In this document: positions 1 through 45,366 of the stretch, in pieces
Position numbering within the stretch: position 1 is the first letter of the stretch
How the letters are laid out: the number at the start of each line of letters is the position of its first letter
From: Enterobacteria phage HK225
Sequence record: NC_019717.1
Reading direction: 5' to 3' (one strand)
Length of the DNA: 45,366 nucleotides
Translations under genes and position numbers: made by a program
Notes under the pieces: generated by a model
Seen by the model: the letters and a program-made list of their open reading frames with translations, nothing else
The model's database searches: none
Told to the model about the DNA's origin: nothing

Positions 1-546
1 ATGGAGGTTAACAAAAAACGCTTATCCGAAATTTTCGGGGTGAGCGTCCGAACGATTCAGAACTGGCAGGAACAAGGTATGCCGGTTGCCCGCGGTGGTG
101 GCAAGGGTAATGAGGTTCTCTTTGAATCTGCTGCCGCAATCGAATGGTACAGTGCGCGCGATGCAGCCATAGAAAATGAAAAGTTGCGGAAGGAAGTTGA
201 AGATCTCCGCATTGCTTCTGAGTCCGATCTTCAACCTGGCACGATTGAATATGAGCGACACCGACTTACGCGAGCTCAGGCTGACGCTCAGGAATTAAAA
301 AATGCAAAAGAGTCCGCTGAAGTGGTGGAGACCGCATTCTGCACGTTCGTGCTGTCGCGGGTAGCCGGAGAAATTGCCAGCATTCTCGATGGAATACCTC
401 TGTCGGTTCAGCGGCGCTTCCCGGAGCTGGAGAACCGACATATTGATTTCCTCAAGAAGGACATCATTAAGGCCATGAACAAAGCAGCTGCGCTGGATGA
501 AATGATACCGGGGTTGCTGAGTGAATATATCGAACAGTCAGGTTAA
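1..546 (+). CDS. nu1: terminase small subunit (lambda Nu1-like)
   Basis: 181-aa ORF; N-terminus MEVNKKRLSEIFGVSVRTIQNWQEQGMP closely matches lambda Nu1 from memory; overlaps the large terminase start as in lambda. Confidence 0.9.
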   Translation: MEVNKKRLSEIFGVSVRTIQNWQEQGMPVARGGGKGNEVLFESAAAIEWYSARDAAIENEKLRKEVEDLRIASESDLQPGTIEYERHRLTRAQADAQELKNAKESAEVVETAFCTFVLSRVAGEIASILDGIPLSVQRRFPELENRHIDFLKKDIIKAMNKAAALDEMIPGLLSEYIEQSG

Positions 547-2443
547 GGGGCTGCAGCACTCTGCGCGGGCGGGGCTACGTTCGCTTTACCGGCCAGAACC
601 GCAAACAGCGGTTGAATGGGCAGATGAGAATTACTATCTCCCGAAAGAGTCTGCCTACCAGGAAGGGCGCTGGGAAACACTGCCATTTCAGCGTGCAATT
701 ATGAATGCGATGGGCAATGACTATATCCGCGAAGTGAATGTCGTTAAATCTGCTCGTGTCGGCTACTCAAAAATGTTGCTCGGCGTTTACGCATATTTCA
801 TCCAGCATAAACAGCGTAACTCCCTAATATGGTTGCCAACCGACGGTGACGCTGAAAACTTCATGAAGTCTCATGTCGAACCGACCATTCGTGATATTCC
901 GACGCTGTTGGCGCTTGCTCCTTGGTACGGCAAAAAACACCGGGACAATACGCTTAGCATGAAGCGTTTCTCAAATGGTCGTGGTTTCTGGTGCCTGGGC
1001 GGTAAGGCTGCAAAAAACTACCGTGAAAAATCCGTTGATGTGGCTGGCTACGACGAGCTTGCCGCTTTCGATGATGACATCGAGAAAGAAGGTTCTCCCA
1101 CCTTTCTGGGAGATAAGCGTATTGAGGGTTCTGTATGGCCAAAATCCATTCGCGGCTCTACACCGAAAGTCAAAGGTACGTGCCAGATAGAAAGGGCTGC
1201 TAAGGAGTCAGAACATTTTCTTCGGTTCCATGTTCCATGCCCACACTGCGGGGAAGAGCAGTATCTGAAATTTGGCGATGAAGAGACACCATTTGGCTTT
1301 AAATGGTCTCCGGGAGAACCTTCCAGCGTTTACTACCTCTGTGAACACAATGCCTGTGTGATTAAACAACAAGAGCTGGACTTCCTTGAGGCCAGGTATA
1401 TTTGTGATGAAACAGGTATCTGGACGCGAGACGGCCTTCACTGGTTTGCTTCATCCGGTACTGAAATTGAACCTCCTGACAGCGTTACATTCCACATCTG
1501 GACCGCTTACAGCCCGTTCACAACTTGGGTGCAGATCGTCAAGGACTGGATAAAAACAAAAGGTGATACGGGTAAGCGCAAAACCTTCGTTAACACGACC
1601 TTGGGCGAAACGTGGGAACCGAAAATAGGCGAACGACCCGATGCTGAAGTTTTAGCGGAGCGCAAAGAGCACTTTGAAGCGTCTGTGCCGGAGCGAGTGG
1701 CATATCTAACAGCGGGTATTGACTCCCAGCTTGACCGTTACGAAATGCGTGTATGGGGATGGGGACCGGGAGAGGAAAGCTGGCTTATCGACAAAATCAT
1801 CGTTATGGGTCGTCATGATGATGAGTCGACTCTCGCTCGAGTGGATGAGGCGATCAACAGGACATATAAGCGCCAGAACGGTCTCGAAATGGTTATATCC
1901 CGCACTTGCTGGGATATTGGCGGCATTGATCCCACCATCGTCTACAACCGCTCAAAAAAACATGGTCTGTTTCGTGTGATCCCTATAAAGGGTGCGTCGG
2001 TTTATGGAAAGCCGGTGGCGAACATGCCACGCAAGCGTAACAAGAGTGGCGTTTACCTCACTGAGGTAGGAACAGACACCGCAAAAGAGCAGATTTATAA
2101 CCGTTTCACGCTGGTGGCGCAAAGAGACGAGCCGCTGGCGGGAGCGGTTCATTTCCCGAATAACCCAGAAATCTACGATCTAACCGAGGCCCAACAACTA
2201 ACTGCTGAAGAGCAGGTGGAAAAATGGGTAGACGGAAAGAAAAAGATCGTCTGGGACAGCAAAAAACGACGAAATGAGGCGCTCGATTGCTTTGTTTATG
2301 CACTGGCGGCGCTTCGTATCAGCATATCCCGCTGGCAGCTAAATCTTGATTCACTTCTGGCCAGCCTGCTGGAGGAAGAAGGCAGCCGTAACAATAACAA
2401 GACCCTGGCGGATTACGCGCGGGCATTATCTGGAGAGGAATAA
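521..2443 (+). CDS. A: terminase large subunit (lambda gpA-like)
   Basis: 640-aa ORF starting at GTG in the same context as lambda A; long stretches recalled as lambda gpA ([42 protein letters not shown]). Confidence 0.95.
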
Positions 2444-2649
2444 TGGCAACACAGACTGAACTGGATGCCGCGCGCGCTGCGTTACATGACCTGATGATGG
2501 GAAAGCGCGTGGCGACGGTACAGAAAGACGGTCGAAGAGTGGAATTTACAGCCACATCAGTCAGCGATCTCAAAAAATATATTGCTGACCTTGAATCTCA
2601 GGTTGGTACCACATCACGACGCCGGGGGCCAGCAGGGTTTTACGTATGA
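2443..2649 (+). CDS. W: head-tail joining protein W
   Basis: 68-aa ORF, same length and position as lambda gpW; ATG overlaps the A stop. Confidence 0.85.
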
Positions 2650-4238
2650 AAATACCATCTTTAGTGGGACCTGACGGGAAAACATCCCTTCGGGAATACG
2701 CGGGATATCATGGTGGTGGTGGCGGGTTTGGTGGGCAGCTGCGGGGCTGGAATCCGCCGAGTGAAAGTGCAGATGCCGCACTCCTTCCCAACTATTCTCG
2801 TGGAAATGCCCGCGCTGACGATCTGGTGCGAAATAATGGCTATGCAGCAAACGCCGTGCAGCTCCACCAGGACCACATCGTCGGGTCATTTTTCAGACTC
2901 AGTTATCGACCGAGCTGGCGCTATCTTGGCATCAATGAGGAGGATTCACGCGCATTTTCTCGGGATGTGGAAGCCGCCTGGAATGAGTATGCCGAAGATG
3001 ACTTCTGCGGGATTGATGCCGAACGCAAGCGAACGTTTACGATGATGATTCGTGAAGGTGTAGCAATGCATGCGTTTAACGGTGAATTATGCATGCAGGC
3101 GACATGGGACAGCGATTCAACGCGTCTTTTCCGTACTCAGTTCAAAATGGTTAGTCCGAAGCGCGTCAGTAATCCAAGCAACATCGGTGATACCCGGAAC
3201 TGTCGCGCCGGGGTAAAAATCAATAATAGTGGTGCTGCGCTGGGATATTACGTCAGCGATGACGGTTATCCTGGTTGGATGGCGCAGAACTGGACCTACA
3301 TACCTCGCGAGCTCCCCGGAGGGCGCCCCTCTTTTATCCATGTCTTCGAACCGATAGAGGACGGACAGACCCGTGGAGCCAATGCGTTTTACAGCGTTAT
3401 GGAGCAGATGAAAATGCTCGATACCCTGCAAAACACCCAGCTCCAGAGTGCGATAGTGAAGGCCATGTATGCTGCCACCATCGAGAGTGAGCTGGATACG
3501 CAGACGGCGATGGATTTCATTCTCGGCGCGGATAATAAAGAGCAGCAGAGCAAACTGACGGGCTGGCTCGGTGAAATGGCGTCCTATTACTCAGCTGCGC
3601 CGGTTCGCCTGGGTGGGGCAAGGGTTCCACACCTGTTGCCGGGTGATTCTCTCAACCTTCAGTCGGCGCAGGATACCGATAACGGCTACTCGACTTTTGA
3701 ACAGTCACTGCTGCGCTATATTGCCGCTGGGCTGGGTGTATCGTATGAGCAGCTTTCGCGAAATTATTCTCAGATGAGTTACTCGACTGCGCGCGCAAGC
3801 GCTAACGAGTCATGGGCGTACTTCATGGGCCGTCGCAAGTTTGTGGCATCCCGACAGGCCTGTCAGATGTTTCTTTGCTGGCTGGAAGAGGCAATTGTCC
3901 GCCGCGTGGTCACACTTCCTTCAAAAGCCAGATTCAGCTTTCAGGAAGCGAGAACAGCCTGGGGAAATGCCAACTGGATCGGCTCAGGCCGCATGGCTAT
4001 TGACGGGCTGAAAGAGGTACAGGAAGCCGTCATGCTCATCGAGGCTGGTCTCAGTACGTATGAGAAAGAATGCGCCAAACGCGGTGATGATTATCAGGAG
4101 ATTTTTGCCCAGCAGGTCCGGGAAACAATGGAGCGTCGTGCTGCGGGTCTGAAACCACCGGCATGGGCCGCTGCCGCTTTTGAGGCTGGACTGAAAAAAT
4201 CAAACGAGGAGGAGCAAGATGGCGCACGAGCTGCGTAA
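2646..4238 (+). CDS. B: portal protein (lambda gpB-like)
   Basis: 530-aa ORF in portal position, translationally coupled to W; lambda B-like by recollection. Confidence 0.9.
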
Positions 4239-5562
4239 TCTTCCGCATATCGCCAGTATGGCCTTTAATGAGCCGCTGATGCTTGAACCCGCCTACGCGC
4301 GGGTTTTCTTTTGTGCCTTAGCTGGTCAGCTGGGCATCACCCGGCTGACAGATACCGTCTCTGGCATCACGCTTGACGCCGGACAAATAGCCGAACCGCT
4401 GGCGCTGTTTGGTGAAGATGATGACATGGATACCCGACCATCGCGAAGCTATCAGGTGGCAAATGGCATCGCGGTCTTGCCGGTTTCCGGCACTCTGGTG
4501 AGTAAAACCCGTGCGCTGCAGCCTTATTCCGGGATGACGGGTTACAACGGGATCATCGCTCGCCTGCAGCAGGCCATCAGTGACCCCGGCGTCGACGGCA
4601 TTCTACTGGACATGGATACGCCGGGTGGCATGGTGTCCGGGGCGTTTGACTGCGCCGACATTATTGCCCGTATGCGCGATATCAAACCCATCTGGGCGCT
4701 GGCCAATGACATGAACTGCAGTGCAGGTCAGCTTATTGCCAGTTCGGCATCGCGACGGCTGGTCACACAAACGGCCAGAACCGGCTCCATTGGGGTCATG
4801 ATGGCGCACAGTAACTATGGCGCTGCGCTCAAAACTAACGGCGTTGAGGTCACGCTGATTTACAGCGGCGATCGCAAGGTCGACGGCAACCCTTACGAAA
4901 AGCTTCCGAAAGATGTGCGTGCTGATTTCCAGACGCGTATCGATGCCACTCGTCAGATGTTTGCCGAAAAGGTTTCCGCTTATACCGGCATGTCTGTTCA
5001 GGACGTGCTGGACACCGAAGCGGCAGTATTCTCCGGCCAGGAATCTTTGGATAACGGGCTGGCGGATGAACTTGTTAACAATACCGATGCGCTCGGCGTG
5101 ATGCGCGAAGCACTCGACAGACGCAAAAAAACAACCCTTGGAGGAACTATGCCATCACCTTCTGCATCAGCTGTGACCACTAAGCCAGTTGACCAGGCAG
5201 CAACTCAGACAACTGCATCAGCTGAACAGGCCACTACCGTTGACACGACAATTGCTTCCGTAGCAGCCCCTGTAGATGTCAGTGCGCAGGTTACTGCAGC
5301 AGTAGCTGCAGAGAATAGTCGCATCATGGGCATCCTGAACTGCGACGAGGCTAAAGGGCGTGAGTCACAGGCGCGAGCACTGGCCGAAACGCCGGGTATG
5401 ACGGTAGAGAGCGCACAGCGCATTCTGGCTGCTGCACCGCAAAGTGCCCAGACGCGTACCGATACGGCGCTGGATCGTTTGATGGAAACAGCACCCGGTG
5501 CACTCCAAGCAGGTAGCGCATCTTCTGATGCCGCTGACGATTTGTTAAACACCCCCGTTTAA
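4219..5562 (+). CDS. C: prohead protease / scaffold (lambda gpC-like, S49 peptidase) with Ala/Thr/Gln-rich C-terminal scaffold-like tail
   Basis: 447-aa ORF; ClpP/S49-like core in the N-terminal two thirds; C-terminal 130 aa low-complexity, as with the nested Nu3 scaffold of lambda. Confidence 0.85.
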   Translation: MAHELRNLPHIASMAFNEPLMLEPAYARVFFCALAGQLGITRLTDTVSGITLDAGQIAEPLALFGEDDDMDTRPSRSYQVANGIAVLPVSGTLVSKTRALQPYSGMTGYNGIIARLQQAISDPGVDGILLDMDTPGGMVSGAFDCADIIARMRDIKPIWALANDMNCSAGQLIASSASRRLVTQTARTGSIGVMMAHSNYGAALKTNGVEVTLIYSGDRKVDGNPYEKLPKDVRADFQTRIDATRQMFAEKVSAYTGMSVQDVLDTEAAVFSGQESLDNGLADELVNNTDALGVMREALDRRKKTTLGGTMPSPSASAVTTKPVDQAATQTTASAEQATTVDTTIASVAAPVDVSAQVTAAVAAENSRIMGILNCDEAKGRESQARALAETPGMTVESAQRILAAAPQSAQTRTDTALDRLMETAPGALQAGSASSDAADDLLNTPV

Positions 5563-5571
5563 GAGGCTATC

Positions 5572-5904
5572 ATGGAAATTACTGAAGTTTTCACACATAA
5601 CCAGCCGCTCGGTAACAGCGACCCGGCGCACACTGCGTATGGTCTTGGCGAACTGACAGCTTCCACTCCAGCCATGACGCCGCTCATGCTGGATGCCACT
5701 TCTGGCAAGCTGGCCGTCTGGGATGGTGCTCATGCTGGCGCGGCAATGGGCATCCTGGCTGTAACCGCAGACCAGAACAGCGCGGAACTGGCATTTTACA
5801 AATCTGGCTCTTTCCGTATTGAAGATGTCCTCTGGCCATCTGCCGTCACCGACGACAACATTAAACGTAACGCGTTCGCCGGTACTGCAATCAGCATCGT
5901 TTAA
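5572..5904 (+). CDS. D: head decoration protein (lambda gpD-like)
   Basis: 110-aa ORF, same length as lambda D; motifs [12 protein letters not shown] and FAGTAISIV; good SD. Confidence 0.9.
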
Positions 5905-5935
5905 TCCGCATTTCTACAACCATCATCATTCATAA

Positions 5936-5958
5936 AAGCCGCCTGCGCGGCTTTTTTT
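5936..5958 (+). terminator. intrinsic terminator-like hairpin between D and E
   Basis: GCCGC-ctgc-GCGGC stem followed by a run of seven T. Confidence 0.5.
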
Positions 5959-5971
5959 ACGGGAAATATCT

Positions 5972-6997
5972 ATGTCCGTTTACACCACTGCCCAGCTGCT
6001 GGCGGTCAATGAGAAGAAATTCAAATTCGATCCGCTTTTCCTGCGTATCTTTTTCCGCGAAACCTATCCCTTCAGTACAGAGAAGGTTTACCTGTCGCAA
6101 ATTCCTGGCCTGGTCAATATGGCGCTTTACGTCTCGCCGATTGTCTCCGGCAAAGTGATCCGCTCCCGTGGCGGCAGCACGTCTGAATTCACGCCGGGTT
6201 ATGTGAAGCCGAAACACGAAGTTAACCCACTGATGACTCTCCGCCGCCTGCCGGATGAGGATCCGCAGAATCTCGCTGACCCGGTCTATCGCCGTCGCCG
6301 CATCATCCTTCAGAACATGAAGGATGAAGAGCTGGCGATTGCTCAGGTCGAAGAGAAACAGGCTGTTTCGGCGGTGCTCAGCGGTAAATACACCATGACC
6401 GGGGAAGCGTTCGAGCCTGTTGAAGTCGATATGGGTCGCAGCGCTGGTAACAACATTGTCCAGGCAGGTGCGGCTGCATGGTCAACCCGCGACAAAGAAA
6501 CGTATGACCCGACCGATGACATTGAAGCGTACGCGCTTAATGCCAGCGGTGTGATCAACATCATTGTGTTCGATCCGAAGGGCTGGGCGCTGTTCCGTTC
6601 CTTCAAGTCTGTTGAGAAGAAACTGGACACCCGTCGGGGTTCTAACTCAGAGCTGGAAACTGCCGTGAAAGACCTGGGTATGGCTGTTTCATACAAGGGT
6701 ATGTATGGCGATGTGGCCATCGTGGTGTACTCCGGCCAGTACGTCGAAAATGATGTCAAAAAGAACTATCTGCCGGATCTGACGATGGTTCTGGGTAATA
6801 CACAGGCCCGTGGCCTCCGTACCTATGGCTGCATTCTTGATGCTGATGCCCAGCGCGAAGGTATCAATGCCTCGACACGCTACCCGAAAAACTGGGTGCA
6901 GTCGGGGGATCCGGCGCGCGAATTCACCATGATTCAGTCAGCTCCGCTGATGCTGCTGCCAGACCCTGACGCATTCGTCTCCGTCAAACTGGCATAA
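5972..6997 (+). CDS. E: major capsid protein (lambda gpE-like)
   Basis: 341-aa ORF, same length as lambda E; N-terminus MSVYTTAQLLAVNEKKFKFDPLFLRIFF recalled as lambda E. Confidence 0.95.
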   Translation: MSVYTTAQLLAVNEKKFKFDPLFLRIFFRETYPFSTEKVYLSQIPGLVNMALYVSPIVSGKVIRSRGGSTSEFTPGYVKPKHEVNPLMTLRRLPDEDPQNLADPVYRRRRIILQNMKDEELAIAQVEEKQAVSAVLSGKYTMTGEAFEPVEVDMGRSAGNNIVQAGAAAWSTRDKETYDPTDDIEAYALNASGVINIIVFDPKGWALFRSFKSVEKKLDTRRGSNSELETAVKDLGMAVSYKGMYGDVAIVVYSGQYVENDVKKNYLPDLTMVLGNTQARGLRTYGCILDADAQREGINASTRYPKNWVQSGDPAREFTMIQSAPLMLLPDPDAFVSVKLA

Positions 6998-7007
6998 CTT
7001 CCCCCAG

Positions 7008-7025
7008 TGGCCCTGTCGGGCCACC
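7008..7025 (+). terminator. hairpin downstream of the capsid gene (possible partial terminator or RNA stabiliser)
   Basis: perfect inverted repeat GTGGCCC-tgtc-GGGCCAC followed by CTTTCT. Confidence 0.35.
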
Positions 7026-7042
7026 TTTCTGGAGTATTTCCC

Positions 7043-7459
7043 ATGACAGAAAAAGAAAAGCTGGTCGCCCGCCTGAATGAACTTGGGACCCAGCTTAACC
7101 GCGAGGTCAGTTCCAGCGGCACCATTCAGGAACTAACGATGCGTATTGCTGAGCTTGAAGAGGAGCTGGATGGAGACGCCATCTCGGTTGACGGTAAAAA
7201 CGGCGTGCAGAATGCTTCCGACAGCACCGACAGCACCGACAGCACCGACAGCAATGTTGCTAACGTGGCAAAAGTAAAAACGGAATCGGCCACAACGGGT
7301 GACCTGGTATCAGTAGAAACGCTGGCCACCCTGCATATTGACGCTCTGCATGCCACGCGTAACGAACCGGTATCCATCGTAGAGCCTGGTGTGATTATCC
7401 GCGTATCTGAACAGGATGCCGACGACTTGATCGCAAAGGGGCTGGCTTTCGAAGTCTGA
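7043..7459 (+). CDS. FI: DNA packaging protein FI
   Basis: ORF track gives 7007 (alternative start); ATG at 7043 has GGAG 9 nt upstream and gives 138 aa; LNELGTQLNREV and HIDALHATRNEPV resemble lambda FI; contains a (DST)n tandem repeat. Confidence 0.8.
   Translation: MTEKEKLVARLNELGTQLNREVSSSGTIQELTMRIAELEEELDGDAISVDGKNGVQNASDSTDSTDSTDSNVANVAKVKTESATTGDLVSVETLATLHIDALHATRNEPVSIVEPGVIIRVSEQDADDLIAKGLAFEV
7219..7253 (+). repeat. 9-bp tandem repeat CGACAGCAC x ~3.9 inside FI, encoding (DST)n
   Basis: direct reading: ccgacagcaccgacagcaccgacagcaccgacagc. Confidence 0.9.
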
Positions 7460-7469
7460 AGGGGGCCAC

Positions 7470-7823
7470 ATGGCTGATTTCGATAATCTCTTTGACGAGG
7501 CCATGTCGCGAGCTGATAGAGCTATCCGTGGTGTGATGGGCACAGAGGCAAAGGTGATGTCAGGCGCTTTGTCAGGTGCCACCCTGGTCGGTGTATTCGA
7601 TGATCCAGAAAATATCGGATATGCCGGTGCCGGGATTCGTGTTGAAGGAACCAGCCCGACCCTGTTTGTGGAAACCGCCACTGTCAGGCAGCTGCAGCGT
7701 ATGGACACGCTGACGATTAACGGTCGGCAATTCTGGGTTGATCGTGTTGGTCCTGATGATTGTGGATCATGTCACATCTGGCTGGGTAACGGCTCTCCGC
7801 CTGCTGCTGCGCGCCGCCGTTAA
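7470..7823 (+). CDS. FII: head-tail joining protein FII
   Basis: 117-aa ORF, same length as lambda FII; MADFDNLFDEAM N-terminus. Confidence 0.85.
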   Translation: MADFDNLFDEAMSRADRAIRGVMGTEAKVMSGALSGATLVGVFDDPENIGYAGAGIRVEGTSPTLFVETATVRQLQRMDTLTINGRQFWVDRVGPDDCGSCHIWLGNGSPPAAARRR

Positions 7824-7832
7824 GGAGCGCTT

Positions 7833-8387
7833 ATGTCAATAAAAGGCCTTGAACAGGCGATAGAAAACCTTAACAGCATCAGCAAAACGGCTGTCCCGCG
7901 TGCGTCGGCGCAGGCTGTTAACCGCGTGGCAAACCGGGCCGTCAGTCGCAGCGTGGCGGTCGTATCAAAAGATACGCGCGTACCGAGAAAACTGGTAAAG
8001 CAACGCGCCAGGGTGAAGCGTGCGACGGTCAATAAACCTCGTGCGCTTATCCGTGTAAACCGGGGCAATTTACCGGCCATTAAACTCGGTACCGCAAGCG
8101 TGCGACTTTCCCGCAGAAAACGGGACAAGAAAGGGGCCAACAGCGTTCTGCGTATAGGACCGTTCCGTTTTCCGGGCGGTTTTATCCAGCAACTTAAAAA
8201 TGGCCGCTGGCATGTCATGAGGCGTACGTCAAAACCTCGTTACCCCATTGAAGTGGTCAGCATCCCGCTGGCAGCTCCATTAACTACGGCGTTTAAAGAA
8301 GAACTGCCAAAGCTCATGGAGTCAGATATGCCCAAAGAACTCCGGGCATCCCTTACCAACCAACTCAGGTTAATTCTGACACGATGA
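7833..8387 (+). CDS. Z: tail completion protein Z
   Basis: 184-aa ORF; MSIKGLEQAIENL and FIQQLKNGRWHVM match lambda gpZ by recollection. Confidence 0.85.
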   Translation: MSIKGLEQAIENLNSISKTAVPRASAQAVNRVANRAVSRSVAVVSKDTRVPRKLVKQRARVKRATVNKPRALIRVNRGNLPAIKLGTASVRLSRRKRDKKGANSVLRIGPFRFPGGFIQQLKNGRWHVMRRTSKPRYPIEVVSIPLAAPLTTAFKEELPKLMESDMPKELRASLTNQLRLILTR

Positions 8388-8782
8388 AACACAGCGATAT
8401 TCGCAAGGTGATTATTGACGCGCTGGAGAGCGCGATTGGTACTGACGCCATTTATTTTGACGGCAGACCTGCAGTGCTTGAAGAGGGTGATTTTCCCGCT
8501 GTTGCCGTTTACCTGACCGATGCGGAATACACCGGGGAAGAACTGGACGCCGACACTTGGCAGGCCATTCTGCATATCGAAGTCTTTCTTGAGGCTCAGG
8601 TACCTGATTCTGAGCTGGATGACTGGATGGAGACGCGAGTGTATCCGGTTCTCGCAGAGGTTCCTGGGCTTGAATCCCTTATCACCACAATGATCCAGCA
8701 GGGCTATGACTACCAGCGCGATGATGATATGGCGCTGTGGAGTTCTGCCGACCTGAAATATTCCATTACTTACGACATGTGA
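8384..8782 (+). CDS. U: tail terminator protein U
   Basis: 132-aa ORF; [31 protein letters not shown] is near-identical to recalled lambda gpU. Confidence 0.9.
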
Positions 8783-8789
8783 GGACCCT

Positions 8790-9527
8790 ATGGCCACACC
8801 AAACCCGCTGGCGCCAACAAAAGGTGCCGGTACCACTCTCTGGGTTTACACCGGAAACGGTGACCCCTATGCCAATCCGCTTTCAGACGTTGACTGGTTG
8901 CGCCTCGCAAAGATTAAAGACCTGCAGCCCGGTGAACTGACGGCTGAATCTGAAGATGACACCTACATCGATGATGAGAATGCCGACTGGACATCAACGA
9001 TGCAGGGGCAGAAATCAGCCGGTGAAACCAACCTGACGCTCGCGTGGATGCCGGGAGATTCCGGACAGCAGGACCTAGTGAACTGGTTCGATGAGGGCAC
9101 CGTGAGGGGATATAAAATCAAATACCCAAATGGTGTTGTCGATGTGTTTAAGGGCTGGGTGAGCAGCCTCGGTAAAACCATAGCGTCCAAAGAGGTCATG
9201 ACCCGCACGGCCAAAATCACAAACAACGGCAAACCATCGCTGGCAGAGGACAGCGGTACCGCGCCGATTGCTGTCACGGGGATCAGTCTGGATAAATCCA
9301 CTGCAACTGTAGCGGTCGCAGCCACAACGCAACTGGTGGTTTCAGTCCTTCCGGCCAGTGCGTCAGATAAATCCTTCCGCGTAGCCAGCTCTGATCCTTC
9401 AAAAGCAACGGTCACTGTTAACGGCAATACCCTGACTGTCACCGGCGTGGCGGCGGGCACCGTCGAAATCATCGTTATGAGCAATGACGGTAACTTTGTG
9501 GCGATCTGCAAAGTCACTGTTTCCTGA
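8790..9527 (+). CDS. V: major tail tube protein V with C-terminal Ig-like domain
   Basis: 245-aa ORF (lambda V is 246 aa); C-terminal Big_2-like segment ([23 protein letters not shown]). Confidence 0.9.
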
Positions 9528-9565
9528 TAACCGGGGCGTGAGCCCCGTTCCGACCCGGAGTAAAT

Positions 9566-9988
9566 ATGTTTCTAAAAAGCGAACTGCTGGAAAGTAACGG
9601 CAGCAGCGTCACATTGTTCCAGCTTTCGGCGCTTCAGCGTATTGAATACCTCGAATACCTGAAGCAGCTGGAAGCAGTTGAAGCTGGCGATTTCCAGGCG
9701 GCCATCACCCTCACCGTAAAAAGTGGGGCGTTCCTCGTGGCGATGTCGCTCTGGCACGGCCACGAACTGAAAGGCTCCCAGGGAGAAAATGCGGCGGCGG
9801 AAGTGGCAAAGATTCAGGATGAGGTCATGCAGTCATGGCCGACCGAACTGGTTGCCGAAGCGGAATATAAGGTGAAGCTCCTGTCCGGGATGATTGCGCC
9901 GGTAACTGATGACCAGGCAGCGTCCGGCGAAGAAGGTAATGAACCCGCTGAACCCGTTACTGCGGAAAAGTCCTCGCCAGTGAGCTGA
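9566..9988 (+). CDS. G: tail assembly chaperone G
   Basis: 140-aa ORF, same length as lambda G; MFLKSELLESNG, GAFLVAMSLWH and C-terminal PAEPVTAEKSSPVS parallel lambda G. Confidence 0.85.
   Translation: MFLKSELLESNGSSVTLFQLSALQRIEYLEYLKQLEAVEAGDFQAAITLTVKSGAFLVAMSLWHGHELKGSQGENAAAEVAKIQDEVMQSWPTELVAEAEYKVKLLSGMIAPVTDDQAASGEEGNEPAEPVTAEKSSPVS
9964..9970 (+). other. candidate -1 programmed ribosomal frameshift site for G-T fusion (GGAAAAG)
   Basis: zero-frame codons G GAA AAG at the position of the lambda G GGA AAG slippery heptamer; the -1 frame is open from here into the T ORF. Confidence 0.55.
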
Positions 9989-10317
9989 ATTTTGCCATGA
10001 AACTGGCGCGTGAGTTCGGTCGCCCGGACTGGCGTGCCATGCTTGCTGGCATGTCCTCAACGGAGTATGGCGACTGGAAAATCTTCTATCAGGACAATTA
10101 CTTTCATGATGTGCAGCTGGACGCTCACTTCTCCGGCTTGCTCTACACCATCTCAACCCTGTTTTTTGCCGATCCGGAGTTAACCCCGGACAGTTTCAGC
10201 ATTCTTGCTACTGCACCGGAACCCATCGACATTGATGAACCGGATGACAATACGCTGATGGCGAAGGCTGCAGGTATTTCAGGAGGCGTGCGCTATGGCC
10301 CAGACGGCAGTCGGTGA
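9964..10317 (+). CDS. T: tail assembly chaperone T segment, expressed as G-T fusion by -1 frameshift
   Basis: ORF 9997..10317 is in the -1 frame relative to G and stays open upstream through the slippery site; conserved G/GT arrangement upstream of the tape measure. Confidence 0.7.
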   Translation, partial: GKVLASELNFAMKLAREFGRPDWRAMLAGMSSTEYGDWKIFYQDNYFHDVQLDAHFSGLLYTISTLFFADPELTPDSFSILATAPEPIDIDEPDDNTLMAKAAGISGGVRYGPDGSR

Positions 10318-12811
10318 TCTGGTCGTTAACCTTGACGTTAACTCGTCGAAATTCAGCGAGCAGCTTAACTACGTCAAAAAAGAATTAAAACAGACCGGCA
10401 ATGCGGCAAACGACGAAGCGTTACGTATCCAGCAGTCCTTCAGCCGACAGGAGAACGCCGCGCGTAAGGCCGGTATTTCAGTGGGTCAGTATAACGCCGC
10501 AATGCGTATGCTCCCGGCGCAGTTTACCGATGTGGCCACGCAGCTGGCAGGTGGGCAGAACCCCTGGCTGATTCTGCTTCAGCAGGGTGGTCAGGTTAAG
10601 GACTCCTTTGGCGGGATCATCCCGACATTCCGGGCGCTGATTGGGACGGTTTCCCCGTTGATGGTCGGCATTGGTGCATTGTCCGTTGCAACGGGCGCGT
10701 TGTTCTATGCCTGGTACCAGGGCTCTTCCACCCTGTCTGATTTCAACAAAACGCTGGTACTGTCGGGGAACACAGCCGGACTGACCGCTGACCGCATGCT
10801 GGCACTGGCGCGTAACGGACAGACAGCGGGGCTGACCTTCAACCAGACCAGTGAAGCGCTGACCGAACTTATCAACGCGGGTGTGCGTGCTGGCTCGCGC
10901 TTTGATGACATGAGCCAGGCGGTGGCGCGGTTTACCGATGCCTCCGGCGTGCCGGTGGAAAAGGTCGCAGCAGCCTATGGCAAGCTCGCAACTGACCCGA
11001 CATCGGGCCTGATCGCGATGGCCCAGCAGTTCCATAACGTTACTGCTGAACAGATTGCCCATGTGGCGCAGCTGCAGCGTGCCGGTGATGAGGTTGGCGC
11101 ACTGCAGGCGGCTAACGAGGCTGCTACAGCCGGATTCAACGATCAGACCAAAGCCATCCGCGACAATATGGGGACGATTGAATCTTCAGCGGACTCCCTG
11201 AGGCGCGCCTTCAAGTCGATGTGGGATGCAGCCCTCGATATTGGCCGACCTGACACCGCGCAGGAGATGGTGGCAAAAGCCGAAGCCGCGTTCAAAAAAG
11301 CCGATGAAATCTGGAACCTGCGTAAAGGTGACCGATATGTCAATGATGAGGCCCGCGCCCGATTCTGGAATGATCGCGAAACGGCCAGGCTGGCGCTGGA
11401 CATGGCTCAGCAGCAGGCGGGAATTGCCAGGGCGAATGAAGAGAATGCTTCGCGCGAAGCGGCTGCGGAATCGGATCGCCAGAAGTATGCTGCGCAGGCT
11501 CAGGCAAACTATGCCAAAACGCAGACGGCACTGGAGAAATACACGGCCAGGCAGAGCGAGCTCAACAAGGCGCTGAAAGAGGGGCGAATCCTCCAGGCTG
11601 ACTACAACATCAACCTGGCTGCCGCGAAAAAAGAGTACGAAGACACCCTTAAAAAGCCGAAGAAGACCCCGGCAATCAGAACCCCCGCAGGTGCCCGTGC
11701 AACCGATACGGCCAGCGCCCAGACGCTGGAGCTGCAGGCACAGTTGCGCACCCTGCAGGAGCATAAGGGGATAAATGACACCATCAGTCAGCAGCGTCAG
11801 GAGCTGTGGCGTCAACAGTCCCGGTTTACAGTTCTGGAAGAGGCCGCGAAGACCCGGACGCTTTCTGCTGAGGAAAAATCCCTGCTGGCCAGTAAAAGCG
11901 AGGTGCTTTCCCGTGCAGAGCTGAACGCGAAGCTTGGCGATCAGATAGTGGCGCAGGAGCGGCTTAACCGCCTGCAGGATACGTCCCAAAAATACGTCAC
12001 GCAGATCGGCGAGAAAACCAGGGCCCTGGCGGAAAGTGCTGGTATGAGCAGTCGTGCAGCACAACGCCGCAACGAGGAGGCCCAGCTTCTTCAGGGGTGG
12101 AAAAATGGTGGCGGTTCGGAGAACGACGCTGGTTATCAGAATGAGTTGCAGGCGCTGCAGGCGTATTACGCCGAGCAGGATAAGCTGCGGGACGACTGGC
12201 AATCCGGGGCCAAATCCGCATGGGCAGATTATGTTGATTCTGCTTCAGATGCTTATGGCCAGATGAAGTCGGCTGCTACCAGTACGTTTGATGGAATCGG
12301 GCAAAATATGGCTGACATGCTGACGCGCGGTAAGGCTGACTGGGCTGACTTCACCCGCTCCACGCTCTCCATGCTGACACAGATCCTGCTGAAACAGGCG
12401 ATGGTAGGCTTAGTGGATTCAGCATCAACCGCGCTGGGATTTGCAGGTGGCGGTTATACCGGTTCAGGCGGGAAATATGAGCCAGCAGGTGTCGTTCACC
12501 GTGGTGAGTTTGTTTTCACCAAAGAGGCTACCAGCCGGATCGGCGTCGGCAATCTTTACCGGATGATGAAAGGCTATGCAACGGGAGGGTATGTCGGGGG
12601 CGGTGGTACAGGCCCGGCTGCAGCACCTTTCGGTGTCAGTGTATATGCCCCGGTGACGGTCGAGAATGCTTCCGGTAACGCACAGCAGCAAAACGACGGA
12701 GACAGGCTGGGTAAGGCGTATCAGCAGGTGATTAACAAATCTGTCAACGAGGGTATCGCCAGGGCAATCCAGCCCGGTGGGCTTATCTGGAATGCGACCA
12801 ATCGCAGGTAA
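10295..12811 (+). CDS. H: tail tape measure protein (lambda gpH-like)
   Basis: 838-aa ORF after G/T; coiled-coil-rich with Gly-rich C-terminus (lambda H is 853 aa). Confidence 0.9.
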   Translation: MAQTAVGDLVVNLDVNSSKFSEQLNYVKKELKQTGNAANDEALRIQQSFSRQENAARKAGISVGQYNAAMRMLPAQFTDVATQLAGGQNPWLILLQQGGQVKDSFGGIIPTFRALIGTVSPLMVGIGALSVATGALFYAWYQGSSTLSDFNKTLVLSGNTAGLTADRMLALARNGQTAGLTFNQTSEALTELINAGVRAGSRFDDMSQAVARFTDASGVPVEKVAAAYGKLATDPTSGLIAMAQQFHNVTAEQIAHVAQLQRAGDEVGALQAANEAATAGFNDQTKAIRDNMGTIESSADSLRRAFKSMWDAALDIGRPDTAQEMVAKAEAAFKKADEIWNLRKGDRYVNDEARARFWNDRETARLALDMAQQQAGIARANEENASREAAAESDRQKYAAQAQANYAKTQTALEKYTARQSELNKALKEGRILQADYNINLAAAKKEYEDTLKKPKKTPAIRTPAGARATDTASAQTLELQAQLRTLQEHKGINDTISQQRQELWRQQSRFTVLEEAAKTRTLSAEEKSLLASKSEVLSRAELNAKLGDQIVAQERLNRLQDTSQKYVTQIGEKTRALAESAGMSSRAAQRRNEEAQLLQGWKNGGGSENDAGYQNELQALQAYYAEQDKLRDDWQSGAKSAWADYVDSASDAYGQMKSAATSTFDGIGQNMADMLTRGKADWADFTRSTLSMLTQILLKQAMVGLVDSASTALGFAGGGYTGSGGKYEPAGVVHRGEFVFTKEATSRIGVGNLYRMMKGYATGGYVGGGGTGPAAAPFGVSVYAPVTVENASGNAQQQNDGDRLGKAYQQVINKSVNEGIARAIQPGGLIWNATNRR

Positions 12812-12816
12812 CAGTT

Positions 12817-13164
12817 ATGACGATAGAAACATTCCCCTGGGGCATTAAGGTTTCCAGCCAGCCCACCGAGGGAAGCAAAGACACAGTCAGGAAGGTCCAG
12901 TTCGGCGACGGGTACGCACAGGTGAGCGGCTCCGGCCTGAATGATGAGATTCGCACCTATGAATATTCTTTTTCAGGGGATCCAACTACAGCGAATGAAA
13001 TTCACGCTTTCCTTCGGCGGCATAAAGTGAAGTCGTTTATTTTCACTCCGCCTTTCGGCGATACCGCGCTGTGGCGTGTCGAGGCTGACACGCTCAAAAA
13101 GGTGGTTAAAAACGTAAAAGTGATAACCGTAACCGCAACGTTTGAACAGGCATTTGCACCATGA
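12817..13164 (+). CDS. M: minor tail protein M
   Basis: 115-aa ORF directly after the tape measure; lambda gpM-like. Confidence 0.85.
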   Translation: MTIETFPWGIKVSSQPTEGSKDTVRKVQFGDGYAQVSGSGLNDEIRTYEYSFSGDPTTANEIHAFLRRHKVKSFIFTPPFGDTALWRVEADTLKKVVKNVKVITVTATFEQAFAP

Positions 13165-13916
13165 GTCTTAATGCTGATTATCAAGAACTCGAGCCGGGCA
13201 ATGAAGTCCGGCTTTTTTCTGTCGATGGCACAGCGTTCGGTATGTCAGATGTACTCCGCTTCCACGCACACAATATCGCACACACCCCGGAAGAGATTGA
13301 GGCTGCAGGTGGGGATGAGAATAAACTTCCGGCGAAGTCCATCTGGTGGCAGGGGGAGGAGTATAAAGCTTGGCCGTGTCAGGTTGAGGGTATTGAAGCG
13401 ACCACGGACGGTACCAGCCCACAGCCAAAACTGAGAGTGGCGAACCTGGACAGTTCGATCTCAGCGCTCTGTCTGGCGTATGACGATCTGCTGCAGGCGA
13501 AAGTGAGTATCCACGACACGCTGGCACAGTATCTGGACGCCAGAAATTTTCCGCAGGGCAATCCCACTGCAGACCCGTCACAGGAAAAGCTGAAGGTCTT
13601 TTATATCGATGCCAGAAGCACCGAGACGGATGAAGTTGTCGAATTTACGCTTTCCAGTCCGATGGATTTACAGGGCCAGATGATACCCACGCGGCAGCTG
13701 CATTCGTTATGCAGCTGGTGCATCCGGAACAAGTACCGGACCGGCGACGGCTGCGACTATGCCGGAACGCGCTATTTCGACAAAAACAATAATCCGGTTG
13801 ACGATCCCTCGCTGGATGTCTGCAACGGCACGCTGACGGCCTGCAAGCTCCGGCACGGAGACAGCAACGAGCTGCCGTTCGGTGGTTTCCCCGGTACATC
13901 TCTTATCAGGAGTTGA
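13161..13916 (+). CDS. L: minor tail protein L (C-terminal Cys cluster)
   Basis: 251-aa ORF; C-terminal cysteines (CSWC, GCDYAG, CNGTLTAC) as in the lambda gpL Fe-S domain. Confidence 0.85.
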   Translation: MSLNADYQELEPGNEVRLFSVDGTAFGMSDVLRFHAHNIAHTPEEIEAAGGDENKLPAKSIWWQGEEYKAWPCQVEGIEATTDGTSPQPKLRVANLDSSISALCLAYDDLLQAKVSIHDTLAQYLDARNFPQGNPTADPSQEKLKVFYIDARSTETDEVVEFTLSSPMDLQGQMIPTRQLHSLCSWCIRNKYRTGDGCDYAGTRYFDKNNNPVDDPSLDVCNGTLTACKLRHGDSNELPFGGFPGTSLIRS

Positions 13917-13917
13917 T

Positions 13918-14649
13918 ATGCGCCAGAAAACCATTGATGCCATCATGGCACACGCTGCAGCGGAATATCCGCGCGAGTGCTGCGGCGTGGTGGCACAGAA
14001 AAGCCGGGTTGAGCGCTATTTTCCCTGTCGTAATCTCGCAGCAGAGCCGACTGAACATTTTCACCTGTCCCCCGAAGATTACGCAGCGGCAGAAGACTGG
14101 GGGACCGTGGTGGCCATTGTTCACAGCCATCCTGATGCGACGACGCAGGCCAGCGAGCTGGATAAGGCACAGTGTGATGCAACGCTGCTGCCCTGGCATA
14201 TTGTGAGCTGGCCAGAGGGGGATTTACGTACCATTCAGCCACGCGGGGAGCTGCCATTGCTGGAGCGTCCGTTCGTGCTTGGCCACTTCGATTGCTGGGG
14301 TCTGGTAATGAGCTATTTCCGGCAGACCCACGGTATCGAGCTCCACGATTACCGGGTGGATTATCCCTGGTGGGAAAACGACTACCCGGACAATTTCTAT
14401 CAGGAGTGCTGGTACGAGTGCGGATTCAGGGAGTTTGATGGCCCGCCTCAGGAAGGGGACCTCGTCATCATGCAGGTGCAGGCCGATAAGTGGAATCATG
14501 CCGGGATTTTACTGGAGGGTAACATGCTGCTGCACCATCTTTACGGGCATCTGAGTCAGCGTGTTCCTTATGGAGGATACTGGCAGGAGCGCACGATGAA
14601 AATCGTTCGTTATAAAGATGTAATGGCAGGTGAAACATGCAGGAAGTAA
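13918..14649 (+). CDS. K: tail assembly protein K (JAMM/MPN plus NlpC/P60-like)
   Basis: ORF track gives a GTG at 13882; ATG at 13918 follows AGGAG and the L stop; MRQKTIDAIMAHAAAEYPRECCGVVA matches lambda K; HSHP JAMM motif. Confidence 0.85.
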   Translation: MRQKTIDAIMAHAAAEYPRECCGVVAQKSRVERYFPCRNLAAEPTEHFHLSPEDYAAAEDWGTVVAIVHSHPDATTQASELDKAQCDATLLPWHIVSWPEGDLRTIQPRGELPLLERPFVLGHFDCWGLVMSYFRQTHGIELHDYRVDYPWWENDYPDNFYQECWYECGFREFDGPPQEGDLVIMQVQADKWNHAGILLEGNMLLHHLYGHLSQRVPYGGYWQERTMKIVRYKDVMAGETCRK

Positions 14650-15224
14650 TGACCCGGATTGAGCTTGGCGGCGTGCTCGGGAAAACATTCGGTAAAATTC
14701 ACCACCGCCTGATTTCCCGTGTAAGCGAGGCGGGAGTGGCGCTCGCAAAGACTATTCCGGGCTTTGAGCAGTTTATGATTTCCAGCCAGCGCCGTGGGCT
14801 CACATACTCCGTATTTAAGGGTAAAAAAAACATCGGTGTGGATGACCTCGGTTTCCCGGTTACCGGCGATGTTATCCGCATTGTCCCGGTAATCATCGGG
14901 AGTAAAAAAGCCGGTTTGATTCAAACTATCCTGGGCGCAGTATTAGTGATTGCATCGATCTGGATGCCAGGTCTGAGTATAGCTGCCAGCAATATGATGT
15001 TTGCTGCTGGTGCGTCCATAACGCTGGGGGGGGTAGTTCAGATGATATCCCCTCAGGCTACAGGGCTGGCCAGCAAACAGAGCTCAGATAACCGCGCCTC
15101 ATACGCGTTCGGCGGAGTCACAAACACCGCAGCGCAGGGCTATCCGGTACCGCTTCTTTATGGTCGCCGACGCATAGGCGGCGCAATTATTTCAGCCGGG
15201 ATTTACGTTGGGGATCAACAATGA
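14637..15224 (+). CDS. I: tail assembly protein I
   Basis: 195-aa ORF overlapping the K end; hydrophobic central segment and GYPVPLLYGRRRIGG motif as in lambda gpI. Confidence 0.8.
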   Translation: MQEVMTRIELGGVLGKTFGKIHHRLISRVSEAGVALAKTIPGFEQFMISSQRRGLTYSVFKGKKNIGVDDLGFPVTGDVIRIVPVIIGSKKAGLIQTILGAVLVIASIWMPGLSIAASNMMFAAGASITLGGVVQMISPQATGLASKQSSDNRASYAFGGVTNTAAQGYPVPLLYGRRRIGGAIISAGIYVGDQQ

Positions 15225-15487
15225 AGAAATACTTAAGATTGACCATTTCAGGCCTGCATCGCGTTGATGACGGAATCCTGATCGGCGGAAATGCGACAGT
15301 AATAGTAAACCGTGGCGGAGAGGTTATTTGTCGCGAGAAGTTTTCTGGCAAAGTTTCTGATAAATATTCAAAGCTATATGAAGTTGAAGACACCGGTATT
15401 CCAGTATCAGTAACGTCTTCCAGTGATTGTCAGTTTTTCAAGGCAGAAGCTGATTTTGTAAACCCATTTAGCGAAACAAATATCTGA
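15221..15487 (+). CDS. hypothetical protein (moron between I and J)
   Basis: 88-aa ORF, ATG overlaps the I stop (ATGA); visibly AT-richer than neighbours; followed by a strong terminator; no lambda counterpart. Confidence 0.5.
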   Translation: MKKYLRLTISGLHRVDDGILIGGNATVIVNRGGEVICREKFSGKVSDKYSKLYEVEDTGIPVSVTSSSDCQFFKAEADFVNPFSETNI

Positions 15488-15506
15488 TTAATTTTCTCTT
15501 GCAATA

Positions 15507-15530
15507 AGCCACCTCAGGGTGGCTTTTTTT
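15507..15530 (+). terminator. intrinsic terminator after the I-J moron
   Basis: GCCACC-tcag-GGTGGC stem followed by TTTTTTT, preceded by AATAA. Confidence 0.7.
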
Positions 15531-15541
15531 ATGGGCGCAAT

Positions 15542-18500
15542 ATGGCTATATCTACTCCGATTAGAGGCCGCAAGGGCGGCAGCTCAAGTTCCCGCACCCC
15601 GACTGAACAACCAGACGATCTCCAGTCCGTAGCGAAGGCCAAAATTCTTGTTGCGCTGGGAGAGGGGGAATTTGCAGGACAGTTGACGGCGAAGGATATC
15701 TATCTCGATGGAACTCCACTGGAGAATGCGGACGGATCGCAAAACTTCAGCGGCGTGGCGTGGGAATTTCGCCCAGGGACTCAGGCACAAAAATACATTC
15801 AGGGTATCCCCGGTACCGAAAATGAAATCAGCGTGGGCACCGAAGTGTCAAGCACCACCGGCTGGACACATACCTTTACCAACACGCAACTGTCAGCCGT
15901 TCGCCTGCGCCTCAAGTGGCCATCGCTTTTTAAACAGGAGGATGATGGCGATCTGGTTGGCTATTCAATTAACTACGCTATTGATCTGCAGACCGATGGC
16001 GGCACCTGGCAGACGGTACTTAATACCAGCGTAACCGGCAAGACAACTTCCGGCTACGAACGCAGCCATCGTATCGATTTACCACAGGCAGGCAGTACAT
16101 GGACGGTGCGCCTGCGTAAGCTCACGGCGGATGCCAACAGCGCGAAAATTGGCGACACGATGACGCTGCAGAGCTACACAGAGGTCATTGACGCCAAACT
16201 GCGTTATCCAAACACCGCGCTGTTGTACATCGAATTCGACTCAAGCCAGTTTAACGGCTCTATCCCGCAAATATCCTGCGAACCGCGAGGGCGTGTAATC
16301 CGCGTTCCGGATACGTATGACCCGGAGACCCGCACCTATAGCGGCACATGGACGGGGGCGTTTAAGTGGGCGTGGACGGATAATCCAGCCTGGATTTTTT
16401 ACGATCTGGTGGTGAGCGACCGCTTTGGGCTGGGCAATCGCCTGACGGCGGCCAATATTGATAAATGGACGCTTTACCAGGTCGCGCAATATTGCGATCA
16501 GCCGGTTCCTGATGGTAAAGGCGGTAGCGGCACTGAGCCTCGCTATACCTGCAACGTGTATGTGCAGGAGAGGAATGACGCCTATACCGTGTTACGAGAT
16601 TTTGCGGCGATATTCCGGGGCATGACTTACTGGGGTGGCGATCAAATCGTTGCGCTGGCGGATATGCCCCGCGATGTGGATTACAGCTACACGCGTGCAA
16701 ACGTGGTTAATGGGCGCTTTACCTATTCGGGCAGCACCACGAAAACCCGCTATACCACAGCACTGGTTTCCTGGTCCGATCCGGGTAATGCCTACGCGGA
16801 TGCGATGGAGCCTGTATTTGAGCAGGATCTCGTTGCTCGCTTTGGCACAAATCAGCTCGAAATGACAGCCATTGGTTGTACCAGACAGTCAGAAGCGAAC
16901 CGAAAGGGGCGCTGGGGTATTCTCACCAACAACAAGGATCGCGTTGTTTCGTTCGATGTCGGGCTGGACGGAAACATACCGCAGCCTGGCTATATCATCG
17001 CTGTGGCAGACGAGCTGCTTTCCGGAAAGGTGATGGGAGGGCGTATCAGCGCGGTTAATGGTCGCGTTATCACGCTTGATCGTGATTCCGCAGCCGTTGC
17101 CGGAAGCCGTCTTATGGTTAACCTGCCGTCTGGCGCATCGCAGAGCAGGACGATACAGAGCGTAAACGGTCGGGCTGTCACCGTGACCACGGCATACAGC
17201 GAAACACCGGCAGTCGAATCGGTATGGATTGTCGAATCCGACGAGCTTTATGCACAGCAATATCGTGTTATCAGCGTCGCTGATAATAACGACGGCACGT
17301 TTTCGATTACTGGTGCTTTTCACGATCCGGATAAGTATGCCCGTATCGATACCGGCGCCATCATCGACCAGCGGCCAATAAGTGTAATTCCGCCCGGTAA
17401 TCAGTCCCCGCCAGCCAACATCACGATCAGTTCGTTTTCGGTTGTTCAGCAGAATATCAGCGTCGAAACGATGCGCGTGAGCTGGGACCAGGCGCAGAAC
17501 GCTATCGCCTATGAGGGGCAGTGGCGCCGCAACGACGGAAACTGGGTGAACATGCCTCGCAGCTCCACCACGTCATTTGACGTCCCGGGGATTTATGCCG
17601 GGCGCTACCTGGTGCGCGTGCGCGCAATTAATGCCGCTGAAATTTCCTCAGGATGGGGATATTCAGAAGAGAAGACACTGACCGGCAAAGTAGGTAATCC
17701 GCCTAAGCCAGTAGGATTCACAGCCACGGGCATTAACTGGGGGATTCGTCTTAACTGGGGTTTCCCGGCAAACACCGGCGATACGCTAAAAACGGAAATT
17801 CAGTACACTGCCAACAGTGACTTTTCAGATCCACTCTTGCTCTCAGACGTGCCTTATCCATCTGCGGAATACACCCAGCTCGGCCTTAAAGCAGGGCAGG
17901 AATTCTGGTACCGCGCGCAGCTGGTCGACAGAACGGGTAACGAGTCCGGGTATACCGACTGGATCAGGGGGATGTCTAACGATAACGCCGATGATTATTT
18001 GGGCGATATCGCAGATGATTTCCTAACCTCTGCAGACGGAGAACGCCTGACTGGTGACATCGATACCAACATTGAGGGAATACTGCAGAACGCCCTGGCG
18101 AACCATGGAACTGTTGAGCACCAGTGGGCACAATACGGAGAAGTGCGTGCCGATATTCTGGTGGTTAAAACGACGATTGCTGAAGTTGATAATGCAATGG
18201 CCGAACTTTCGACGCAGGTGCAGGCGCAGATTGAGGATGTTACCGCTTCCCTGGAAGACAAGCTTACAGCTGTCGTAGATGCCTCCGGTGCTTCGGCAAT
18301 CCACACCCTCAAAACGGGCGTGAGAATAAACGGGGTGATTTATAACGCCGGGATGTCTATTGCAGTGCTTGCAGAGGCAGGGAAGCCGGTAGTCACGCGG
18401 GTTGGTTTCAACGCTAACCAGTTCGTGCTGATGAGCGGCAGTGGTGATACCCAGTATTCGCCGTTCGCGGTGGTAAACGGTCAGGTGTTTATCAGCTCAG

Positions 18501-18730
18501 CGTTTATTCAGGATGGCACGATCACCAATACCAAAATCGGTAACTTTATCCAGTCGAACAATTATGTTGCCGGCTCTGTTGGCTGGAAACTGGATAAGTC
18601 CGGGACGTTTGAGAACTACGGTTCGACAGCTGGGGAGGGAGCCATGAAGCAGACCAACCAGACAATCAGCGTCAAGGATGGCAACAACGTTCTGAGAGTG
18701 CAGGTTGGCCGATTAACGGGGGTGTTCTGA
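15542..18730 (+). CDS. J: central tail fibre / host specificity protein J
   Basis: 1062-aa ORF after I; lambda gpJ-like size (1132 aa) and position. Confidence 0.9.
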   Translation: MAISTPIRGRKGGSSSSRTPTEQPDDLQSVAKAKILVALGEGEFAGQLTAKDIYLDGTPLENADGSQNFSGVAWEFRPGTQAQKYIQGIPGTENEISVGTEVSSTTGWTHTFTNTQLSAVRLRLKWPSLFKQEDDGDLVGYSINYAIDLQTDGGTWQTVLNTSVTGKTTSGYERSHRIDLPQAGSTWTVRLRKLTADANSAKIGDTMTLQSYTEVIDAKLRYPNTALLYIEFDSSQFNGSIPQISCEPRGRVIRVPDTYDPETRTYSGTWTGAFKWAWTDNPAWIFYDLVVSDRFGLGNRLTAANIDKWTLYQVAQYCDQPVPDGKGGSGTEPRYTCNVYVQERNDAYTVLRDFAAIFRGMTYWGGDQIVALADMPRDVDYSYTRANVVNGRFTYSGSTTKTRYTTALVSWSDPGNAYADAMEPVFEQDLVARFGTNQLEMTAIGCTRQSEANRKGRWGILTNNKDRVVSFDVGLDGNIPQPGYIIAVADELLSGKVMGGRISAVNGRVITLDRDSAAVAGSRLMVNLPSGASQSRTIQSVNGRAVTVTTAYSETPAVESVWIVESDELYAQQYRVISVADNNDGTFSITGAFHDPDKYARIDTGAIIDQRPISVIPPGNQSPPANITISSFSVVQQNISVETMRVSWDQAQNAIAYEGQWRRNDGNWVNMPRSSTTSFDVPGIYAGRYLVRVRAINAAEISSGWGYSEEKTLTGKVGNPPKPVGFTATGINWGIRLNWGFPANTGDTLKTEIQYTANSDFSDPLLLSDVPYPSAEYTQLGLKAGQEFWYRAQLVDRTGNESGYTDWIRGMSNDNADDYLGDIADDFLTSADGERLTGDIDTNIEGILQNALANHGTVEHQWAQYGEVRADILVVKTTIAEVDNAMAELSTQVQAQIEDVTASLEDKLTAVVDASGASAIHTLKTGVRINGVIYNAGMSIAVLAEAGKPVVTRVGFNANQFVLMSGSGDTQYSPFAVVNGQVFISSAFIQDGTITNTKIGNFIQSNNYVAGSVGWKLDKSGTFENYGSTAGEGAMKQTNQTISVKDGNNVLRVQVGRLTGVF

Positions 18731-18731
18731 T

Positions 18732-19034
18732 ATGGCTTATGGAATACAGACCTGGGATGCTTCGGGAAACCCCAACAACTACGGAATCAAGCCCGTTTCC
18801 GTTGTTGGACGTATACAACTTGCCGCCGGACAAAACTCCGGCAGCTGGTCTTTCACTGTACCCTCAGGAATGAAGGTCGGTTTTGCGCTCTCACTTGATG
18901 AAGGAGGTAACAGCGTAGGGAGGAGCATTGTCGCGTCAGGGAACACAATAACCGTAACCGCAGCCTCTTCTGTGGGCCTGGGTAATTACCCGGCCTCTAA
19001 ATGTGAGGTGGTCGTTTTCATGGAGAAAGCATAA
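18732..19034 (+). CDS. hypothetical protein (tail-tip associated, coupled to J)
   Basis: 100-aa ORF starting 2 nt after the J stop; shares WDASG and SGSW motifs with the next ORF. Confidence 0.5.
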   Translation: MAYGIQTWDASGNPNNYGIKPVSVVGRIQLAAGQNSGSWSFTVPSGMKVGFALSLDEGGNSVGRSIVASGNTITVTAASSVGLGNYPASKCEVVVFMEKA

Positions 19035-19708
19035 TGGCCGAATTTGGCGCGATGATATTAATGGATAACGGGAATCCCTTTGTAACGCCACAATCAACGC
19101 CTTTCTGTCTTTACGGGAAGTATACCTTCAATTCATCCGCGAATGGCAGTTCTCAGCAGGTTGCTCAAAATATCGCTTTAAACGCTGATTACCCAGTGAT
19201 GGTTTTTATCAAAACCACCAATACAGCACAGCCCACTCCGGTTATGTCTTACAGGAACGGCGGTAATGTGTATGTTGTTGGTGTTAATCCCTACAACCAA
19301 AGTTTCACTTTAACGGCGTACGTTTTTGCCATATTCCCGCAGATATTACCGAAATGGGGTTTGGCAATATGGGATGCGAGCGGAAAGCTTGTGTTAACTA
19401 ATGAGTCCCGTGTGCTATCAGACCTGCAGACGGTTGGCACGCCTGGTGCAAACGGCGGGATAAATATTGACCAGACGCTGAGCGGGTCATGGGCCGTTGC
19501 ACCTGCTCAGTTGGGTCAGACCATCATTGTGAATAATTCAACCCAGCCTCCGACTATCTACACGATAAATGCTTATTCTTCATGCAGGTTTGACGGGGCC
19601 AATACGAGGATAAACGCAGGGGGGACCTCCACTGGGACAGGTTCACCTGTAGGGGGAACGAATACTGGCATTTCATTAACCGCCATAAATACAGCGGCCT
19701 ATGATTGA
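19034..19708 (+). CDS. hypothetical protein with two copies of the WDASG-type module
   Basis: 224-aa ORF, start overlaps the previous stop; Gly/Thr-rich C-terminus. Confidence 0.5.
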   Translation: MAEFGAMILMDNGNPFVTPQSTPFCLYGKYTFNSSANGSSQQVAQNIALNADYPVMVFIKTTNTAQPTPVMSYRNGGNVYVVGVNPYNQSFTLTAYVFAIFPQILPKWGLAIWDASGKLVLTNESRVLSDLQTVGTPGANGGINIDQTLSGSWAVAPAQLGQTIIVNNSTQPPTIYTINAYSSCRFDGANTRINAGGTSTGTGSPVGGTNTGISLTAINTAAYD

Positions 19709-19730
19709 TTGATCGTTTTTAGCGATCAAT
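19708..19730. promoter_or_regulatory. palindrome ATTGATCG-N7-CGATCAAT upstream of the lipoprotein gene
   Basis: perfect 8-bp inverted repeat in an AT-rich intergenic region. Confidence 0.3.
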
Positions 19731-19819
19731 AACATAATATTGATCTATCCAATCAATTATACCCACCAGAATTGTATTGGTATCGTCTAAGATACTGAAT
19801 TCCTCTGGATACTATCAAA

Positions 19820-20053
19820 ATGAGAAAACTGATTATCTGCATGGCAGGCGCTGTCATGCTTACAGGATGCGCTGGCGTAATTGAGAAACAGGAACCAGTT
19901 TGCAGCGGCACTGCAATCGTTGGCGGTCAGGAAACTACGGTTCAGATTTACGGTGTGCGTAAACAAAACAACCAGACGCAGTACCGGGCTGGATATCCTT
20001 TCAGCTGGCGCTGGGTAAGTGCGAATACATTTACCGAAACAACCTGCAAATAA
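19820..20053 (+). CDS. small lipoprotein, candidate Cor-like superinfection exclusion protein
   Basis: 77 aa; signal peptide with lipobox LTGC; own AT-rich upstream region and terminator; sits in the lom/cor slot between J and stf. Confidence 0.5.
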   Translation: MRKLIICMAGAVMLTGCAGVIEKQEPVCSGTAIVGGQETTVQIYGVRKQNNQTQYRAGYPFSWRWVSANTFTETTCK

Positions 20054-20074
20054 CCCACTACGCTTAAACATAAA

Positions 20075-20096
20075 CCTCGCTCCGGCGGGGTTTTTT
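20075..20096 (+). terminator. intrinsic terminator after the lipoprotein gene
   Basis: CCTCGC-tccg-GCGGGG stem followed by TTTTTT. Confidence 0.65.
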
Positions 20097-20116
20097 ATTG
20101 CCCGAAAGGAGCGCAT

Positions 20117-20977
20117 ATGTCTGCAGGAACTATCACCCTGACAAACGGGTCCGCTGTTGTTGGCGGTGCCGGAACCTCATTCGCAACCGAACTCGCCGGA
20201 GGTGATTTCATTGTTTCGACTGTGGGCGGTGTGCCCTACACGCTGCCGGTGAAAACGGTCGACAATAATACCCAGGTGACGCTGGTCAGCAACTTCACCG
20301 GGCCAACACAATCCGGCGCGGCCTGGTCAGCTGTGCCACGCGTGGCGCTGAACATGGTCACTGCCGCGCTGGTGGCGCAAAGTGCCGAAGCACTACGTGG
20401 TTTGAATTACGATAAACAGAACTGGCAGCAGGTTTACAGCGCCGCCGGAAACATCACAGTGAAGTTGCCAGACGGCACCACTTTCACCGGCCCATCATGG
20501 AAATATCTGTCTGACAATATGGCAACCAAGAGCGGTGGTGCAGTACCCGTTAACCAGGGAGGGACCGGGGCGACAACCGGAAACGCCGCGCTGTCCAATC
20601 TGGGTATCACCTATGTCAGGTCAGGAACAAACTACAGCGTGATAAAAATTGGCGATATTTATCAAATGGATTTCCTCATAGGTGGCGGCATCGCAATAGG
20701 GGCGTATAACCCTTCGGTAGTGGGAGGTATTGCGTATTACACGCACTACTATAAATTACCCCTGCCGATGGCATTACCAAACGGCGTTATAACTGCCATT
20801 GCGTCCATTTCGGGTGACAGATTTGGAAATCAATACCCCGGATACAATGCTGACGTTAAAGTATCCAGAGATAAAGATGATGGCAGTGGGCTATTAACAA
20901 CATATTTAACCGTCAGCGTTAAAACTCCTCAGACAGGCTGGACCCCTTATTTTCATATAAGAGTGGTGGGGTATTGA
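20117..20977 (+). CDS. stf: side tail fibre protein (short)
   Basis: 286-aa ORF, Gly/Thr-rich N-terminus MSAGTITLTNGSAVVGGAGTSF typical of enterobacterial tail fibres; immediately followed by a tail fibre assembly gene. Confidence 0.6.
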   Translation: MSAGTITLTNGSAVVGGAGTSFATELAGGDFIVSTVGGVPYTLPVKTVDNNTQVTLVSNFTGPTQSGAAWSAVPRVALNMVTAALVAQSAEALRGLNYDKQNWQQVYSAAGNITVKLPDGTTFTGPSWKYLSDNMATKSGGAVPVNQGGTGATTGNAALSNLGITYVRSGTNYSVIKIGDIYQMDFLIGGGIAIGAYNPSVVGGIAYYTHYYKLPLPMALPNGVITAIASISGDRFGNQYPGYNADVKVSRDKDDGSGLLTTYLTVSVKTPQTGWTPYFHIRVVGY

Positions 20978-20978
20978 T

Positions 20979-21392
20979 ATGAAATATTTTTACAGCATCA
21001 GCACGCAGGGATTTTACCTCGATAACGGTATGCTGGATGCGTATAAAGCGGCTGGCTCACTACCTGCGGACTTGCAAGAGATGAGCGAGGCTGACTATCT
21101 GGCGTTTTTTAATCCTCCCGATGGATTCGCGGGCATATTTGACGAGAAAGGACCGCGTATTGAACAACTGCCAGAACTGGACCCGCTGGCGATAGCAGAA
21201 AATCAACGGCGGCTGTTGCTGTCAGAAATCGCTCCGACTATTTCTGTATGGCAGACAAAAATCCTGGTGGGCATGAAACTGAGTGATTCAGAAACCGCAG
21301 CCCTGCATGCCTGGTTGAGTTACAGTGATGCGCTGAACGCGCTGGATATCACCGTGCCAGATATTCAGTGGCCTGAAAAACCCGCAGCGTGA
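20979..21392 (+). CDS. tfa: tail fibre assembly protein
   Basis: 137-aa ORF 1 nt after stf; MKYFYS...GFYLD N-terminus typical of Tfa chaperones. Confidence 0.7.
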   Translation: MKYFYSISTQGFYLDNGMLDAYKAAGSLPADLQEMSEADYLAFFNPPDGFAGIFDEKGPRIEQLPELDPLAIAENQRRLLLSEIAPTISVWQTKILVGMKLSDSETAALHAWLSYSDALNALDITVPDIQWPEKPAA

Positions 21393-21407
21393 TGTGATTT
21401 TCATTAA

Positions 21408-21433
21408 CCGGGCAGAAAAGGATGACTGCCCGG
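21408..21433. terminator. hairpin between convergent tfa and dinI (possible bidirectional terminator)
   Basis: CCGGGCAG-N10-CTGCCCGG inverted repeat. Confidence 0.35.
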
Positions 21434-21449
21434 TGATGTGAATATGTAA

Positions 21450-21689
21450 TTAATCAGCAACCAGCCACATGTCAGATTCTTCAAACATCTCTTCAAGCAT
21501 ACGATTAAGCCGTTCTTTCTCTGTTTTCGTGCAGTTGCTGTTTAGCGCGTTCGCCTGCATCGGCTTTACCTTCACTTCGGCACCAGGGAAAATCTGGTGC
21601 ACCCGCTTCGTCAGTTCGGCCAGAATGATCTCCCTGGCCCCTTCGAGCCCCTCAACATTTCGCTTGTCATAAACCAGTTCAACAAACAT
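21450..21689 (-). CDS. dinI: DinI-like SOS-induced protein
   Basis: ATG at 21689 is preceded by AAGAGGA; 79-aa product aligns with E. coli DinI (ELTKRVHQIFPG, EESDMWLVAD); the upstream part of the 208-aa track ORF is rejected. Confidence 0.75.
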   Translation of the reverse strand: MFVELVYDKRNVEGLEGAREIILAELTKRVHQIFPGAEVKVKPMQANALNSNCTKTEKERLNRMLEEMFEESDMWLVAD

Positions 21690-21745
21690 ACCGATCCTCT
21701 TATAAGTGAAAACTGCCTGTGCTTGATCTGTTTTCATAAAAATAC

Positions 21746-21765
21746 TACTGTATATACATACAGTC
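21746..21765. promoter_or_regulatory. LexA box (SOS operator)
   Basis: TACTGTATATACATACAGTC matches CTGT-N8-ACAG; lies between dinI (-) and the divergent ORF at 21789 (+). Confidence 0.8.
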
Positions 21766-21788
21766 AATGAGCGAGTGAGGGTGCATTT

Positions 21789-22088
21789 ATGCCTCGTCAA
21801 CCGGATATTCGTGCTGCTTTTATTGCGGCCATACAGCAAAACCCGAAGGGCTATCTCTGTCTGCATACAGACAAGTTCATCGCTGAACTGCAGGAGAGGA
21901 ACTGGCATTTCAGTCAGGCGGATGCAAATACATGGATCGAGCGATACCAGCCGGACTTCGCCGATAAGACGACAAACGAAAGCGAGAACCGGTACTGGAT
22001 CCTGCGTAACATGGGGAGGGTTCTGAGGAGTTATCTTGCGATGCGCTATAGGTTTGCCCCATCCCTCCCAAACCAACCTTTTTTATAA
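21789..22088 (+). CDS. hypothetical protein, divergent from dinI
   Basis: 99-aa ORF with GAGG-type SD; begins 24 nt after the LexA box. Confidence 0.45.
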   Translation: MPRQPDIRAAFIAAIQQNPKGYLCLHTDKFIAELQERNWHFSQADANTWIERYQPDFADKTTNESENRYWILRNMGRVLRSYLAMRYRFAPSLPNQPFL

Positions 22089-22147
22089 CCATCAAAAATC
22101 TGGTGATGCTTCGCCGTTTCTCCTGTTTTCATAACAGGAGAAATCCC

Positions 22148-22696
22148 ATGATTTACGGTTATGCCCGAGTATCAACAAACCACCAGGACACTGAATTGCA
22201 ACTAACGGCGCTCAAGTCAGCGGGTTGTGAGAAAATTTTTGAAGAGCATGCCAGCGGGAGGAAATCGAATCGGCCGGTTCTAAAACGGCTGATCGCCACT
22301 ATGCAGCCGGGGGATGAACTGGTGGTCTGGAAGCTGGACAGGATAGGCCGCAACGTTCTGCATGCGCTGTTGATGTTCCAGCAGTTACAGGAAAAGGGTA
22401 TCAACTTCCGCAGTATTACCGATGGCGTGGATCTCAAAACAGCCAGCGGCCGCTATAACTTTCGTAACATCCTTTCCGCAGCACAATATGAATCTGATCT
22501 TAATAGCGAACGTACCTTAGCAGGGCTGGCCGTAGCCAGGGCAAAAGGGCGAGTTGGTGGTCGCAGGCCTAAGTTCACGGATGAGCAATGGCGGGAAATG
22601 GGGGAGCGGATGGCAATCGGTGAATCACGACAAAGCGTATCAAAAACGTATGGAGTAGGGCTCTCAACTCTGTATAAAAAGTTTCCAGCTAGCTGA
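22148..22696 (+). CDS. serine recombinase, DNA invertase (Hin/Gin/Pin family)
   Basis: ATG at 22148 after AGGAGA; MIYGYARVSTNHQD catalytic-Ser N-terminus, VVWKLDRIGRN, C-terminal HTH ending GLSTLYKKFPAS. Confidence 0.85.
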   Translation: MIYGYARVSTNHQDTELQLTALKSAGCEKIFEEHASGRKSNRPVLKRLIATMQPGDELVVWKLDRIGRNVLHALLMFQQLQEKGINFRSITDGVDLKTASGRYNFRNILSAAQYESDLNSERTLAGLAVARAKGRVGGRRPKFTDEQWREMGERMAIGESRQSVSKTYGVGLSTLYKKFPAS

Positions 22697-22716
22697 TAAC
22701 GGGAAAGAAACAGAGA

Positions 22717-22760
22717 AGGGCACAAATATTGTGTACTTTAATGTGCCCTTTAATTTATTG
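22717..22760 (+). terminator. hairpin with T-rich tail after the invertase
   Basis: AGGGCACA-N17-TGTGCCCT stem followed by TTAATTTATT; loop contains a TGTGTAC motif. Confidence 0.45.
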
Positions 22761-23015
22761 ATTGGTGGTTGAATTGTCCGTAACTTTTTGATTTAAGTTC
22801 AAATTTCTAATAAATTAGAACACTTTCTTAAATTGTCATTTGGCATATTACGAACAATTCCGCGTAAAAACGTTCTGTTACGCTAAACCCTTATCCAGCA
22901 GGCTTTCAAGGATGTAAACCATAACACTCTGCGAACTAGTGTTACATTGCGTGTAGCTTTGAGTGGGCAACTTTGTGTACACTTTTGTGTACCCAAAAAC
23001 AAAAATGTGTACCCA
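22720..23015. other. candidate attP region with TGTGTAC repeats
   Basis: AT-rich non-coding region upstream of int; TGTGTAC at about 22731, 22975, 22987 and 23007; contiguous phage DNA on both sides. Confidence 0.35.
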
Positions 23016-23019
23016 TTCA

Positions 23020-24213
23020 ATGATCACCGACACAAAGCTCAGGAAGGCGCTCGGCAAGAAAAGAGATGATATCGAGATTATTTCTGATTCGCACGGGCTC
23101 AACGCCAGAATCAGCCAGGCCGGAAAAATATCATTTTTCTATCGGTATCGCTGGGCCGGTAAAGCGGTAAAACTCAATGTTGGTGATTATCCTGCAATGA
23201 GTATCACCCAGGCAAGAGAACGTCGCCAACAATTCAGAAACTGGTTAACTGAGGGACTGGATCCGCGAGAGCAGGTGAAGCTGGATAAGCAGACCCGACA
23301 GGAAGCGATGTCCGTTGCCGAAGCGTTCAATTACTGGATTGAAAGGCACTGTATCGCTAACGGGCTAGTTAAAGTCGATTACTATCGCCAGGTGTTTGAG
23401 AAACATATCGCCGAACCGATGAAGAATGTCAAAGTCGATAACACAGCGAAAATGCACTGGATCAACGTCTTCGATTCTATAGAAAGCAGGGTGATGGCTC
23501 ATTACATGCTTTCGCTGTGCAAACGGGCGTTTAGGTTCTGCGTTAACAGAAGTGTGATCGCCTCAAACCCACTCGAGGGATTACTGCCATCTGATGTCGG
23601 GCAAAAGCCTAAAAAGAGAACTCGCAGGATGGACGATGACGATCTGCGCAAAATCTATCAGTGGTTGAAAAGCCATATGTCGATAGAGTCCGTTTTCCTG
23701 GTGAAATTTATTATGCTTACCGGATGCCGTACGGCTGAGATTCGACTTAGTGAGAGATCATGGTTTCGATTGGATGATAATGAGTGGGTCGTGCCTGCGG
23801 GCAGTTATAAAACTCGGGTACATATTAGAAGGGGACTCTCAGACGCCGCCGTTAACCTGGTCAGAAATCACCTCAAGAAAATAAACACCAATCACCTGGT
23901 GACTTCACAACGTAAAATTGATGGCGGGATCAAAGATTCGCCCGTTCATTCACCTGTGGCATCCAATTACGCCCGTTCTATTTGGAATGGAACAGGTATG
24001 GCAGAGTGGTCGCTTCATGATATGAGGCGGACGATAGCCACAAATCTCTCTGAGTTAGGTTGCCCGCCGCACGTAATTGAAAAGCTGCTCGGGCATCAGA
24101 TGGTGGGGGTTATGGCGCATTACAACCTTCATGACTATATCGATGATCAGAAACACTGGCTCCGCGTTTGGCAGAGCCATCTTGAAGAGATCATCGGAGA
24201 GCCCTTCAGTTAA
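23020..24213 (+). CDS. int: tyrosine integrase (P4-like family)
   Basis: track ORF starts at GTG 22963; [11 protein letters not shown]-terminus is typical of P4-type integrases; catalytic-region motifs HDMRRT and LLGH...HY; start could also be ATG 23005. Confidence 0.85.
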
Positions 24214-24452
24214 TTTATCTTCTTTTTATCCTCCCACTCTTTGATTGACTCAGAGCGCCAGCGGTTAGGGTTGCCGGGCCAGTCAGGGGGTGGGAACGGG
24301 CATACGAAGCCCCGAGGCATTGTGTCTGCACTTTGCCATGACCAAAGGGTTTTGCGTGAAATTTTGTAGCGACTGGTCAGGTCTGACGTTACCAAAATAT
24401 CATCCATAGCTCTCTCCAGTTGCCCGTTCGGGCCATTCAAAATCTTTTTCAA
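24210..24452 (-). CDS. xis: excisionase-like / AlpA-type small DNA-binding protein
   Basis: 80-aa ORF convergent with int and overlapping its stop; FPPP...W motif recalled from excisionases paired with P4-family integrases. Confidence 0.5.
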
Positions 24453-24691
24453 CCAACCTGCCCGGGCAGGGAGCGGAGACGGCGCATGCCGGTCATCGCT
24501 GTGGCCACGTAGCTCGCCTTTCGGTTCACCACCTCCACCCAGACTTTCACGCCTTCAACCTTCACCGTATAAGTCTCTTTCATCTTGCTTCGCCCATAGT
24601 CGCCATATGTTTGCAAGTGAGCTGCCAGCGCGATGTCGCATGCTTGGCGAGCTAAAGGTGATTGCTTACTTCCTCGATTGATCAGTCGCAT
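24449..24691 (-). CDS. hypothetical protein
   Basis: 80-aa ORF with AGGAGA SD 4 nt upstream; coupled to xis. Confidence 0.45.
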   Translation of the reverse strand: MRLINRGSKQSPLARQACDIALAAHLQTYGDYGRSKMKETYTVKVEGVKVWVEVVNRKASYVATAMTGMRRLRSLPGQVG

Positions 24692-24729
24692 ATAATCTCC
24701 TTGAGGGAGGGTTACCCCTCCCGGTCTCG

Positions 24730-25842
24730 TCAGGCCACGTATTCCGGTTTCATATCCGCCAGGGTGATGCTGAATTGATCGTGCAGTTCATCGCCTAAGT
24801 GACGCTTTGAAGATGCAAGCATGCGCTCGGCTTCAGCGAACCGTTCGGATGCATGCGGCTCGTCGGGCTGGGGCAGGGATTTAATAGCCTCCTCAACCTT
24901 GTTGCGTGCATCCACTAGGTAATAACGCTTTACGGCTTTGTTTTTCAGCTCGGTGAATAGTGCGGATCCCAGCGTAGCTTTCGCCGTTTCAATGTCGGCA
25001 CGCAGCGATTTGGCGCTATCCACGTCCTGAGCAGATTCGATGCGTTCGCGGAAATCATCGGCAAGAGAGTCGACATTTACCGACGATTCCTGTGCGCTTT
25101 GCGTGGTTGTGACGGTGTCACCTGAGATATCAGCCAGGCTAACGCGTTGCGGCGTTGGGTTGATCTCTTTTTCTGTGCGCTGTTCAATCTCATCAGGGGT
25201 GTACACACCAAGAACAACTGCAGGGCAATACAGGCGCGCCCAGTATTTGAGTGCCAGATAAGCGATCTGCTGTTTCGGGTTTGATACCCAAAGTGGAGAA
25301 TTACGTGTGATTACGCTGGAGAGGAAAACAGGCTCTCCCCAGGTGATATCACTTTCACCGCGAATAACGGCACCTACCCGTACCGACAGTCCTTGTTCAT
25401 CAGCACTTTCCCAACCGCGTACCATTTCTTTCTTGTCGTACGTCCCGCCACCTTTCGCAGGCTTTTTAACGGTTATCTCGCGGCTGCTGGCACATTTCGA
25501 CCAGTCGCCCTCGTACTCATAGTGAAAGCGGCCAACGATGGCGTTTGAGCTGGAGATCACCGCATTAACCAGTTGCGCTTCGTATCCCAGGACACCGTTA
25601 ACCAGGTGCGTCTTTTGCGCCACGGCGTAAGGGTTCATACCCCACTGCATCGCCTGCATGATGATGGCCATGCAGTCTGCCGGATTGCCGCGGAGGTGCT
25701 CAGGCACCGTTACGGCTGCCTGTGCCATCAACCCGGCGACAGACTGAAGCTGGGTTAAAGCCTGCACGTTGAAAATGGCATTGCTGGCTGAGATCGTGTT
25801 TGGAGTCTGCTGTTCAGCGGTTACGATATTCGTGTTTTCCAT
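24730..25842 (-). CDS. recT: RecT-family single-strand annealing protein
   Basis: track ORF has three consecutive Met; the third (25842) has the best SD spacing; core GNPADCMAIIMQAMQWGMNPY resembles RecT. Confidence 0.8.
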   Translation of the reverse strand: MENTNIVTAEQQTPNTISASNAIFNVQALTQLQSVAGLMAQAAVTVPEHLRGNPADCMAIIMQAMQWGMNPYAVAQKTHLVNGVLGYEAQLVNAVISSSNAIVGRFHYEYEGDWSKCASSREITVKKPAKGGGTYDKKEMVRGWESADEQGLSVRVGAVIRGESDITWGEPVFLSSVITRNSPLWVSNPKQQIAYLALKYWARLYCPAVVLGVYTPDEIEQRTEKEINPTPQRVSLADISGDTVTTTQSAQESSVNVDSLADDFRERIESAQDVDSAKSLRADIETAKATLGSALFTELKNKAVKRYYLVDARNKVEEAIKSLPQPDEPHASERFAEAERMLASSKRHLGDELHDQFSITLADMKPEYVA

Positions 25843-25853
25843 CATCATTCCCC

Positions 25854-28800
25854 TTATGCCTGAGTACGCAGCGCTTCAAGGCGGCGCAGGTCGAAGTCGT
25901 TCAGTTCGTCGGTGTAGTCAGCAGTGATTGGCGCTGGCCATTCACCTGTGTCGAATCCGGTTGCGATATTGCGCATCGCTTTGCGGTACTCGAGCATACC
26001 CAGCTCCAGTAGTTCAGCGGATGCCTCGATGATGGCGATCCAGTGGTAGTTCTCGTCTTTGTTGACGAAAATCCAGAAGAACTGATCCAGCGCTGCGGTT
26101 TCGCAGTACATAGCCGCGCTCAGGTGATAATCACGTTCAATAATTTCCCGGTGTAGCCTGGCGCGCAGGCTTTCCTGCTTAACATTCCACATGCTGATGG
26201 TTTTCAGGTCAGCACCGATACGCACGCCGTCTAGGTCGATCTCAAGGTCAGGGCGCACACGAACTTCCAGTCCCGTCTCCTCGTCAAAGCCAAAGTAGCT
26301 CACCTCAACGGCGCGGCTCGGGTGGGTTAGCAGCATGCCTGCGGTCGGGTGCGAGAGCAGTGCTGACTGAATTGCCTGCGCGGTGGCAAGTTGCTGGTGG
26401 GTAACCAGCACTTTCCCTTCCGGGTTGTTGCGCCACGCATCGAGCAGCTCGTCGGCGAACACTGCATCTGGTTTGACTGCCTTCACGGCCTGAATCAGAT
26501 CGGCCTTCGTGCCAGAGACTTTCAGCGGTTGCAGCTTCTGAGCTTCCTGCGCGACCAGGTCAGGATTGATAATCGCAAGTTGTTCGAGTAGTGCGTCGCG
26601 GCTGCCGCTGGTTTTAATCTGCGCTGGCAGGGTGGCGTTGTACTCTTTGATGCACGCCTTCATTGCTGTTGCTGTCTTCTTCTGATCTGCATCGATACGT
26701 TGGAATTCAGCTGGCAGCGCCATATAGTTCTGCGCCGTTTCATCCAGGCTAGCGCCCAGCGGCACCAGCGCTGGCAGGGTGGCGTTGTATTCATCCAGCA
26801 AAGCTTTGATATCGTCTGCGCTCAGTTGCGCTGGCAGGCTGGCGTTGTACTCATCAATAAACGCGCGGATCGTTGCCGTGGTGGTAAATGCACCTTCCGG
26901 AATTACGGGTTCAACGCTAAATTCTTCATCGAGCTGTTCTGGCTGCAACGCCAGCGCATGTACCAGGTTTCCCATGTCCAGCACTGAGGAGCGCTCTTTG
27001 ACGATGGTTTTCTCAACGTGGCGCGCATTGAAGTACATCAGCGAAACGCGCGCATCTTTTACCTGGGTGGAACTGATGCCGTTGGCAGCGTGGTAAACCT
27101 CGTTCGGCAGACCTTCATAGCGCCCAGGCTCGAAGTAATCGGGGTAAAAAACAGCTGGTTCGTCAGATTGCGCTTCTGGCTCGGTTTGTGCTGCAACTGG
27201 TTCGGTTTGGCTTACAGAATCGCTATTTTTGGCGACAGAATCCGTATTCTGGTTTACATCGTCCTTCTGGCTGGTATCTGACTCTTCACCAGACTCCAGA
27301 CTGCTTTCGCCTGGCTGTACTTCATCACCAACATTTTTTTCATCACTGACAGTTTCTTGAACCTGCACATTGCTGGTGGTTTCCGTAGCCTGTTTCGTGC
27401 CATGAGTTGCTGAGTTCTGCAGTAAAGCCGTAACGTCGAATATTCCGTTGCCGACATTTTTAACCAGTTCTTGTTCGACTTTCTGCGGTTGTGCTGCCGC
27501 TTCCTCTGCGCGGCGGCGTGCTCCTTCTTCACGCACGCGTTGCAGGTTCTCTTCGTGAGTGCAGAAGGATTTGCGCGGAGACTCCTTACCTTCAGGTTGG
27601 GGAATTTCCTGTGCTGCGGGTTCAGCCTCATGCAACGGCAATAACTCGACCGCGGAATTGAACGCGGCTGTCATGGTCTGGTTAACAAATTCCAGGTGAG
27701 CGACAGGAGTTAAATGAATATTTTCCGGTGCGATACGTACCAGGTTAAAAATAGCCGTGCGGTTAACACCCAGAACGCCTGGCTGATTGCGCAGGATGTT
27801 GCTCCATGATTTCCATGGTTCTTCTTTTTTGGTCACGATTTCTTTAGCGCGACGAAGAATGCTGCCCGGGATCTCGAAGTGGTTGAAGTCCATAGGCAGA
27901 AGGGCACACGCAATCTCTAAATCGAGAGTGTCCAGTGTGTGGTGTGCGTCAGGTCCACGGTCAGTGACGTAACCGCCGTCGGCATTAGTGCCGGAATCAG
28001 TACGCTGCACACTACTGATGCGATTACCGGCGGCCCATTCGCGAACGAGGATACCGCGGTCGATGTGATCTGTAGCGAACCACAATTTCAAAAACTGGAT
28101 TAAGGTTGCGAGTTCAGGGATTTTTCCATCGACAGGGAAGACTTTCTTAACGGCATTCACGACTTTATGAATATCGTGCTCAATGGCTTTTTTGAATGCT
28201 TCCACATTCTCAGCTGCCAGCAGCAGGTTCTGGACGTACGCGTCATCGGTGTCCATCTCAAGGCGGACAATCTCATTTTTCTGCCCTGCGTCGATGTGAT
28301 AGAGATATTCACCATCACCGATGAACTGAGCCAGTACGCGCTGGCGGAATGGCAGGGTGGCAACAACGATCAGGTTCGGTTGCTGTGTCTGCTGGGATTG
28401 CTCTTCGGTATCGACTTCACCATCAACGACGCCACCTTCTGCCCGGCCGTTCTCGTCGGTCTGGATACCGTCCTCAACAGTGAGATCTTGACCCGTTGTA
28501 ACGTCAGCAGCGTTGCTGGTTTCAGTTTTGAGCAACTGCAACTTACCACTGCGCCAGTCTTCTACCAGTTGATTGCGGTCACCGGCATCGGTGTTCACCC
28601 AGTCAGACATGAATGCAGCGATCAATCTTGGTTCGTGCTCTTCGTCTGGTGTGAAAATGTCCTTAACCGCCCGAATCATTTTCCACTCAGCATTCAGGCT
28701 GAGTTTGGCGGTCGCGGGCACATCGTTCCTTGCCACAAGCAGGCTATGGAGATATGTATTGCCTTCATCCAGTGACATTTCGCTGGCAGCCAACTGCTGC

Positions 28801-29243
28801 TCTTTAGTGACGTGGGTTTGGTATTTATCGTTCATCAGATGGACGGCAAAGCGGACCGCTGGAGTACGGTTTTCAACCGGGACAATTTCGGACGCAGTCG
28901 CATCTTCAACGATTACGGTCGGAGTAGGTGTGTAGGGGGCGTCAACGGAACCAGTAGACACACCAGCGGCTTTTGGCAGCCAGGTGCGCCCATCGTCCTG
29001 AAGCTCGTAGCGATCACACCAGGTAAAATCAACTTCACCTTCTTTCGGCAGGCCGTCGACAACTGGGAAATCAGTGCGAATCGGTTTGGCGTAGTCCTTA
29101 CCCCGACCTGTTTCGATACCTGCATCTTCCAGCGCAACATCCAGCATCAGATTGGCGCGAGCCTCGGTTTTAGCAGTGAACCAGACCACTGCATCTTGCT
29201 TTCCGGATTTCTGAGTGGCTTTAACCACATTAAAGAATTCCAT
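25854..29243 (-). CDS. recE: RecE-like exonuclease VIII with long N-terminal extension
   Basis: 1129-aa ORF with GAGGA SD, directly upstream of recT; acidic low-complexity middle; C-terminal region consistent with a RecE-type nuclease domain; internal triplicated EYNATLPA module. Confidence 0.7.
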   Translation of the reverse strand: MEFFNVVKATQKSGKQDAVVWFTAKTEARANLMLDVALEDAGIETGRGKDYAKPIRTDFPVVDGLPKEGEVDFTWCDRYELQDDGRTWLPKAAGVSTGSVDAPYTPTPTVIVEDATASEIVPVENRTPAVRFAVHLMNDKYQTHVTKEQQLAASEMSLDEGNTYLHSLLVARNDVPATAKLSLNAEWKMIRAVKDIFTPDEEHEPRLIAAFMSDWVNTDAGDRNQLVEDWRSGKLQLLKTETSNAADVTTGQDLTVEDGIQTDENGRAEGGVVDGEVDTEEQSQQTQQPNLIVVATLPFRQRVLAQFIGDGEYLYHIDAGQKNEIVRLEMDTDDAYVQNLLLAAENVEAFKKAIEHDIHKVVNAVKKVFPVDGKIPELATLIQFLKLWFATDHIDRGILVREWAAGNRISSVQRTDSGTNADGGYVTDRGPDAHHTLDTLDLEIACALLPMDFNHFEIPGSILRRAKEIVTKKEEPWKSWSNILRNQPGVLGVNRTAIFNLVRIAPENIHLTPVAHLEFVNQTMTAAFNSAVELLPLHEAEPAAQEIPQPEGKESPRKSFCTHEENLQRVREEGARRRAEEAAAQPQKVEQELVKNVGNGIFDVTALLQNSATHGTKQATETTSNVQVQETVSDEKNVGDEVQPGESSLESGEESDTSQKDDVNQNTDSVAKNSDSVSQTEPVAAQTEPEAQSDEPAVFYPDYFEPGRYEGLPNEVYHAANGISSTQVKDARVSLMYFNARHVEKTIVKERSSVLDMGNLVHALALQPEQLDEEFSVEPVIPEGAFTTTATIRAFIDEYNASLPAQLSADDIKALLDEYNATLPALVPLGASLDETAQNYMALPAEFQRIDADQKKTATAMKACIKEYNATLPAQIKTSGSRDALLEQLAIINPDLVAQEAQKLQPLKVSGTKADLIQAVKAVKPDAVFADELLDAWRNNPEGKVLVTHQQLATAQAIQSALLSHPTAGMLLTHPSRAVEVSYFGFDEETGLEVRVRPDLEIDLDGVRIGADLKTISMWNVKQESLRARLHREIIERDYHLSAAMYCETAALDQFFWIFVNKDENYHWIAIIEASAELLELGMLEYRKAMRNIATGFDTGEWPAPITADYTDELNDFDLRRLEALRTQA
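26621..26852 (-). repeat. three copies of a 25-bp repeat inside recE
   Basis: + strand GCGCTGGCAGG(G/C)TGGCGTTGTA(C/T)TC at 26621, 26768 and 26828. Confidence 0.85.
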
Positions 29244-29358
29244 GTGAGATCCTCATTTTTGGGTGTTAGAATCCCCGGACCATTGATAGCGCCCATTGGG
29301 TTAACTTTGGTTTTAATGTTGTTTCCGGTGTAACTTTGGTCGGTGAGGCCGGACATGG

Positions 29359-29385
29359 CGGGCCCACTTCGGTGGGCTTTCGCTT
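29359..29385 (+). terminator. hairpin at the 3' end of ORF 29384..29671 (terminator-like on + strand)
   Basis: GCCCAC-ttcg-GTGGGC followed by TTTCGCTT. Confidence 0.3.
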
Positions 29386-29671
29386 AACTGACGGCTACGA
29401 TCGCCTCATTCATAAAATCTTGCTTGTATGTACGGTAGGTTCCCCAGCCGGCGTAATCGCTATCGCTGATTTTGAGTACCAGCAAGCTGATCTCCTCAAT
29501 GGCGCAGTGCGGGCAATCAAACTTGCCAAGCACATAGCCACCGTCGAGAATGACTGTTGTTTCACCGTTTGTAGTTGAGTGAATAACGCCTGATACTTTC
29601 TTCTCGCAGTTGAATGCAGCCACTTCTTTATTCACTGCTTTCAGGTTCATTTCGATTTTTACGATTTCCAT
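29384..29671 (-). CDS. hypothetical protein
   Basis: 95-aa ORF with GGAG SD 7 nt upstream; CPHC motif. Confidence 0.45.
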   Translation of the reverse strand: MEIVKIEMNLKAVNKEVAAFNCEKKVSGVIHSTTNGETTVILDGGYVLGKFDCPHCAIEEISLLVLKISDSDYAGWGTYRTYKQDFMNEAIVAVS

Positions 29672-29756
29672 AAAATCTCCAGTTGTTAAATTAAGGGTGT
29701 AAGAAGCCGCGCCAAATTAATGGCGAATTTTTCATTTCATATTTCAGGACTGCTAT

Positions 29757-29915
29757 TTAACTTTCGTGCGCCATCTGGTCGTATTCAGCGCATTGCTTAG
29801 AGCAATATTCTTTTTCTTTCTGTGCCAGTTGCGAACCGTTGAGATAGAGCAAGGTGCTCTTTACTTCTGCGCCTTCTTCAACAGGCTTGTGGCAATAACC
29901 ACATTCTTTTTTCAT
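29757..29915 (-). CDS. small zinc-ribbon protein (not in ORF track, 52 aa)
   Basis: hand-translated MKKECGYCHKPVEEG...CSKQCAEYDQMAHES; AAGGA SD; two CxxC pairs. Confidence 0.35.
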   Translation of the reverse strand: MKKECGYCHKPVEEGAEVKSTLLYLNGSQLAQKEKEYCSKQCAEYDQMAHES

Positions 29916-29948
29916 CACCTGTCCTTAAAGTGTTTTGGCAACTCTCCG

Positions 29949-30155
29949 TTAATGGCTGAGGCCATTCCCCAGACCGTTCAGATAAACTTCAACCAGCAAA
30001 TCCCTGGTGTAAGTCATCTCAACGCCGCGATGCAGATACAAACGACCACGAGCATTAGCTGATGCCGTCCAGGTTGAATCCTTGTGTTTGACGAGCATCC
30101 CCGGCTGAACTGCGCCGCGGTTTACTGTCTGTGTACCGTAGTGCTGGTTTACCAT
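29949..30155 (-). CDS. hypothetical protein
   Basis: 68-aa ORF with AAGAGGAA SD. Confidence 0.45.
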   Translation of the reverse strand: MVNQHYGTQTVNRGAVQPGMLVKHKDSTWTASANARGRLYLHRGVEMTYTRDLLVEVYLNGLGNGLSH

Positions 30156-30314
30156 GATTTCCTCTTGGCCTTATCGCGGCGAACGGAACGGTTAATACAA
30201 GACTTCAACGCATTTATTCAGTGTTTCAATGGGCGGTGGATGGCCGCCGATTGTCATAACTAAGCCGCCTCGGTGAAGCGACTGAGGTATGAAAAAACCC
30301 GCCGTGGCGGGTCT

Positions 30315-30635
30315 TCAGAAATAGTCTTTATGGTCGTGCATCGCTCGCTGGAGGATCACCTTTGCATCTTCAAAGCTGGCAGATTCAAAAGCCTCTCTTA
30401 TGGCCTTAGCCAGGCAAGTCGCATCGCTTTCATAGTCATCAGCTCTGCTTTCCCAGTTTGATGCCTCTTCTTCAGCCTCATAAAGGCGATCGCCATACTC
30501 GCACTCGAGTTCCTGGCGCACTTCATCACGAAGCTTCTCCTTGATGATTTCGGAGGCTTCTTCAATCGGCATTGTTTCCAGAATCGTCTCTGGCTGATGA
30601 GTGCCGTATTTCAGTGAGATATCAGTAGCAAACAT
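30315..30635 (-). CDS. hypothetical acidic protein
   Basis: ATG at 30635 preceded by GGAGG; track ORF extends upstream without SD; acidic C-terminal half. Confidence 0.45.
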   Translation of the reverse strand: MFATDISLKYGTHQPETILETMPIEEASEIIKEKLRDEVRQELECEYGDRLYEAEEEASNWESRADDYESDATCLAKAIREAFESASFEDAKVILQRAMHDHKDYF

Positions 30636-30644
30636 GCAACCTCC

Positions 30645-30670
30645 AAAAAAATGCCCGCGCGCTGGCGGGC
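30645..30670 (-). terminator. intrinsic terminator inside the leftward early operon
   Basis: on the minus strand GCCCGC-cagcgc-GCGGGC followed by AUUUUUUU, immediately upstream of the next SD. Confidence 0.6.
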
Positions 30671-30782
30671 CAAGAAGACTTTTCCAATCCAACCAGAACA
30701 GGATCATCGTCTCCTGTGTGGTTGAGATGGCAGTATTACCATCACCAAGCATCGGCACCCGGTGCTTGAGGCTGGCTCTGTC

Positions 30783-30799
30783 GTTACCCGCTGATGCGG
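30783..30799 (-). repeat. intercistronic hairpin element GTTACCCGCTGATGCGG, copy 1
   Basis: 17-bp exact direct repeat of the element at 31005; small stem-loop CCGC-tgat-GCGG right after a gene stop. Confidence 0.8.
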
Positions 30800-30988
30800 T
30801 TATGTCTCATCGACGCATGGAAGTGATTTCCAGTCGATATCGTTTTTTGCCGAATCCCACAGGCCTTTCTTTTTGTACTTTTCTGAGCATGGAATGCAGA
30901 TGTTGTAAGGCCTGCCAACCATGTTTACAGATATTCTCTGCATCTCTTCAGATGCCAGAAAGTACCCACAGAATTGACACTTGTGCAT
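30800..30988 (-). CDS. hypothetical zinc-finger protein
   Basis: 62-aa ORF with GGAGAG SD; CxxC...CxxC. Confidence 0.45.
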   Translation of the reverse strand: MHKCQFCGYFLASEEMQRISVNMVGRPYNICIPCSEKYKKKGLWDSAKNDIDWKSLPCVDET

Positions 30989-31004
30989 ACGTACTCTCCA
31001 CTTA

Positions 31005-31021
31005 GTTACCCGCTGATGCGG
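31005..31021 (-). repeat. intercistronic hairpin element GTTACCCGCTGATGCGG, copy 2
   Basis: identical 17-mer 222 bp from copy 1. Confidence 0.8.
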
Positions 31022-31045
31022 GAGAAATGCTTTATCTATCAGCTT

Positions 31046-31258
31046 CTACAACTCATCACGAATCTGTGAGAGTGTGCTGATCGCCTGGTAATGACCGCGA
31101 CGCTGCTCTTCTGTTTTGAACGCACGCATATCGTCTTTTATCGATGCGATTGCCTTATTCAGAACTTCCACTTGCGCTTCTTTAATCGCCTGTTTGCGTG
31201 GCTTCTGACGCTTCTTAGGAAGGTCTCTTAAACACGCCGGAATGTATGTCTGAGTCAT
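31046..31258 (-). CDS. hypothetical basic protein, first gene of the leftward early operon (N position)
   Basis: 70-aa ORF with AAGAGGA SD; Lys/Arg-rich N-terminal third. Confidence 0.45.
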   Translation of the reverse strand: MTQTYIPACLRDLPKKRQKPRKQAIKEAQVEVLNKAIASIKDDMRAFKTEEQRRGHYQAISTLSQIRDEL

Positions 31259-31562
31259 AAAAAATCCTCTTGTGATTCAGCCCAGCCCACTCAACTTCGA
31301 ATGGACTGGAATAAATCTGTTTGCGCTTCGCACCTCTCATCCTGCCAGTGTTGCCCGTTCTCACGCCGTTATCGCTCTCGCGCGGGGATACTCTCTCACC
31401 GACCGGATCGCACCCGGTGATACAGCACGTTTTCGTGTAGGGGTCTTAACAGGTCATTGACGCTGTAAATCTGCATGTTGTTAAAAAGCAGGCGACTTAC
31501 TGTCCGCCGCTGGCTAACTTCGCTCAGCTGTCGATGTTTCGTTTCGATGGGATAATTAAACA

Positions 31563-31645
31563 TCATGTGGATTTATAGGTCAACACCTTGTGGATTTATT
31601 TTGTTGATTTAATCGTTTTTTGTTGATTTTTATGTTGATTTATTT
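31563..31645. promoter_or_regulatory. OL-like operator/promoter region with five direct 9-bp repeats
   Basis: ATGTGGATT / TTGT(G/T)GATT at about 31565, 31588, 31601, 31620 and 31632; same motif as in the cI-cro intergenic region. Confidence 0.55.
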
Positions 31646-31692
31646 TTTGGTGGCATAAGTGATATGCTGCAAAAAACATCAGGAGGTGGCTA

Positions 31693-31898
31693 TGGAACGT
31701 GATGAACTTGCAGATGACCGGATGGCCTTCATGGCTGGAGAGGTTGGGTGTGTGGTGTTCGAACTGATTTACAACGGGATTGAGATCAACAAAGACAACA
31801 TTGTGGGATTTCTGGAAGGGAAGCGTAAAGCCGTCGGGAACGTGATCCACAAGGGGGTGCTACGGGATGCGGCTGAGATGGTACGGAAGGGCAAATAA
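31693..31898 (+). CDS. hypothetical protein transcribed rightward from the OL region
   Basis: ATG at 31693 preceded by AGGAGG (track ORF starts 31659); 68 aa; ends at a bidirectional terminator. Confidence 0.45.
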
Positions 31899-31929
31899 AA
31901 ACCCGGCGCGGTGGCCGGGTTTATTTATT
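31897..31929. terminator. bidirectional intrinsic terminator
   Basis: AAAA-ACCCGGC-gcggtg-GCCGGGT-TTATTTATT between convergent genes. Confidence 0.7.
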
Positions 31930-32575
31930 GCTTAGGAGCTTGTTGTGATGACGATTGGTTAGTTGGAGCGCTCGTTAATGGTTGCTGTGTCGGTACCTGT
32001 ATTATAATTGGAGCCGGGCTGGTTACTGATGGTGACTTGTCATTGCCGGAGATAATCCAACTTGAGGCTAACATCACGCCAGACAGAATCACAGTAACTA
32101 AAGTCAAGCCAACGGCCATCGCCCACTGAGTCGTTGTAAGTCCCGTTTTCAAACCGCCGATTTCACCTTTAATTTCAGCAATACCTCTCTCAATAGAAGA
32201 AAATTGCTGAGTATAATAGGTTTTAAAGTCAGCTGATTCGCGACGCATTTCCGCAGCAATAGACTCTACCTCTGATTTGTTTTGTGAAAGCTTTGCGTCA
32301 AGTTCTTCTCTGGACATTCCGCTCACGCTTACCTCCAGGGTATCACTCTTCATCGCTACATCTTCCTTACTTGGGCGCAAACCCGTTTCGTCCATGGCGT
32401 ATGAAACTCTATTTGATACCTTAGCATCAATACCAATACTTTGGTACTGAGATGGATCCCCATAAGGAGAAACGGTTGTCGCTGCTAGGGTTGCACTAAC
32501 TATAATACTTGGAAGAACTGATGATGTTGTTCCTGAGGTAGGTTGAACTGAAGAAACTGGCTTCAGTCTTTCCAT
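31925..32575 (-). CDS. hypothetical membrane protein (S/T-rich N-terminus, coiled-coil, one TM, P/S/Q-rich C-tail)
   Basis: 216-aa ORF; hydrophobic AMAVGLTLVTVILSGVMLASSWII; AT-rich; start overlaps the upstream ORF by 13 nt. Confidence 0.5.
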   Translation of the reverse strand: MERLKPVSSVQPTSGTTSSVLPSIIVSATLAATTVSPYGDPSQYQSIGIDAKVSNRVSYAMDETGLRPSKEDVAMKSDTLEVSVSGMSREELDAKLSQNKSEVESIAAEMRRESADFKTYYTQQFSSIERGIAEIKGEIGGLKTGLTTTQWAMAVGLTLVTVILSGVMLASSWIISGNDKSPSVTSPAPIIIQVPTQQPLTSAPTNQSSSQQAPKQ

Positions 32576-32829
32576 AGCCCATTATCCCTGAGAGCTACCT
32601 GTAATGATTTTACTAATGCAACAGCTTGATCCGGGCTCATTGAGACTGACATGTTAGGGGTCAACTCAACTTTTACTTGGAAGCTATTCTTTCCTTGCTC
32701 ATCAGACTGCATGTGATGCTCAAATTCATGGCGGTAAAAAGTAATGATTGTTTCAGCACGATCAGGCGTAATAAGAACTGATGTGGCGGTCATGTGCTGA
32801 GGTATGATTTTAATAGTGTTATCTGACAT
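32563..32829 (-). CDS. hypothetical protein (88 aa from the SD-preceded ATG)
   Basis: track ORF 32563..32970; only the ATG at 32829 has a good SD (AAGGA); alternative starts at 32865 or 32871. Confidence 0.4.
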   Translation of the reverse strand: MSDNTIKIIPQHMTATSVLITPDRAETIITFYRHEFEHHMQSDEQGKNSFQVKVELTPNMSVSMSPDQAVALVKSLQVALRDNGLWKD

Positions 32830-33024
32830 AAGTATCCTTTTTGTTTCCTTAGTATTTTTTTGCATTGACATCAGAAATAGCGAATCCACAAGAGTATGAG
32901 TAAAGCTAATCAGTTTAGTGATACGGTGACTATTAAAGTGGTAAACCACATCAAAGCTCGCAGAGTGCATACCAGGCTGTCACACATGACAAAGTAACGA
33001 GGATGCCTGATCTCATAGCGCTCA

Positions 33025-33177
33025 AAGAGACATGCCGATAATGGCATTAACCACGCATGACGCCATAAACACGCCGCCAACGATGAAGCTGGCTTGGTTC
33101 TTCCTGGTAGCGCCAAGAGTCAACAGAACCACTGAAAGGGCAAAAAAAGGTATCGCGATTATGCTGAACGTGTTCAT
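33025..33177 (-). CDS. small hydrophobic peptide (51 aa, two predicted TM), not in ORF track
   Basis: hand-translated MNTFSIIAIPFFALSVVLLTLGATRKNQASFIVGGVFMASCVVNAIIGMSL; GAGG SD 5 nt upstream; immediately downstream of cI. Confidence 0.35.
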
Positions 33178-33281
33178 GTTGACCTCAACTTATTTCGATT
33201 CTCCATCACCCTTAATCCGCCGCCCCATGTGTTTGTTGTGATCCGTTGCTGGCCTTAACCAAACGTCTCTTCAGGCCACCG

Positions 33282-34001
33282 CTACAGCAATACCGAGTAC
33301 CAGAAGAGGCGGCCGATTATCTCAACATCATCAATGTCAGCTTCTTCATCAGGGTAGGCCTCATTGTTGTAGCTGCGGATAATTAGCTTTCCGCCTGGCT
33401 TACGATACAGCTGTTTAATGCGCTTGAGTTGACCATTCCCGCCATCTGTCTGACCAATGGCATACAGTTTCCCATCAACTATGCGTTTGTTGTTCGTATC
33501 GACGGCTACAGTCGTACCATCCGGTATCACAGGTTCCATGCTGTCGCCAGTAGCAGGGAAACACAGGATGCCAGACCCATCTGTGTTAGCTCCAACGCGG
33601 CGGAGGGTTGCCTTTGAGAACCTGAGCTTAAAACCATTGTGATCTTCGCTGTGTACGCGTCCATCGCCACACGCAAATTCAATATCCTTAAGAAATGGCA
33701 CTTCAACCTCATCAACAGGAAGCGGGGTGTCTTTATCCCATGCATCAACAACTCCCCACTCAGACTCTGGCGGGATGTTGCTCTCCAGATCCTTCTTTGG
33801 AGAACCCTCTCCATTTAATAAGCAGTCAAGAGAATAACCGAATTTTTCAGATATTTGTTGCGCCGCCTCACGACTTAACGCGTCTCTTTTTATCCAGTTG
33901 TTGACGGTCTGTGGGCTAGTCGACAAAGCCTCAGCCAAATCCCGCTGCTTCAAGCCTTCCCTTGCCAGTAAAAATTTAATTCTTTCAGAAATGCTACTCA
34001 T
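33282..34001 (-). CDS. cI: CI-like prophage repressor (HTH plus S24 LexA-like peptidase)
   Basis: ATG at 34001 after GGAGGG; N-terminal HTH (LKQRDLAEALSTSPQTVNNW); C-terminal GDSM serine motif and conserved Lys. Confidence 0.85.
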   Translation of the reverse strand: MSSISERIKFLLAREGLKQRDLAEALSTSPQTVNNWIKRDALSREAAQQISEKFGYSLDCLLNGEGSPKKDLESNIPPESEWGVVDAWDKDTPLPVDEVEVPFLKDIEFACGDGRVHSEDHNGFKLRFSKATLRRVGANTDGSGILCFPATGDSMEPVIPDGTTVAVDTNNKRIVDGKLYAIGQTDGGNGQLKRIKQLYRKPGGKLIIRSYNNEAYPDEEADIDDVEIIGRLFWYSVLL

Positions 34002-34029
34002 AAAACCCTCCGCTCCATGCATGGTAAAC

Positions 34030-34105
34030 AACATGTGGATTTTTTCCATCACCATAATGTTGATTTAATCCACATCATGAATTAACATGGTGTTGATTAC
34101 ACATG
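34030..34105. promoter_or_regulatory. OR-like operator region between cI and cro
   Basis: 19-bp near-palindrome ATGTTGATTTAATCCACAT at 34057-34075 plus half-sites ATGTGGATT (34033) and TGTTGATTA (34091). Confidence 0.6.
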
Positions 34106-34118
34106 AGCGGAGCAAAAC

Positions 34119-34340
34119 ATGATCAACAAAGAATCCAACGCAAGCACCCCGCTTGAGAAAGCCATTAATGCAGTGGGCGGCTCTCAAAAGGTGCTTGCTG
34201 AAAAGGTCGGCGTAACTCCACAGGCCATCAATATGCTTAAAAAGCGAGGTGGCAGCCTTCCAGTAACAAAAATGCGTAAGTACGAAGAAGTGACGGGGCT
34301 TCCTCGCGAAGTTCTATATCCAGGTATCTTTGCCGCCTAA
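34119..34340 (+). CDS. cro: Cro-like HTH regulator
   Basis: 73-aa ORF divergent from cI; HTH GGSQKVLAEKVGVTPQAINMLKK. Confidence 0.7.
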   Translation: MINKESNASTPLEKAINAVGGSQKVLAEKVGVTPQAINMLKKRGGSLPVTKMRKYEEVTGLPREVLYPGIFAA

Positions 34341-34369
34341 CGGCGGCCCTAACCACGAAAGGGAAAGCA

Positions 34370-34915
34370 ATGCATTCACTTGCGTATCAACAAGGTAACA
34401 AATTTTCGCCAACGGCGATGATTTACCAGAATCGCCGGGAGCCTGATTCCACGGCGTTAAACATCGATGGGATCCGCGCAGCCGTTCGCGCCTGGGCAGC
34501 TGATTGCCGAAGCCGTGAATTTGTCGCCGCGCTGATCGTGGAAGAGTGGCGGGCGTCCGGCGGAACCGGTCTGGATATCCCGACTGACTCGCACCGCCAG
34601 ATGCAGAAAGTGTTTCGATGGATTGATGGCGATACCGAATACGCCGCCAACAACATTCGCCAGCTGGCCCCGGCAATCATGTCGGTCCTGCCGCTGGAGT
34701 ACCGAAACCGTCTGGCGCCGCAGAACGACACGATGTCGCTGATCGCCTCTGCGATGAAAGAGTGTGCCGAGGCTAAACAGGCCGTGCTGCTGGACGCTCC
34801 AGAGCATCAGAAGCTCAAAGAGGTAAGCGAGGGTATAGCGTCGCTGTTCCGCCTCATGCCGGAGCAGGTAGGACCGCTGATGACGATGGTTACATCGATG
34901 CTGGGGGTTATATGA
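34370..34915 (+). CDS. CII-like regulator (YdaT-like)
   Basis: 181-aa ORF in the cII position; resemblance to YdaT-family proteins is recollection only. Confidence 0.4.
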   Translation: MHSLAYQQGNKFSPTAMIYQNRREPDSTALNIDGIRAAVRAWAADCRSREFVAALIVEEWRASGGTGLDIPTDSHRQMQKVFRWIDGDTEYAANNIRQLAPAIMSVLPLEYRNRLAPQNDTMSLIASAMKECAEAKQAVLLDAPEHQKLKEVSEGIASLFRLMPEQVGPLMTMVTSMLGVI

Positions 34916-35000
34916 GAGGCACAAGAAAAGAAAAAGCCCTTGAAGCGGTAACTTCAAAGGCCCTTATCACACTGTGTTACGGCAAGTAACGGGAGTAAGT

Positions 35001-35909
35001 ATGTCAAACACCGCTGAAATAATCAATTTCCCAAATAAAACCGAACAACCGGGAGGTCGTATGGCCGACCTGTCGAACGGGTATACCAAGGTCGCTAACG
35101 AGATCCAACAGCTTAAGCCTCGCCTGAGACTGTCAGGCCGAGAATGGCAATGTTTTGAGGCGGTGATCTGGCTTACCTACGGCTGGAACAAGAAACAGGA
35201 CCGCGTGACAAATACGGTTATTGCCGAGCTTACGGGCCTGAGCGATACGCATGTATCGGACGCGCTTAAGTCTCTCGCAGAACGCAAAATCATCTTTTCA
35301 CAGAAGCAGGGCATGATGAAAATCGTCGGTGTAAACACTGACCTTTCAGCATGGATTTTAGACAAACCGGAAACGGGAAGAAAATTCCCGAAAACGGGAA
35401 AATCCTTCCCGAAATCAGGAATAACCTTCCCGAAAACGGTAGACACCCAATACAAGAACAAGAACAGTATTAAAAGATCTTCGTCCGAGAATTCTGACGA
35501 ATCCTCTGACGCACGTCTGAAGAAATTTTTATTAACTCATCCTGAAGCTGCGGTCTACACACCATCCGGTGCGAAGTGGGGCTCTGCTGAAGACCTCGAG
35601 ACAGCTAAGTGGATTTCCTCCAGGGTGAAGCTGATTAACCCAACCTGCAAAGCCCCGGACATGACCTCCTGGTCTAACACTGTTCGCCTGATGCGCCAGA
35701 TAGACAACCGGTCGCACCAGGACATCTGCGCGCTGTATGACTGGGCTAGCAAACACCACTTCTGGCAGACCAACATCCTGAGTCCCGAAAGCCTGCGTAA
35801 GCAGTGGGACAAGCTGACAATGCAGCGTAACGCCGGAGGTGAGCAGCGCGCTGTCAAGCCAGATCTGGACTTCAACAACACTGACTGGGCCTATGGGGTG
35901 ATCCGATGA
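35001..35909 (+). CDS. O: replication initiation protein O
   Basis: ATG at 35001 after GGGAG; N-terminal replisome-organiser domain (LSGREWQCFEAVIWLTYGW); ori iterons embedded mid-gene as in lambda. Confidence 0.85.
   Translation: MSNTAEIINFPNKTEQPGGRMADLSNGYTKVANEIQQLKPRLRLSGREWQCFEAVIWLTYGWNKKQDRVTNTVIAELTGLSDTHVSDALKSLAERKIIFSQKQGMMKIVGVNTDLSAWILDKPETGRKFPKTGKSFPKSGITFPKTVDTQYKNKNSIKRSSSENSDESSDARLKKFLLTHPEAAVYTPSGAKWGSAEDLETAKWISSRVKLINPTCKAPDMTSWSNTVRLMRQIDNRSHQDICALYDWASKHHFWQTNILSPESLRKQWDKLTMQRNAGGEQRAVKPDLDFNNTDWAYGVIR
35365..35485. other. origin of replication: four iterons plus AT-rich region inside O
   Basis: TTCCCGAAAACGGGAA-like palindromic repeats at about 35367, 35385, 35406 and 35428, followed by AT-rich sequence. 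Confidence 0.75.
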
Positions 35910-36595
35910 AATCTCTTGCAGAGCAGATGCGTAACCACGACCGCGAGCAGATGAGCCGCATGGCCCATAACCTGCCAGAGCAGTACCAGGAGTGCGCGCC
36001 GGTCGAGCAGGTGGCGCAGGTATTCAACAAGCTGTTCAACGAGCTGCGCGCCGCGTTCCCGGCCAGCATGGCGAACTTCCGCACCCAGGAAGACCTGAAC
36101 GAATTCCGCCGTCAGTGGCTGCTGGCGTTTCAGGAGAACGGGATCCACACCATGGCTCAGGTCGATGCCGGCATGCGCATTGCCCGCCGCCAGGAGCGCC
36201 CATTCCTGCCGTCGCCGGGCCAGTTCGTCGCCTGGTGCAAGCAGAGCGGCGGCGCGCTGGGCGTCAACGTTGACCAGGTGATCGCCGAATACTGGGACTG
36301 GCGTAACCGCTCGTTCGAATTCATCTCCAGCGAGCAATTTCCATGGTCGCAGCCGGTCATGTACCACATTTGCGTAGAATTGCGCCACCGCAGCACCGAG
36401 CGCCAGTTAACGCATGGTGAACTGGCACGCGAGGCAGGCGATCTGCTGGACATGTGGGAAAGGCGCGTCACCGAGGGTAAGCCAGTTCCGCCGGTACGCC
36501 GGGCTATTGCCGCACCAGCTGCCGAGCAAGGGCCGACGCCGATCCAGCTGCTGCTGGCCAAGTACAACCGCAACAAGTCGAACGGGATGGTGTGA
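35906..36595 (+). CDS. P: replication protein P (helicase loader)
   Basis: 229-aa ORF overlapping the O stop; long matches to recalled lambda P (RPFLPSPGQFVAWC). Confidence 0.85.
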   Translation: MKSLAEQMRNHDREQMSRMAHNLPEQYQECAPVEQVAQVFNKLFNELRAAFPASMANFRTQEDLNEFRRQWLLAFQENGIHTMAQVDAGMRIARRQERPFLPSPGQFVAWCKQSGGALGVNVDQVIAEYWDWRNRSFEFISSEQFPWSQPVMYHICVELRHRSTERQLTHGELAREAGDLLDMWERRVTEGKPVPPVRRAIAAPAAEQGPTPIQLLLAKYNRNKSNGMV

Positions 36596-36596
36596 C

Positions 36597-36938
36597 ATGA
36601 ACATAACAATCCGTGAGCAGGTGCTGGCAGCCCTGCGTAACAACCCGTGCCTGAACAGTGCTCGTATTGCCAGCATGATCGGCATGACCACCAAAAAGAT
36701 ATCCGGAACGGTGAGCACGCTGCTGGCAGACGGCTTGATCGAGTTCGAAGGCAAGCACGGACAGCGGCTTTATCGGCTGACCGATTACGGCATGAAATAC
36801 GCACCAGAAACAATCCCGGCTATGCCGAAGGGAAATTCGAAGCTGGTGCAGCGTACAGAGGCAAACGTGATCTGCCAGGAGTGCCGCAACAGCGCGGCGA
36901 TGAGAAGAATTTTAAGCGTATACGGGGTGAGAGCATGA
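36597..36938 (+). CDS. hypothetical winged-helix DNA-binding protein
   Basis: ATG 1 nt after the P stop; 113 aa; track ORF 36414 is an overlapping-frame extension. Confidence 0.5.
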   Translation: MNITIREQVLAALRNNPCLNSARIASMIGMTTKKISGTVSTLLADGLIEFEGKHGQRLYRLTDYGMKYAPETIPAMPKGNSKLVQRTEANVICQECRNSAAMRRILSVYGVRA

Positions 36939-37366
36939 AACCAACCTATGAAGAACTTGAGCAGCAGCTTGCAGAATCACATCGCGCTCTGCGTGCAGAG
37001 ACTACTGCTCACGATCACGTGAAGATGCATCTGGAGAAGATGGCTGCGGAGAATGTGGGGCTGAAAGAATATCTGGCCCCAGTAGGGCTAGCGGTAGAGG
37101 GAACCCCAGCAACAGACGCTTTCCTGGCTGAAGTGCGGGCGCAAGCCCACAAGGAAGGCGCTCACTTTGTTGCTAACAGGATGCTGGCCGCATGGGAGGC
37201 TGGGTTTATCGATGATACGGCGAAGAACGCAGCTGATATTGCGAGAATGATCCTTACCTCCACAGAGTTTATGGCTGATGCTCCCGAAGGTGATTACGAT
37301 CGCTCGTTCGCTGATGGCGTACTCGAAGACATCGCTGCCCAGCTTCGCAAAGGAGTGCAGTCATGA
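36935..37366 (+). CDS. hypothetical protein
   Basis: ATG overlapping the previous stop (ATGA); 143 aa. Confidence 0.5.
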   Translation: MKPTYEELEQQLAESHRALRAETTAHDHVKMHLEKMAAENVGLKEYLAPVGLAVEGTPATDAFLAEVRAQAHKEGAHFVANRMLAAWEAGFIDDTAKNAADIARMILTSTEFMADAPEGDYDRSFADGVLEDIAAQLRKGVQS

Positions 37367-37548
37367 AAAACCGTAAAGCAAAAATCATCGTTCTGCGTGC
37401 TTTGAGAAACTGCTATCCGCGCCAGTGGCTGAACGTAAGCAATCGCCGCATGGTTCTCTTCTCGCTCGGTGGCGTGACCCGCGAAGGGCATCAATTCAAA
37501 AATAGCTCAGCCCAGAATCGCTGGAAGAATCATGTGAGGTTCCAATGA
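37363..37548 (+). CDS. hypothetical small basic protein
   Basis: 61-aa ORF overlapping the previous stop. Confidence 0.4.
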   Translation: MKNRKAKIIVLRALRNCYPRQWLNVSNRRMVLFSLGGVTREGHQFKNSSAQNRWKNHVRFQ

Positions 37549-37988
37549 GCAACATCGACAAACGTGGATTACGGGAAGCAGCGGAGAAGGCGACGAAAGG
37601 CCGGTGGGCTGTTGAGTTCGACGATGAGATTTACTCCACTGACGGCGTGAACCATGAGCAAATAGCCATGGTATTCAGTGAAAACGAAGCGCGTGATGCT
37701 GCATTTATCGCCGCAGCCAACCCCGCCACCGTACTGGCGCTGTTGGATGAGCTGGAAGCCGCAGAGAAGCGCATAGCAGAACTGGAAGCGAATAAGTGTA
37801 AGCCAGTGATGTTTATTGATGGCGATATATCGCCTGCTGACGCTGACAAGTTGGCTGCTGTAATTCGCGAGTTCAACGAAGAAACAGAAACCCCTGCGGC
37901 TCGAATGGCGCGGATTATTCGCGAGAACCCGCATCCAACTAACATGTGCGATATGCCAGCCGCTGGCATTGGCGTGAAGGGGGAATGA
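37545..37988 (+). CDS. hypothetical protein (possibly Ead/Ea22-like)
   Basis: 147-aa ORF, translationally coupled; family assignment is recollection only. Confidence 0.4.
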   Translation: MSNIDKRGLREAAEKATKGRWAVEFDDEIYSTDGVNHEQIAMVFSENEARDAAFIAAANPATVLALLDELEAAEKRIAELEANKCKPVMFIDGDISPADADKLAAVIREFNEETETPAARMARIIRENPHPTNMCDMPAAGIGVKGE

Positions 37989-37989
37989 G

Positions 37990-38367
37990 ATGGCACTGAC
38001 GAAAAAACAGCGTGCAGAACTGCGCATGAAGTTTGGCGGTCGCTGTGCTTATTGCGGCTGTGAACTTGGCGATAAGTGGCATGCAGACCATGTAGAAGCG
38101 GTACGAAGAAATATCAGCAACGGCTACGCAATGGACAGGCCAGAAAATGACACGGTCAGCAACATGGTTCCAGCATGCATTCCATGCAACTTGTTCAAAA
38201 TGTGCAGCACAGTAGAAGACTTTCGCAGCCGCATAGCCACTCAGGTTGATGTAACTCGCCGTGCGTCAAGAAGTTACCGCACAGCGGAATCATTTGGCCT
38301 GGTTAAACAGACTAACGCACCAGTTGTGTTCTGGTTCGAGCGGTATCAAGAGGGGGATAACTTGTGA
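37990..38367 (+). CDS. HNH endonuclease
   Basis: CAYCGCEL...WHADHV...ACIPCN: two Cys pairs flanking an HxxH/N motif. Confidence 0.75.
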   Translation: MALTKKQRAELRMKFGGRCAYCGCELGDKWHADHVEAVRRNISNGYAMDRPENDTVSNMVPACIPCNLFKMCSTVEDFRSRIATQVDVTRRASRSYRTAESFGLVKQTNAPVVFWFERYQEGDNL

Positions 38368-38582
38368 CCAAAATATTCCTGAAGAATTATCCGCGCCAAA
38401 GCCGTGTTAAAGAGGCTCTATTTTTCCTTCTCTTTCTTATTTTAATGATTCCAATATCACCGATAGTCCTCATCTGGTTAGCAGGAGAACAGGCAGAAAA
38501 AATAGCTGAATGGTATAGCTCCATCGTATGGGGACCATTTAAAAAAATGCACAACAAATTAAATCCATACAGGGAGGGCTAA
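38364..38582 (+). CDS. small membrane protein (AT-rich)
   Basis: 72-aa ORF starting at GTG after GGGGGA; hydrophobic LFFLLFLILMIPISPIVLIWLAG. Confidence 0.4.
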   Translation: MTKIFLKNYPRQSRVKEALFFLLFLILMIPISPIVLIWLAGEQAEKIAEWYSSIVWGPFKKMHNKLNPYREG

Positions 38583-38585
38583 CCC

Positions 38586-39431
38586 ATGACCAAACTAACC
38601 AAAGAACGCTTGGAAGAAATCGCAGAGCTTGCAAGAAAGGCGACGTACAAGCCATGTGCAATGCACATGACGAATTTATTGGTAGTATGCGATAGCGAAG
38701 TTATCGAGGAAATGGCCCGCCAGTTGCTTGCAAGCATGGAGCAGGAGCCTGTGTCGTACACCTGTAGTGACGCGTTAGATGATGTTTACTGTGGTAGCGC
38801 AGCCATGATGGGGCCCGCTGGCGCTGTGGGAGAAGTACCACTCTACGCAGCACCACAGTTACCGCAGCCAGCGGTGTTATCAGTGTCTGAGGGCGTGCTT
38901 AAAAGCCTCTTACCCGATGTTGAGAAGTCCGAGTTCTGGTTTGAGCATAATGGGAAAATCTTTTTTGAAGGTGTGAGGTTTAACAATGCGGTATTTGAAG
39001 CCTGCCGCGCCGCCATGCTTCAGGCCGAACCTGTAAGTAATAGTGATGAGTTACCGCTGGACTATCTGCAAGGACACAAAGACGGCCTTGAGTGGGCTGC
39101 ACAATTGGCAGAAGCCAATCATCCGCAAACAGGTGACTGGTTGTACGACGACCCAATCGATCTTGCCAGGGCGATTCGCAAAGGTCCGGATATGCCTACT
39201 GTTCAGGGTGGCAACTCTCCGGTGATTCCGGATGACGTACGCCGCATGGACTGGCTGGTATCGAAAACCGTTGATGTTCGTGAGCCTATGGTTTACGGAA
39301 GCCATAGCCTTTTCTGGTCGCAGACCATCACGGATGAAGAGGATGATTATCACGCGACTAAATTACGCGAGCAAATCGATGCGGCTATGGCAGCTGAGCA
39401 GGCAGCTGCACCGCAGCAGGAGGCCGAATGA
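38586..39431 (+). CDS. hypothetical protein
   Basis: 281-aa ORF with GGAGGG SD. Confidence 0.5.
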   Translation: MTKLTKERLEEIAELARKATYKPCAMHMTNLLVVCDSEVIEEMARQLLASMEQEPVSYTCSDALDDVYCGSAAMMGPAGAVGEVPLYAAPQLPQPAVLSVSEGVLKSLLPDVEKSEFWFEHNGKIFFEGVRFNNAVFEACRAAMLQAEPVSNSDELPLDYLQGHKDGLEWAAQLAEANHPQTGDWLYDDPIDLARAIRKGPDMPTVQGGNSPVIPDDVRRMDWLVSKTVDVREPMVYGSHSLFWSQTITDEEDDYHATKLREQIDAAMAAEQAAAPQQEAE

Positions 39432-39763
39432 ACGATTTCGTTAAGCGAATTCAGCGTCTTGAGGCGGAGCGTGGTAAGACCATCACCACTGAGGTGGAGC
39501 TTGTCTCTTACGTCAAAGAGCGCAGCACTAGAAGCTCTGAGGCTCGTTACTACGTTAAGCACAGCAACCAACAGACGGTGCTTGAGCAGGGAATGGTGAT
39601 AAACAGAGATGGGTTTGGTAATCATCAAGCCAGCATCATCATCACTGATTTTCCGGGGCAGAAAACTCCGGAAGACGCGGCGCTCAAACTGGCTGATTGG
39701 TTAAAGCGCCTAGGAGAGTCCATCGAGGCTAATTTCAAAAAGCCAGAGGTGGATGATGCCTAA
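39428..39763 (+). CDS. hypothetical protein
   Basis: 111-aa ORF overlapping the previous stop. Confidence 0.5.
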   Translation: MNDFVKRIQRLEAERGKTITTEVELVSYVKERSTRSSEARYYVKHSNQQTVLEQGMVINRDGFGNHQASIIITDFPGQKTPEDAALKLADWLKRLGESIEANFKKPEVDDA

Positions 39764-39976
39764 CCCATTCGACGCATAACTAAACGTCAAGCAACGTTTG
39801 ATAAAACACTATCAACGAGCCATAATAAATCTGCCAGCGGCCTGAACAACCCTGGCAGACTTCTGCGCATTTAAGGGGACTTAAATGCGACCACAATCTG
39901 AACTCCTCACCTTGTCACAGATGCAGAAATGCACCTGCGATTTTCTGCATTCTGCGGCTTCCGTTAAGGAGGCCGT

Positions 39977-40432
39977 ATGATTATCCCCAAAGACGGCATC
40001 AAGCTACACCGTGGAAATCTTGGTGCTATCACTCAGCATCTGAAGCCACTTCTCGAAAACGGTGAGTGCTTCCGGCTCCAACTCAAAGACTGGCGCGAGA
40101 AGAGAAGCCTTTCACAAAATAGTCTGAGCCACGTTTGGTACAAGGAAATAAGCGACTACCTGATCAAGTCTGGGCGCACTGACGCAACGCCTGCATGGGT
40201 AAAGCGAAACCTCAAAAAAACTTATCTGGGTTATGAAGAGGTTGAGTACACCGATTTCGTCACCGGAATTAAGACGATTGAATTAGAACTCCGCCACACG
40301 TCCGATCTGGACACTGGCGACATGCACCATTTCATGTGCCAGGTGGAAGGCTGGTGCGCTCAGTTTGGCCTGGTGCTCACAATCCCTCAAAGCAGCGAAT
40401 TTCAGGTGCTGCGCGATAAGCAGGAGGCCTGA
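39977..40432 (+). CDS. ninB: NinB-like recombination protein
   Basis: 151-aa ORF; KRSLSQNSLSHVWYKEIS resembles the NinB RNRSLDQN region. Confidence 0.55.
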   Translation: MIIPKDGIKLHRGNLGAITQHLKPLLENGECFRLQLKDWREKRSLSQNSLSHVWYKEISDYLIKSGRTDATPAWVKRNLKKTYLGYEEVEYTDFVTGIKTIELELRHTSDLDTGDMHHFMCQVEGWCAQFGLVLTIPQSSEFQVLRDKQEA

Positions 40433-40602
40433 TGTCAACTCCACTTTCCCGCGTCATCACAAACGAAATCTTTCGCGTTCCGGCGCGCCGCAAGCCTAAG
40501 CCCGCGGTTAAGCCGTCCGATATCCCGACCCTGAAAGACTACACCGCCCGCCTGGTGGATCAGAAATGGCTGCGTCTCGCAGCGAGGAGAAAATCAGCAT
40601 GA
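40432..40602 (+). CDS. small basic hypothetical protein (56 aa, not in ORF track)
   Basis: ATG overlaps the ninB stop, CAGGAGG SD; stop overlaps the phosphatase start. Confidence 0.3.
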
Positions 40603-41267
40603 GCATGTATCAACGAATTAATGGCGCTGACTGGCGCAATATCTTCGTCGTCGGCGATCTGCATGGGTGCTACACGCTGCTGATGAATGAGCTCGAAAAG
40701 GTTTCGTTCGACCCTGCGCGTGATTTGCTGATCTCGGTTGGTGACCTTGTTGACCGCGGCGCGGAAAACGTCGAGTGCCTGGATCTGATTACTATGCCGT
40801 GGTTCAGGGCAGTGCGCGGTAACCATGAGCAGATGATGGTTGATGGGCTTTCAGAGCATGGAAACGTCAATCACTGGCTGGTAAACGGTGGCGGTTGGTT
40901 CTTCAATCTCGACTATGACAAAGAGGTGCTGGCTAAGGCTCTGGTTCACAAGGCAGCTGAGTTACCACTCATCATCGAGCTGGTTACCTCCGATCGGAAA
41001 ATCGTAATTTGCCACGCTGACTACCCGCATAACGAATATGCGTTCGACAAGCCGGTCCCGAAAGACATGGTCATCTGGAATCGTGAGCGGGTTAGCGACG
41101 CTCAGGGCGGCATTGTCTCGCCGATAGCCGGTGCTGATCTGTTTATCTTCGGCCACACCCCTGCGCGCCAGCCCCTGAAGTATGCCAACCAGATGTACAT
41201 CGACACAGGAGCGGTGTTTTGCGGAAACCTCACGCTGGTTCAGGTGCAAGGTGGTGACCATGAGTAA
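40599..41267 (+). CDS. Ser/Thr protein phosphatase (lambda PPase / NinI-like)
   Basis: ATG at 40599 after GAGGAGA; metallophosphatase motifs GDLHG, GDLVDRG, GNHE; 222 aa. Confidence 0.85.
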
Positions 41268-41544
41268 AACCTACCGCAGCAAGAAGTGGCTCGCCGCAGT
41301 CGGGCAGATCGAACGTTGTGTTCTTTGTGGCGCATGGGGAACGCAGGTGGCACACCGGAACGAAGGGAAAGGCATGGGATTAAAAACTGATGACTGTGCG
41401 ACAGCTGCGCTCTGCGTTTGCTGTCATGACAGCATTGATAACGGGAATAAGCTGAACAGGGAAGAGCGCCGGCAGCTTATGGATCGCGCGATTGTTCTGA
41501 CAGTGATTGAAGTTGCCCGCCGCGGGCTGGTGGTGCCCGCATGA
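41260..41544 (+). CDS. Cys-rich nin-region protein (DUF1364-like)
   Basis: ATG at 41260 overlapping the phosphatase end; 94 aa with CVLCG and CVCCHDS cysteine pairs. Confidence 0.5.
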
Positions 41545-41897
41545 AAATTTACGAAATTACGCCGATTGGCAAGCCCAGGATGACTCAGCGTGACCGATGG
41601 CATAAACGGCCAGCAACGGCAGCGTACTGGGCTTACAAAGAACAGGTCAGGTTGCTCGGCATCCGTCTGCCTGAGTCCGGATATCACGTCACGTTCGTTA
41701 TCCCCATGCCAAAGAGCTGGAGTAAGGCAAAGCGGGCGCAATATGTCGGCAAGCCACATCGACAAAAGCCGGACAAAGACAACCTGGAAAAAGCTTTGCT
41801 GGATGCAGTGTTTGACGAGGATAGCCATGTCTGGGACGGACGGGTTACCAAAATCTGGGGAGAAACCGGGCAAATCATTATTGAGGAGGCCAAATGA
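41541..41897 (+). CDS. rusA: RusA-family Holliday junction resolvase
   Basis: 118-aa ORF; RusA-like size and motifs (PKSWSKAKR...KPD.DNL). Confidence 0.75.
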   Translation: MKIYEITPIGKPRMTQRDRWHKRPATAAYWAYKEQVRLLGIRLPESGYHVTFVIPMPKSWSKAKRAQYVGKPHRQKPDKDNLEKALLDAVFDEDSHVWDGRVTKIWGETGQIIIEEAK

Positions 41898-42031
41898 AGC
41901 CAGAAACGCTTGAGATACTCCGCGCGCGCTGGCAGCGCCTTCGCATTTATCGCTACCGGGGATCGGTGCTGGTGGATTATCGCATTCTTCGTAATTTTGT
42001 TCGTATCTATCATTCAGCAGGAGCAGCCTAA
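41894..42031 (+). CDS. small hypothetical protein (45 aa, not in ORF track)
   Basis: ATG overlaps the rusA stop after GAGGAGG; stop overlaps the Q start. Confidence 0.3.
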   Translation: MKPETLEILRARWQRLRIYRYRGSVLVDYRILRNFVRIYHSAGAA

Positions 42032-42846
42032 TGAACCTCGAAAACACCGTGAAATATCACTTCGCCAAGTCGACGCTTATTAGCGACTCTCCGCGCGCCA
42101 CTGGTTCAGATTCGCTGACCGGGACGGATGTCATGGCGGCCATGGGCATGACCCAGGAACGTGCCGCCATGGGATACAGTGCCTTCCTCGGCAAGATGGG
42201 CATCAGTTACAACGATCGGGAGAGGGCGATTGAGTTGCTGTCTGAGTACGCGTTAACCAAATGCGATAAGGTTGCCGCGCTGCGTAAGTTGGATTCCGGG
42301 GTTAAGCCTAAGGTGATGCACCAGTTGGCCACCTTCGCTTTTGAAGATTACTCCCGCAGCGCTGCGAGCGTTAAGCAGTGTGATTGTTGCAGCGGGCAGG
42401 GATTTATTGAGGCCGACGTGTTCACAATGAAATCTCATTATTCAATGAGGATTCCTCAATGGGCGAAAGAGCTTGGTCAGTCACCGAGTGATTTCGAGGT
42501 TAAACGACAGGTTCGAGAGGTGGTTCGAGTGCTGTGCTCGAACTGCAAGGGGAAGAAGGTTGTCAGTTGTGCCTGCAATGATTGCCGGGGACGTGGGAAA
42601 GCCGTAGACCAGAAGGAAACGAAGAAACAGGGTGTGCCGGTTATGACTGACTGCAAGCGCTGCGGCGGGCGTGGATATGAACGCATTCCTTCAACTGAGG
42701 CCCACGCAGCTATTTGCCAGATTACGGATGTAATCAGCCTGGATACGTGGAAGAAGTCCGTTAAACCGTTCTATGATCAGCTGATTACGAAATTCGATAT
42801 TGAAGAGGCATGGGCAGAAAACCAACTGAAACAAATAACACGATAA
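42031..42846 (+). CDS. Q: late-gene antiterminator Q-like protein with four CxxCxGxG-type motifs
   Basis: 271-aa ORF immediately upstream of the late promoter/terminator and lysis genes; CDCCSGQG, CSNCKGKK, CNDCRGRG, CKRCGGRG. Confidence 0.55.
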   Translation: MNLENTVKYHFAKSTLISDSPRATGSDSLTGTDVMAAMGMTQERAAMGYSAFLGKMGISYNDRERAIELLSEYALTKCDKVAALRKLDSGVKPKVMHQLATFAFEDYSRSAASVKQCDCCSGQGFIEADVFTMKSHYSMRIPQWAKELGQSPSDFEVKRQVREVVRVLCSNCKGKKVVSCACNDCRGRGKAVDQKETKKQGVPVMTDCKRCGGRGYERIPSTEAHAAICQITDVISLDTWKKSVKPFYDQLITKFDIEEAWAENQLKQITR

Positions 42847-42865
42847 CGGCTATGGAAGTTAATTC

Positions 42866-42900
42866 CAGCTATTTACTTTTCCCGAATCTGTGTTAATTTT
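42866..42900 (+). promoter_or_regulatory. candidate late promoter (pR'-like)
   Basis: ATTTAC-N17-TAATTT between Q and the terminator. Confidence 0.3.
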
Positions 42901-42931
42901 ATCCCAACGATGGGTTAATGCCTTCGTTTCA

Positions 42932-42967
42932 AGCCCCGCGGATAACACCGTGGGGCTTTTGCGTTTC
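42932..42967 (+). terminator. strong intrinsic terminator (tR'-like)
   Basis: 10-bp stem AGCCCCGCGG-ataaca-CCGTGGGGCT followed by TTTTGCGTTTC. Confidence 0.7.
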
Positions 42968-43003
42968 TGGAGGTAACGGCGAGGCGCTACCCTCGCCTTA
43001 ACA

Positions 43004-43420
43004 TTAAGGGAGGGTTTTCATTACGCTATCAATCTCCCTTCCTTCAAATCTTGAAGTCCAGCCGCAGGAGCCGCAATGGTAAGGAAAGTCATCGAACCCG
43101 CTACCGACCTGTTTAAGACAGTTGGGGCAATAAACCGCGCTGATATACCCACCCGCGGGATTTTTTCTAAAGGCCGCACCCATGTGCTCGACAAACTCAT
43201 CCTTTGCCCGATAAGCCGCTATTTCCTTCTCAAGTTCTACGTTCTTGGCTTTCGCCTCGGCAAGTTCTGCTATGGTGGCAGCATGGGCTTTTTGAAGTAC
43301 GTCGATCTGCTCTCCAATGAAAGCGATGCGCTCGCGCAGGACCTCGTTACTTTGCACAGCAGAAAGCGCGCCGATCCCGTTTTTAAGGGACGCGATAAGT
43401 AATCCTACATCCATGGTCAT
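43004..43420 (-). CDS. hypothetical coiled-coil protein with C-terminal zinc ribbon, antisense to the late operon
   Basis: 138-aa ORF; CPNC...CGSC; ATG overlaps the stop of the upstream minus-strand ORF (ATGA). Confidence 0.5.
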   Translation of the reverse strand: MTMDVGLLIASLKNGIGALSAVQSNEVLRERIAFIGEQIDVLQKAHAATIAELAEAKAKNVELEKEIAAYRAKDEFVEHMGAAFRKNPAGGYISAVYCPNCLKQVGSGFDDFPYHCGSCGWTSRFEGREIDSVMKTLP

Positions 43421-43626
43421 TCCCTAATTGTCTGTGGAATGACCAATTTAGCAATTTCCTTTGTCTGTGGAAAGCAGGGAAACCACGCGCCGGGCGTGGA
43501 TAAATATCCCGGTATTGAATCGACTGTTGGCTGCCGCTTGGCGGCCTTTTTCATTTCAGGCTCACGGGAATCATCCGCTACGTGCTTTGTTGATAAATCC
43601 AGCCCGTGAAGCCTGAGCCTTTTCAT
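43417..43626 (-). CDS. hypothetical protein (uncertain start), upstream partner of the zinc-ribbon gene
   Basis: 69-aa ORF without a clear SD; contains the 12-bp direct repeat TTGTCTGTGGAA twice (43428 and 43461). Confidence 0.3.
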   Translation of the reverse strand: MKRLRLHGLDLSTKHVADDSREPEMKKAAKRQPTVDSIPGYLSTPGAWFPCFPQTKEIAKLVIPQTIRE

Positions 43627-43664
43627 ACACGCACAGCGCCATCCGAAAAATCGGAGGTGAGGCT

Positions 43665-43943
43665 ATGACCAGAATGAGCACCATTTACAGCAGACTTTCA
43701 TATGGAACAGGAACCACGCTGACCGGCTGCGGTGTATCAGCGAAGGCATATGCCGAAACAGCTAAAACAGCAAAAGAGGTGTCCTGGATGTTGGCCGACA
43801 GAATTGCAGGGTTAAGCCTGAGCGACTGGGCAATTATTGTCGGTATCGCATGCACTGTAATCACCTGTGCAGTGAATTGGTATTACAGGAAAAAGGAAAG
43901 GGAGGACCGGCTTAATGGCAATGTCACCAAAGCTGAAGAATAG
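43665..43943 (+). CDS. S: holin (pinholin-like, dual-start motif)
   Basis: strong SD GGAGGTGAGG; Met1-Thr-Arg-Met4 dual start; hydrophobic [20 protein letters not shown] then a charged C-terminus; precedes a SAR endolysin. Confidence 0.6.
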
Positions 43944-44487
43944 CGTTATTGCAGCGATACCCGCTGGCGCTATTGCTATCGCTGCGGCGTTGATTACTGG
44001 CCCAACGGGTAATGATGGCCTTGAAGGTGTACGCTATCAGCCTTATCGGGATGTTGTTGGAGTGTGGACTGTATGCTGGGGCCATACTGGTAAAGATATT
44101 ATCCTCGGCAAGACCTACACCAAAGCAGAGTGTCGAGCGTTACTTAATAAAGACCTCACCACCGTAGCGCAGCAGATTAATCCGTACATCAAGGTTCCGA
44201 TCCCTGAAACTACTCGGGGCGCTCTTTACTCGTTTGTCTACAACGTCGGTGCTGGCAATTTCAAAACCTCCACTCTTCTCTACAAAATAAACCAGGGTGA
44301 TATCAAAGGCGCATGTGATCAGCTTCGTCGATGGACATATGCCGGTGGTAAGCAATGGAAAGGGTTGATTACCCGGCGTGAGATTGAGCGTGAAGTTTGC
44401 CTGTGGGCAGAAAAACCTCAGGTTCTTGGTGATGGGCTCGGGCCGCTTAACCCAGGCATTCCGGTATCAGTTCCGGGGGTATTCTGA
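43915..44487 (+). CDS. R: SAR endolysin (lysozyme, phage 21 R-like)
   Basis: N-terminal signal-anchor-release segment [19 protein letters not shown]; catalytic [25 protein letters not shown]; near-identical stretches to recalled phage 21 endolysin. Confidence 0.85.
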
Positions 44488-45023
44488 TGAAACCCAGAAA
44501 AATTACGATTGTTGCGGTTCTGCTGGTGGCTGTCGTAATCATTATTGCAGTGCTTAGTGTATTACTGGTTCGTAGCCGCTCAGCTCTTGAAACAGAACAG
44601 AGTGAGAATCGGGTATTACGTAATGATAACGCGCTGCAGGCGACGGTGATAACTACACAGGCTTTCAACTTCAATCGGTTTAACCAGATAGCAGAGAACG
44701 CCAACCGCCTTAACTCGCTGATCGATGCCGGTACTGAGAAAACTGTCATCGAATACCGGGAGATTCTCCGACGTGAAAAGACCTGTGATCTGCCTGTTCC
44801 TGCTGATGTCGCTGGTGGGCTGCTCGAATACGCGCACCGTTTACGTGCCAGCGCAATGCACGCCGATACCGACGGACCTAACGCAGCCGATGATAGTACC
44901 GCTGCCGCCGGCTCAATAACGTACTGCCAGGCTGTGCTCTGGATTAAGCCGCTGCTGGCCGTGATTGAGAAGGGCAACAATAACCTGGCTGGCATACGGC
45001 AGATTGAAAAAGAGCGCAAGTGA
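44487..45023 (+). CDS. Rz: i-spanin Rz
   Basis: 178-aa ORF, N-terminal TM then coiled-coil; contains an embedded +1 frame lipoprotein ORF. Confidence 0.8.
   Translation: MKPRKITIVAVLLVAVVIIIAVLSVLLVRSRSALETEQSENRVLRNDNALQATVITTQAFNFNRFNQIAENANRLNSLIDAGTEKTVIEYREILRREKTCDLPVPADVAGGLLEYAHRLRASAMHADTDGPNAADDSTAAAGSITYCQAVLWIKPLLAVIEKGNNNLAGIRQIEKERK
44725..44919 (+). CDS. Rz1: o-spanin Rz1 (embedded lipoprotein)
   Basis: +1 frame inside Rz; lipobox LVGC then Pro-rich tail; true start may be the in-frame GTG at 44773. Confidence 0.6.
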   Translation: MPVLRKLSSNTGRFSDVKRPVICLFLLMSLVGCSNTRTVYVPAQCTPIPTDLTQPMIVPLPPAQ

Positions 45024-45179
45024 GCTTTAAAAAAAGCCTGGAGGCGCTCTCTTGGGGGCTATCTCGCACCGTCTGACGATGGACGTTTGGACGTCTAAAT
45101 GGGTTGGTTTTCGTGTGTCGATGTGTAAGTGATAATTATTATCGTTTGCGGGTCCTTTCCGGCGATCCGCCTTGTTACG

Positions 45180-45191
45180 GGGCGGCGTCCG
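45180..45191. other. cosN cohesive-end site
   Basis: GGGCGGCGTCCG at the position of lambda GGGCGGCGACCT; flanking sequence closely parallels lambda on both sides. Confidence 0.75.
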
Positions 45192-45366
45192 CGCAGATTC
45201 TCGCTATTTATGAAAATTTTCTGGTTTATGCCATTTCCGTTCTTCTTCTTGTTTACTCATTGTTTTTGTTAAAAACGTCCTCTCTCCAGAAAGGAAATGC
45301 TAATCATGGAAAACGGAAGTTAACCGTTGATTGTTTCCTTTCTCTGTTTTGTGCCAGGAGTGAGCC
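45192..45366. other. cosB terminase-binding region (R-site-like repeats), continuing into Nu1 at window start
   Basis: lambda-like TTTCCGTTCTTCTTC and TTTCCTTTCTCTGTTTT elements; window end joins window start. Confidence 0.6.

Follow-up and report, generated by a model that had tools for sequence, protein, structure and literature searches.

The RecE-type exonuclease of phage HK225 holds a predicted helical array, probably derived from SAP domains, within its nuclease domain

Results

The recE-recT locus

The DNA analysed (hereafter the window) is a stretch of 45,366 nucleotides of the lambdoid Enterobacteria phage HK225 (NC_019717.1). The features of its recE-recT region are listed in Table 1. 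The recE-family ORF opens with an ATG, its product is 100% identical to the annotated protein 'exonuclease VII [Enterobacteria phage HK225]', and it matches PHROG exonuclease families (phrog_607, 1264 bits) as well as Pfam Exonuc_VIII (PF06630; 111.7 bits for a cutoff of 25, E 5.4e-32). The recT partner starts 5 nt past the recE stop codon, immediately downstream. Pfam, PHROG and a structural match to 3H4R by Foldseek all agree with the RecE/RecT module proposed by the first-pass annotation, and the ORF is a RecE-type recombination exonuclease, an ordinary member of its family. It was also already known as a protein of a sequenced phage, and both its length and its repeat layout are typical of its subfamily. 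The NCBIfam equivalog model of K-12 exonuclease VIII (NF007259) gave 520.7 bits, below its cutoff of 1269; HK225 RecE is thus of the RecE family, but of a distinct subfamily, and no equivalog of the K-12 enzyme.

Table 1. Features of the recE-recT region of HK225 (positions in the window; residues of RecE)
Feature	Residues	Positions	Strand	Evidence or remark
recT partner gene, 372 aa		24730..25848	-	Pfam RecT PF03837, 125.5 bits; phrog_561, E 7e-165
recE-family gene, 1129 aa		25854..29243	-	ORF call; phrog_607; identity with annotated protein
PD-(D/E)XK nuclease, C-terminal half	943-1129	25857..26417	-	Pfam PF12684 DUF3799; Asp999, Asp1012-Leu-Lys1014
Helical insert, 162 residues	781-942	26418..26903	-	split alignments to 3H4R and K-12 RecE; AF2
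DNA repeat copy 3, EYNATLPA	867-874	26622..26645	-
147-bp (49-aa) unit between repeat copies 2 and 3		26643..26789	-	deleted or duplicated in some alleles
DNA repeat copy 2, EYNATLPA	818-825	26769..26792	-
DNA repeat copy 1, EYNASLPA	798-805	26829..26852	-
PD-(D/E)XK nuclease, N-terminal half	703-780	26904..27137	-	aligned to 3H4R 5-124; includes His762
Variable linker	541-702	27138..27623	-	second half acidic, low-complexity; 21-bp tandem repeat
Conserved RecE middle region	297-540	27624..28355	-	phrog_6528 over 248-498; domain copy 2 at ~309-417
Extra block	103-296	28356..28937	-	~105-aa helical domain copy 1 (~126-234) and acidic linker (~241-296)
Canonical RecE N-terminal segment	4-102	28938..29234	-	Pfam PF06630, profile positions 6-99 of 203

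Protein length and architecture of the N-terminal and middle regions

The protein had been described as unusually long beside K-12 RecE, which does have 866 aa. HK225 RecE is indeed the longer of the two, but among its close relatives no length is commoner than 1129 aa: of the 120 protein clusters closest to it, 56 have exactly this length, in a family whose members range roughly from 750 to 1340 aa (969 aa for mEp237 RecE). An assembly or annotation artefact behind the long ORF was ruled out, because 56 independent clusters share the identical length. Compared with K-12 and mEp237 RecE, the extra length comes from two features, the block at about residues 103-296 and the insert of the nuclease domain.

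The extra block splits the Exonuc_VIII match, of which the second stretch begins at about residue 297 (profile positions 143-203). The N-terminal 300 residues or so had been taken for a possible additional domain; an addition is present, limited to the block, and a free-standing domain of 300 aa was rejected because the first 100 residues are canonical RecE. The ~105-aa domain of the block and the next domain downstream are 29% identical over 104 aa (E 1e-11), the former being a diverged paralogous duplicate of the latter; K-12 RecE has one copy of this domain where HK225 RecE has two. In the alignment the block is missing from the mEp237, Gifsy-1, Klebsiella, Rac-SA53 and Aeromonas homologues and is present in PHB10 and several E. 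coli prophages. A faint match to PF27432 (YdfE_C) lies within the block, between both Exonuc_VIII matches. Further along, residues 357-525 align by BLASTP with residues 182-351 of K-12 RecE at 33% identity, and the following linker varies strongly in length and sequence among aligned homologues. The acidic, low-complexity middle noticed earlier is visible in the composition as two acidic stretches of low hydrophobicity (~241-300 and ~621-700), the second of which holds the 21-bp tandem repeat (27206-27248).

The nuclease domain and its insert

Pfam DUF3799 matches residues 944-1104 with 43.3 bits for a cutoff of 26, and phmmer relates HK225 RecE to 3H4R with E 2.2e-4. The AF2 model of residues 690-1129 has a pLDDT of 91.5, and its best Foldseek match in the PDB is again RecE (3H4R; E 9.4e-10, TM 0.60 on target); a Foldseek search of viral predicted structures (BFVD) gave no significant match, the best having E 0.12. 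All 35 sequences of alignment A1, which reaches down to 23% identity, have His762, Asp999, Asp1012 and Lys1014 (columns H73, D310, D323 and K325). The catalytic Asp and Asp-x-Lys align with RCRPD...DVK of 3H4R, and His762 corresponds to His652 of RecE (PMC11611040, sect. 2.3). By sequence and model, the domain has the RecE fold and a complete catalytic set.

The alignments to 3H4R and to K-12 RecE break at residues 781-942. This insert occupies the site of the K-12 loops 665-698, which are long and disordered, protrude at the rim around the tetramer's central channel and are thought to capture dsDNA (PMC11611040). Pfam run on the whole protein found no domain for the insert, and AF2 predicts it as an ordered array of eight helices (pLDDT 91). 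Three helices end in EYNA(T/S)LP (A1-A3) and are followed by two helices with K-x-S-G-(S/T)-(R/K) (B1 and B2); according to the model, each EYNA(T/S)LPA motif caps one of three helices of the array at its C-terminal end and begins the loop that follows. Both the triplicated motif and the three DNA repeats of the first-pass annotation are real, but the module is no free-standing unit: it is part of the insert within the nuclease domain. The 24-mer GAGTACAACGCCACCCTGCCAGCG has three minus-strand copies with 0-1 mismatch each, and none of 100 shuffles matched. One asparagine per motif copy (Asn800, Asn820 and Asn869) is invariant at the protein level.

The residues that are invariant in the insert (Asn helix caps, Leu, Pro, Gly) are of a kind that suggests a structural role. 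The insert is net acidic, with 23 D+E for 15 K+R (-8), of which its first half (A1-A2) contributes -7; such a charge is unlike that of a simple DNA-binding surface and counts against a DNA-binding role. In relatives, the rim site measures 19-29 aa when there is no insert, 56-66 aa with one helix pair, 161-166 aa in the HK225 type and 212-217 aa where the insert is expanded. In other RecE-like proteins the same site is filled by an unrelated repeat family of ~45 aa, GKPENQSLKPSDK...W. The literature that we searched holds no experiment on the insert of the HK225-type RecE subfamily.

SAP ancestry of the units

SAP domains are known to be combined with nucleases. A profile of the EYNATLP-KTSGSR (A3-B1) module aligned by hhalign with canonical SAP modules gave a probability of 94.2% and E 1.2e-7 over 35 columns, with YNATLP as a 6-residue loop insertion; the best PDB match of the module profile is the SAP domain of MKL1 (2KVU, E 0.0014), and SAP was matched by 13 of the 27 module sequences. 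The SAP signature of Gly and Lys/Arg is retained in B1 and B2. Two stand-alone relatives, P0244 and P0252, reach 37.9 and 34.0 bits with Pfam SAP (PF02037) at the rim site, above the cutoff of 23.9. In the HK225 insert itself the fourth unit scores 14.3-16.5 bits, below this cutoff, and units 1-3 give no match; this missing Pfam-level score in HK225's own units counts against the SAP explanation. By sequence comparison, the units of the insert are homologous to canonical SAP domains. The most likely origin of the array would be a single SAP domain (helix-extended loop-helix) at the rim site, multiplied by internal duplications; a single canonical SAP domain is still found there in distant relatives. 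A whole-word literature search returned no paper with both 'SAP domain' and 'RecE', and a 2023 structural review makes no mention of SAP.

The resemblance to the SAP domains of MKL1, the hnRNP-U-like E1B-AP5 (1ZRJ) and PIAS1 lies in a putative helix-extended loop-helix arrangement and in the Gly-(S/T)-(K/R)-x-x-L second helix; among SAP-bearing nucleases, FAN1 and the resolvase Ydc2/Cce1 (1KCF) can be compared. In contrast to SAP domains, the HK225 units are concatenated, share helices with their neighbours and sit as an insertion within a catalytic domain; they also differ by the YNA(T/S)LP loop insertion, scores below the Pfam threshold and a net acidic character.

Copy number of the repeat unit

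Measured from the YHA motif to the C-terminus, the nuclease region exists in forms of 364, 413 or 462 aa. A length of 412-413 aa is shared by 106 of the 120 clusters and, among the phage and prophage relatives, by 10 of 11; the short form is found in 12 of the 120 clusters, and a deviating unit number in 2 of 59 complete E. coli genomes. The three-motif layout is kept across Escherichia, Salmonella, Klebsiella and Aeromonas phages. At the DNA level, the distance between common anchors is 375, 522 or 669 bp in near-identical alleles, whose junctions fall in a 27-nt perfect repeat: mEp237 and VREC0761 are standard, 730V1 has 147 bp less and CUWW10 147 bp more. The 364-aa and 413-aa forms are both present in each of two allele backgrounds. 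HK225's own allele type showed no unit-number variant (18 of 18 clusters standard).

Change of unit number by slippage or recombination is thus real but rare. Of the variable repeat number suggested earlier, what stands is the existence of in-frame -147 and +147 bp alleles; the variation is uncommon and three motifs are the family standard. The first-pass annotation had named a family-typical extension and a fixed copy number as the findings that would speak against its view, and this is largely what we observed. Gain or loss of one 49-residue unit occurs occasionally and in frame because identical repeats of 22-27 nt, 147 bp apart, bound the units, and unequal recombination or slippage between these repeats would be the process that removes or adds it. 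Copies 2 and 3 of the same genome have both synonymous and non-synonymous variants in common, a sign of their concerted evolution, and gene conversion probably keeps these two copies alike.

Discussion

We consider it probable that HK225 RecE is best explained by the combination of a SAP-derived array at the rim, with few changes of unit number, a duplicated N-region domain and a RecT partner. The protein would be a 5'->3' dsDNA exonuclease that forms with the RecT annealase a single-strand-annealing recombination pair. The SAP-like units may form a crown round the DNA entrance of the toroid and help to hold or orient the duplex end; capture of dsDNA by the array, like the tetramer geometry of HK225 RecE, is proposed by analogy, and the number of units may have a functional effect. 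The remaining extra length would come from the duplicated N-region domain and the acidic linkers.

The helical array could instead be a scaffold for docking or spacing of a protein (RecT, the N-terminal region of RecE itself or a host factor), with a SAP ancestry that is only historical and no binding of DNA. The acidity of the insert (-8, with -7 in the A1-A2 half), the structural look of its invariant residues and the absence of a SAP sequence signal in units 1-3 all favour such a scaffold, as does the GKPENQSLKPSDK...W family, whose presence means that the site tolerates arrays not obviously DNA-binding. However, the site is where K-12 RecE has its presumed DNA-capture loops, B1 and B2 keep the Gly and Lys/Arg signature of SAP, and distant relatives have bona fide SAP domains at this very place, and we regard a pure scaffold as unlikely. 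Far less probable still is a contingency locus, in which frequent adaptive switching of unit number would tune or switch RecE activity. The -147 and +147 bp alleles are in frame and lie in otherwise identical sequence, deletions occurred in two allele backgrounds, and a tenth of the clusters (12/120) have the short form. But deviation is confined to 2 of the 59 complete E. coli genomes, the three-motif layout is constant from Escherichia to Aeromonas phages, and HK225's allele type is invariant in its 18 clusters; moreover, it is general knowledge that short tandem repeats are a high-frequency slippage substrate, unlike repeats of 22-27 nt spaced by 147 bp.

The presence of three near-identical 24-mers, none expected by chance, also raises the question whether they are cis-acting sites, such as signals for recombination or for the binding of a protein, located in the gene by coincidence. 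This reading was rejected, and we give it hardly any credence, because the genomes of Rac-SA53, the Klebsiella phage, PHB10 and the Aeromonas phage differ at synonymous positions of the repeats and yet encode a conserved peptide; the repeats are moreover in frame, and the Asn of each copy is invariant in the protein.

Returning to the SAP-derived array, a wider proposal is that the toroid rim of the RecE family is an evolvable insertion hot-spot, which receives copy-number-variable arrays, SAP-derived or of the unrelated ~45-aa repeat, and where unit number tunes the capture and holding of duplex ends. We put this forward as a tentative and rather doubtful possibility. If it were true, one would expect natural 2-, 3- and 4-unit alleles to show unequal processivity or unequal efficiency of linear-linear recombination, and the unit number of the rim array would be a handle for better RecET recombineering. 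RecE/RecT is the workhorse of recombineering, and to our knowledge its solved structure covers the K-12 nuclease core only, in which the DNA-capturing rim loops are disordered. In a subfamily that is large and widely distributed (Gifsy, mEp237, HK225 and many Enterobacterales prophages), a predicted ordered array, most likely SAP-derived, takes the place of these loops; this offers a testable hypothesis for the engagement of DNA ends, and the 2-, 3- and 4-unit alleles are variants at hand for a comparison. For the annotation of genomes, HK225 recE is an ordinary gene, and the structural insight is modest.

Comparison with known systems places these features. The exonuclease VIII of the K-12 Rac prophage has homologous Exonuc_VIII and middle regions (27-33% identity to HK225), the same PD-(D/E)XK fold and catalytic residues and the same recE-then-recT order, but its rim loop is a disordered segment of ~34 residues where HK225 has 162 residues predicted to be ordered. 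The RecE proteins of Gifsy-1, Gifsy-2, mEp237, SPN3UB, PHB10 and Klebsiella and Aeromonas prophages belong to the HK225 subfamily (53-76% identity overall), with the same 412-413-residue nuclease region, the three-motif insert and recT downstream, and differ from HK225 in the length of their linkers. Lambda Exo and YqaJ-type exonucleases share a related PD-(D/E)XK core and, like RecE, a 5'->3' resection that feeds an annealase, but are trimers of a single ~226-aa domain with neither N-terminal region nor rim insert (PMC11611040). Finally, the YdfE-type homologues of Stx and other lambdoid phages, described as RecE-2 (PMC12315714), have only the N-terminal and middle regions in common with HK225 (tblastn, residues 3-525); they are devoid of the nuclease domain and therefore of the insert.

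Identity of the gene and of its partner

HK225 recE is an already known and annotated RecE-family member from a sequenced phage. Pfam detects Exonuc_VIII at the N-terminus of its product (111.7 bits) and DUF3799, the RecE-type PDDEXK domain, at the C-terminus (43.3 bits), and identifies the gene directly downstream as recT; PHROGs assignments concur for both genes. The RefSeq label for homologues, found in 96 complete E. coli genomes, is "RecE family exodeoxyribonuclease". The deposited product name of the HK225 protein (100% identical to the RecE analyzed here) and of mEp237 gp31 (locus L007) is "exonuclease VII". This seems to be an error for exonuclease VIII, as ExoVII is the unrelated XseAB enzyme. 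HK225 RecT itself exceeds K-12 RecT (269 aa, 810-bp CDS) by about 100 aa; the Pfam RecT profile spans just its residues 39-228, and an uncharacterised extension of about 140 aa remains at the C-terminus.

Coordinates of the features considered in HK225
Feature	Position	Strand	Remark
recE-family ORF	25854..29243	-	1129 aa; ORF listing
recT	24730-25848	-	372 aa
Direct-repeat family	26620, 26767, 26827		repeat finder
21-bp tandem repeat	27206-27248		2 copies; in second acidic stretch (linker); encodes NTDSVAK/NSDSVSQ
Segment spanning the insert	26450-27050		601 bp
Chi GCTGGTGG	2110, 20368, 26393, 27372, 41526, 41968, 44522, 44811	+	8 in the window

A helical insert in the nuclease domain

The K-12 RecE nuclease structure (PDB 3H4R) aligns to HK225 RecE as two pieces, residues 715-837 and 942-1107, and the BLASTP alignment with full-length K-12 RecE is interrupted at the same place; residues 781-942 are thus an insert within the nuclease domain. 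Residues 690-1129 were modelled with AlphaFold2 at a mean pLDDT of 91.5 (35-sequence alignment), and the top PDB match of this model is RecE 3H4R (E 9.4e-10). His762, Asp999, Asp1012 and Lys1014 are invariant. The HK225 nuclease is of RecE type, its active site is intact, and its partner is RecT. The insert, whose position corresponds to residues 665-698 of K-12 RecE, was modelled with high confidence as eight helices, both in context and in isolation. In these predictions an ordered helical array occupies the position of the K-12 rim loop (PMC11611040).

The first-pass annotation had described the ORF, a triplicated motif with its DNA repeats, and an acidic middle; ORF listing, repeat search, shuffles and composition bear out this description. 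Three copies of the 24-mer GAGTACAACGCCACCCTGCCAGCG are present, each with 0-1 mismatch, against an expectation of none (0/100 shuffles), and each encodes EYNA(T/S)LPA, at residues 798, 818 and 867. The Asn of every EYN motif is invariant in 34 sequences; together with the Leu-Pro that follows, it looks like a helix-capping signature.

SAP ancestry of the array

The nuclease region was searched exhaustively against 1.84 billion representatives, which yielded 2837 relatives. Between its two conserved halves, segment lengths fall into discrete classes: 19-29 aa (K-12-like, without insert), 56-66 aa (a single helix pair), 161-166 aa (HK225 type) and 212-217 aa (additional units). The HK225 type extends down to 24% identity and includes stand-alone nucleases of 424-433 aa. 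One-pair inserts of stand-alone relatives are canonical SAP domains, scoring 37.9 bits in P0244 and 34.0 in P0252 against a Pfam cutoff of 23.9, and 13 of 27 module sequences sampled across the family match Pfam SAP. The top PDB match of the module profile is the MKL1 SAP domain (E 0.0014). Compared with canonical SAP modules, the profile of the EYNATLP...KTSGSR module gives 94% probability (E 1.2e-7), YNATLP being six extra residues in the loop between the helices. The units of the array therefore have SAP ancestry. HK225's own units score below the Pfam SAP threshold, so we speak of a SAP-derived or SAP-like array, not of several SAP domains.

By inference, HK225 RecE would form a RecE-like toroid, with four arrays crowning its DNA entrance and the B-type units (helices B1 and B2) contacting the duplex. 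In these units SAP helix 2 still starts with Gly-(S/T)-(K/R). The insert as a whole is net acidic (23 acidic vs 15 basic residues, with -7 in its first half), and part of the array may for this reason be a scaffold or protein-docking surface instead of a DNA-binding one. The enzymes of Gifsy-1/2, mEp237 and many further prophages share the architecture; in the literature searched we found no description of a SAP-like rim array and no paper with both "SAP domain" and "RecE".

In other RecE-like lineages an unrelated repeat of about 45 aa, GKPENQSLKPSDKVI...W, fills the same site, in one to four or more copies (inserts of 53, 97, 143, 156 and 188 aa in relatives P0175, P0205, P0178, P0203 and P0188). 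This makes the rim site a general hot-spot for insertions.

Gain and loss of units

Counted from the YHA motif to the end of the protein, 106 of 120 close clusters have 412-413 aa, as do 10 of 11 aligned phage and prophage relatives from Escherichia, Salmonella, Klebsiella and Aeromonas, so the three-motif layout is the family standard. The exception among the relatives is the E. coli prophage CUWW10 (462 aa); 12 clusters have 364 aa, and both forms are exactly 49 residues off 413. At the DNA level, near-identical allele backgrounds show anchor-to-anchor intervals of 375 bp (E. coli O19:H7 730V1), 522 bp (mEp237, VREC0761) and 669 bp (CUWW10). All remaining bases of the interval are identical and the junctions lie within a 27-nt perfect repeat, AAGAGTACAACGCCACCCTGCCGCCGC. 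Units are gained and lost modularly and in frame.

The first-pass annotation had proposed copy-number variation by slippage. The 147-bp alleles with junctions in the repeat make this right in kind, but the events are rare: of 59 region-carrying complete E. coli genomes, one has gained and one has lost 147 bp. Long and short forms occur together in two separate allele backgrounds; the deletion therefore arose at least twice or spread by recombination. Copies 2 and 3 have in common lineage-specific changes, synonymous and non-synonymous: LPP/CCGCCG in the mEp237 type, ACTCTGCCTGCT in GZ2408P and CCCGCC in a Klebsiella phage. At the sequence level, this sharing indicates gene conversion or repeated cycles of loss and gain.

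Length, N-terminal block and linkers

HK225 RecE had also been singled out as unusually long. It exceeds textbook K-12 RecE (866 aa), yet 1129 aa is the commonest length of its own subfamily (56 of the 120 closest clusters, others 1015-1142 aa). Extension and repeat number are largely family-typical, with rare 147-bp variants. Phage relatives have 961 to 1074 aa, the CUWW10 prophage allele 1178 aa, and distant relatives up to 1341 aa. Aligned at full length, HK225 RecE differs from the mEp237 protein (969 aa) by a block, residues ~103-296, which interrupts Exonuc_VIII (profile 6-99 at residues 4-102, profile 143-203 from about residue 297). Within it, residues ~126-234 are a diverged duplicate of the domain at ~309-417 (29% identity, E 1e-11), and the latter part is an acidic linker. 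The suggested additional N-terminal domain is thus partly borne out, but canonical RecE sequence makes up the first 100 residues. Two stretches, residues ~241-300 and ~621-700, are acidic and of low hydrophobicity; the linker with the tandem repeat differs greatly in length and sequence across homologues.

Mosaicism, decay and Chi sites

E. coli prophage alleles about 95% identical gene-wide are just about 83% identical over the segment spanning the insert, where 99-100% identity is found in another set of genomes; judging from these identities, recE is an intragenic mosaic. RecE of the Escherichia phage Rac-SA53 (L011, 486-3632; 1048 aa) matches K-12 RecE at 65% identity over residues 1-760 and at 29% in its C-terminal part, which bears an insert of the HK225 type, suggesting a hybrid of both kinds of nuclease. 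In Citrobacter sp. Cb014 (P0117, 1015 aa) the nuclease domain has lost its N-terminal half, His motif included, to a deletion that reaches from the linker as far as the first repeat unit and into it, so this protein is probably inactive. The E. coli EC09 locus (L004, 1001-3898), with recE reduced to two pseudogene fragments and recT frameshifted, is a case of module decay in a resident prophage. Two of the eight Chi sequences lie in recE. The expectation for both strands combined is about 2.0 +/- 1.5, and eight was reached in 0/100 shuffles; this richness resembles that of the Chi-rich lambdoid phages treated in PMC12315714.

Follow-up and report, generated by a model that had tools for sequence, protein, structure and literature searches.

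In bacteriophage lambda, the leftward early operon runs from nutL to a stem that RNase III cuts, directly ahead of the N RBS, then to N itself and on to the terminator tL1. A nut site used by N has its boxB a few nucleotides past boxA, occurs once per early operon as nutL and nutR, and lies in a phage that also encodes N. RNase III processing sites are formed by about 20 bp or more of continuous or nearly continuous double-stranded RNA. Conserved linker or boundary sequences at the mosaic junctions of lambdoid phages have reportedly been described in the HK97/HK022 and HK620 genome papers. Among synthetic elements, 5'-UTR insulators of the RiboJ type join a ribozyme or processing site to a hairpin and an RBS.

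We have analysed a 45,366-nt stretch of Enterobacteria phage HK225 (NC_019717.1; hereafter the window) in which a 17-mer occurs twice. Judged by its conservation in other phages, this 17-mer is no private repeat but forms the invariant core of the leader-to-gene junction in the pL operon of phi80/HK639-type phages, and it is present in two copies because one small gene sits inside the junction. The 17-mer, GTTACCCGCTGATGCGG, reads CCGCATCAGCGGGTAAC on the leftward strand, with exact copies at 31021-31005 (copy 1) and 30799-30783 (copy 2). No further match with up to three mismatches was found on either strand of the 45-kb window. The first-pass annotation had described an exact 17-bp element found twice, each time just past a gene stop, as an intercistronic element of the leftward early operon. 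This description holds, as a 70-aa ORF stops (TAG, 31048-31046) 24 nt before copy 1, copy 2 abuts the TAA (30802-30800) of a 62-aa ORF, and both copies are oriented with the pL operon and lie between its cistrons. By our own calculation, about 0.06 exact 17-mer repeats are expected in 45 kb of random sequence. One of 100 shuffled windows gave at least two matches at up to three mismatches, so the within-window repeat statistic is only suggestive, and it is conservation outside the window that establishes the repeat as real. The conservation of the 17-mer in other phages and genomes rules out a chance repeat.

RNA folding, suggested in the first-pass annotation as a check, predicted a 5-bp hairpin for copy 1 (CCCGC-AUCA-GCGGG, -9 kcal/mol, z = -2.8) and only 4 bp for copy 2 (CCGC/GCGG, -6.6 kcal/mol); with a stem no more stable than shuffles, copy 2 may be a passive scar. 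The 17-mer hairpins were ruled out as intrinsic terminators, since neither is followed by a U-tract (UAACUAAG comes after copy 1 and UAACGACA after copy 2) and neither is listed by the terminator scan. Readings of the 17-mer as a DNA site (IHF, LexA, CRP or Chi) were judged by eye, and none fits.

The 17-mer lies within an island of approximately 48 nt, CCAAAGCATTTCTC-CCGCATCAGCGGG-TAAC-GACAGAGGGTAAGGnnATG, which as RNA consists of CCAAAGCATTTCTC, CCCGC-AUCA-GCGGG, UAAC and GACAGAGGGUAAGGnnAUG. The first-pass annotation had made its reading depend on the presence of the motif in related phages, and the 17-mer was found in more than 120 viral contigs, where its immediate flanks are conserved but the sequence further out diverges. 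Across 120 unique contexts, conservation extends from -14 to +34 and is at background level on both sides; GCATTTCTC is kept in 113 of these contexts and [G/T]AC[A/G]GAG in 108. The element was found in phi80 (before the 'N' gene), HK639, CobraSix, KO-TP1 and BHUENT6, in Enterobacter and Klebsiella phages, and in prophages of 115 of 5426 E. coli genomes (2%). The phi80 remnant of DH5alpha/DH10B is one of its carriers. It is also present, with an identical hairpin, in Citrobacter, Enterobacter and Scandinavium genomes. Diverged copies of the hairpin were sought in the fetched loci, E. coli genomes, the phage collection and species-level genomes, and a single loop change in HK639 was the sole variant seen; the hairpin thus offers no covariation in favor of selection on structure over selection on sequence. 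A loop that stays the same across genera is more readily explained by a binding partner that reads its sequence than by a generic insulator.

BLAST homology stops at the element, which is a short conserved non-coding sequence between non-homologous segments in many phages, as a mosaic-junction linker is. At least 27 different leader/ORF clusters occur 5' of the island and about 50 unrelated small protein families 3' of it, many of the proteins being small and acidic. Forty-five of the 50 downstream proteins were scanned, five very short or doubtful ORFs having been left out and the 106-aa ORF described below having replaced its upstream extension. These gave 27 PHROG families with one protein each (24 of the 25 listed are undescribed), and the only Pfam matches were to DUF2528, Nmad5 and DUF551. 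No match to Rfam 15 at gathering score was found at the element or leader in the window and 12 related loci, and a permissive search up to E = 5 gave only chance-level matches. In the literature, the sequence of the element was found solely as a CRISPR repeat variant, never in the context of a phage junction.

Sequence, alignment and folding assign the two copies to different parts of the island. Copy 1 (31005..31033, minus strand) is the left half, with AAAGCATTTCTC (the 3' strand of a leader helix in relatives), the hairpin at 31022-31009 and then TAAC. Copy 2 (30776..30799, minus strand), CCGCATCAGCGGGTAAC followed by GACAGAG, is the right half. As the island is undivided in relatives, the 62-aa ORF plus one 17-mer constitutes a 222-bp inserted cassette. 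The ORF (30800..30988, minus strand; phrog_19863) is zinc-ribbon-like, with a CxxC...CxxC pattern, and has its own RBS, GGAGAG, at 30999-30994. The 222-bp spacing of the copies is the same in L002, L003, L099 and L113, and L001 (E. coli KCJ3K291) has a single-copy junction without the 62-aa ORF, in which the left flank of copy 1 and the right flank of copy 2 are both present. Identical cassette junctions wherever the 62-aa ORF was found point to a single origin followed by spread. The 70-aa ORF (31046..31258, minus strand; phrog_5305) is an optional cassette between leader and junction that occurs in 12 of 120 viral loci; in relatives that lack it, ...GGGCTGAAT is joined straight to TAAGCATTTCTC. 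No functional name for the 70-, 62- or 106-aa proteins was found in PHROGs, Pfam or NCBIfam. What sequence comparison adds to the first-pass annotation is that the 17-mer belongs to a widely conserved leader-gene junction, of which the two copies would be halves split by an inserted gene.

Upstream of the junction, the pL promoter (31555..31583, minus strand; -35 TTGACC at 31583-31578, -10 TTTAAT at 31560-31555) aligns at every base with the annotated pL of phi80 (JX871397), and the leader from 31583 to 31340 differs very little from what is annotated as pL/nutL in phi80. Operator repeats at pL also appear in the repeat search of the window. Leader parts in this region include boxA, a CACGAAAACGUG hairpin and a conserved block of 59 nt. 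The boxA-like sequence TGCTTTTTAACAA (31478..31490, minus strand), which we take to resemble rrn boxA, corresponds to the phi80-annotated 'nutL boxA' and lies about 455 nt upstream of copy 1. The hairpin CACGAAAACGTG (31426..31437, minus strand) corresponds to the phi80-annotated 'nutL core'.

In most relatives, the left 12 nt of the island are the 3' strand of a covarying long-range helix of about 20 bp (11 + 7-10). This helix, 2 nt after which the hairpin begins, encloses a leader domain that varies between phages. Cognate arms pair at -15.9 kcal/mol versus -9.1 kcal/mol for non-cognate arms, 94% of cells are paired versus 38-46% when the arms are slid, and seven pairs have changed on both sides. 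Covariation is 0.224 versus 0.081, and none of 500 shuffles was as high as 0.224; because some of its pairs are G-U, the helix can form only in RNA of the pL sense. In the window, GAGAGGTGC (31330..31338, minus strand) is the candidate 5' partner of GCATTTCTC at 31030-31022. The predicted folds of four relatives without the 70-aa ORF (L009, L012, L016 and L019) contain this pairing as a 9-bp helix that closes a 60-nt hairpin domain. With its arms about 300 nt apart in the window, the 9-bp GAGAGGTGC/GCATTTCTC pairing is absent from the window's own minimum-free-energy fold, so we infer it there from the relatives; an alternative helix, GAGAGGUGC/GCAUUUCUC, is seen in the window's own leader type. 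As double-stranded RNA of the RNase III type, the 17-mer hairpin offers 5 bp and the adjacent helix of relatives 11 + 7-10 bp, and the window has only the 9-bp partner. ARAGORN found no tRNA gene in the window's element; tRNA-like genes were found in only a few relatives, immediately upstream of the element.

Downstream of copy 2 lies a conserved and apparently non-coding spacer with three predicted hairpins (30671..30775, minus strand). It is near-identical in 15 loci, in all of which this same terminator and then the 106-aa gene come next; folded together, the spacer, copy 2 and the terminator give z = -2.77. The terminator scan and folding bore out the first-pass claim of a canonical intrinsic terminator at 30645-30670 on the minus strand, between copy 2 and the next gene. 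This terminator 1 (30645..30670) consists of GCCCGC-CAGCGC-GCGGGC at 30670-30653 followed by A and T7 at 30652-30645; its 6-bp all-GC stem and U7 tract are those of an intrinsic terminator, it is invariant in the 15 loci, and its position is that of tL1 in lambda and phi80. The GGAGG (30644-30640) that serves as RBS of the 106-aa acidic ORF (30315..30635, minus strand; phrog_13002; ATG at 30635) directly follows the U-tract. Judged by its constant company, terminator 1 is part of the next conserved module, comprising spacer, terminator and 106-aa gene. Directly after the 106-aa ORF is terminator 2 (30292..30311, minus strand), which the first-pass annotation did not mention and which likewise has the form of an intrinsic terminator: CCCGCCACGGCGGG at 30311-30298 followed by T6 at 30297-30292, with -15 kcal/mol and z = -3.95. 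Its CCCGC/GCGGG stem is that of the 17-mer hairpin, and related versions occur in L001 and L046. A leader peptide or attenuator in the spacer was considered and rejected. The ORF from GTG 30758, in frame through terminator 1, has no RBS, the PHROG family starts at ATG 30635, and a Trp-leader match is weak and at chance level (E = 1).

The earlier proposal that transcription of recE and recT needs antitermination stands in so far as two terminators in series lie upstream of kil, recE and recT, which makes read-through by some antitermination mechanism plausible in the window. Of the roles proposed there for the hairpins, that of a processing site or stabiliser is plausible, whereas that of a recognition site for an N-like factor found no support. 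No boxA lies beside either copy, the boxA-like sequence and the 'nutL core' hairpin being some 400-470 nt upstream. A search of the rightward operon for the motif, also suggested earlier, found no copy, both copies being leftward, and the repeat search of the window found no leader sequence common to the pL and pR operons beyond the operators. No homolog of phi80 N or lambda N was found in the window by tblastn. A nut/boxB site was therefore rejected on boxA adjacency, on one site per early operon and on a cognate N. More broadly, the element could be the site of an antitermination or regulatory protein, either boxB-like or for a conserved host RNA-binding protein. Its stem, loop and UAAC flank are invariant across genera, it lies in an early operon upstream of two terminators, and in phi80 it is directly 5' of the gene annotated N. 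We consider this very unlikely, however, given the missing rightward copy, adjoining boxA and N homolog just described. Of 79 related loci for which 3 kb or more of downstream sequence was available, three encode phi80 N and none encodes lambda N. Moreover, the PHROG to which the phi80 'N' belongs has no known function, and on our own reading of its sequence the phi80 protein has no N-terminal arginine-rich motif. HK639 has the element yet also a separately annotated put-type antiterminator RNA, and some relatives pass from the element directly to the terminator with no ORF between.

It is possible, but in our view unlikely, that the island is a passive recombination linker kept only as homology for exchange, with a hairpin that has no RNA function and a copy 2 that is an insertion footprint. 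The island lies exactly at the homology breakpoints on both sides, its junction points vary (after TAAC, after GACAGAGG, left of AGCATTTCTC or at CCGC), the copy 2 hairpin is marginal and the hairpin does not covary. Recombination alone, however, does not hold 48 nt near-identical while the surroundings diverge across E. coli, Enterobacter, Citrobacter, Scandinavium and Klebsiella. In addition, the left part of the island is one strand of a covarying RNA helix that includes G-U pairs, and its right part is an RBS at a fixed spacing from the ATG. The heterogeneous junction points also weigh against an integron-like system, in which the 17-mer, with its palindromic 5-4-5 core, would be an attachment site that is duplicated as small circular cassettes integrate. 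The 62-aa ORF and one 17-mer between exact 17-bp direct repeats are formally what integration of a 222-bp circle would leave, and gene diversity at this one site is extreme. We nevertheless give this reading hardly any credence. No locus has more than two copies or a cassette array, most first-slot genes have no 17-mer after them, and the annotations of L001-L003, phi80 and HK639 list no dedicated recombinase in the interval from the immunity region to the recombination genes. One junction shared by all 62-aa cassettes fits a single origin, and the 17-mer lacks the partner tyrosine recombinase, arrays and fixed crossover of attC/attI sites.

Equally improbable, in our estimation, is that the element mimics the hairpin of a type I-E CRISPR repeat. 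It would then head a slot for anti-defence genes and work either as an RNA anti-CRISPR of the solitary-repeat type or as a processing site for CasE (Cas6e). Solitary-repeat RNA anti-CRISPRs are known (PMC10651486), and the 14-nt core CCCGCAUCAGCGGG is, in the same orientation, the core of GTGTTCCCCGCATCAGCGGGGATAAACCG, which is cited as a natural E. coli I-E repeat variant (PMC9782134). Matches at ≥99% to this variant, queried with one additional base at its 3' end, were found in at least 1196 E. coli genomes, MG1655 among them. Copy 1 scored 29 against the variant (the best of 20 shuffles scored 27), and the many small, acidic proteins downstream would also suit such a slot. The likeness is nevertheless confined to the hairpin, with 20 of 29 ungapped positions, and the element does not amount to a full repeat of approximately 29 nt with a 6-bp stem and AUAAACCG handle. 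The basal C-G pair beside the CasE cleavage site is missing and the handle is not conserved. As the CCCGC/GCGGG stem recurs in terminator 2 of the window, the match truly adds no more than the 4-nt loop. The element is absent from the supplement sequences of PMC10651486, and another leader stretch (31396-31352) resembles the canonical repeat no more than shuffles do.

We consider it probable that the island is RNA punctuation that doubles as a homology patch for gene exchange. It would end the structured leader on the pL RNA, and the leader boundary would be a possible site of processing, comparable to the stem cut by RNase III ahead of N in lambda; if the RNA is processed, 5' ends would be expected within AAAGCAUUUCU or at the base of the hairpin. 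The small GC hairpin would insulate or stabilise the message, and would be followed by UAA stops in two frames and then by the RBS for whichever gene comes next. Being identical between phages, the island is usable as a homology patch, through which first-slot genes may be exchanged. Beyond the two terminators, kil, recE and recT would need read-through, which would be set at the upstream pL leader rather than at the 17-mer hairpins. The junction and the origin of the cassette are well supported; the RNA role we infer.

A more far-reaching hypothesis, to which we attach a low probability, is that phi80/HK639-type phages make a modular leader RNA, so far undescribed, that imitates an rRNA operon and whose 3' boundary is always marked by the hairpin. 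Such a leader would combine an rrn-like boxA with a processing stem in which a GU-rich arm pairs with a CA-rich arm, and a swappable domain inside this stem would copy pieces of stable host RNAs. These pieces would include acceptor/T-arm units of tRNAs with NCCA at their end, of which some carry the alanine identity set G3:U70/A73, and one leader type would hold a 47-nt copy of 16S rRNA helix 11. Once released, the enclosed domain would act as a small RNA, a decoy or mimic, and the message for a hypervariable and probably anti-defence first gene would start at a 5' end set by the hairpin. The window would then be a derivative whose ORFs replaced or split the leader unit.

An apparently private repeat thus becomes a conserved cross-genus landmark, marking the end of a structured pL leader and the start of a hypervariable early-gene slot that holds about 50 unrelated, mostly uncharacterised small proteins. 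The island provides a simple sequence handle with which candidate host-takeover or anti-defence genes could be harvested from prophages, and, as a defined element, it is a candidate natural expression insulator. The window has the phi80 'nutL' region and two intrinsic terminators, yet no N, which casts some doubt on the phi80 'N' annotation and on how antitermination works in these phages. Together with the covarying leader helix, the inserts of relatives, both the 16S-like ones and the tRNA-like ones (with an HK639-type unit among the latter), may represent an undescribed class of phage non-coding RNA.

Compared with the N leader and tL1 of lambda, the locus has the same order of pL, a boxA leader, a long stem 5' of the first RBS, one or more small genes, and a terminator before the recombination genes. 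It differs in that the first gene, instead of being N, can encode one of some 50 unrelated proteins, and N is missing from the window altogether. Nothing in lambda corresponds to the small hairpin that follows the stem, and RNase III cleavage is putative here. Like the linkers of lambdoid mosaics, the island is a short conserved non-coding piece between non-homologous genes, found at the edges of homology in many phages and plausibly used for homologous exchange; unlike them, it is longer, crosses genera, is partly a covarying RNA helix strand, and heads one hypervariable slot rather than separating ordinary modules. Repeated intercistronic hairpins in one operon, with proposed processing or stabilising roles, are shared with the early RNase III sites of T7 and with REP-type stabilisers. 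The 5-bp hairpin of the 17-mer is too short for RNase III, however, and in contrast to REP-type hairpins the element forms no host-wide family, being confined to prophages of 2% of E. coli genomes, and is invariant in sequence rather than conserved in structure. The type I-E CRISPR repeat and the solitary-repeat RNA anti-CRISPRs (PMC10651486) share the 14-nt hairpin core and its orientation, but there is no full-length similarity to the repeat, and the basal pair and 5' handle are missing. With integron attI/attC sites the locus shares one conserved site followed by diverse small genes, and one cassette with duplicated flanking sites, but it has no integrase partner, no arrays and variable junction points. 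Finally, although it is a natural element whose cleavage and insulation are putative, the island follows the same logic as RiboJ-type insulators, in that the upstream RNA is closed off and a hairpin and a standard RBS are supplied for context-independent expression.

The genome belongs to a phi80/mEp237-like lambdoid phage in which the 17-mer CCGCATCAGCGGGTAAC occurs exactly twice, on the leftward strand at 31021-31005 (copy 1) and 30799-30783 (copy 2), with no further match on either strand of the window when up to three mismatches were allowed. Copy 1 lies 24 nt 3' of the stop of a 70-aa ORF (31258-31046, minus strand) and copy 2 touches the stop of a zinc-ribbon-like 62-aa ORF situated between the copies (30988-30800, minus strand), so the first-pass annotation was right about an exact repeat 3' of two gene stops. 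The hairpin that it assigned to both copies is predicted for copy 1 (CCCGC-AUCA-GCGGG, -9 kcal/mol, z = -2.8), but copy 2 has a predicted stem of just 4 bp with a stability at the level of shuffled sequences. Judged on the window alone, the repeat is only mildly unlikely: by our calculation an exact 17-mer repeat has a chance expectation of ~0.06, and two or more matches were reached in one of 100 shuffles in the scan allowing up to three mismatches.

Comparison with related loci shows that a conserved leader-gene junction has the 17-mer as its core and heads a hypervariable first-gene slot. In BLAST alignments of the region, homology to other prophages begins or ends precisely at the 17-mer copies. 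A scan of viral contigs for the exact 17-mer gave at least 120 contigs among the matches listed, and across the 120 unique contexts among these matches conservation is near-total from ~14 nt upstream to ~34 nt downstream of the 17-mer and at background outside that range. The resulting island reads CCAAAGCATTTCTC-CCGCATCAGCGGGTAAC-GACAGAGGGTAAGGnnATG. Among the same listed matches, the sequences upstream of it form 27 clusters and the first downstream ORF falls into 50 unrelated families. Forty-five of these families were scanned, leaving out five ORFs that were very short or doubtful and substituting the 106-aa ORF itself for its upstream extension; the matches covered 27 PHROG families in total, each of them hit by just one protein, 24 of the 25 listed being undescribed, and Pfam matches were limited to DUF2528, Nmad5 and DUF551. 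The motif is present, not absent, in related phages: in phi80 the island lies directly 5' of the gene annotated N, in HK639 it carries a single loop change (AUCA to AUCU), and it occurs in Enterobacter phages and one Klebsiella phage. It is found in 115 of 5426 complete E. coli genomes, every match having at least 94% identity over 52 nt, and genomes of Citrobacter, Enterobacter and Scandinavium carry it with an identical hairpin. The hairpin thus marks a cross-genus conserved junction before a highly variable early-gene slot.

The duplication in the window brackets an inserted cassette. E. coli KCJ3K291 has one 17-mer copy after the 70-aa ORF; this copy combines the left flank of copy 1 with the right flank of copy 2 and precedes a different gene. 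In E. coli G3/10 and EC09 two copies bracket the 62-aa ORF and the outside sequences differ. In copy 1 the island's left half is intact (AAAGCATTTCTC and the 17-mer), and the ribosome-binding site belonging to the 62-aa ORF comes next; copy 2 is without the left half, because the TAA of the 62-aa ORF abuts CCGC, and retains the right half (GACAGAG...). The 62-aa ORF and one 17-mer therefore constitute a 222-bp insert in a single junction. Spacing and junction sequences are identical in four other loci among the matches listed, with different neighbours, which indicates that the cassette arose once and later spread via exchange in identical flanking sequence. The 70-aa ORF is also optional, since relatives with the same leader fuse ...GGGCTGAAT straight to TAAGCATTTCTC.

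Most relatives have a long-range helix whose 3' strand consists of the 12 nt to the left of the 17-mer; in it, GAAUGUUUUGG pairs with CCAAAGCAUUU over 11 bp, two of them G-U, and, beyond a 1-2-nt bulge, 7-10 more bp are type-specific in sequence yet complementary. Pairing of the arms is -15.9 kcal/mol for cognate versus -9.1 kcal/mol for non-cognate strands. In an alignment of 22 sequences, 94% of cells are paired versus 38-46% after sliding the partner strand, seven helix pairs changed on both sides, and the covariation score is 0.224 versus 0.081 in shuffles (0 of 500 as high). No variation of the hairpin was found in this alignment, so covariation argues neither for nor against it. The helix closes a variable domain of <100 nt to ~190 nt, and the hairpin begins 2 nt past it. 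In the leader type of the window, another 5' strand, GAGAGGUGC (31338-31330), pairs with GCAUUUCUC (31030-31022); these strands close a 60-nt hairpin in relatives without the 70-aa ORF, and the pairing is absent from the predicted fold of the window, where they lie ~300 nt apart. The covarying helix, with tRNA-like and 16S-like inserts in relatives, is undescribed. In relatives, not in the window, the variable domain often copies stable host RNAs (for example in related loci L003, EC09, 2920-2966; L071, 11356-11426; L030, 8159-8228; L061, 5402-5471; and L126, HK639, 2430-2520). One domain type (25 loci among the matches listed) has a 47-nt match to positions 237-283 of bacterial 16S rRNA, helix 11 (E = 7.8e-8). 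Several types close, 12 nt short of the 17-mer, with a canonical T-arm (GGUUCGAAUCC), an acceptor strand of 7 nt and NCCA, and ARAGORN calls tRNAs for some of them. The HK639-type domain has G1-C72, G2-C71, G3:U70, G4-C69 and A73, which we take to be the set of alanine identity elements that tmRNA also has.

When the window is aligned with the annotated phi80 record, pL falls at 31583-31555, a boxA-like TGCTTTTTAACAA at 31490-31478 and the hairpin annotated in phi80 as its nutL core at 31437-31426 (all minus strand), so the label of leftward early operon is correct. The canonical terminator reported between copy 2 and the 106-aa ORF was found as described (GCCCGC-CAGCGC-GCGGGC at 30670-30653, then A and U7, minus strand), with the ribosome-binding site and ATG (30635) of that ORF directly 3' of it. 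A second strong leftward intrinsic terminator, missed earlier, lies directly 3' of the 106-aa ORF (CCCGCCACGGCGGG plus U6, 30311-30292); its stem, CCCGC/GCGGG, is that of the 17-mer hairpin. The first terminator belongs to a module (105-nt structured spacer, terminator, 106-aa gene) with near-identical versions in 15 loci among the matches listed; in some of them the module stands directly after the junction with no intervening ORF. The conserved, apparently non-coding spacer (30671-30775, minus strand) folds together with copy 2 and the terminator at z = -2.8; it might serve as the leader of the 106-aa gene or as a small RNA whose 3' end is the terminator. Starting at GTG 30758, an ORF without a ribosome-binding site continues in frame across the terminator. 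Similar terminators border other small cassettes in KCJ3K291 (L001) and a further related locus, L046, as if terminators may also be shared module boundaries. Both terminators precede kil (30155-29949), recE (29243-25854) and recT (25848-24730), all leftward. Expression of these genes plausibly requires read-through of two terminators in series, and the earlier expectation for recE and recT stands as likely; phi80 has counterparts in the annotated tL1A and tL1B.

Whether the 17-mers themselves set up antitermination, as recognition sites for an N-like factor, is another matter. They are absent from the right operon of the window, lie far from boxA and do not regularly co-occur with any N in the window and the related loci searched, and HK639, which carries the element, has a separately annotated put-like RNA; such a role is unlikely. 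The pL/'nutL' region (31340-31583) is nearly unchanged from phi80 (L004, 7490-7960), and no homolog of phi80 'N' was found in the window. That protein falls in a PHROG of unknown function, is encoded in only 3 of 79 related loci among the matches listed and, in our reading of its sequence, lacks an arginine-rich motif at the N terminus. On these grounds its annotation as an N-type antiterminator looks uncertain, as does the mechanism by which this phage group achieves antitermination; with 'nutL' kept without it, candidate factors would be host Nus proteins at a boxA resembling that of rrn, some RNA element, or a protein not recognised as such. Our literature search found no description of the element, its sequence turning up solely in the form of an E. 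coli type I-E CRISPR repeat variant, GTGTTCCCCGCATCAGCGGGGATAAACCG (PMC9782134). Queried with one extra 3' base, that variant is matched at 99% or better by at least 1196 genomes of E. coli, MG1655 among them. Mimicry of that repeat has a low probability: the 14-nt core is identical, in the same orientation, and copy 1 scores slightly above the best of 20 shuffles, but agreement extends to only 20 of 29 positions, the basal pair and 5' handle are absent, the phage's own second terminator has the same stem, and the element is absent from the supplementary data of the RNA anti-CRISPR paper (PMC10651486).

Further features were noted in the window and its relatives. In the window, the sole Rfam match at gathering score is isrB, an Hfq-binding small RNA (38.2 bits versus a threshold of 35), at 29285-29382 on the plus strand; it lies between a 95-aa ORF and recE and is antisense to the leftward operon. 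EC09 has the same match. The RecE-like exonuclease (25854-29243, minus strand; 1129 aa) has a long acidic, low-complexity central region and is much longer than Rac RecE (~866 aa). Just upstream of pL, a 79-aa plus-strand ORF converges on the immunity-region genes (31925-32970, minus strand), and a perfect 9-bp bidirectional terminator (31899-31922, AAACCCGGC...GCCGGGTTT, T-runs on either side) lies between them. A control-region-like block at 43400-43560 (plus strand) adjoins a minus-strand 138-aa ORF and contains two TTGTCTGTGGAA repeats, a hairpin of CCACGCGCCGGGCGTGG then ATAAATATCCCGG, and an intrinsic terminator. L046 has the same block (7170-7055, minus strand) directly 5' of its leader helix, EC09 and HK639 have a diverged form, and the block looks like a mobile regulatory module. 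An ORF in L046 (7950-8250, minus strand), whose product resembles HNH/AP2-type homing endonucleases by eye, ends precisely at the left edge of the island (...TTTGGGCATCTTTAGCATTTCAC-CCGC), suggesting that a mobile endonuclease gene may have inserted beside a target-like sequence in some phages. ORF45 of HK639 (2013-2360), situated between putL and the leader helix, has its annotation on the pL-sense strand, whereas for the matching part of EC09 (2566-2745) RefSeq places an 'ECs_2282 family putative zinc-binding protein' on the other strand; one of the two annotations is probably on the wrong strand.

We infer that the island would act on both transcript and DNA. On RNA, it would end the structured leader, supply the small hairpin next, and then offer any following gene a standard ribosome-binding site, preceded by UAA stop codons in two frames; on DNA, it would be shared homology for exchanging the first-slot gene. 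A processing or stabilising role for the hairpins would be plausible. The invariance of the loop and UAAC across genera would not be well explained by a generic insulator, which leaves room for a specific binding partner. The element matches no Rfam family and does not qualify as a nut site, an intrinsic terminator, a full CRISPR repeat or an integron site; it fits the definition of a mosaic-junction linker. In lambda, an RNase III-sensitive stem precedes N, and this stem of the N leader is the counterpart of the leader-ending role proposed for the island. Among the three systems closest in kind are the lambda-type layout of pL leader, first gene and tL1 and the linker sequences at lambdoid mosaic junctions, and insulators composed of a processing site, a hairpin and a ribosome-binding site are close in logic.

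What the first reader, a model, noticed from the sequence alone, without database searches (positions are those of the whole stretch)
31046..31560. About 300-bp untranslated leader between OL and the first leftward gene, and a basic 70-aa protein at the N position
The first gene of the leftward operon (31046-31258) encodes a small Lys/Arg-rich protein and is preceded by about 300 bp with no convincing ORF but several inverted repeats (for example TCACCG-N13-CGGTGA). This is where lambda has nutL and N. The sequence does not show an obvious lambda-type boxA/boxB, so antitermination may use a different RNA element or factor.
Basis: inference. Interest (0 to 1): 0.4.

Follow-up and report, generated by a model that had tools for sequence, protein, structure and literature searches.

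The report
Conserved structured leader RNA replacing N
The untranslated leader of this phage's leftward early operon carries a widespread, conserved folded RNA with a host-factor binding site (boxA), probably an anti-termination signal that works without the usual phage N protein, and the small basic protein next to it is not an N protein.

Summary
The leader (about 291 nt, PL start near 31549 to ATG 31258) and the 70-aa basic ORF (31046-31258, minus strand) are real. The claim of "no boxA/boxB" is wrong. Window 31341-31681 is 97-98% identical to the phage phi80 OL/PL/nutL region. It has an rrn-type boxA (TGCTTTTTAACAA, 31490-31478) and the hairpin annotated in phi80 as "nutL core" (31437-31426).

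The module occurs once per phage in more than 150 viral contigs. Pairing holds in 97% of cells, and 13 of 21 modelled pairs show compensatory changes. It is absent from Rfam.

The genes downstream of the module differ between lineages. The window has no N homologue. The 70-aa protein (phrog_5305, a predicted helical hairpin) sits directly after genuine N genes in other lambdoid phages, and so does the phi80 "N" family. The RNA module therefore occupies the slot of nutL plus N.

Best reading, which is inferred and not shown: a boxA-linked cis-acting RNA that lets PL transcription read through the terminators at 30670-30645 and 30314-30288 without a phage protein.

The parts
31555..31640 (.). 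OL: three CI operators (about 31555-31573, 31578-31596, 31621-31640). They overlap PL, whose -35 is TTGACC at 31584-31579 and whose -10 is TTAATT at 31560-31555 on the minus strand.
   Evidence: Coordinates were transferred from the phi80 annotation (JX871397) across a gap-free alignment at 97.4% identity.
31259..31549 (-). Untranslated PL leader, about 291 nt.
   Evidence: The start is inferred from the -10 position. There are no family hits for ORFs in the leader. The sequence was read.
31505..31550 (-). 5' leader segment that is shared as a separate module with HK639 and with Enterobacter phages.
   Evidence: (95.7-100% identity over the first 46 nt).
31491..31508 (-). Hairpin GGCG-N10-CGCC lying immediately 5' of boxA, in the same order as boxB-boxA in rrn leaders.
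   Evidence: The sequence is not conserved across the family.
31478..31490 (-). boxA, TGCTTTTTAACAA. It matches the rrn boxA TGCTCTTTAACAA at 12 of 13 positions.
   Evidence: A boxA-like sequence lies 44-49 nt upstream of GACCCC in 120 of 125 related loci, although boxA was not part of that search pattern.
31340..31490 (-). The whole conserved RNA module: boxA, a spacer and the structured domain.
   Evidence: The covariance model scores 155 bits (E 4e-33) and finds a single copy in the window. Family alignments are A4, A5 and A9.
31341..31453 (-). Structured domain closed by two helices. P1 pairs CCUGUU (31453-31448) with GGCAGG (31346-31341). P2 pairs CCC (about 31441-31439) with GGG (about 31356-31354).
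31426..31437 (-). H1: a 4-bp stem with an A-rich loop (CACG-AAAA-CGUG). It is annotated as 'nutL core' in phi80 and is boxB-like.
   Evidence: Two of its four pairs show compensatory changes.
31396..31420 (-).
   Evidence: Six of its eight pairs show compensatory changes and 99% of cells are paired.
31366..31385 (-). H3: a hairpin of variable length, CCG[CGC-GAGA-GCG]AUAACGG.
   Evidence: It folds as a hairpin in 16 distinct sequence variants with different stems.
31274..31317 (-). Strong hairpin just upstream of the ribosome-binding site of the 70-aa gene.
   Evidence: z = -3.2; 1 of 200 shuffles folds as well.
31046..31258 (-). 70-aa basic protein of phrog_5305. It is a predicted helical hairpin of unknown function and is not N.
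31005..31021 (-). Hairpin motif CCGCATCAGCGGGTAAC, copy 1, upstream of the Zn-ribbon gene.
30800..30988 (-). 62-aa putative zinc-binding protein (phrog_19863; named 'ECs_2282 family' in RefSeq).
30783..30799 (-). Hairpin motif CCGCATCAGCGGGTAAC, copy 2, directly after the Zn-ribbon gene.
30645..30670 (-). Intrinsic terminator tL1: GCCCGC-N6-GCGGGC followed by U7. The next gene's Shine-Dalgarno sequence and ATG follow immediately.
30288..30314 (-). Second intrinsic terminator: CCCGCC-ACG-GCGGG followed by U6, after the 106-aa gene.

Best explanation
The leader is the phi80-type 'nutL' region. Its core is a discrete RNA module of about 150 nt that occurs once per phage. The module consists of an rrn-consensus boxA, a spacer of about 25 nt, and a compact domain of five helices (P1, P2, H1, H2, H3) with conserved junctions.

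The most likely mechanism is as follows. As the module emerges from RNA polymerase just after PL, boxA recruits the host NusB-NusE (S10) pair, and through it NusG and NusA. The folded domain stays attached to the elongation complex, either directly as put RNA does, or through further host factors as in rrn operons. The polymerase then resists Rho in the long untranslated leader and resists the intrinsic terminators at 30670-30645 and 30314-30288. It can therefore reach kil, recE and recT.

No phage N protein is needed in this model. The module takes the place that nutL plus an arginine-rich N gene occupies in related phages. The 70-aa protein is an unrelated accessory gene of the kind found after N elsewhere.

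Shown here: the RNA family, its fold, its linkage to boxA, its single copy per phage, its independence from the downstream gene, and the absence of N. Inferred: the anti-termination activity and the lack of need for a phage protein.
For: Identity of the region:
- The leader is 98.6% identical over 210 nt to phi80, where GenBank M11919 marks a 278-bp 'nutL regulatory signal' and JX871397 marks boxA and a nutL core.

The RNA family and its fold:
- On 48 distinct sequences, 97.1% of cells are paired and 13 of 21 pairs show double compensatory changes. None of 500 shuffles reached these values, and structures slid by 1-3 columns gave only 30-45% pairing.
- H3 is a hairpin in all 16 variants.
- A boxA-like sequence lies at a fixed 44-49 nt from the domain in 120 of 125 loci, although boxA was not in that search pattern.
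- There is exactly one copy in the window, in the phi80 genome and in each fetched related locus (which span only part of their contigs).

Independence from N and from the downstream gene:
- The first downstream gene differs between lineages.
- The phi80 'N' occurs in 7 of about 120 carrier loci. An N_peptide-type N occurs in 2 of 127.
- The window has no homologue of lambda N or phi80 N.
- Both 'first genes' found after the module are genes that follow a genuine N elsewhere, in loci that lack the module. The p70 family follows N directly in mEp213, mEpX2 and phi296. PF26859 follows N directly in Serratia and Proteus, and with one gene between in Erwinia phage 59.
- The Stx2a phages P13374 and phi191 are reported to lack N (PMC4122784), yet they carry the module.

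Terminators:
- 67 of 89 distinct downstream contexts have a sense-strand intrinsic terminator within 2.5 kb, at a median of 475 nt. The density is twice that on the antisense strand.
Against: - No experiment here shows terminator readthrough.
- phi80 is annotated with an N protein and an N-utilisation site. The 1985 work behind that annotation may have shown N dependence, but I could not read it.
- Edno5-like phages carry both the module and an N_peptide gene two genes downstream. APSE-like loci have a conserved 44-aa arginine-rich ORF after the module. A protein partner is therefore possible in some lineages.
- H1 resembles a boxB, with a short stem and an A-rich loop.
- The predicted folding energy of the window copy is not better than that of shuffled sequence, so the fold rests on comparative evidence only.
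- Both search patterns fixed some motifs, which inflates their apparent conservation.
Confidence: 0.5

Rival explanations
1. This is a classical protein-dependent nut site, and the 70-aa basic protein is its N-like factor. The protein would bind the leader RNA, for example at H1, and load onto RNA polymerase together with the Nus factors.
For: - It is the first gene after the module in the window and also in L018 (94% identity) and L073 (53%).
- It is basic, with the patch KKRQKPRKQ.
- It is similar in size to N proteins.
- H1 is boxB-like.
Against: - It is not related to any N family.
- It is predicted to be a folded helical hairpin, whereas N is a disordered arginine-rich-motif protein.
- In mEp213, mEpX2 and phi296 it follows a real N by 4 nt.
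- It is also found in Swiduovirus, Sasha-like and Vibrio phages; in swi2 it lies beside the terminase gene rather than in an early operon.
- The RNA is 93-98% identical in phi80, KO-TP1 and TL-2011c, which have entirely different first genes.
Confidence: 0.1
2. This is an orphan nut site. The phage arose by recombination that replaced phi80 N, so the module is a non-functional remnant here. Leftward transcription would mostly stop at tL1, or the element may be a defective prophage.
For: - Homology with phi80 ends exactly at the 3' end of the module, at 31341.
- The phi80 records name N and nutL as a pair.
Against: - The combination of the module with p70 recurs in L018, where the module copy is clearly diverged, so it is not a one-off accident.
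- More than 90% of carriers lack phi80 N, yet they keep the fold through compensatory changes.
- Stx2a phages reported to lack N carry the module.
- The PF26859 family occurs without the module in four other genera.
Confidence: 0.12
3. The folded RNA has a role other than anti-termination. It could be a processing or stability element for the PL transcript, a source of a regulatory small RNA or a decoy for a host factor, or a target of superinfection exclusion. In that case boxA alone would provide protection from Rho.
For: - Function has not been tested here.
- The module lies at the 5' end of a major early transcript.
- Stx prophages are known to produce regulatory small RNAs (general knowledge).
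- About a quarter of downstream contexts (22 of 89) lack a detectable intrinsic terminator within 2.5 kb.
Against: - The tight, fixed-distance linkage to an rrn-type boxA.
- The position is the same as that of nut and put sites.
- The region is annotated as a nutL regulatory signal in phi80.
- Terminators are enriched downstream.
Confidence: 0.15
4. The module needs a phage factor that I did not recognise and that differs between lineages. In this view N-like proteins are too small and too divergent to detect, and in this window the factor is encoded elsewhere.
For: - N proteins are notoriously diverse.
- Edno5-like loci have an arginine-rich candidate partner two genes downstream of the module, and APSE-like loci have one about 146 nt downstream.
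Against: - RNA copies that are nearly identical (93-98%) sit before unrelated genes.
- None of the predicted genes between PL and recE has an N-terminal arginine-rich motif; the richest 12-residue windows hold 3 arginines.
- An HMM built from four N_peptide proteins found nothing in 125 of 127 carrier loci.
Confidence: 0.13

Closest known systems
Phage phi80 nutL region with gene N and terminator tL1 (GenBank M11919, X13065, JX871397)
   Same: - The RNA is the same: 98.6% identity over the first 210 nt of the PL transcript, with the same operators, boxA and 'nutL core' hairpin.
- The module is a single leftward copy, with no nutR, and terminators lie downstream.
   Different: - The phi80 98-aa 'N' (Pfam PF26859) is absent from the window. 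An unrelated 70-aa gene follows instead.
- In phi80 only boxA and a 12-nt core are annotated. The five-helix fold, its covariation and its wide distribution are not part of that annotation.
Lambda-type N/nut anti-termination (lambda, phage 21, P22; Pfam N_peptide PF25694)
   Same: - The position is the same, just downstream of PL.
- A boxA is present.
- There is a small hairpin with an A-rich loop.
- Terminators lie downstream.
   Different: - There is no arginine-rich N gene.
- The hairpin lies about 40 nt from boxA and is embedded in a 113-nt multi-helix domain.
- There is a single site rather than a nutL/nutR pair.
- boxA is of the rrn consensus type rather than the weaker lambda type.
HK022 and HK639 put RNAs (cis-acting antiterminator RNAs that act on RNA polymerase without protein factors)
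   Same: - A structured RNA lies in the PL leader of lambdoid phages that lack N.
- It occupies the slot of nutL plus N.
- HK639 even shares the first 46 nt of the PL transcript with this window.
   Different: - No sequence or structure similarity was found. The covariance model finds nothing in the HK022 early region or at HK639 putL.
- The architecture differs: five helices against two stem-loops.
- This module has a boxA, which put lacks.
- This module occurs once, whereas HK022 has both putL and putR.
E. coli rrn leader anti-termination (boxB-boxA-boxC with NusA, NusB, NusE, NusG, SuhB and S4)
   Same: - boxA is near-identical: exact in about half of the family, and one mismatch in the window.
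- A hairpin lies immediately 5' of boxA.
- No phage protein is required in that system.
   Different: - The large structured domain 3' of boxA has no rrn counterpart.
- No boxC was recognised.
- Involvement of SuhB or S4 is untested.

Membership tests
Lambda-type N/nut system | A boxA (NusB-NusE site) in the early leader RNA. | tested here: met
   TGCTTTTTAACAA at 31490-31478 (minus strand) is the only exact match in the window. It is annotated as boxA in phi80.
Lambda-type N/nut system | A boxB hairpin (about 5 bp with a GNRA-like pentaloop) a few nucleotides 3' of boxA. | tested here: inconclusive
   H1 (31437-31426) has a 4-bp stem and an AAAA loop. However, it lies about 40 nt from boxA, inside a larger covarying fold.
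Lambda-type N/nut system | An arginine-rich-motif N protein encoded just downstream. | tested here: not met
   The window has no homologue of lambda N or phi80 N. p70 has no N_peptide Pfam hit. An N_peptide HMM hits only 2 of 127 carrier loci.
Lambda-type N/nut system | Paired nut sites in the left and right early operons. | tested here: not met
   A covariance-model search with filters off finds one copy in the window and one in phi80. There is no second boxA on the PR strand.
Lambda-type N/nut system | N-dependent and Nus-dependent readthrough of terminators. | not testable with these tools
   This needs reporter assays or in vitro transcription.
phi80 nutL (as deposited in GenBank) | Sequence identity with the mapped nutL regulatory region. 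| tested here: met
   98.6% identity over 210 nt. M11919 feature 661-938 covers the module.
phi80 nutL (as deposited in GenBank) | The cognate phi80 N gene (PF26859) is present. | tested here: not met
   tblastn finds nothing below E = 3. p70 against phi80 N gives E = 11. hhalign probability is 3%.
HK022/HK639 put RNA | A cis-acting structured RNA in the PL leader of a lambdoid phage without N. | tested here: met
   Position and absence of N are shown. Cis action itself was not tested.
HK022/HK639 put RNA | The put sequence or its two-stem-loop architecture. | tested here: not met
   Model R1 gives no hit in the HK022 region 24-32 kb or at the HK639 putL locus. The fold here has five helices.
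HK022/HK639 put RNA | Independence from protein factors, and dependence on the zinc-binding domain of the RNA polymerase beta' subunit. | not testable with these tools
   This needs an rpoC (Y75N) host or purified transcription.
rrn-type Nus/SuhB anti-termination leader | The consensus boxA, TGCTCTTTAACAA. | tested here: met
   12 of 13 positions match in the window. GCTCTTTAACAA is exact in 51 related loci and GCTTTTTAACAA in 59.
rrn-type Nus/SuhB anti-termination leader | boxB hairpin 5' of boxA and a boxC 3' of it. | tested here: inconclusive
   A hairpin at 31508-31491 abuts boxA but is not conserved in sequence. No boxC was sought systematically.
Any Rfam family | A score at or above a family's gathering threshold in the leader. 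| tested here: not met
   The gathering-threshold search of the whole window gives only isrB, elsewhere. A search of 30600-31700 at E up to 10 gives nothing over 31259-31549.
phrog_5305 (the 70-aa protein) | A full-length profile match. | tested here: met
   E 2.2e-35, residues 1-70 against profile positions 1-71 of 71. The function is unknown.

The most novel reading that the evidence does not exclude
The module is a third kind of phage anti-termination signal, alongside the lambda N/nut system and the HK022 put RNA. In this reading, a structured RNA tethered through an rrn-type boxA converts RNA polymerase into a termination-resistant form using host factors only. It has replaced nutL plus N in a large set of Enterobacterales temperate phages, including phi80, the N-less Stx2a phages of the O104:H4 outbreak type, and APSE of aphid symbionts. 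The phi80 protein called 'N' would then not be the antiterminator.
Probability: 0.4. Interest if true: 0.8.

Novelty: new variant of a known kind. Interest (0 to 1): 0.6.

Why it matters
Early anti-termination is the step that commits lambdoid phages to lytic gene expression. Only two solutions are well understood: N protein acting on nut RNA, and the protein-free put RNA of HK022.

A widespread, well-defined RNA family that combines a host-type boxA with a large conserved fold, and that sits where N would be in phages lacking N, would explain how such phages express their early-left genes. These phages include medically important Stx2a phages, and the phi80 remnant in common laboratory strains also carries the module.

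The family would also give a compact new tool for reading through terminators, and a new substrate for structural work on elongation complexes. It also raises the possibility that the phi80 'N' family (Pfam 'Phage_N_antitermin') is misnamed.

The hypothesis can be tested directly with a simple reporter construct.

Tried and rejected
- **Rfam.** A gathering-threshold search and a search at E up to 10 found nothing in the leader.
- **Folding energy of a single sequence.** The whole leader gives z = -0.67 and the domain alone gives z = +0.36, so stability alone gives no support.
- **Genome-contig scan.** My pattern had two wide gaps and was too loose. It returned 120 chance hits in unrelated taxa (L132-L251 should be ignored). 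I therefore have no systematic host taxonomy beyond the names in the phage collection: Escherichia, Shigella, Klebsiella, Enterobacter, Edwardsiella and Hamiltonella.
- **Literature.** Rotman 2012 (the phi80 genome paper) and a DOI I guessed for King 2011 (HK639 put) are not held. Tanaka & Matsushiro 1985 did not turn up in full-text searches. I could therefore not check whether phi80 N dependence was shown experimentally.
- **The 70-aa protein.** Pfam gave only sub-threshold noise. A sequence search of the PDB gave nothing. Foldseek against the PDB and BFVD gave only generic helical hairpins with E above 0.05. The exhaustive profile search gave only 16 relatives.
- **Coding test on the module.** Stop-free runs are uninformative for a 50-codon stretch. 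The argument against coding rests on length differences that are not multiples of three and on compensatory pairing.
- **A second, nutR-like copy.** None was found in the window, the phi80 genome or the fetched stretch of any related locus.
- **Homology to put RNA.** Rejected.

Full report
**What is at the coordinates**

The window is a lambdoid phage, a mosaic of phi80-, mEp237- and HK97-like segments. Window 31341-31681 is 97.4% identical to phi80. In phi80 that stretch carries the three OL operators, PL, a 'nutL boxA' and a 'nutL core'.

Transferring those features across a gap-free alignment places them as follows:
- The operators lie at about 31555-31640.
- The PL -35 is TTGACC at 31584-31579 and the -10 is TTAATT at 31560-31555.
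- The transcript therefore starts near 31549.
- The first credible start codon is the ATG at 31258, preceded by AGAGGA.

The only sizeable ORF in the leader (31396-31566) begins upstream of the transcription start and matches no family. The 70-aa ORF is real and basic, with 15 K+R and a pI of 9.8. It gives a full-length match to phrog_5305. The terminator at 30670-30645 is confirmed. A second terminator lies at 30314-30288.

A boxA is plainly present. TGCTTTTTAACAA at 31490-31478 on the minus strand matches the E. coli rrn boxA TGCTCTTTAACAA at 12 of 13 positions. It is the only exact hit to TGCTYTTTAAC in the window. The hairpin CACG-AAAA-CGUG at 31437-31426 is the one annotated as 'nutL core' in phi80. 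The older phi80 record M11919 marks a 278-bp 'nutL regulatory signal' that covers this stretch, followed by N and tL1.

**The leader contains a conserved, folded RNA module**

The stretch from boxA to 31340 is conserved well beyond phi80:
- It is 93-98% identical in phi80, Klebsiella phage KO-TP1 (which has different operators) and many Stx2a phages of the TL-2011c/P13374 type.
- It is 73-80% identical in Hamiltonella phage APSE and Edwardsiella phage Edno5.

A motif scan of viral contigs returned at least 120 loci. A second scan, anchored on different motifs, returned 33 more with more divergent interiors.

Comparative folding gives two closing helices and three hairpins:
- P1: 31453-31448 paired with 31346-31341.
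- P2: about 31441-31439 paired with about 31356-31354.
- H1: 31437-31426.
- H2: 31420-31396.
- H3: 31385-31366, variable in length.

On 48 distinct sequences aligned to a covariance model, 97.1% of cells are paired and 13 of the 21 modelled pairs show compensatory double changes. None of 500 shuffles reached these values. Structures slid by 1-3 columns gave only 30-45% pairing (earlier sets). H3 folds as a hairpin in all 16 distinct variants, with different stems.

A boxA-like sequence sits at a fixed 44-49 nt from the domain in 120 of 125 loci, although it was not part of that search pattern.

Two caveats apply. Each pattern fixed some motifs, so their conservation is partly by construction. 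The folding energy of a single sequence is unremarkable.

Rfam 15 has no family for this RNA.

**Copy number**

With filters off, the model finds one copy in the window (155 bits; the next best hit is 8.6 bits). It finds one in the whole phi80 genome and exactly one in each of 95 related loci, which cover only part of their contigs. It finds none in mEp213, mEp237, HK639 or the HK022 early region. The window has no boxA or nut-like site in the rightward operon, and phi80 has no second module copy and no annotated nutR.

**The 70-aa protein is not N**

- It shows no similarity to lambda N or phi80 N. A profile comparison with the phi80 N family gives 3% probability.
- It has no arginine-rich motif. 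It is predicted with good confidence (pLDDT 85.5) as a two-helix hairpin with a basic N-terminal tail. It has no informative structural neighbours.
- Its family is small, with 16 representatives in 1.8 billion proteins.
- In mEp213, mEpX2 and phi296 the homologue starts 4 nt after the stop codon of a genuine P22/HK620-type N gene (Pfam N_peptide).
- Homologues also occur in Swiduovirus, Sasha-like and Vibrio phages, and in swi2 the gene lies next to the terminase gene rather than in an early operon.

**N is missing, and the module sits in its slot**

The window encodes no homologue of lambda N or phi80 N. None of the predicted genes between PL and recE has an N-terminal arginine-rich motif; the richest 12-residue windows hold 3 arginines.

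Across carriers, the first downstream gene varies freely:
- a 98-aa protein in phi80;
- a 65-aa protein in KO-TP1;
- p70 in the window, L018 and L073;
- a Rha-like regulator in TL-2011c.

The phi80 'N' is found in only 7 of about 120 carrier loci. An HMM built from N_peptide proteins hits only the two Edno5-like loci out of 127.

The phi80 'N' family (precomputed Pfam PF26859, 'Phage_N_antitermin') is widespread in Enterobacterales prophages. In Serratia and Proteus it lies 3 nt after a genuine N_peptide gene. In Erwinia phage 59 it lies downstream of a phage-21-like N (GTAKSRYKARRA...SIPLI). None of those loci has the module.

So the two gene families that follow the module in phi80 and in this window are both 'the gene after N' elsewhere. 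The module occupies the place of nutL plus an arginine-rich N.

The Stx2a phages P13374 and phi191 are reported to lack N, cII and cIII (PMC4122784). Both carry the module.

**Link to termination**

In 67 of 89 distinct downstream contexts, a sense-strand intrinsic terminator follows within 2.5 kb, at a median of 475 nt. That is about twice the antisense density. In the window the terminators lie 673 and 1031 nt downstream of the module.

**Mechanism**

The best-supported reading is a cis-acting anti-termination RNA:
- boxA recruits NusB-NusE, as established for rrn and nut boxA.
- The folded domain keeps the complex on the polymerase, either directly as put RNA does, or through host factors as in rrn leaders.
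- PL transcription then resists Rho in the untranslated leader and reads through the two terminators.

The steps that are shown are the RNA family, the fold, the boxA linkage, the single copy per phage, the independence from the downstream gene, and the absence of N. The activity itself and its independence from phage proteins are inferred. I give this reading about 0.5.

The rivals are as follows:
- p70 is the factor (about 0.1). The contexts described above argue against it.
- The site is an orphan left after loss of phi80 N (about 0.12). Selection on the fold in N-less phages and the recurrence of the module-p70 pairing argue against it.
- The RNA has a role other than anti-termination (about 0.15).
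- There is an unrecognised factor that differs between lineages (about 0.13). This is kept alive by the N_peptide gene in Edno5 and by a conserved 44-aa arginine-rich ORF after the module in APSE-type loci.

**Comparison with known systems**

The RNA is the phi80 nutL region, so the locus itself is not new. It fails three defining features of lambda-type N/nut systems: there is no arginine-rich N, the boxB is not adjacent to boxA, and there is no nutR. It also shows no similarity to put RNA. Its boxA is of the rrn type.

What appears to be new is the recognition of a large covarying fold, its wide distribution, and its decoupling from any N gene. I therefore rate it as a new variant of a known kind. 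I could not read the 1985 and 2012 phi80 papers or the 2011 HK639 paper. Prior description of parts of this cannot be excluded.

**What failed**

The single genome-contig scan was wasted on a pattern that was too loose. Several key papers are not held. Searches for relatives or structural analogues of the 70-aa protein gave nothing useful.

Noticed in passing
window 29285-29382 (+): The only Rfam hit above gathering threshold in the window is isrB, an Hfq-binding small RNA (38.2 bits against a threshold of 35). It lies antisense to the leftward operon, just upstream of the recE start.
   Followed up: no
window 31693-31898 (+) and 31899-31922: A rightward 68-aa gene (phrog_3975, function unknown) is wedged between OL and the HK97 gp48/gp49-like genes. 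It is followed by a hairpin that reads as a terminator on both strands. How it is transcribed next to OL is unclear.
   Followed up: no
window 31021-31005 and 30799-30783 (-); also L001 3315-3331 and about 35 other loci: The 17-nt hairpin motif CCGCATCAGCGGGTAAC occurs twice and brackets the 62-aa zinc-ribbon gene like a cassette. The same motif lies once downstream of the leader module in many related phages. In phi80 it lies 17 nt before the start of 'N'. It could be a module boundary for recombination or an RNA processing site.
   Followed up: partly
window 31317-31274 (-): A strong 19-bp hairpin lies immediately upstream of the ribosome-binding site of the 70-aa gene (z = -3.2). It recalls the RNase III hairpin before lambda N.
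   Followed up: partly
L252, L255, L256, L257 (Proteus and Serratia prophages, Erwinia phage 59): The phi80 'N' family (Pfam PF26859, 'Phage_N_antitermin') lies downstream of genuine arginine-rich N genes in these loci, directly in Proteus and Serratia and with one gene between in Erwinia phage 59, so its name may be a misnomer carried over from the phi80 annotation.
   Followed up: partly
L007 about 420-555 (APSE-1); also L010, L094, L102: An unannotated, conserved 43-44-aa ORF with an arginine-rich stretch (NNHVRRLRYLRKLDALKRN) lies about 146 nt downstream of the module in APSE-1 and L010, and 1.5-2.3 kb downstream in L102 and L094. It is a possible small N-like partner in that lineage.
   Followed up: no
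window 31550-31505 (-); L008 2501-2546: The first ~46 nt of the PL transcript are shared (96-100% identity) with HK639, where they precede putL, and with Enterobacter phages. They form a separate exchangeable 5' segment ahead of the anti-termination element.
   Followed up: no
window 31890-33280: The stretch between OL and cI (the position of rexA/rexB in lambda) is 99.6% identical to HK97 gp48/gp49, inside an otherwise phi80-type immunity region.
   Followed up: no
window 34100-36500 (+); phi80 35400-41100: No boxA, nut-like site or intrinsic terminator was detected in the first 2.4 kb of the rightward early operon (34.1-36.5 kb). The phi80 annotation shows neither a nutR nor a rightward terminator before Q. 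Early anti-termination therefore seems to be confined to the left arm.
   Followed up: partly
E. coli genomes, e.g. NZ_CP025520.1 126809-127149: The leader module is present in the phi80 remnant of common laboratory strains (DH5alpha, DH10B, TOP10, NEB 5-alpha, JM83). In all, 267 of 5426 complete E. coli genomes match some part of the 30600-31700 query that contains the module.
   Followed up: no

Follow-up and report, generated by a model that had tools for sequence, protein, structure and literature searches.

Just past the left operator of a phi80-type immunity region, we identified a conserved rightward gene encoding a 68-aa protein that is very probably homologous to the E. coli regulator AriR/YmgB. 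The gene lies in a stretch of 45,366 nucleotides (the window, meaning the whole stretch analyzed), which reads as an entire lambdoid phage genome of 45 kb in the order structural genes, leftward early genes, immunity region, and replication genes. The coding sequence, which occupies positions 31692-31898 on the plus strand with its stop codon at 31896-31898, was assigned to an AriR/YmgB-like protein of PHROG 3975 from the ORF, its family, and the profile and structure matches described below. A sequence-only reading of the same DNA had placed this ORF at 31693-31898; the 68-aa rightward ORF does exist, its start being however at 31692, as the frame read from 31693 contains stops. The AGGAGG Shine-Dalgarno sequence named in that reading is present at 31682-31687, 4 nt 5' of the ATG, and the gene indeed runs rightward, begins just past OL, and is convergent with the leftward cI-side genes.

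Directly 3' of the stop codon stands a hairpin with a perfect 9-bp stem and a 6-nt loop (31899-31922, both strands; AAACCCGGC-N6-GCCGGGTTT), followed by a T-run. It was scored as an intrinsic terminator in both orientations by a terminator scan, folds with -20.5 kcal/mol on the plus strand and -16.0 kcal/mol on the minus strand (z of about -3.4 each versus shuffled sequence), and is homologous to the terminator found 3' of lambda rexB. The stop codon of the convergent 216-aa gene on the minus strand is located 2 nt past it, and the hairpin therefore lies between both stops, in accordance with the earlier proposal of a bidirectional terminator common to the two genes. A GC hairpin is also kept 3' of the 68-aa-type gene in most related loci.

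The 68-aa protein matches PHROG 3975, a family of unknown function, from end to end (E value of 5e-35). Ten coding sequences were compared pairwise by codon position, and a bias toward differences at the third position was found in 21 of the 21 comparisons; the window gene and its homolog in locus L004, for instance, differ at 7, 2, and 30 sites at positions 1, 2, and 3, and a second pair differs at 5, 0, and 29. Since differences falling mainly on codon position 3 are a signature of purifying selection, the 68-aa ORF is, on this comparative evidence, a real gene under purifying selection in its plus-strand frame. We did not retain the 84-aa ORF that lies antisense at 31596-31850, as its strand is not consistently open in the relatives and the substitutions fit the plus-strand frame.

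Homologs of the protein are numerous. Clustering at 90% identity gave 169 (window type) and 490 (phi80 type), all from Enterobacteriaceae and all named hypothetical, and a profile search of 1.84 billion representatives returned 119 families at 50% identity, almost all of 60 to 75 aa. A homolog was present in 8 of 50,697 phage records. The window and phi80 subfamilies are about 45% identical and share an invariant C-terminal helix, G-N-V-I-x-K-G-x-x-R-D-A-A-E-x-V-R. The family profile also matched 10 stretches of a highly repetitive protein of 1,977 aa (P0280; E value of 1.2e-12) via a repeated LLGYLRKSGSVIDKP segment, a match that probably represents repeat-summed chance rather than homology.

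The position of the gene is fixed. At 19 genome loci from different genera, as well as in phi80, it lies immediately to the right of an operator-like repeat array which itself comes after a conserved PL leader (cgatgtttcgtttcgatgg), and cI or cII follows 0 to 3 kb further right. By our reading of the alignments, at least seven operator types appear to be represented among the loci with the gene, which would make their carriers heteroimmune phages. In one Citrobacter meridianamericanus locus (L009, 3870-4192), imm80-like operators are found together with a gene that has no extended -10 element and a frameshifted C terminus (63 aa); this copy, the only one to have lost the element, is apparently decaying.

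The same gene was found in phi80, a classic model phage and notorious laboratory contaminant. A tblastn search located a 69-aa homolog at positions 33348-33557 of JX871397, in the gap between OL and gene 40A, a region in which no feature is annotated in JX871397, NC_021190, or X13065. In E. coli DH5alpha, the phi80 copy is present at 100% identity at 127164-127373 of NZ_CP025520.1, beside an intact phi80 cI, where PGAP lists it as hypothetical protein WP_000362427.1, and the region of this copy occurs in 75 of 5,426 complete E. coli genomes. The phi80 ORF (identical to WP_000362427.1) and a hypothetical protein of HK639 belong to the same family as the 68-aa protein, with 45% identity. They share with it the position, promoter-like element, leader, and terminator, and the 340 bp upstream are 97.4% identical. 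In contrast, the phi80 protein belongs to the other subfamily, has the C-terminal tail KGSKAVK, and is followed by gene 40A and not by HK97-type gp48/gp49. A literature search to which the 1988 Ogawa papers were external gave nothing relevant on phi80 OL transcripts or the M3 RNA. DH5alpha-type cloning strains carry the phi80 immunity region, and a conserved gene there that is absent from the phi80 reference record and only "hypothetical" in bacteria would be a small correction to a well-studied map. The AriR-like reading gives this overlooked gene, found in common cloning strains, a concrete and testable functional hypothesis.

We analyzed the surroundings of the gene by transferring the OL, PL, and nutL coordinates from the phi80 annotation (JX871397) across window positions 31341-31681, which are 97.4% identical to the nutL/PL/OL region of phi80. 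OL1 (31555-31573) overlaps the PL -10 element (31555-31560, minus strand), and OL2 (31578-31596) overlaps the PL -35 element (31578-31583, minus strand); the sequences of both operators are identical or near-identical to those of phi80. The nutL core (31426-31437) and boxA (31482-31490) together span 31426-31490 on the minus strand and belong to the leader of the transcript that runs leftward from PL. The view that the repeats in this region are CI operators was borne out, as they coincide with the annotated phi80 CI operators (31555-31573, 31578-31596, and 31621-31640). The third of these, called OL3 in phi80 (31621-31640), matches the 19-bp operator consensus well in one half only. The operator half-site TGTTGATT is repeated directly, with copies at 31603-10, 31622-29, and 31634-41 that begin at -73, -54, and -42 when numbered from the predicted start site of the 68-aa gene.

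The DNA-binding domain at the N terminus of CI is essentially identical to that of phi80 CI, Cro differs from phi80 Cro by one residue, and OR1 to OR3 are identical to those of phi80; this phage thus has phi80 immunity. The ORF listed for cI (33282-34055, minus strand, 257 aa) begins too early, its upstream extension crossing OR3/PRM, and comparison with phi80 CI places the true start (MSSISER...) at the ATG at 34001, giving 239 aa. Within 31300-32000, Rfam returned no known RNA. A 56-aa ORF on the minus strand (31396-31566) is probably spurious: it begins inside OL1, covers the nutL boxA and core, and has no Pfam or PHROG match.

Between the operators and the gene lies the sequence TGaTATGCT (31660-31668, plus strand), which we read as a predicted promoter of the extended -10 type that would start transcription near 31675. 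TGNTATGCT occurs once in the 45-kb window. TGnTAnnnT is found at the same place in 17 of the 21 loci compared, or 19 of 21 when one deviation is allowed, across different operator types, and the conserved form TGnTATGCT lies 15 to 28 nt 5' of the start codon in nearly all loci. A generic sigma-70 scan called no promoter for the 68-aa gene, because there is no match to a -35 element (TTATTT at -35). The conservation of the element could partly reflect its place at a recombination joint between phage modules. Readings of TGGCAT...ATGC and of the A/T-rich element as sigma-54 and sigma-28 promoters were rejected by eye, the spacing being wrong and the bases not kept in relatives.

The element is followed by a 5' leader (31669-31691, plus strand; CAAAAAACATCA) which includes the Shine-Dalgarno sequence and is conserved in relatives. 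Folding revealed no significant secondary structure in this leader, and it has no Rfam match. The leader sequence AAACATCA resembles the left half of OL1 and was considered as an extra CI half-site, a candidate we rejected as the same leader is found in phages with other operators.

A second conserved sequence, the A/T-rich element ATTTATTTTTT (31638-31648), is located just past OL3 and is conserved in heteroimmune relatives, lambda, and HK97. Relative to the rightward promoter it takes up the -35 region; relative to PL it is at about -90 to -100. In most loci, this element (ATTTATTTTT) starts 22 nt 5' of the promoter TG; the heteroimmune relatives share the A/T-rich element, TGnTATGCT, and the leader CAnAAAAAACATCA, while the 12 nt between the first two vary. 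In lambda, the A/T-rich element is found about 70 to 97 bp upstream of the PL start, and lambda PL is stimulated by IHF and upstream A/T tracts. By analogy, the element probably serves PL too, as an upstream (IHF/UP-type) element. Five loci (L012, L015, L008, L018, and L014) have an A/T tract followed, on the minus strand, by TATCAAnnnnTTA, which matches the IHF core consensus perfectly and is located about 30 to 45 nt 5' of the extended -10 TG, between the last operator and the gene promoter; these five loci share one operator type and are therefore not independent.

The predicted -10 hexamer (31663-31668) lies 22 nt past the last annotated operator. Taking 31675 as +1 puts the end of the last half-site at about -34/-35 and the center of OL3 at about -44.5, so that no operator of the phi80 type covers the -10 element or the start site of the 68-aa gene. 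In phages of the GGTTAAT type a half-site reaches about -39, and in relatives of the ATAGCAAT type the nearest full operator is centered near -66. Given this geometry, simple occlusion by CI is not evident. OL3 is placed more like OR2 at PRM; from the phi80 annotation, we calculated that OR2 is centered at -42 there.

Structure prediction and a remote-homology search, both of which the sequence-only reading had proposed, returned a three-helix fold and a match to AriR/YmgB (2OXL). AlphaFold2, run on an alignment of 15 sequences, predicted a three-helix bundle with helices at residues 5-27, 34-47, and 51-66 and a mean pLDDT of 92.5, and the top Foldseek match of this model was 2oxl_A (probability of 1.00, TM scores of 0.79/0.86). 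Because AlphaFold was trained on the PDB, this structural match is not fully independent; the profile matches are. A profile of 41 family sequences searched against all PDB sequences gave 2OXL as its sole match (E value of 1.7e-5), whereas a 15-sequence profile reached an E value of 0.27 against the same entry. In addition, hhalign against an alignment of 13 AriR-family proteins gave a probability of 86.5% and an E value of 4.6e-6 over 49 columns.

The relationship is a distant one. The 68-aa protein is only about 20 to 24% identical to AriR/YmgB (2OXL; PF10798) and has 68 aa versus 88, the AriR-family sequences carrying about 30 extra N-terminal residues that are absent from it. It had no PF10798 match even at an E value of 10, staying below the Pfam gathering threshold, and weak matches to PF10798 were found in 4 of 41 family members (best E value of 0.0072). 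Moreover, AriR is encoded in the ycgZ-ymgABC operon under BluR/BluF, while the 68-aa protein is encoded by a single monocistronic gene beside a phage OL. Because it falls below the PF10798 threshold, lacks the N-terminal 30 residues of AriR, and has a different genomic context, we place the 68-aa protein on a distant branch of the AriR fold that is carried by phages, outside the curated family. Scans of the protein against Pfam, NCBIfam, and PADLOC gave nothing usable; weak matches to DUF6240, FakA_C, and DUF2767 were rejected, as they were not reproducible across the family. The BFVD viral fold search gave no match at an E value of 0.001 or below.

What is known of AriR/YmgB suggests a function. 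SpoT is bound by AriR at its TGS-helical region, which causes ppGpp to accumulate; most of the loss-of-binding substitutions in AriR map to helix 3, and the R74G substitution abolishes SpoT binding and ppGpp accumulation while Rcs activation is kept (PMC10704370). Activation of the Rcs phosphorelay by YmgB does not depend on RcsF (PMC11709261). Both the replication of lambda and Stx phages and their lytic development are inhibited by ppGpp (PMC4770323). In the hhalign alignment, Arg58 of the 68-aa protein aligns with Arg74 of AriR, and R58 is invariant in the closer family alignment (A1). A single conserved arginine, however, does not establish a common binding partner with AriR.

We propose that 31660-31922 would form a self-contained rightward transcription unit, consisting of an extended -10 promoter, a short leader, the 68-aa gene, and a terminator. 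In phi80-like lambdoid phages of Enterobacteriaceae, this unit would occupy the slot that is bounded by the A/T-rich end of OL on one side and by the immunity-region terminator on the other. The fallback suggestion of the sequence-only reading, an independent moron, comes close to this result, namely, a self-contained unit of predicted promoter, gene, and terminator. By analogy with AriR, the minimal three-helix product would bind a host signaling protein, and not DNA, via helix 3, which is highly conserved. It may target SpoT at its TGS-helical region, and so raise ppGpp, the Rcs phosphorelay in its cytoplasmic part, or both. Such binding could shift host physiology (the stringent response, capsule, or biofilm state), and this shift would in turn disfavor lytic growth or alter the phenotype of the lysogen. 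We infer promoter activity, the time of firing, and the binding partner of the 68-aa gene. Taken as a whole, a self-contained rightward unit with an AriR-like product acting on a host signaling protein seems to us as probable as all other accounts together, and the naming of SpoT or Rcs components as the specific targets, drawn from the AriR analogy, is more tentative.

There is a precedent for such an activity. Lambda Orf73 and TraR are small phage and plasmid proteins that mimic the action of ppGpp/DksA on RNA polymerase (PMC9239242). Orf73 exemplifies a very small lambdoid-phage protein that taps the stringent-response circuitry of the host; fold and target are unrelated to those of the 68-aa protein, and the parallel is an analogy only. 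If binding to SpoT or Rcs were true, the phage would encode, right at its lysis-lysogeny switch, a means of acting on the stringent response or on capsule/biofilm control. The orphan E. coli regulator AriR would likewise gain a plausible phage ancestry; in E. coli, the ymgB region is a neighbor of prophage e14, and it has been suggested to derive from a phage (PMC3509220).

The proposal can be carried further. CI bound at the third OL site (centered at about -44.5, compared to -42 for OR2 at PRM) might activate or permit a "maintenance-side" promoter that would be the mirror image of PRM. In that case, an AriR-like connector that binds SpoT/Rcs would be produced constitutively from the prophage, setting the ppGpp level and envelope stress of the lysogen and stabilizing lysogeny, and the chromosomal ariR beside e14 would be a domesticated descendant. 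We regard this combined scenario as speculative and distinctly unlikely in its entirety.

The product could instead act inside the phage, tuning the lysis-lysogeny decision directly via CI, N, H-NS, or the DNA around PL/OL. Such a role would suit the fixed position beside OL across many immunity types, and YmgB was first described, in the title of the 2OXL entry, as structurally Hha-like, and it was originally proposed to be a gene regulator of the Hha kind. The 68-aa protein has no fold or sequence match to structures of the Hha/YmoA family. We consider a phage-internal regulator unlikely.

Other readings concern the slot itself. In lambda and HK97, the flanks of the slot are homologous, namely, the A/T-rich element past OL3 and the GC hairpin AAAACCCGGCGC..GCCGGG, and about 120 bp of noncoding DNA separate them, whereas phi80 and this phage have the predicted promoter and the gene there. 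The 68-aa gene is thus present or absent at the same site, being absent from lambda and HK97 despite the homologous flanks. Since the slot is empty in these two phages, the lambdoid life cycle can do without the gene. Together with the layout of a self-contained unit adjoining a slot that collects prophage cargo, this would fit a lysogenic-conversion or defense/antidefense factor, mediating for example superinfection exclusion via the capsule or a target other than those of AriR. However, PADLOC returned no matches, and the gene is conserved across many lineages, unlike the neighboring cargo. We find a conversion or defense factor improbable and give it little weight, compared to a unit acting on host signaling in the manner of AriR.

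The cargo next to the gene is variable. The convergent 216-aa gene (31925-32575, minus strand) belongs to PHROG 5820 and is, judged by its identity to HK97, the equivalent of HK97 gp48. Window positions 31890-33279 are 99.6% identical to HK97 26877-28263, which comprises gp48, gp49, and the end of cI; this HK97 block sits in an otherwise phi80-like immunity region, with a sharp mosaic joint at the terminator. The gp49 equivalent is annotated with 88 aa in HK97 versus 135 aa in the ORF list for this DNA. HK97 has no homolog of the 68-aa gene. Conversely, phi80 combines a 68-aa-type gene with gene 40A as cargo, E. coli KCJ3K291 combines a gene 97% identical to that of the window with a YafO toxin cassette and an XRE-type repressor, and in locus L011 the 68-aa-type gene is directly convergent with cI, with zero cargo between them.

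These arrangements bear on the main suggestion of the sequence-only reading, that the gene, if the repeats are CI operators, is under repressor control and that its product may antagonize or regulate the adjacent lysogenic cassette with the 216-aa membrane protein. The two genes are convergent with one terminator between them, and operator half-sites do reach position -35 of the predicted promoter in the phi80 immunity type, but no operator extends across the -10 element or start site. Moreover, gene and cassette are each found apart: HK97 has the cassette, 99.6% identical, without the gene, and phi80, KCJ3K291, and L011 have the gene with other cargo or none. As the cargo varies while the gene stays, and the HK97 cargo exists without it, a dedicated functional pair is unlikely, and the claim that the 68-aa product antagonizes or regulates the 216-aa cassette was not sustained; we consider it very improbable. 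Finally, that transcription itself would be the function, insulating PL/OL together with the terminator from read-through of the cI operon, with an incidental peptide, might be imagined from the bidirectional terminator and the tightly packed divergent and convergent promoters but is scarcely credible given the strong purifying selection on amino acids, a helix 3 that is invariant across subfamilies of 45% identity, and the fact that lambda and HK97 manage with the terminator alone.

Further observations concern the leftward side of the immunity region. The homology to phi80 ends at 31341, and the nutL segment (31340-31490) matches Stx2 phages at 93 to 94%. A 70-aa ORF on the minus strand (31046-31258; PHROG 5305, function unknown), with the basic N-terminal stretch KKRQKPRKQ, occupies the place of phi80 N and may encode a short N-type antiterminator. 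In the leftward early operon, a 1,129-aa ORF (25854-29243, minus strand) has an acidic, repeat-rich middle. Adjoining the left side of the start of this ORF, at 29285-29382 on the plus strand, is a match to the Hfq-binding small RNA isrB (RF01386), which scored 38.2 bits versus a cutoff of 35; nothing else in the window reached the Rfam gathering threshold.

Follow-up and report, generated by a model that had tools for sequence, protein, structure and literature searches.

The window analysed here is the whole 45,366-nucleotide stretch of Enterobacteria phage HK225 (NC_019717.1). Between its cI repressor gene and a bidirectional intrinsic terminator lie three open reading frames of 51, 88 and 216 amino acids, all on the minus strand, and our open reading frame list agrees with the places assigned to them by an initial annotation made from the sequence alone. 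The genes classically found between cI and N in lambdoid phages are rexAB, to which bstA has more recently been added. The repressor promoter is among the most active prophage promoters, and this slot is transcribed with the repressor. We refer to the three frames as p51, gp49 and gp48. The features of the locus are as follows.

33282-33992, minus strand: cI repressor gene (Pfam HTH and S24 peptidase domains, phi80 match, OR repeats), with its probable start
33022-33177, minus strand: p51, a 51-aa open reading frame with a GAGG ribosome-binding site
32830-33021, minus strand: spacer between p51 and gp49, 192 nt, 39.6% GC (GC content, RNA folding, promoter and terminator scan)
32563-32829, minus strand: gp49, an 88-aa open reading frame (HK97 Gp49; phrog_26809; 88-aa homologues)
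31925-32575, minus strand: gp48, a 216-aa open reading frame (HK97 Gp48; phrog_5820; family alignments)
31899-31922, both strands: bidirectional intrinsic terminator with a 9-bp stem, 6 G-C pairs and T-runs on both strands
31692-31898, plus strand: convergent 68-aa open reading frame, phrog_3975, between OL/pL and the terminator

Operator repeats are present at OL (31552-31597) and OR (34020-34099), and since they flank the cassette it is part of the immunity region; like RexAB it occupies the cI strand between cI and OL/pL. The cI region has ∼93% DNA identity to phi80, and the probable start of cI is near 33992 rather than at 34055 as first annotated, so that the repressor would have 236 aa, the length found in phi80. 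The repressor gene is context and not cargo; it is the presumed source, through pRM, of transcription of the cassette. A promoter scan found no sigma-70-like promoter on the minus strand from cI to gp49, which makes read-through from pRM more likely, and between cI and the cassette the scan gave one terminator-like match only, a weak hairpin of 5 pairs in the 3′ end of p51. The earlier assignment to the rexAB-equivalent slot, on the cI strand, therefore holds, there being no convincing terminator or promoter between cI and the genes and a strong terminator at their end, whose stem can be read on both strands as had been claimed. This terminator would end both the cI-p51-gp49-gp48 transcript and that of the convergent 68-aa frame. 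We considered an attenuator or sRNA element in the spacers and ruled it out, as both fold no better than shuffled sequence; the 192-nt spacer, in which the palindrome TGTCAtgtgTGACA occupies 32978-32991, is weakly structured (z = +1.81). In Rfam, positions 31000-34500 matched nothing beyond a chance hit.

The cassette had also been described as more AT-rich than its flanks. Its computed GC content is 44.4%, where the window averages 52.0% (sd 3.3%, equal-sized windows), which is the 1.2 percentile and so among the lowest ∼1% of the phage; the AT-richness is real but moderate. GC3 is 0.355 for gp48 and 0.393 for gp49, an AT bias that p51, at 0.596, does not share. Morons as defined by Juhala et al. 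(summarised in PMC3594210) have a deviating base composition, their own promoter and their own terminator, and the first of these features, a composition unlike that of the flanking phage genes, is found here.

In HK97, genes 49 and 48 together with a 51-aa open reading frame that is not annotated there match positions 31890-33279 of the window (1,390 bp) at 99.6% identity. The gp48 protein is 100% identical to HK97 Gp48, and gp49 is one residue off HK97 Gp49. The DNA and the proteins are nearly identical, and the gene order after cI and the closing terminator are shared, so this is the cassette of HK97 genes 48 and 49 (NP_037733 and NP_037734; PHROGs 5820 and 26809). The two phages differ in that the immunity region here is of the phi80 type, with cI, OL and OR all at ∼93% DNA identity to phi80, and in the convergent 68-aa frame that follows the cassette here and is missing in HK97. 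Neither record carries a function label for the pair. In the accessible literature, searched by proteins, accessions, PHROG ids, lysogen exclusion and repressor-adjacent hot spots, we found no functional study of HK97 gp48/gp49, and no accessible paper ascribes an exclusion phenotype to the two genes despite gp15-exclusion work on HK97 lysogens. Judged against these records, the term “undescribed” used in the initial annotation fits the function only, the sequence being already deposited. The cassette is carried by 53 of 5,426 complete E. coli genomes, and the module is present in the isolated phages HK97, Lambdavirus PDP110P1, HK542, HK244 and two Klebsiella phages.

Hydropathy analysis revealed no transmembrane (TM) peak in gp49, in keeping with its earlier description as an 88-aa soluble protein. 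AlphaFold predicts, with low confidence (pLDDT 62), a three-stranded beta-meander followed by a C-terminal helix (beta-beta-beta-alpha), and a fold search returned no significant match. The open frame extends up to 32970, and starts giving proteins of 135 and 100 aa were considered and rejected. The 88-aa start is supported by homologues at 63-66% identity, which are 88 aa long, and by one related locus (L013) in which a 1-nt insertion in the upstream A-run breaks the longer frame. The gp49 stop overlaps the gp48 start by 13 nt (ATGGAAAGACTGA), and the genes for gp48-like proteins and their partners overlap by 4-13 nt in most relatives.

The architecture proposed for the 216-aa protein, a serine/threonine-rich N-terminus, a coiled coil, one TM helix and a P/S/Q-rich tail, is borne out by both hydropathy and AlphaFold. 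Residues 1-85 of gp48 are variable, predicted to be disordered and 28% S/T. The conserved helix “SREELDAKLSQNKSEVESIAAEMRRE” runs on into the coiled coil (89-136), and a G-rich hinge leads to the TM helix (about 148-176), which appears in the hydropathy plot as one strong segment near 152-170 (Kyte-Doolittle 2.25). A P/Q-rich C-tail with a PIIIQVP motif follows; it is 62% P/S/Q/T and would be periplasmic. In the AlphaFold model (pLDDT 47) helices span 89-136 and 148-176 and the remainder, which makes up most of the model, is disordered. Family alignments show that L-x-Q-N-K-A-E-V at the start of the stalk is strongly conserved, with N99, K100 and E102 invariant or nearly so.

As had been noted, p51 shows two TM peaks by hydropathy (Kyte-Doolittle 2.36 and 2.12), and the loop between the predicted helices is basic (TRKNQ). 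Its homologues form 35 clusters, of which roughly three in four have a length of exactly 51 aa and which are mostly 67-98% identical, and judging from these p51 is a real, conserved gene, annotated by PGAP in one genome. The relatives are chromosomal, adjoining dinI, pmrD or yceI. In the cassette p51 is limited to the E. coli/HK97 version and is missing from diverged versions of the pair, including the Klebsiella and Yersinia loci. The initial annotation had treated the three genes as a single unit. We rejected this on the grounds of p51's differing composition, its chromosomal relatives and its absence from the diverged versions; the conserved unit is the gp49/gp48 pair, and p51 looks like a separate capture of host-chromosomal ancestry.

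No known family had been recognised in any of the three proteins, and our searches lead to the same result. None of the three matched Pfam, NCBIfam or PADLOC in any meaningful way, the fold searches with gp49 pointed to no function, and PHROGs contained only families without function. The sole hit in PADLOC-DB 2.0, to PDC-S52 (E = 0.0095), was not significant and fell on the artificial 135-aa extension of gp49. Homology to lytic-cycle or housekeeping functions, which would have spoken against a defence role, did not turn up in Pfam, PHROGs, PADLOC, NCBIfam or the fold searches, and neither was the GC profile that of the rest of the phage.

A deep HMMER search identified gp48-like proteins in 203 clusters, and the C-terminal helix and TM core is kept across about 200 of them. 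At most loci examined the gp48-like gene lies behind a small partner gene, and the pair directly follows a prophage repressor. This order was found in HK542/HK244, with the HK97 cI, with phi80-like cI genes (the window, L012 and L020), with HTH-only repressors (L013, L021, Klebsiella L006 and Sodalis L036), and with S24 repressors of Yersinia and Buttiauxella (L003, L004, L034 and L035). Among 26 further viral loci the upstream frame carried HTH_3 in 16 of 22 cases and Peptidase_S24 in 13 of 22. At Xenorhabdus-type loci (L030, L031, L043 and L048) the gp48-like gene is away from the repressor. The class of the partner and the N-terminus of the gp48-like protein change together. Homology between gp49 and the other partner classes is marginal (E about 0.01-0.2 in a set of 3,222 ORFs; weak by hhalign, with P = 0.004 and 0.42), and that of the other classes among themselves is supported by local HMM searches (E of 1e-5 to 1e-9).

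From this position and architecture we tentatively favour, at slightly less than even confidence, a reading of gp49/gp48 as a module of sensor and membrane effector, co-transcribed with the repressor, that would act against other phages by exclusion or abortive infection. The foreign base composition and the overlap of the two genes also speak in its favour. In a lysogen the pair would be read through from the cI promoter. The lone TM helix near its C-terminus would insert gp48 in the membrane and leave the N-terminus on the cytoplasmic side, and the conserved helix of gp48 would oligomerise, probably as a trimeric coiled coil. We suggest that gp49 attaches to gp48 at its variable N-terminal segment and holds it inactive, or else serves as the sensor. 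A superinfecting phage would perturb this complex, upon which the anchored gp48 would interfere with the inner membrane, with injection or with an early step, and the infection would fail. A conserved core with a variable partner and N-terminus is what a conflict system of sensor and effector would be expected to show; the agreement of partner class with N-terminus could also stem from mere co-inheritance of adjacent DNA instead of contact. One TM helix plus a coiled coil gives little ground for postulating a pore. In this scheme p51 would be a host-derived small membrane protein made from the same transcript, and it need not share the mechanism.

It is unlikely, in our estimation, that the genes are instead lysogenic-conversion cargo for host physiology, with gp48 a scaffold of the DUF1640/CCDC90 kind (PF07798; MCUR1, CCDC90B) that alters the inner membrane or envelope, for example in stress tolerance or membrane-protein organisation, gp49 its cofactor and p51 a host-type regulator. 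The lack of a defence-database match and the ordinary chromosomal genes near dinI, pmrD or yceI to which p51 is related would agree with such a role, as would weak matches to PF07798, a family described as mitochondrial membrane scaffolds, over the stalk and TM helix of 23 of 73 gp48-family members (best 2e-8). These matches are sub-threshold in every member except P0131, which passes the gathering score (34.7 bits against a cut-off of 33.5); the window gp48 has no match at E < 0.1, and the similarity is driven by the coiled coil. In layout gp48 does resemble this family, with a coiled-coil stalk (89-136) and then a C-terminal TM anchor (148-176). Two beta-layer motifs, IENKAD and [aliphatic]-A-T-K-[polar]-[DE], are known from work on trimeric coiled coils and on DUF1640 (PMC4786415); Q-N-K-A-E-V of gp48 resembles the former motif but differs from the ATK form. 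DUF1640/CCDC90-like proteins have a folded head domain, whereas the gp48 N-terminus is predicted to be disordered and many gp48 relatives have a P/Q-rich tail. This kinship, the sole one found, is weak and architectural, and the likeness may be compositional. Moreover, the module keeps closely to prophage repressor loci instead of chromosomal surroundings, and the quick diversification of partner and N-terminus over a conserved core is more typical of conflict systems.

What occupies the slot elsewhere counts in favour of the defence reading and bears on two further explanations. It holds gene 40A in phi80, hicAB in HK106 and mEp234, and in HK542 and HK244 the same kind of pair as here; rexAB or bstA also occupy it (PMC8585504). 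The slot is a swap site for cargo. The presence of hicAB, a genuine toxin-antitoxin pair, together with the layout of gp49/gp48 as two small genes, smaller first, with overlapping stop and start as in type II operons, would suit an addiction module that stabilises the prophage, in which gp48 is membrane-toxic, as an unpartnered anchored protein could be, and gp49 is the antidote, with no dedicated phage sensing. We consider this unlikelier still: no DNA-binding antitoxin fold is recognisable in gp49 and no known toxin fold in gp48, and the pair lies in the presumed cI transcript and not behind an autoregulated promoter of its own. It also overlaps with the defence reading, as many toxin-antitoxin modules act as abortive-infection systems. 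Regulation of the phage itself from the inner membrane, by modulating CII/CIII-FtsH, CI stability or induction, would fit the immunity-region location, the expected expression with cI and a predicted membrane anchor like that of FtsH/HflKC, the membrane-anchored regulators of lambda CII, but is quite improbable, since the slot is exchanged for unrelated cargo within the same immunity type (HK97 against HK106/mEp234, which share the cI end; phi80 against the window), which indicates that the function is dispensable for the regulatory circuit.

Among the known systems that resemble gp49/gp48, lambda RexA/RexB occupies the same slot from cI to OL/pL on the cI strand, consists of one soluble and one membrane protein and, like the pair here, is presumed to be transcribed from pRM. 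PADLOC, Pfam and NCBIfam gave no homology to RexA or RexB, and the predicted folds are dissimilar as well. RexB has four TM helices and RexA is about 279 aa, in contrast to the single-TM, predicted tail-anchored coiled-coil gp48, the 88-aa beta-rich gp49 and the two-TM p51. BstA (BTP1 and relatives) and HicAB are likewise cargo directly downstream of the repressor, presumably sharing its promoter, but BstA is a single large cytoplasmic protein and HicAB an RNase toxin with an HTH antitoxin, and both are unrelated to gp49/gp48. HK97 gp15, P22 SieA and Tuc2009 Sie2009 are small inner-membrane proteins expressed from prophages, with no homology to the cassette proteins. SieA has three TM helices (PMC10883804). 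HK97 gp15 is a superinfection exclusion moron derived from YebO (PMC3594210), and p51 too appears to be derived from a host chromosomal family of small membrane proteins; gp15 differs in that it is part of the tail operon and has a promoter of its own.

A broader reading, which is possible but which we hold more doubtfully than the defence function itself, would make the pair the founding example of a widespread prophage defence family of ∼200 clusters, mostly in lambdoid prophages of Enterobacterales and almost always in the rexAB slot, with a conserved, probably trimeric, tail-anchored effector, a fast-evolving partner and N-tail that sense phage, and a mechanism unlike RexAB or catalogued systems. 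The gp49/gp48 module recurs behind many unrelated repressors, yet is named in no annotation or defence database (PADLOC, Pfam, NCBIfam), and its presence in HK97, a tractable model phage, makes the hypothesis directly testable with existing strains. Should the defence role be true, prophage immunity would include a new type of effector, a tail-anchored coiled coil, and bacterial DUF1640-like proteins might be given a first function; should it be false, the locus still exemplifies cleanly how modular cargo is exchanged, with the cI 3′ end as a defined junction for recombination.

The convergent 68-aa frame keeps its position in many related loci, as a phrog_3975-type or DUF2767 gene; we regard it as a neighbour whose relation to the cassette is uncertain.

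We recovered the three minus-strand ORFs that the initial annotation had placed 3' of cI, and the bidirectional terminator said to close the group was found as a hairpin. The features of the region are as follows.

31552-31597, OL, copies of a 23-nt operator-like repeat
31692-31898, plus strand, 68-aa ORF (phrog_3975) with a GGAGG ribosome-binding site, between OL/pL and the shared terminator
31899-31922, both strands, terminator hairpin (9-bp stem, T-runs on each strand)
31925-32575, minus strand, 216-aa ORF, gp48
32563-32829, minus strand, 88-aa ORF, gp49
33022-33177, minus strand, 51-aa ORF, p51
34020-34099, OR, copies of the same 23-nt repeat

The repeat is present in four copies, which define OL and OR. 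Since these flank the cassette, it lies within the immunity region, on the cI strand and in the rexAB-equivalent slot claimed for it; lambda rexAB occupies exactly this position. The upstream cI carries HTH and Peptidase_S24 domains (Pfam). Its mechanical ORF call of 257 aa (33282-34055) runs over the OR repeats at 34020-34042; translation probably begins near 33992 instead, for a protein of 236 aa, as in phi80. Windowed GC bore out the reported AT-richness, with 44.4% for the cassette segment versus 52.0% for the window, the lowest 1.2% of equal-sized windows. The protein features also agree with those first described: by hydropathy p51 has two TM helices and gp49 has none, and by hydropathy and AlphaFold gp48 runs from a disordered S/T-rich N-terminus through a long helix (89-136) and a TM helix (~148-176) to a tail rich in P, S, Q and T.

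The cassette had been put forward as undescribed, which does not hold for its sequence: window 31890-33279 is 99.6% identical to HK97 26877-28263, comprising the long-deposited genes 48 (216 aa) and 49 (88 aa) and an unannotated spacer that contains the 51-aa ORF. It does hold for function, none being reported for HK97 genes 48/49 in the accessible literature. It is repressor-linked prophage cargo, a putative functional analogue of rexAB built from unrelated proteins. The surrounding cI, OL and OR are ∼93% identical in DNA to phi80, whose slot is occupied by the unrelated gene 40A, and the early-left region (24000-30162; integrase, RecE/RecT-type recombination genes, kil) is 93.7% identical to mEp237. 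With a mEp237-like left, phi80-like immunity and HK97-like cargo, the prophage is therefore a three-way mosaic. The right-hand junction of the HK97-like segment falls inside HK97 cI, in its final 25 bp, and 76 bp at the cI 3' end (33204-33279) are common to HK106 and mEp234, which share nothing else of the cassette and hold hicAB and a 141-aa ORF in the slot (HK106 locus L074, 28113-33188). This arrangement suggests that a recombination junction lies where cI ends, a putative route for cargo exchange. An identical cassette, annotated as ‘hypothetical protein’, is present in 53 of 5,426 complete E. coli genomes, always chromosomal and in single copy. As a separate observation, phi80 gene 40A (locus L002, 2937-3803), a further uncharacterised slot occupant unrelated to gp48 or gp49, matches the NCBIfam model ‘LAPAL motif putative phage structural protein’ only weakly (1.2e-5, below cut-off).

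The cassette does not behave as the single three-gene unit first proposed, but as two genes plus an unrelated small one. GC3 is 0.60 for p51 versus 0.36-0.39 for gp48 and gp49, the last two overlap by 13 nt (ATGGAAAGACTGA) with comparable overlaps in Klebsiella, HK542 and the majority of other relatives, and p51 is missing from diverged versions of the pair. Judged from its sequence features, p51 is a real gene: a GAGG ribosome-binding site precedes its start, and its homologues form 35 clusters, about three-quarters exactly 51 aa long and mostly 67-98% identical, with invariant MNTFSIIAIPFF and VGGV motifs and residues N44 and G48. Its relatives are ordinary chromosomal genes in Atlantibacter (adjoining pmrD), Lelliottia (between RIO1 and yceI), Klebsiella michiganensis (directly 3' of dinI) and other genera (loci L067-L073). 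p51 has the appearance of a small-membrane-protein gene acquired from a host independently of the pair, which recalls HK97 gp15, previously linked with the YebO family (PMC3594210). The p51 relatives themselves constitute a conserved, unnamed small membrane-protein family taken up by a phage. The AT-rich spacer between p51 and gp49 holds a perfect palindrome, TGTCAtgtgTGACA (32978-32991), which could be a protein-binding site; conservation is uninformative here because the whole cassette is nearly invariant.

The initial annotation was correct in recognising no known family among the proteins, and gp48 of the window has no Pfam match. A word-indexed search gave only 11 gp48 clusters; a full scan by HMMER, with the family profile as query, returned 203 (E ≤ 1e-3), of which 105 reach E ≤ 1e-10, and the proteins are ∼90-300 aa long. 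The family alignment falls into five regions. The N-terminus varies. It is followed by a highly conserved helix, SR-E-L-A-L--NKAEV--A--MR-EMA-(W/F)R, with E91 and E102 invariant and A94, L96, N99 and K100 almost invariant. The coiled coil behind it differs in length between members and often has IDG-type repeats. Next come a QW motif and a single TM helix, and many members end in a P/Q-rich tail bearing QP(I/V)(I/V)IQ(V/I)P, which would be periplasmic. Some members stop shortly past the TM helix, so the tail is not essential to the gp48 core. Weak matches to PF07798 (CCDC90-like, DUF1640), spanning stalk and TM helix, were given by 23 of 73 relatives, one of them above the gathering score. The conserved Q-N-K-A-E-V with which the gp48 stalk starts is similar to two beta-layer motifs, IENKAD and [aliphatic]-A-T-K-[polar]-[DE], described for trimeric coiled coils, which occur ‘prominently at the beginning of the C-terminal stalk’ in DUF1640 proteins (Hartmann et al., PMC4786415). 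There is thus a hint, short of established membership, that gp48 may have a trimeric, DUF1640-like, tail-anchored architecture.

Close relatives of gp49 are few (5 clusters), and homologues at 63-66% identity are 88 aa long. Longer gp49 frames were rejected, as a 1-nt insertion in the upstream A-run of one relative (L013) breaks them and spares the 88-aa frame. A small ORF of 87-158 aa precedes nearly every gp48-like gene, and most of these partners can be aligned: they share a C-terminal helix and the pattern ‘I-(T/S)-F-x-R-H’, whose I and F are invariant. In local profile searches the 96-104-aa partner classes match one another significantly (E 1e-5 to 1e-9), and gp49-type proteins come next, at only E ∼0.01-0.2; hhalign of gp49 against another partner class gave P = 0.004. 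That gp49 is homologous to the remaining partners is likely, short of proof. The gp48-like N-terminal segment switches class in step with the partner: (V/I)xSATLAAxxV..PY accompanies the gp49 type, VDAFxMPAYHEK the 97-101-aa type, WGASQxxTTSARLAKSIRSN the 98-aa type and AKRFKVSLVSGSDFSCSF the 158-aa type. This covariation fits contact between partner and N-terminal tail or a common role in specificity, and simple linkage of adjacent genes may also account for it.

The order repressor, partner, gp48-like protein, terminator recurs with many different repressors: HK97 cI, phi80-like cI, HTH-only proteins of 130-139 aa, several S24 types in Yersinia and Buttiauxella, an HTH-only type in Klebsiella, and those of the lambda-immunity phages HK542 and HK244. 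Among the 22 upstream ORFs from another 26 viral contigs, 16 contain HTH_3 and 13 Peptidase_S24. The exceptions are a few Xenorhabdus-type viral contigs (L030, L031, L043, L048) in which the gp48-like genes are short. A small ORF (106-165 aa) still precedes each of these genes, but no cI-type repressor adjoins them; their neighbours are Arc/RHH regulators, tail and lysis genes, or an antirepressor-like gene. From cI to the 31899-31922 terminator, our scan of the minus strand found no sigma-70-like promoter, and the sole terminator-like match in that interval is a weak 5-pair hairpin within the p51 3' end. Both cassette spacers fold no better than shuffled controls, and an Rfam scan of the region found nothing. 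In lambda, rexAB is expressed by read-through from pRM, the cI promoter. The simplest reading is that the cassette would be transcribed in the same way, like rexAB and bstA; for the latter, read-through from the repressor promoter has been proposed (PMC8585504).

Taken together, the data favour an accessory module, predicted to be expressed in the lysogen, in which a soluble partner is paired with a conserved coiled-coil protein anchored in the membrane. The slot repeatedly holds defence or addiction cargo (rexAB, bstA, hicAB), and we tentatively give a role in defence, by exclusion or abortive infection as first hypothesised, a little under an even chance. As sensor or inhibitor, gp49 would be bound to the gp48 N-terminal tail, and the effector at the inner membrane would be the anchored gp48 coiled coil. 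Part of the family dispenses with the P/Q-rich tail, and we therefore lean towards action on the cytoplasmic face or in the membrane rather than a purely periplasmic injection block. An anchored protein of this kind might also serve membrane physiology outside defence, which we consider unlikely, and a TA-like addiction module, though such cargo has precedent in the slot, seems somewhat less probable still. A part in the phage's own regulation is improbable. As a defence candidate, the cassette is well defined, widespread and experimentally tractable.

The 68-aa ORF converges on gp48. A small convergent ORF past the terminator, of the same family or DUF2767 (PF10965), is frequent in related loci, and HK97 has no equivalent of the 68-aa ORF. 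Just upstream of it and adjoining OL are three direct repeats of ∼13-16 nt (TTTTGTTGATTTA-like; 31596-31642), the first part of which lies inside the phi80-shared segment; they may be a regulatory site.

Follow-up and report, generated by a model that had tools for sequence, protein, structure and literature searches.

The motif ATGTKGATT, which clusters at two places in the analysed DNA (45,366 bp, hereafter the window), is very probably the consensus half-site of a phi80-type CI repressor, the two clusters being the right (OR) and left (OL) operator regions of a lambdoid switch. The last three of the five OL repeats (repeats 3–5) are somewhat more likely than not auxiliary contacts of the same repressor. 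This reading was built from sequence comparisons, and what they document directly is the identity with phi80, the division of the sites into dyads and orphans, the conservation of the sites and their covariation with the repressor. GenBank records of phi80 from 1988 and 2012 already contain this motif and assign both operator regions to CI; the phi80 operators have been correctly rediscovered, in a phi80-homoimmune prophage, and nothing new is added on the switch itself. The comparison sharpens one point: in several immunity types, conserved half-sites that lack an inverted partner occupy fixed positions in the lambdoid left operator.

Exact matches to TGTKGATTT were counted on both strands of the window. 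Seven were observed against 0.95 expected, a number not reached in any of 100 shuffles, and all seven are confined to 31566-31641 (copies starting at 31566, 31589, 31602, 31621 and 31633, all on the + strand) and 34034-34066 (34034 and 34058). Mononucleotide shuffling of the 104-bp OL cassette gave a mean of 0.04 motif copies, with at least five copies in 0 of 20,000 shuffles. A preliminary description of this DNA had reported five same-orientation copies in OL spaced by 23, 13, 19 and 12 bp, and this was borne out (+ strand, 31566-31641). Between cI and cro there are exact copies of ATGTKGATT at 34033-34041 (+), 34057-34065 (+) and 34067-34075 (-), and copies with one mismatch at 34090-34098 (+), 34080-34088 (-) and 34026-34034 (-). 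A repeat search recovered the OL repeats independently, with OL1 and OL2 forming a tandem 23-nt unit, and returned a perfect 9-nt inverted repeat at 34033-41 / 34067-75. An Rfam search of 30500-36000 gave no matches.

The genes flanking the right cluster had been described as cI and cro, correctly so according to their Pfam domains and their homology to phi80 CI and gp30. They are divergent and separated by a 117-bp intergenic region containing three dyads, and the real start of cI corresponds to MSSISERIK and not to the upstream ATG of the open reading frame list. CI is 87% identical to phi80 CI overall and identical at 59 of residues 1-60, with the same recognition helix (QTVNNWIKRD), whereas its C-terminal domain is more diverged than the DNA-binding domain. 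Since the DNA-binding domain and the Cro-like protein (72/73) are nearly identical to those of phi80, the phage should have phi80 immunity, and the window would correspond to a lambdoid prophage of that immunity. At the DNA level, OR aligns to phi80 without gaps at 99% identity (3 differences in 151 aligned positions, 2 of them in the 117-bp intergenic region), and OL with its flanks (31340-31680) aligns, also without gaps, at ~97%, with 5 differences between PL and repeat 5. The phi80 record JX871397 annotates six CI operators as 'protein_bind' together with pL, pR and pRM, and all of them map onto motif sites of the window. Comparison of the operator architecture with a related phage, which had been suggested, thus showed annotated operators and promoters coinciding with motif sites, and with these identities the proposal that the motif is an operator half-site and the two regions OR and OL held. 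The link from sites to CI binding is that of the phi80 feature tables (X13065, JX871397). The arrangement is that predicted for a lambdoid CI/Cro switch, with OR between the divergent genes and OL over PL, upstream of nutL, whose coordinates were taken from the phi80 annotation through the gap-free alignment. The five-repeat spacing and the positions of the promoters and of nutL are those of phi80. Differences from phi80 are also present: gene 40A, between OL and cI in phi80, is replaced by HK97 gp48/gp49 (99.6% identical), and the match ends left of 31341, where an N-like gene is found. OL2 and OR2 are 2.47 kb apart.

Table 1. Operators, half-sites, promoters and genes of the immunity region (window coordinates unless stated otherwise).
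Feature	Coordinates	Strand	Sequence or content	Correspondence and remarks
nutL	31426-31490	-	boxB hairpin CACGTTTTCGTG (31426-31437); boxA (31482-31490)	downstream of PL
pL -10 / -35	31555-60 / 31578-83			transferred from phi80 JX871397
OL1	31555-31573		ATTAAACA-TCA-TGTGGATT	phi80 operator 33207-33225; right half is repeat 1
OL2	31578-31596		GGTCAACA-CCT-TGTGGATT	phi80 operator 33230-33248; right half is repeat 2
Repeat 3	31601-31609	+	TTGTTGATT	half-site without inverted partner
Repeat 4	31620-31628	+	TTGTTGATT	half-site; no conserved partner in the phi80 group
Third CI operator in OL of phi80	31621-31640		20 bp, repeats 4 and 5	phi80 JX871397 33273-33292
Repeat 5	31632-31640	+	ATGTTGATT	half-site overlapping the conserved A/T-rich element
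A/T-rich element	31637-31649	.	GATTTATTTTTTG	immunity-independent; candidate distal UP-like element of PL
Predicted extended -10 promoter, rightward	31660-31668	+	TGaTATGCT	20 bp right of repeat 5; a strong Shine-Dalgarno sequence lies downstream
Small gene	31692-31898	+	68 aa	phrog_3975 (function unknown), E=5e-35
Bidirectional terminator	31899-31922			ends the small gene
cI	33282-34001	-	HTH N-terminal and S24 peptidase C-terminal domains	Pfam Phage_CI_repr/HTH_3, Peptidase_S24
pRM -10 / -35	34021-26 / 34044-49	-		transferred from phi80 JX871397
OR3	34023-34041		GGTAAACA-ACA-TGTGGATT	phi80 JX871397 operator 35323-35341
OR2	34047-34065		CATCACCA-TAA-TGTTGATT	phi80 JX871397 operator 35347-35365
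pR -35 / -10	34060-65 / 34083-88			transferred from phi80 JX871397
Orphan half-site	34067-34075	-	AATCCACAT	inverted, inside the PR spacer; exact motif
OR1	34080-34098		AATTAACA-TGG-TGTTGATT	19-bp pseudo-dyad; identical to phi80 JX871397 35380-35398, CI 'protein_bind'
cro-like gene	34119-34340	+	Pfam HTH_3/YdaS	phi80 gene 30 homologue; 72/73 identical to phi80 gp30

The nine sites fall into two classes (Table 1). OR1-3, OL1 and OL2 are 19-bp operators with two-fold pseudo-symmetry, each consisting of a weak inverted left half, three nucleotides and TGTKGATT, and each ending in the motif. At this fixed 3-bp offset the inverted left halves of all five carry 1-3 mismatches to TGTKGATT (one in OR1, two in OR2, OL1 and OL2, three in OR3), the probability of at most two mismatches in a random 8-mer being 0.0066. 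Scored as a dyad with a position weight matrix of the half-site, the five operators reach 20-24 bits (24.2 for OR1, the best dyad of the window, 21.1 for OL1, 20.8 for OR2 and 20.2 for OR3) and the next best 19-mer of the window 14.9, values that are partly circular, the matrix having been built from the five operators themselves. Repeats 3, 4 and 5 and the OR orphan lack such symmetry: their partner halves show 6-7 mismatches in 8 positions (7 for repeat 3, 6 for the orphan) and are random-like. The strong halves of the five pseudo-palindromes all point one way, and it is because every operator's strong half faces the same way that the array reads as direct repeats, which is nothing out of the ordinary for asymmetric lambdoid operators. 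The view that OL is made of direct repeats only therefore holds for repeats 3-5, which have no partner, and fails for repeats 1 and 2, which are the right halves of pseudo-palindromes.

In OR, the left half of OR1 includes the PR -10 (TAACAT), the right half of OR2 includes the PR -35 (TTGATT), and OR3 overlaps the PRM -10. The 'O-R region' of the phi80 record X13065 stops exactly where OR1 does. The 19-bp near-palindrome ATGTTGATT-T-AATCCACAT noted earlier at 34057-34075 is present in the sequence, as are extra half-sites, but it is no OR operator: in it the strong half of OR2 abuts the orphan in 'everted' fashion within the PR spacer, and phi80 carries no such annotation. The orphan's position reads AATCCACGC in phi80, a weaker match than AATCCACAT here, and its AATCCAC is kept in 17 of 21 distinct OR sequences (counted from the alignment). 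An 'everted' palindrome (TGTTGATT-T-AATC...) was also considered as a separate protein site common to OR and OL, and was rejected, its right arm in OL (AATCGTTT) not being conserved in relatives. Among relatives the centres of OR2 and OR3 vary and the halves are kept; some operator left halves become perfect, and in one locus (L067) OR3 is fully palindromic (AGTAAACA-TTA-TGTTTACT).

In OL, the left ends of OL1 and OL2 are, on the minus strand, the PL -10 (TTTAAT, 31555-31560) and -35 (TTGACC, 31578-31583), respectively, so that PL, with the structure TTGACC-17-TTTAAT, lies under both operators. The 'O-L region' of X13065 begins 6 bp left of OL1 and ends where repeat 5 ends; it includes repeat 3, which is not annotated as an operator in phi80. 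Repeat 4 is the first half of the third OL operator annotated in that phage. Measured from the strong halves of full operators, the half-sites without a partner follow at distances of ~12-13 bp and 19 bp.

Conservation of the array was assessed in 80 loci with CI relatives collected by a protein-guided scan of IMG/VR (loci are designated here by L and a number). The OL array is retained by relatives whose recognition helix is identical, at a cI-OL distance of ~1 to 2.8 kb. Laboratory strains with phi80dlacZ have this OL too. In 29 distinct homoimmune OL sequences the majority fractions of the cores of repeats 1-5 were 1.00, 0.98, 0.89, 0.97 and 0.96, those of the OL spacers 0.59-0.86 and that of the 11 bp left of repeat 4 0.70, scores that are inflated by shared ancestry, most homoimmune loci being close kin. 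OL1 is invariant in all 29 sequences, and OL2 shows 0.94 and 0.98 in its halves and 0.59 in its centre. The phi80 group keeps repeats 4 and 5 yet has no left partner for either; in L069/L070 the repeat-4 position is occupied by a full dyad, AATACACA-AGT-TGATGATT.

Heteroimmune loci (L044/56/60, L046/49/55 and their relatives) carry the window's flanks almost base for base, with CAGCTGTCGATGTTTCGTTTCGATG on the nutL side and GTGnTATGCTGCAAAAAACATCA, a Shine-Dalgarno sequence and the small gene on the right side, and encode a CI with a different N-terminal domain on a similar C-terminal domain. The recognition helices are SQAAIQKIETG in the L044 type and SEPGIWKWLNAS in the L046 type. Between these common flanks the window's phi80-type cassette contains five same-strand copies of TGTKGATT spaced by 23, 13, 19 and 12 bp (count reached in 0 of 20,000 shuffles), the L044-type cassette four copies of GTTGT spaced by 24, 12 and 19 bp (2 of 20,000) and the L046-type cassette five copies of GGTTA spaced by 24, 19, 9 and 14 bp (0 of 20,000), the heteroimmune motifs having been defined partly from those OL regions themselves. 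In each of the three cassettes the reverse complement of the half-site occurs once, as part of the second operator's left half. The half-sites thus change with the N-terminal domain of CI and their positions are nearly fixed, which points to the extra half-sites being repressor-specific and not host-factor sites or products of chance. A scan from the nutL-side anchor yielded 32 distinct OL cassette types, 8 of which have at least four same-strand half-sites (the phi80 type included, with TGTKG taken as one motif); these counts are lower bounds, since the underlying 5-mer survey is crude and under-counts degenerate half-sites (TGTTG and TGTGG are split).

Repeat 5 overlaps a conserved A/T-rich element that is independent of immunity. 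In 15 of the 32 cassette types the sequence ATTTATTTT or a close variant is found at a distance of 88-90 nt from the nutL-side anchor, and lambda carries the element 18 bp beyond OL3; window positions 31625-53 are identical to lambda 35660-88 at 23 of 29 bases, and TATGAATT, the lambda sequence opposite the core of repeat 5, agrees with that core at 5 of 8. A UP element proximal to lambda OL, which may be this sequence, is reported in PMC3708714 (citing Giladi 1998). Part of the conservation of repeat 5 has, in view of this overlap, another cause. In all homoimmune loci, nonetheless, the element has changed in the direction of the motif (TGTKKATT), an indication in favour of selection for a half-site at this position.

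To the right of this element, TGnTAYGCT followed by AAAAAACATCA, a Shine-Dalgarno sequence and ATG is kept beside six different immunity cassettes and suggests a rightward promoter. A consensus promoter scan missed PL, PR and PRM as well as the predicted rightward promoter, and is too strict to count for or against any of them. The TTGATT of repeats 3-5 was considered as a rightward -35 and discarded, no -10 being present at 16-18 bp and TATGCT lying 22 bp away. Homologues of the small gene occupy the same place in 38 of 43 other homoimmune loci, L036 and L041 carrying phrog_3946 instead; phi80 itself has an unannotated 69-aa homologue there, and in E. coli TC24 a small rightward hypothetical protein is annotated by PGAP at the same position. 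Control of the predicted promoter by CI is possible but poorly supported. A conserved gene adjacent to OL, unannotated in phi80, together with a predicted promoter would matter to specialists of phage switches only.

Binding, stoichiometry and effect are deduced from these arrangements, as follows. CI dimers on OR1-3, OL1 and OL2 would block PR and PL through the overlap of the operators with -35 and -10 sequences; OL1 and OL2 in particular, lying exactly on the PL -10 and -35, would let CI block leftward early transcription. At OR2, centred at ~-42 from a PRM start that is itself inferred from the annotated -10, CI may act on PRM as in lambda. The Cro-like gp30 probably recognises the half-site as well. 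Repeats 3-5, upstream of PL, would provide auxiliary low-affinity contacts, at each of which one subunit of a further dimer could be held by protein-protein cooperativity, and their occupancy would extend that of OL. That repeats 3-5 are auxiliary, cooperativity-dependent repressor contacts is the most likely reading, and somewhat more probable than not. Against it, these repeats lack the dyad partner normally needed by a CI-type dimer, and repeat 3 is absent from two homoimmune relatives.

In a different explanation, OL1, OL2 and OR1-3 alone are functional, repeats 3-5 and the OR orphan are relics of tandem duplication of the operator unit, and the relics persist through the close kinship of the loci and the A/T-rich character of the region. 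A tandem duplication of 23 nt is obvious in OL1 and OL2, and repeats 3-5 belong to a 12-nt TTTTGTTGATTT family; the halves that should pair with the half-sites look random, L042 and L043 have lost repeat 3, which in L035, L036, L041 and L069 is degenerate, and repeat 5 is just 3 substitutions away from the immunity-independent element, which is also found in lambda. Relics would not, however, explain why heteroimmune cassettes have their own half-site near the same extra positions, and they fit poorly with the conservation of repeats 4 and 5 (0.97 and 0.96, versus 0.70 for the adjacent 11 bp), with the T to G change of repeat 3 in L065, which stays within the motif's own degeneracy, and with the annotation of repeats 4 and 5 as a CI operator in the phi80 record. 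Duplication relics are considered unlikely.

Compatible with auxiliary repressor contacts, and also rather improbable, is that repeats 4 and 5 serve as the operator of a divergent rightward promoter of the phrog_3975 gene, which CI would repress or, in lysogens, activate in the way that lambda CI acts on PRM. Relative to the predicted promoter, repeat 5 covers roughly -42 to -35, and it lies at a constant 30 bp from the -10 in nearly all homoimmune loci; the module of promoter, Shine-Dalgarno sequence and ATG stands beside OL in the phi80 group and in five other immunity types; the small gene is conserved at the protein level though unannotated in phi80; and homoimmune loci devoid of the gene (L043/45, L069/70) have site 4 rearranged. 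Repeat 5 is kept, on the other hand, in loci without the small gene, its TTGATT is too far from the -10 (22 bp) to act as a -35, and the last half-site of heteroimmune cassettes is 39-41 bp away from the -10 and not 30, so that there is no common geometry; the promoter, moreover, is a prediction for which the consensus scan gave no call.

It is likewise doubtful that half-sites without a partner are a conserved architectural trait of a whole group of lambdoid OL cassettes, where lambda-type repressors would bind them with a geometry other than that of a dyad. A single HTH of an extra dimer might dock one helical turn from a full operator, or a dimer might bridge two direct half-sites. If true, lambda-type HTH-S24 repressors would recognise operators and cooperate in a way that is not known to have been described for them, and this might couple repression of PL to the UP-like element or to the divergent promoter of the small gene.

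AATCAA is the core of the IHF consensus. That the repeats are sites of host factors (IHF, DnaA or the alpha subunit of RNA polymerase) and not of the phage repressor is very improbable: AATCAA does occur in the reverse complement of the motif, that reverse complement (AAATCCACA) resembles the DnaA box TTATCCACA at 7 of 9 positions, repeat 5 overlaps ATTTATTTT, which lambda and 15 of 32 cassette types have in common, and a UP element is reported next to lambda OL (PMC3708714), but the DnaA-box and IHF readings are ruled out by the covariation of the half-site with the N-terminal domain of CI between identical flanks, every OR operator has the motif as its strong half, the TTR that the IHF consensus requires 4 nt downstream is absent from all repeats (as read from the sequence), and the A/T tail after repeat 5 is the only plausible host-factor or UP element.

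Among known systems, repressors such as C of phage P2 bind direct repeats. There, as in the OL array, an early promoter is preceded by same-orientation repeats separated by about one or two helical turns; here, however, pseudo-palindromes account for five of the nine sites, and the repressor combines a lambda-type HTH with an S24 domain. An operator of direct repeats only, as for P2 C, was accordingly rejected, repeats 1 and 2 and OR1-3 having significant inverted left halves at the 3-bp offset. The PaaR2/YdaS switch of the CP-933P prophage shares a lambdoid immunity region, a YdaS-type Cro and a YdaT-type CII, and its authors noted a balance of direct and inverted repeats (PMC8630535). It differs in having a repressor of another family, without S24 domain, and the motif GTTTAGTAA.

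Outside phi80, a related architecture is that of lambda, which has the same divergent cI and cro with three operators over PR/PRM, and OL over PL, upstream of nutL. Lambda operators are likewise asymmetric, adjacent operators are 23-24 bp apart, and the A/T-rich element just beyond OL is shared. The recognition sequence differs, as do the length of the operator (17 bp in lambda, 19 bp here) and the spacing of OR2 and OR1, which is 33 bp here. The preliminary description had set the OL repeats against the inverted-repeat operators of lambda OL. As regards orientation this contrast does not stand, the consensus halves of lambda OL (TATCACCGC, CAACACCGC and TATCACCGC) also facing one way, 24 and 20 bp apart; as regards the extra half-sites it does, for lambda OL3 is a pseudo-dyad, whereas three half-sites without a partner lie beyond OL2 here.

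The 19-mer TCGATGTTTCGTTTCGATG, which lies between nutL and PL (window 31520–31549), was common to at least 120 IMG/VR stretches (loci L086–L205), and about 32 different operator cassettes were observed among the listed stretches carrying it. A clear picture emerged of immunity modules being exchanged between constant flanks, with the N-terminal domain of CI exchanged along with them. The predicted promoter (TGnTATGCT), together with its leader AAAAAACATCA, was kept beside six different immunity cassettes. In 15 of the 32 OL cassette types, and in lambda too, the A/T-rich element ATTTATTTT was found at a fixed distance of 88–90 nt from the nutL-side anchor. It could correspond to the distal UP element that has been described beside lambda OL.

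Features of the OL–cI–cII region in the window
Feature	Position	Strand	Remarks
A/T-rich element	31637–31649		lambda counterpart, NC_001416 35669–35683
Predicted extended -10 promoter and leader	31660–31681		
Small gene, phrog_3975	31692–31898	+	rightward, directly adjoins OL
Terminator	31899–31922		end of the phrog_3975 gene
Two ORFs	31925–32575, 32563–32970	minus	between OL and cI (31890–33280); 99.6% identical to HK97 gp48/gp49
YdaT-family protein, 181 aa	34370–34915		occupies the cII position

The small gene beside OL is conserved, encodes a product of 65–80 aa and is preceded by a strong Shine-Dalgarno sequence. Its slot was occupied by another small gene, phrog_3946, in loci L036 and L041, and a 69-aa homologue of the phrog_3975 product was present in the phi80 locus (L001, 1857–2066). 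This homologue carries no annotation in either phi80 GenBank record (X13065 and JX871397).

The replacement of phi80 gene 40A in the window by genes of the HK97 gp48/gp49 type makes this prophage a phi80/HK97/Rac-like mosaic. In E. coli TC24, the left arm of the matching locus contains a RecE-family exonuclease; a 1129-aa ORF of the window (25854–29243) lies at the equivalent position. For the phi80 homologue of the YdaT-family protein, the recorded lengths conflict, being 132 aa in X13065 versus a 543-bp CDS in JX871397.

A perfect 9-nt inverted repeat, ATGTGGATT / AATCCACAT (34033–34041 and 34067–34075), flanks OR2 near-symmetrically, the centre of the repeat being at 34054 and that of OR2 at 34056. 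The OL of L043 and L045, both homoimmune relatives, contained in place of repeat 4 a perfect inverted repeat, AAATACACATC-N10-GATGTGTATTT, in which 10 nt separate the two 11-nt arms; its half-site separation equals that of a normal operator plus one helical turn. In phi80, by contrast to the perfect arm of the window, the right arm of the inverted repeat bracketing OR2 is weaker.
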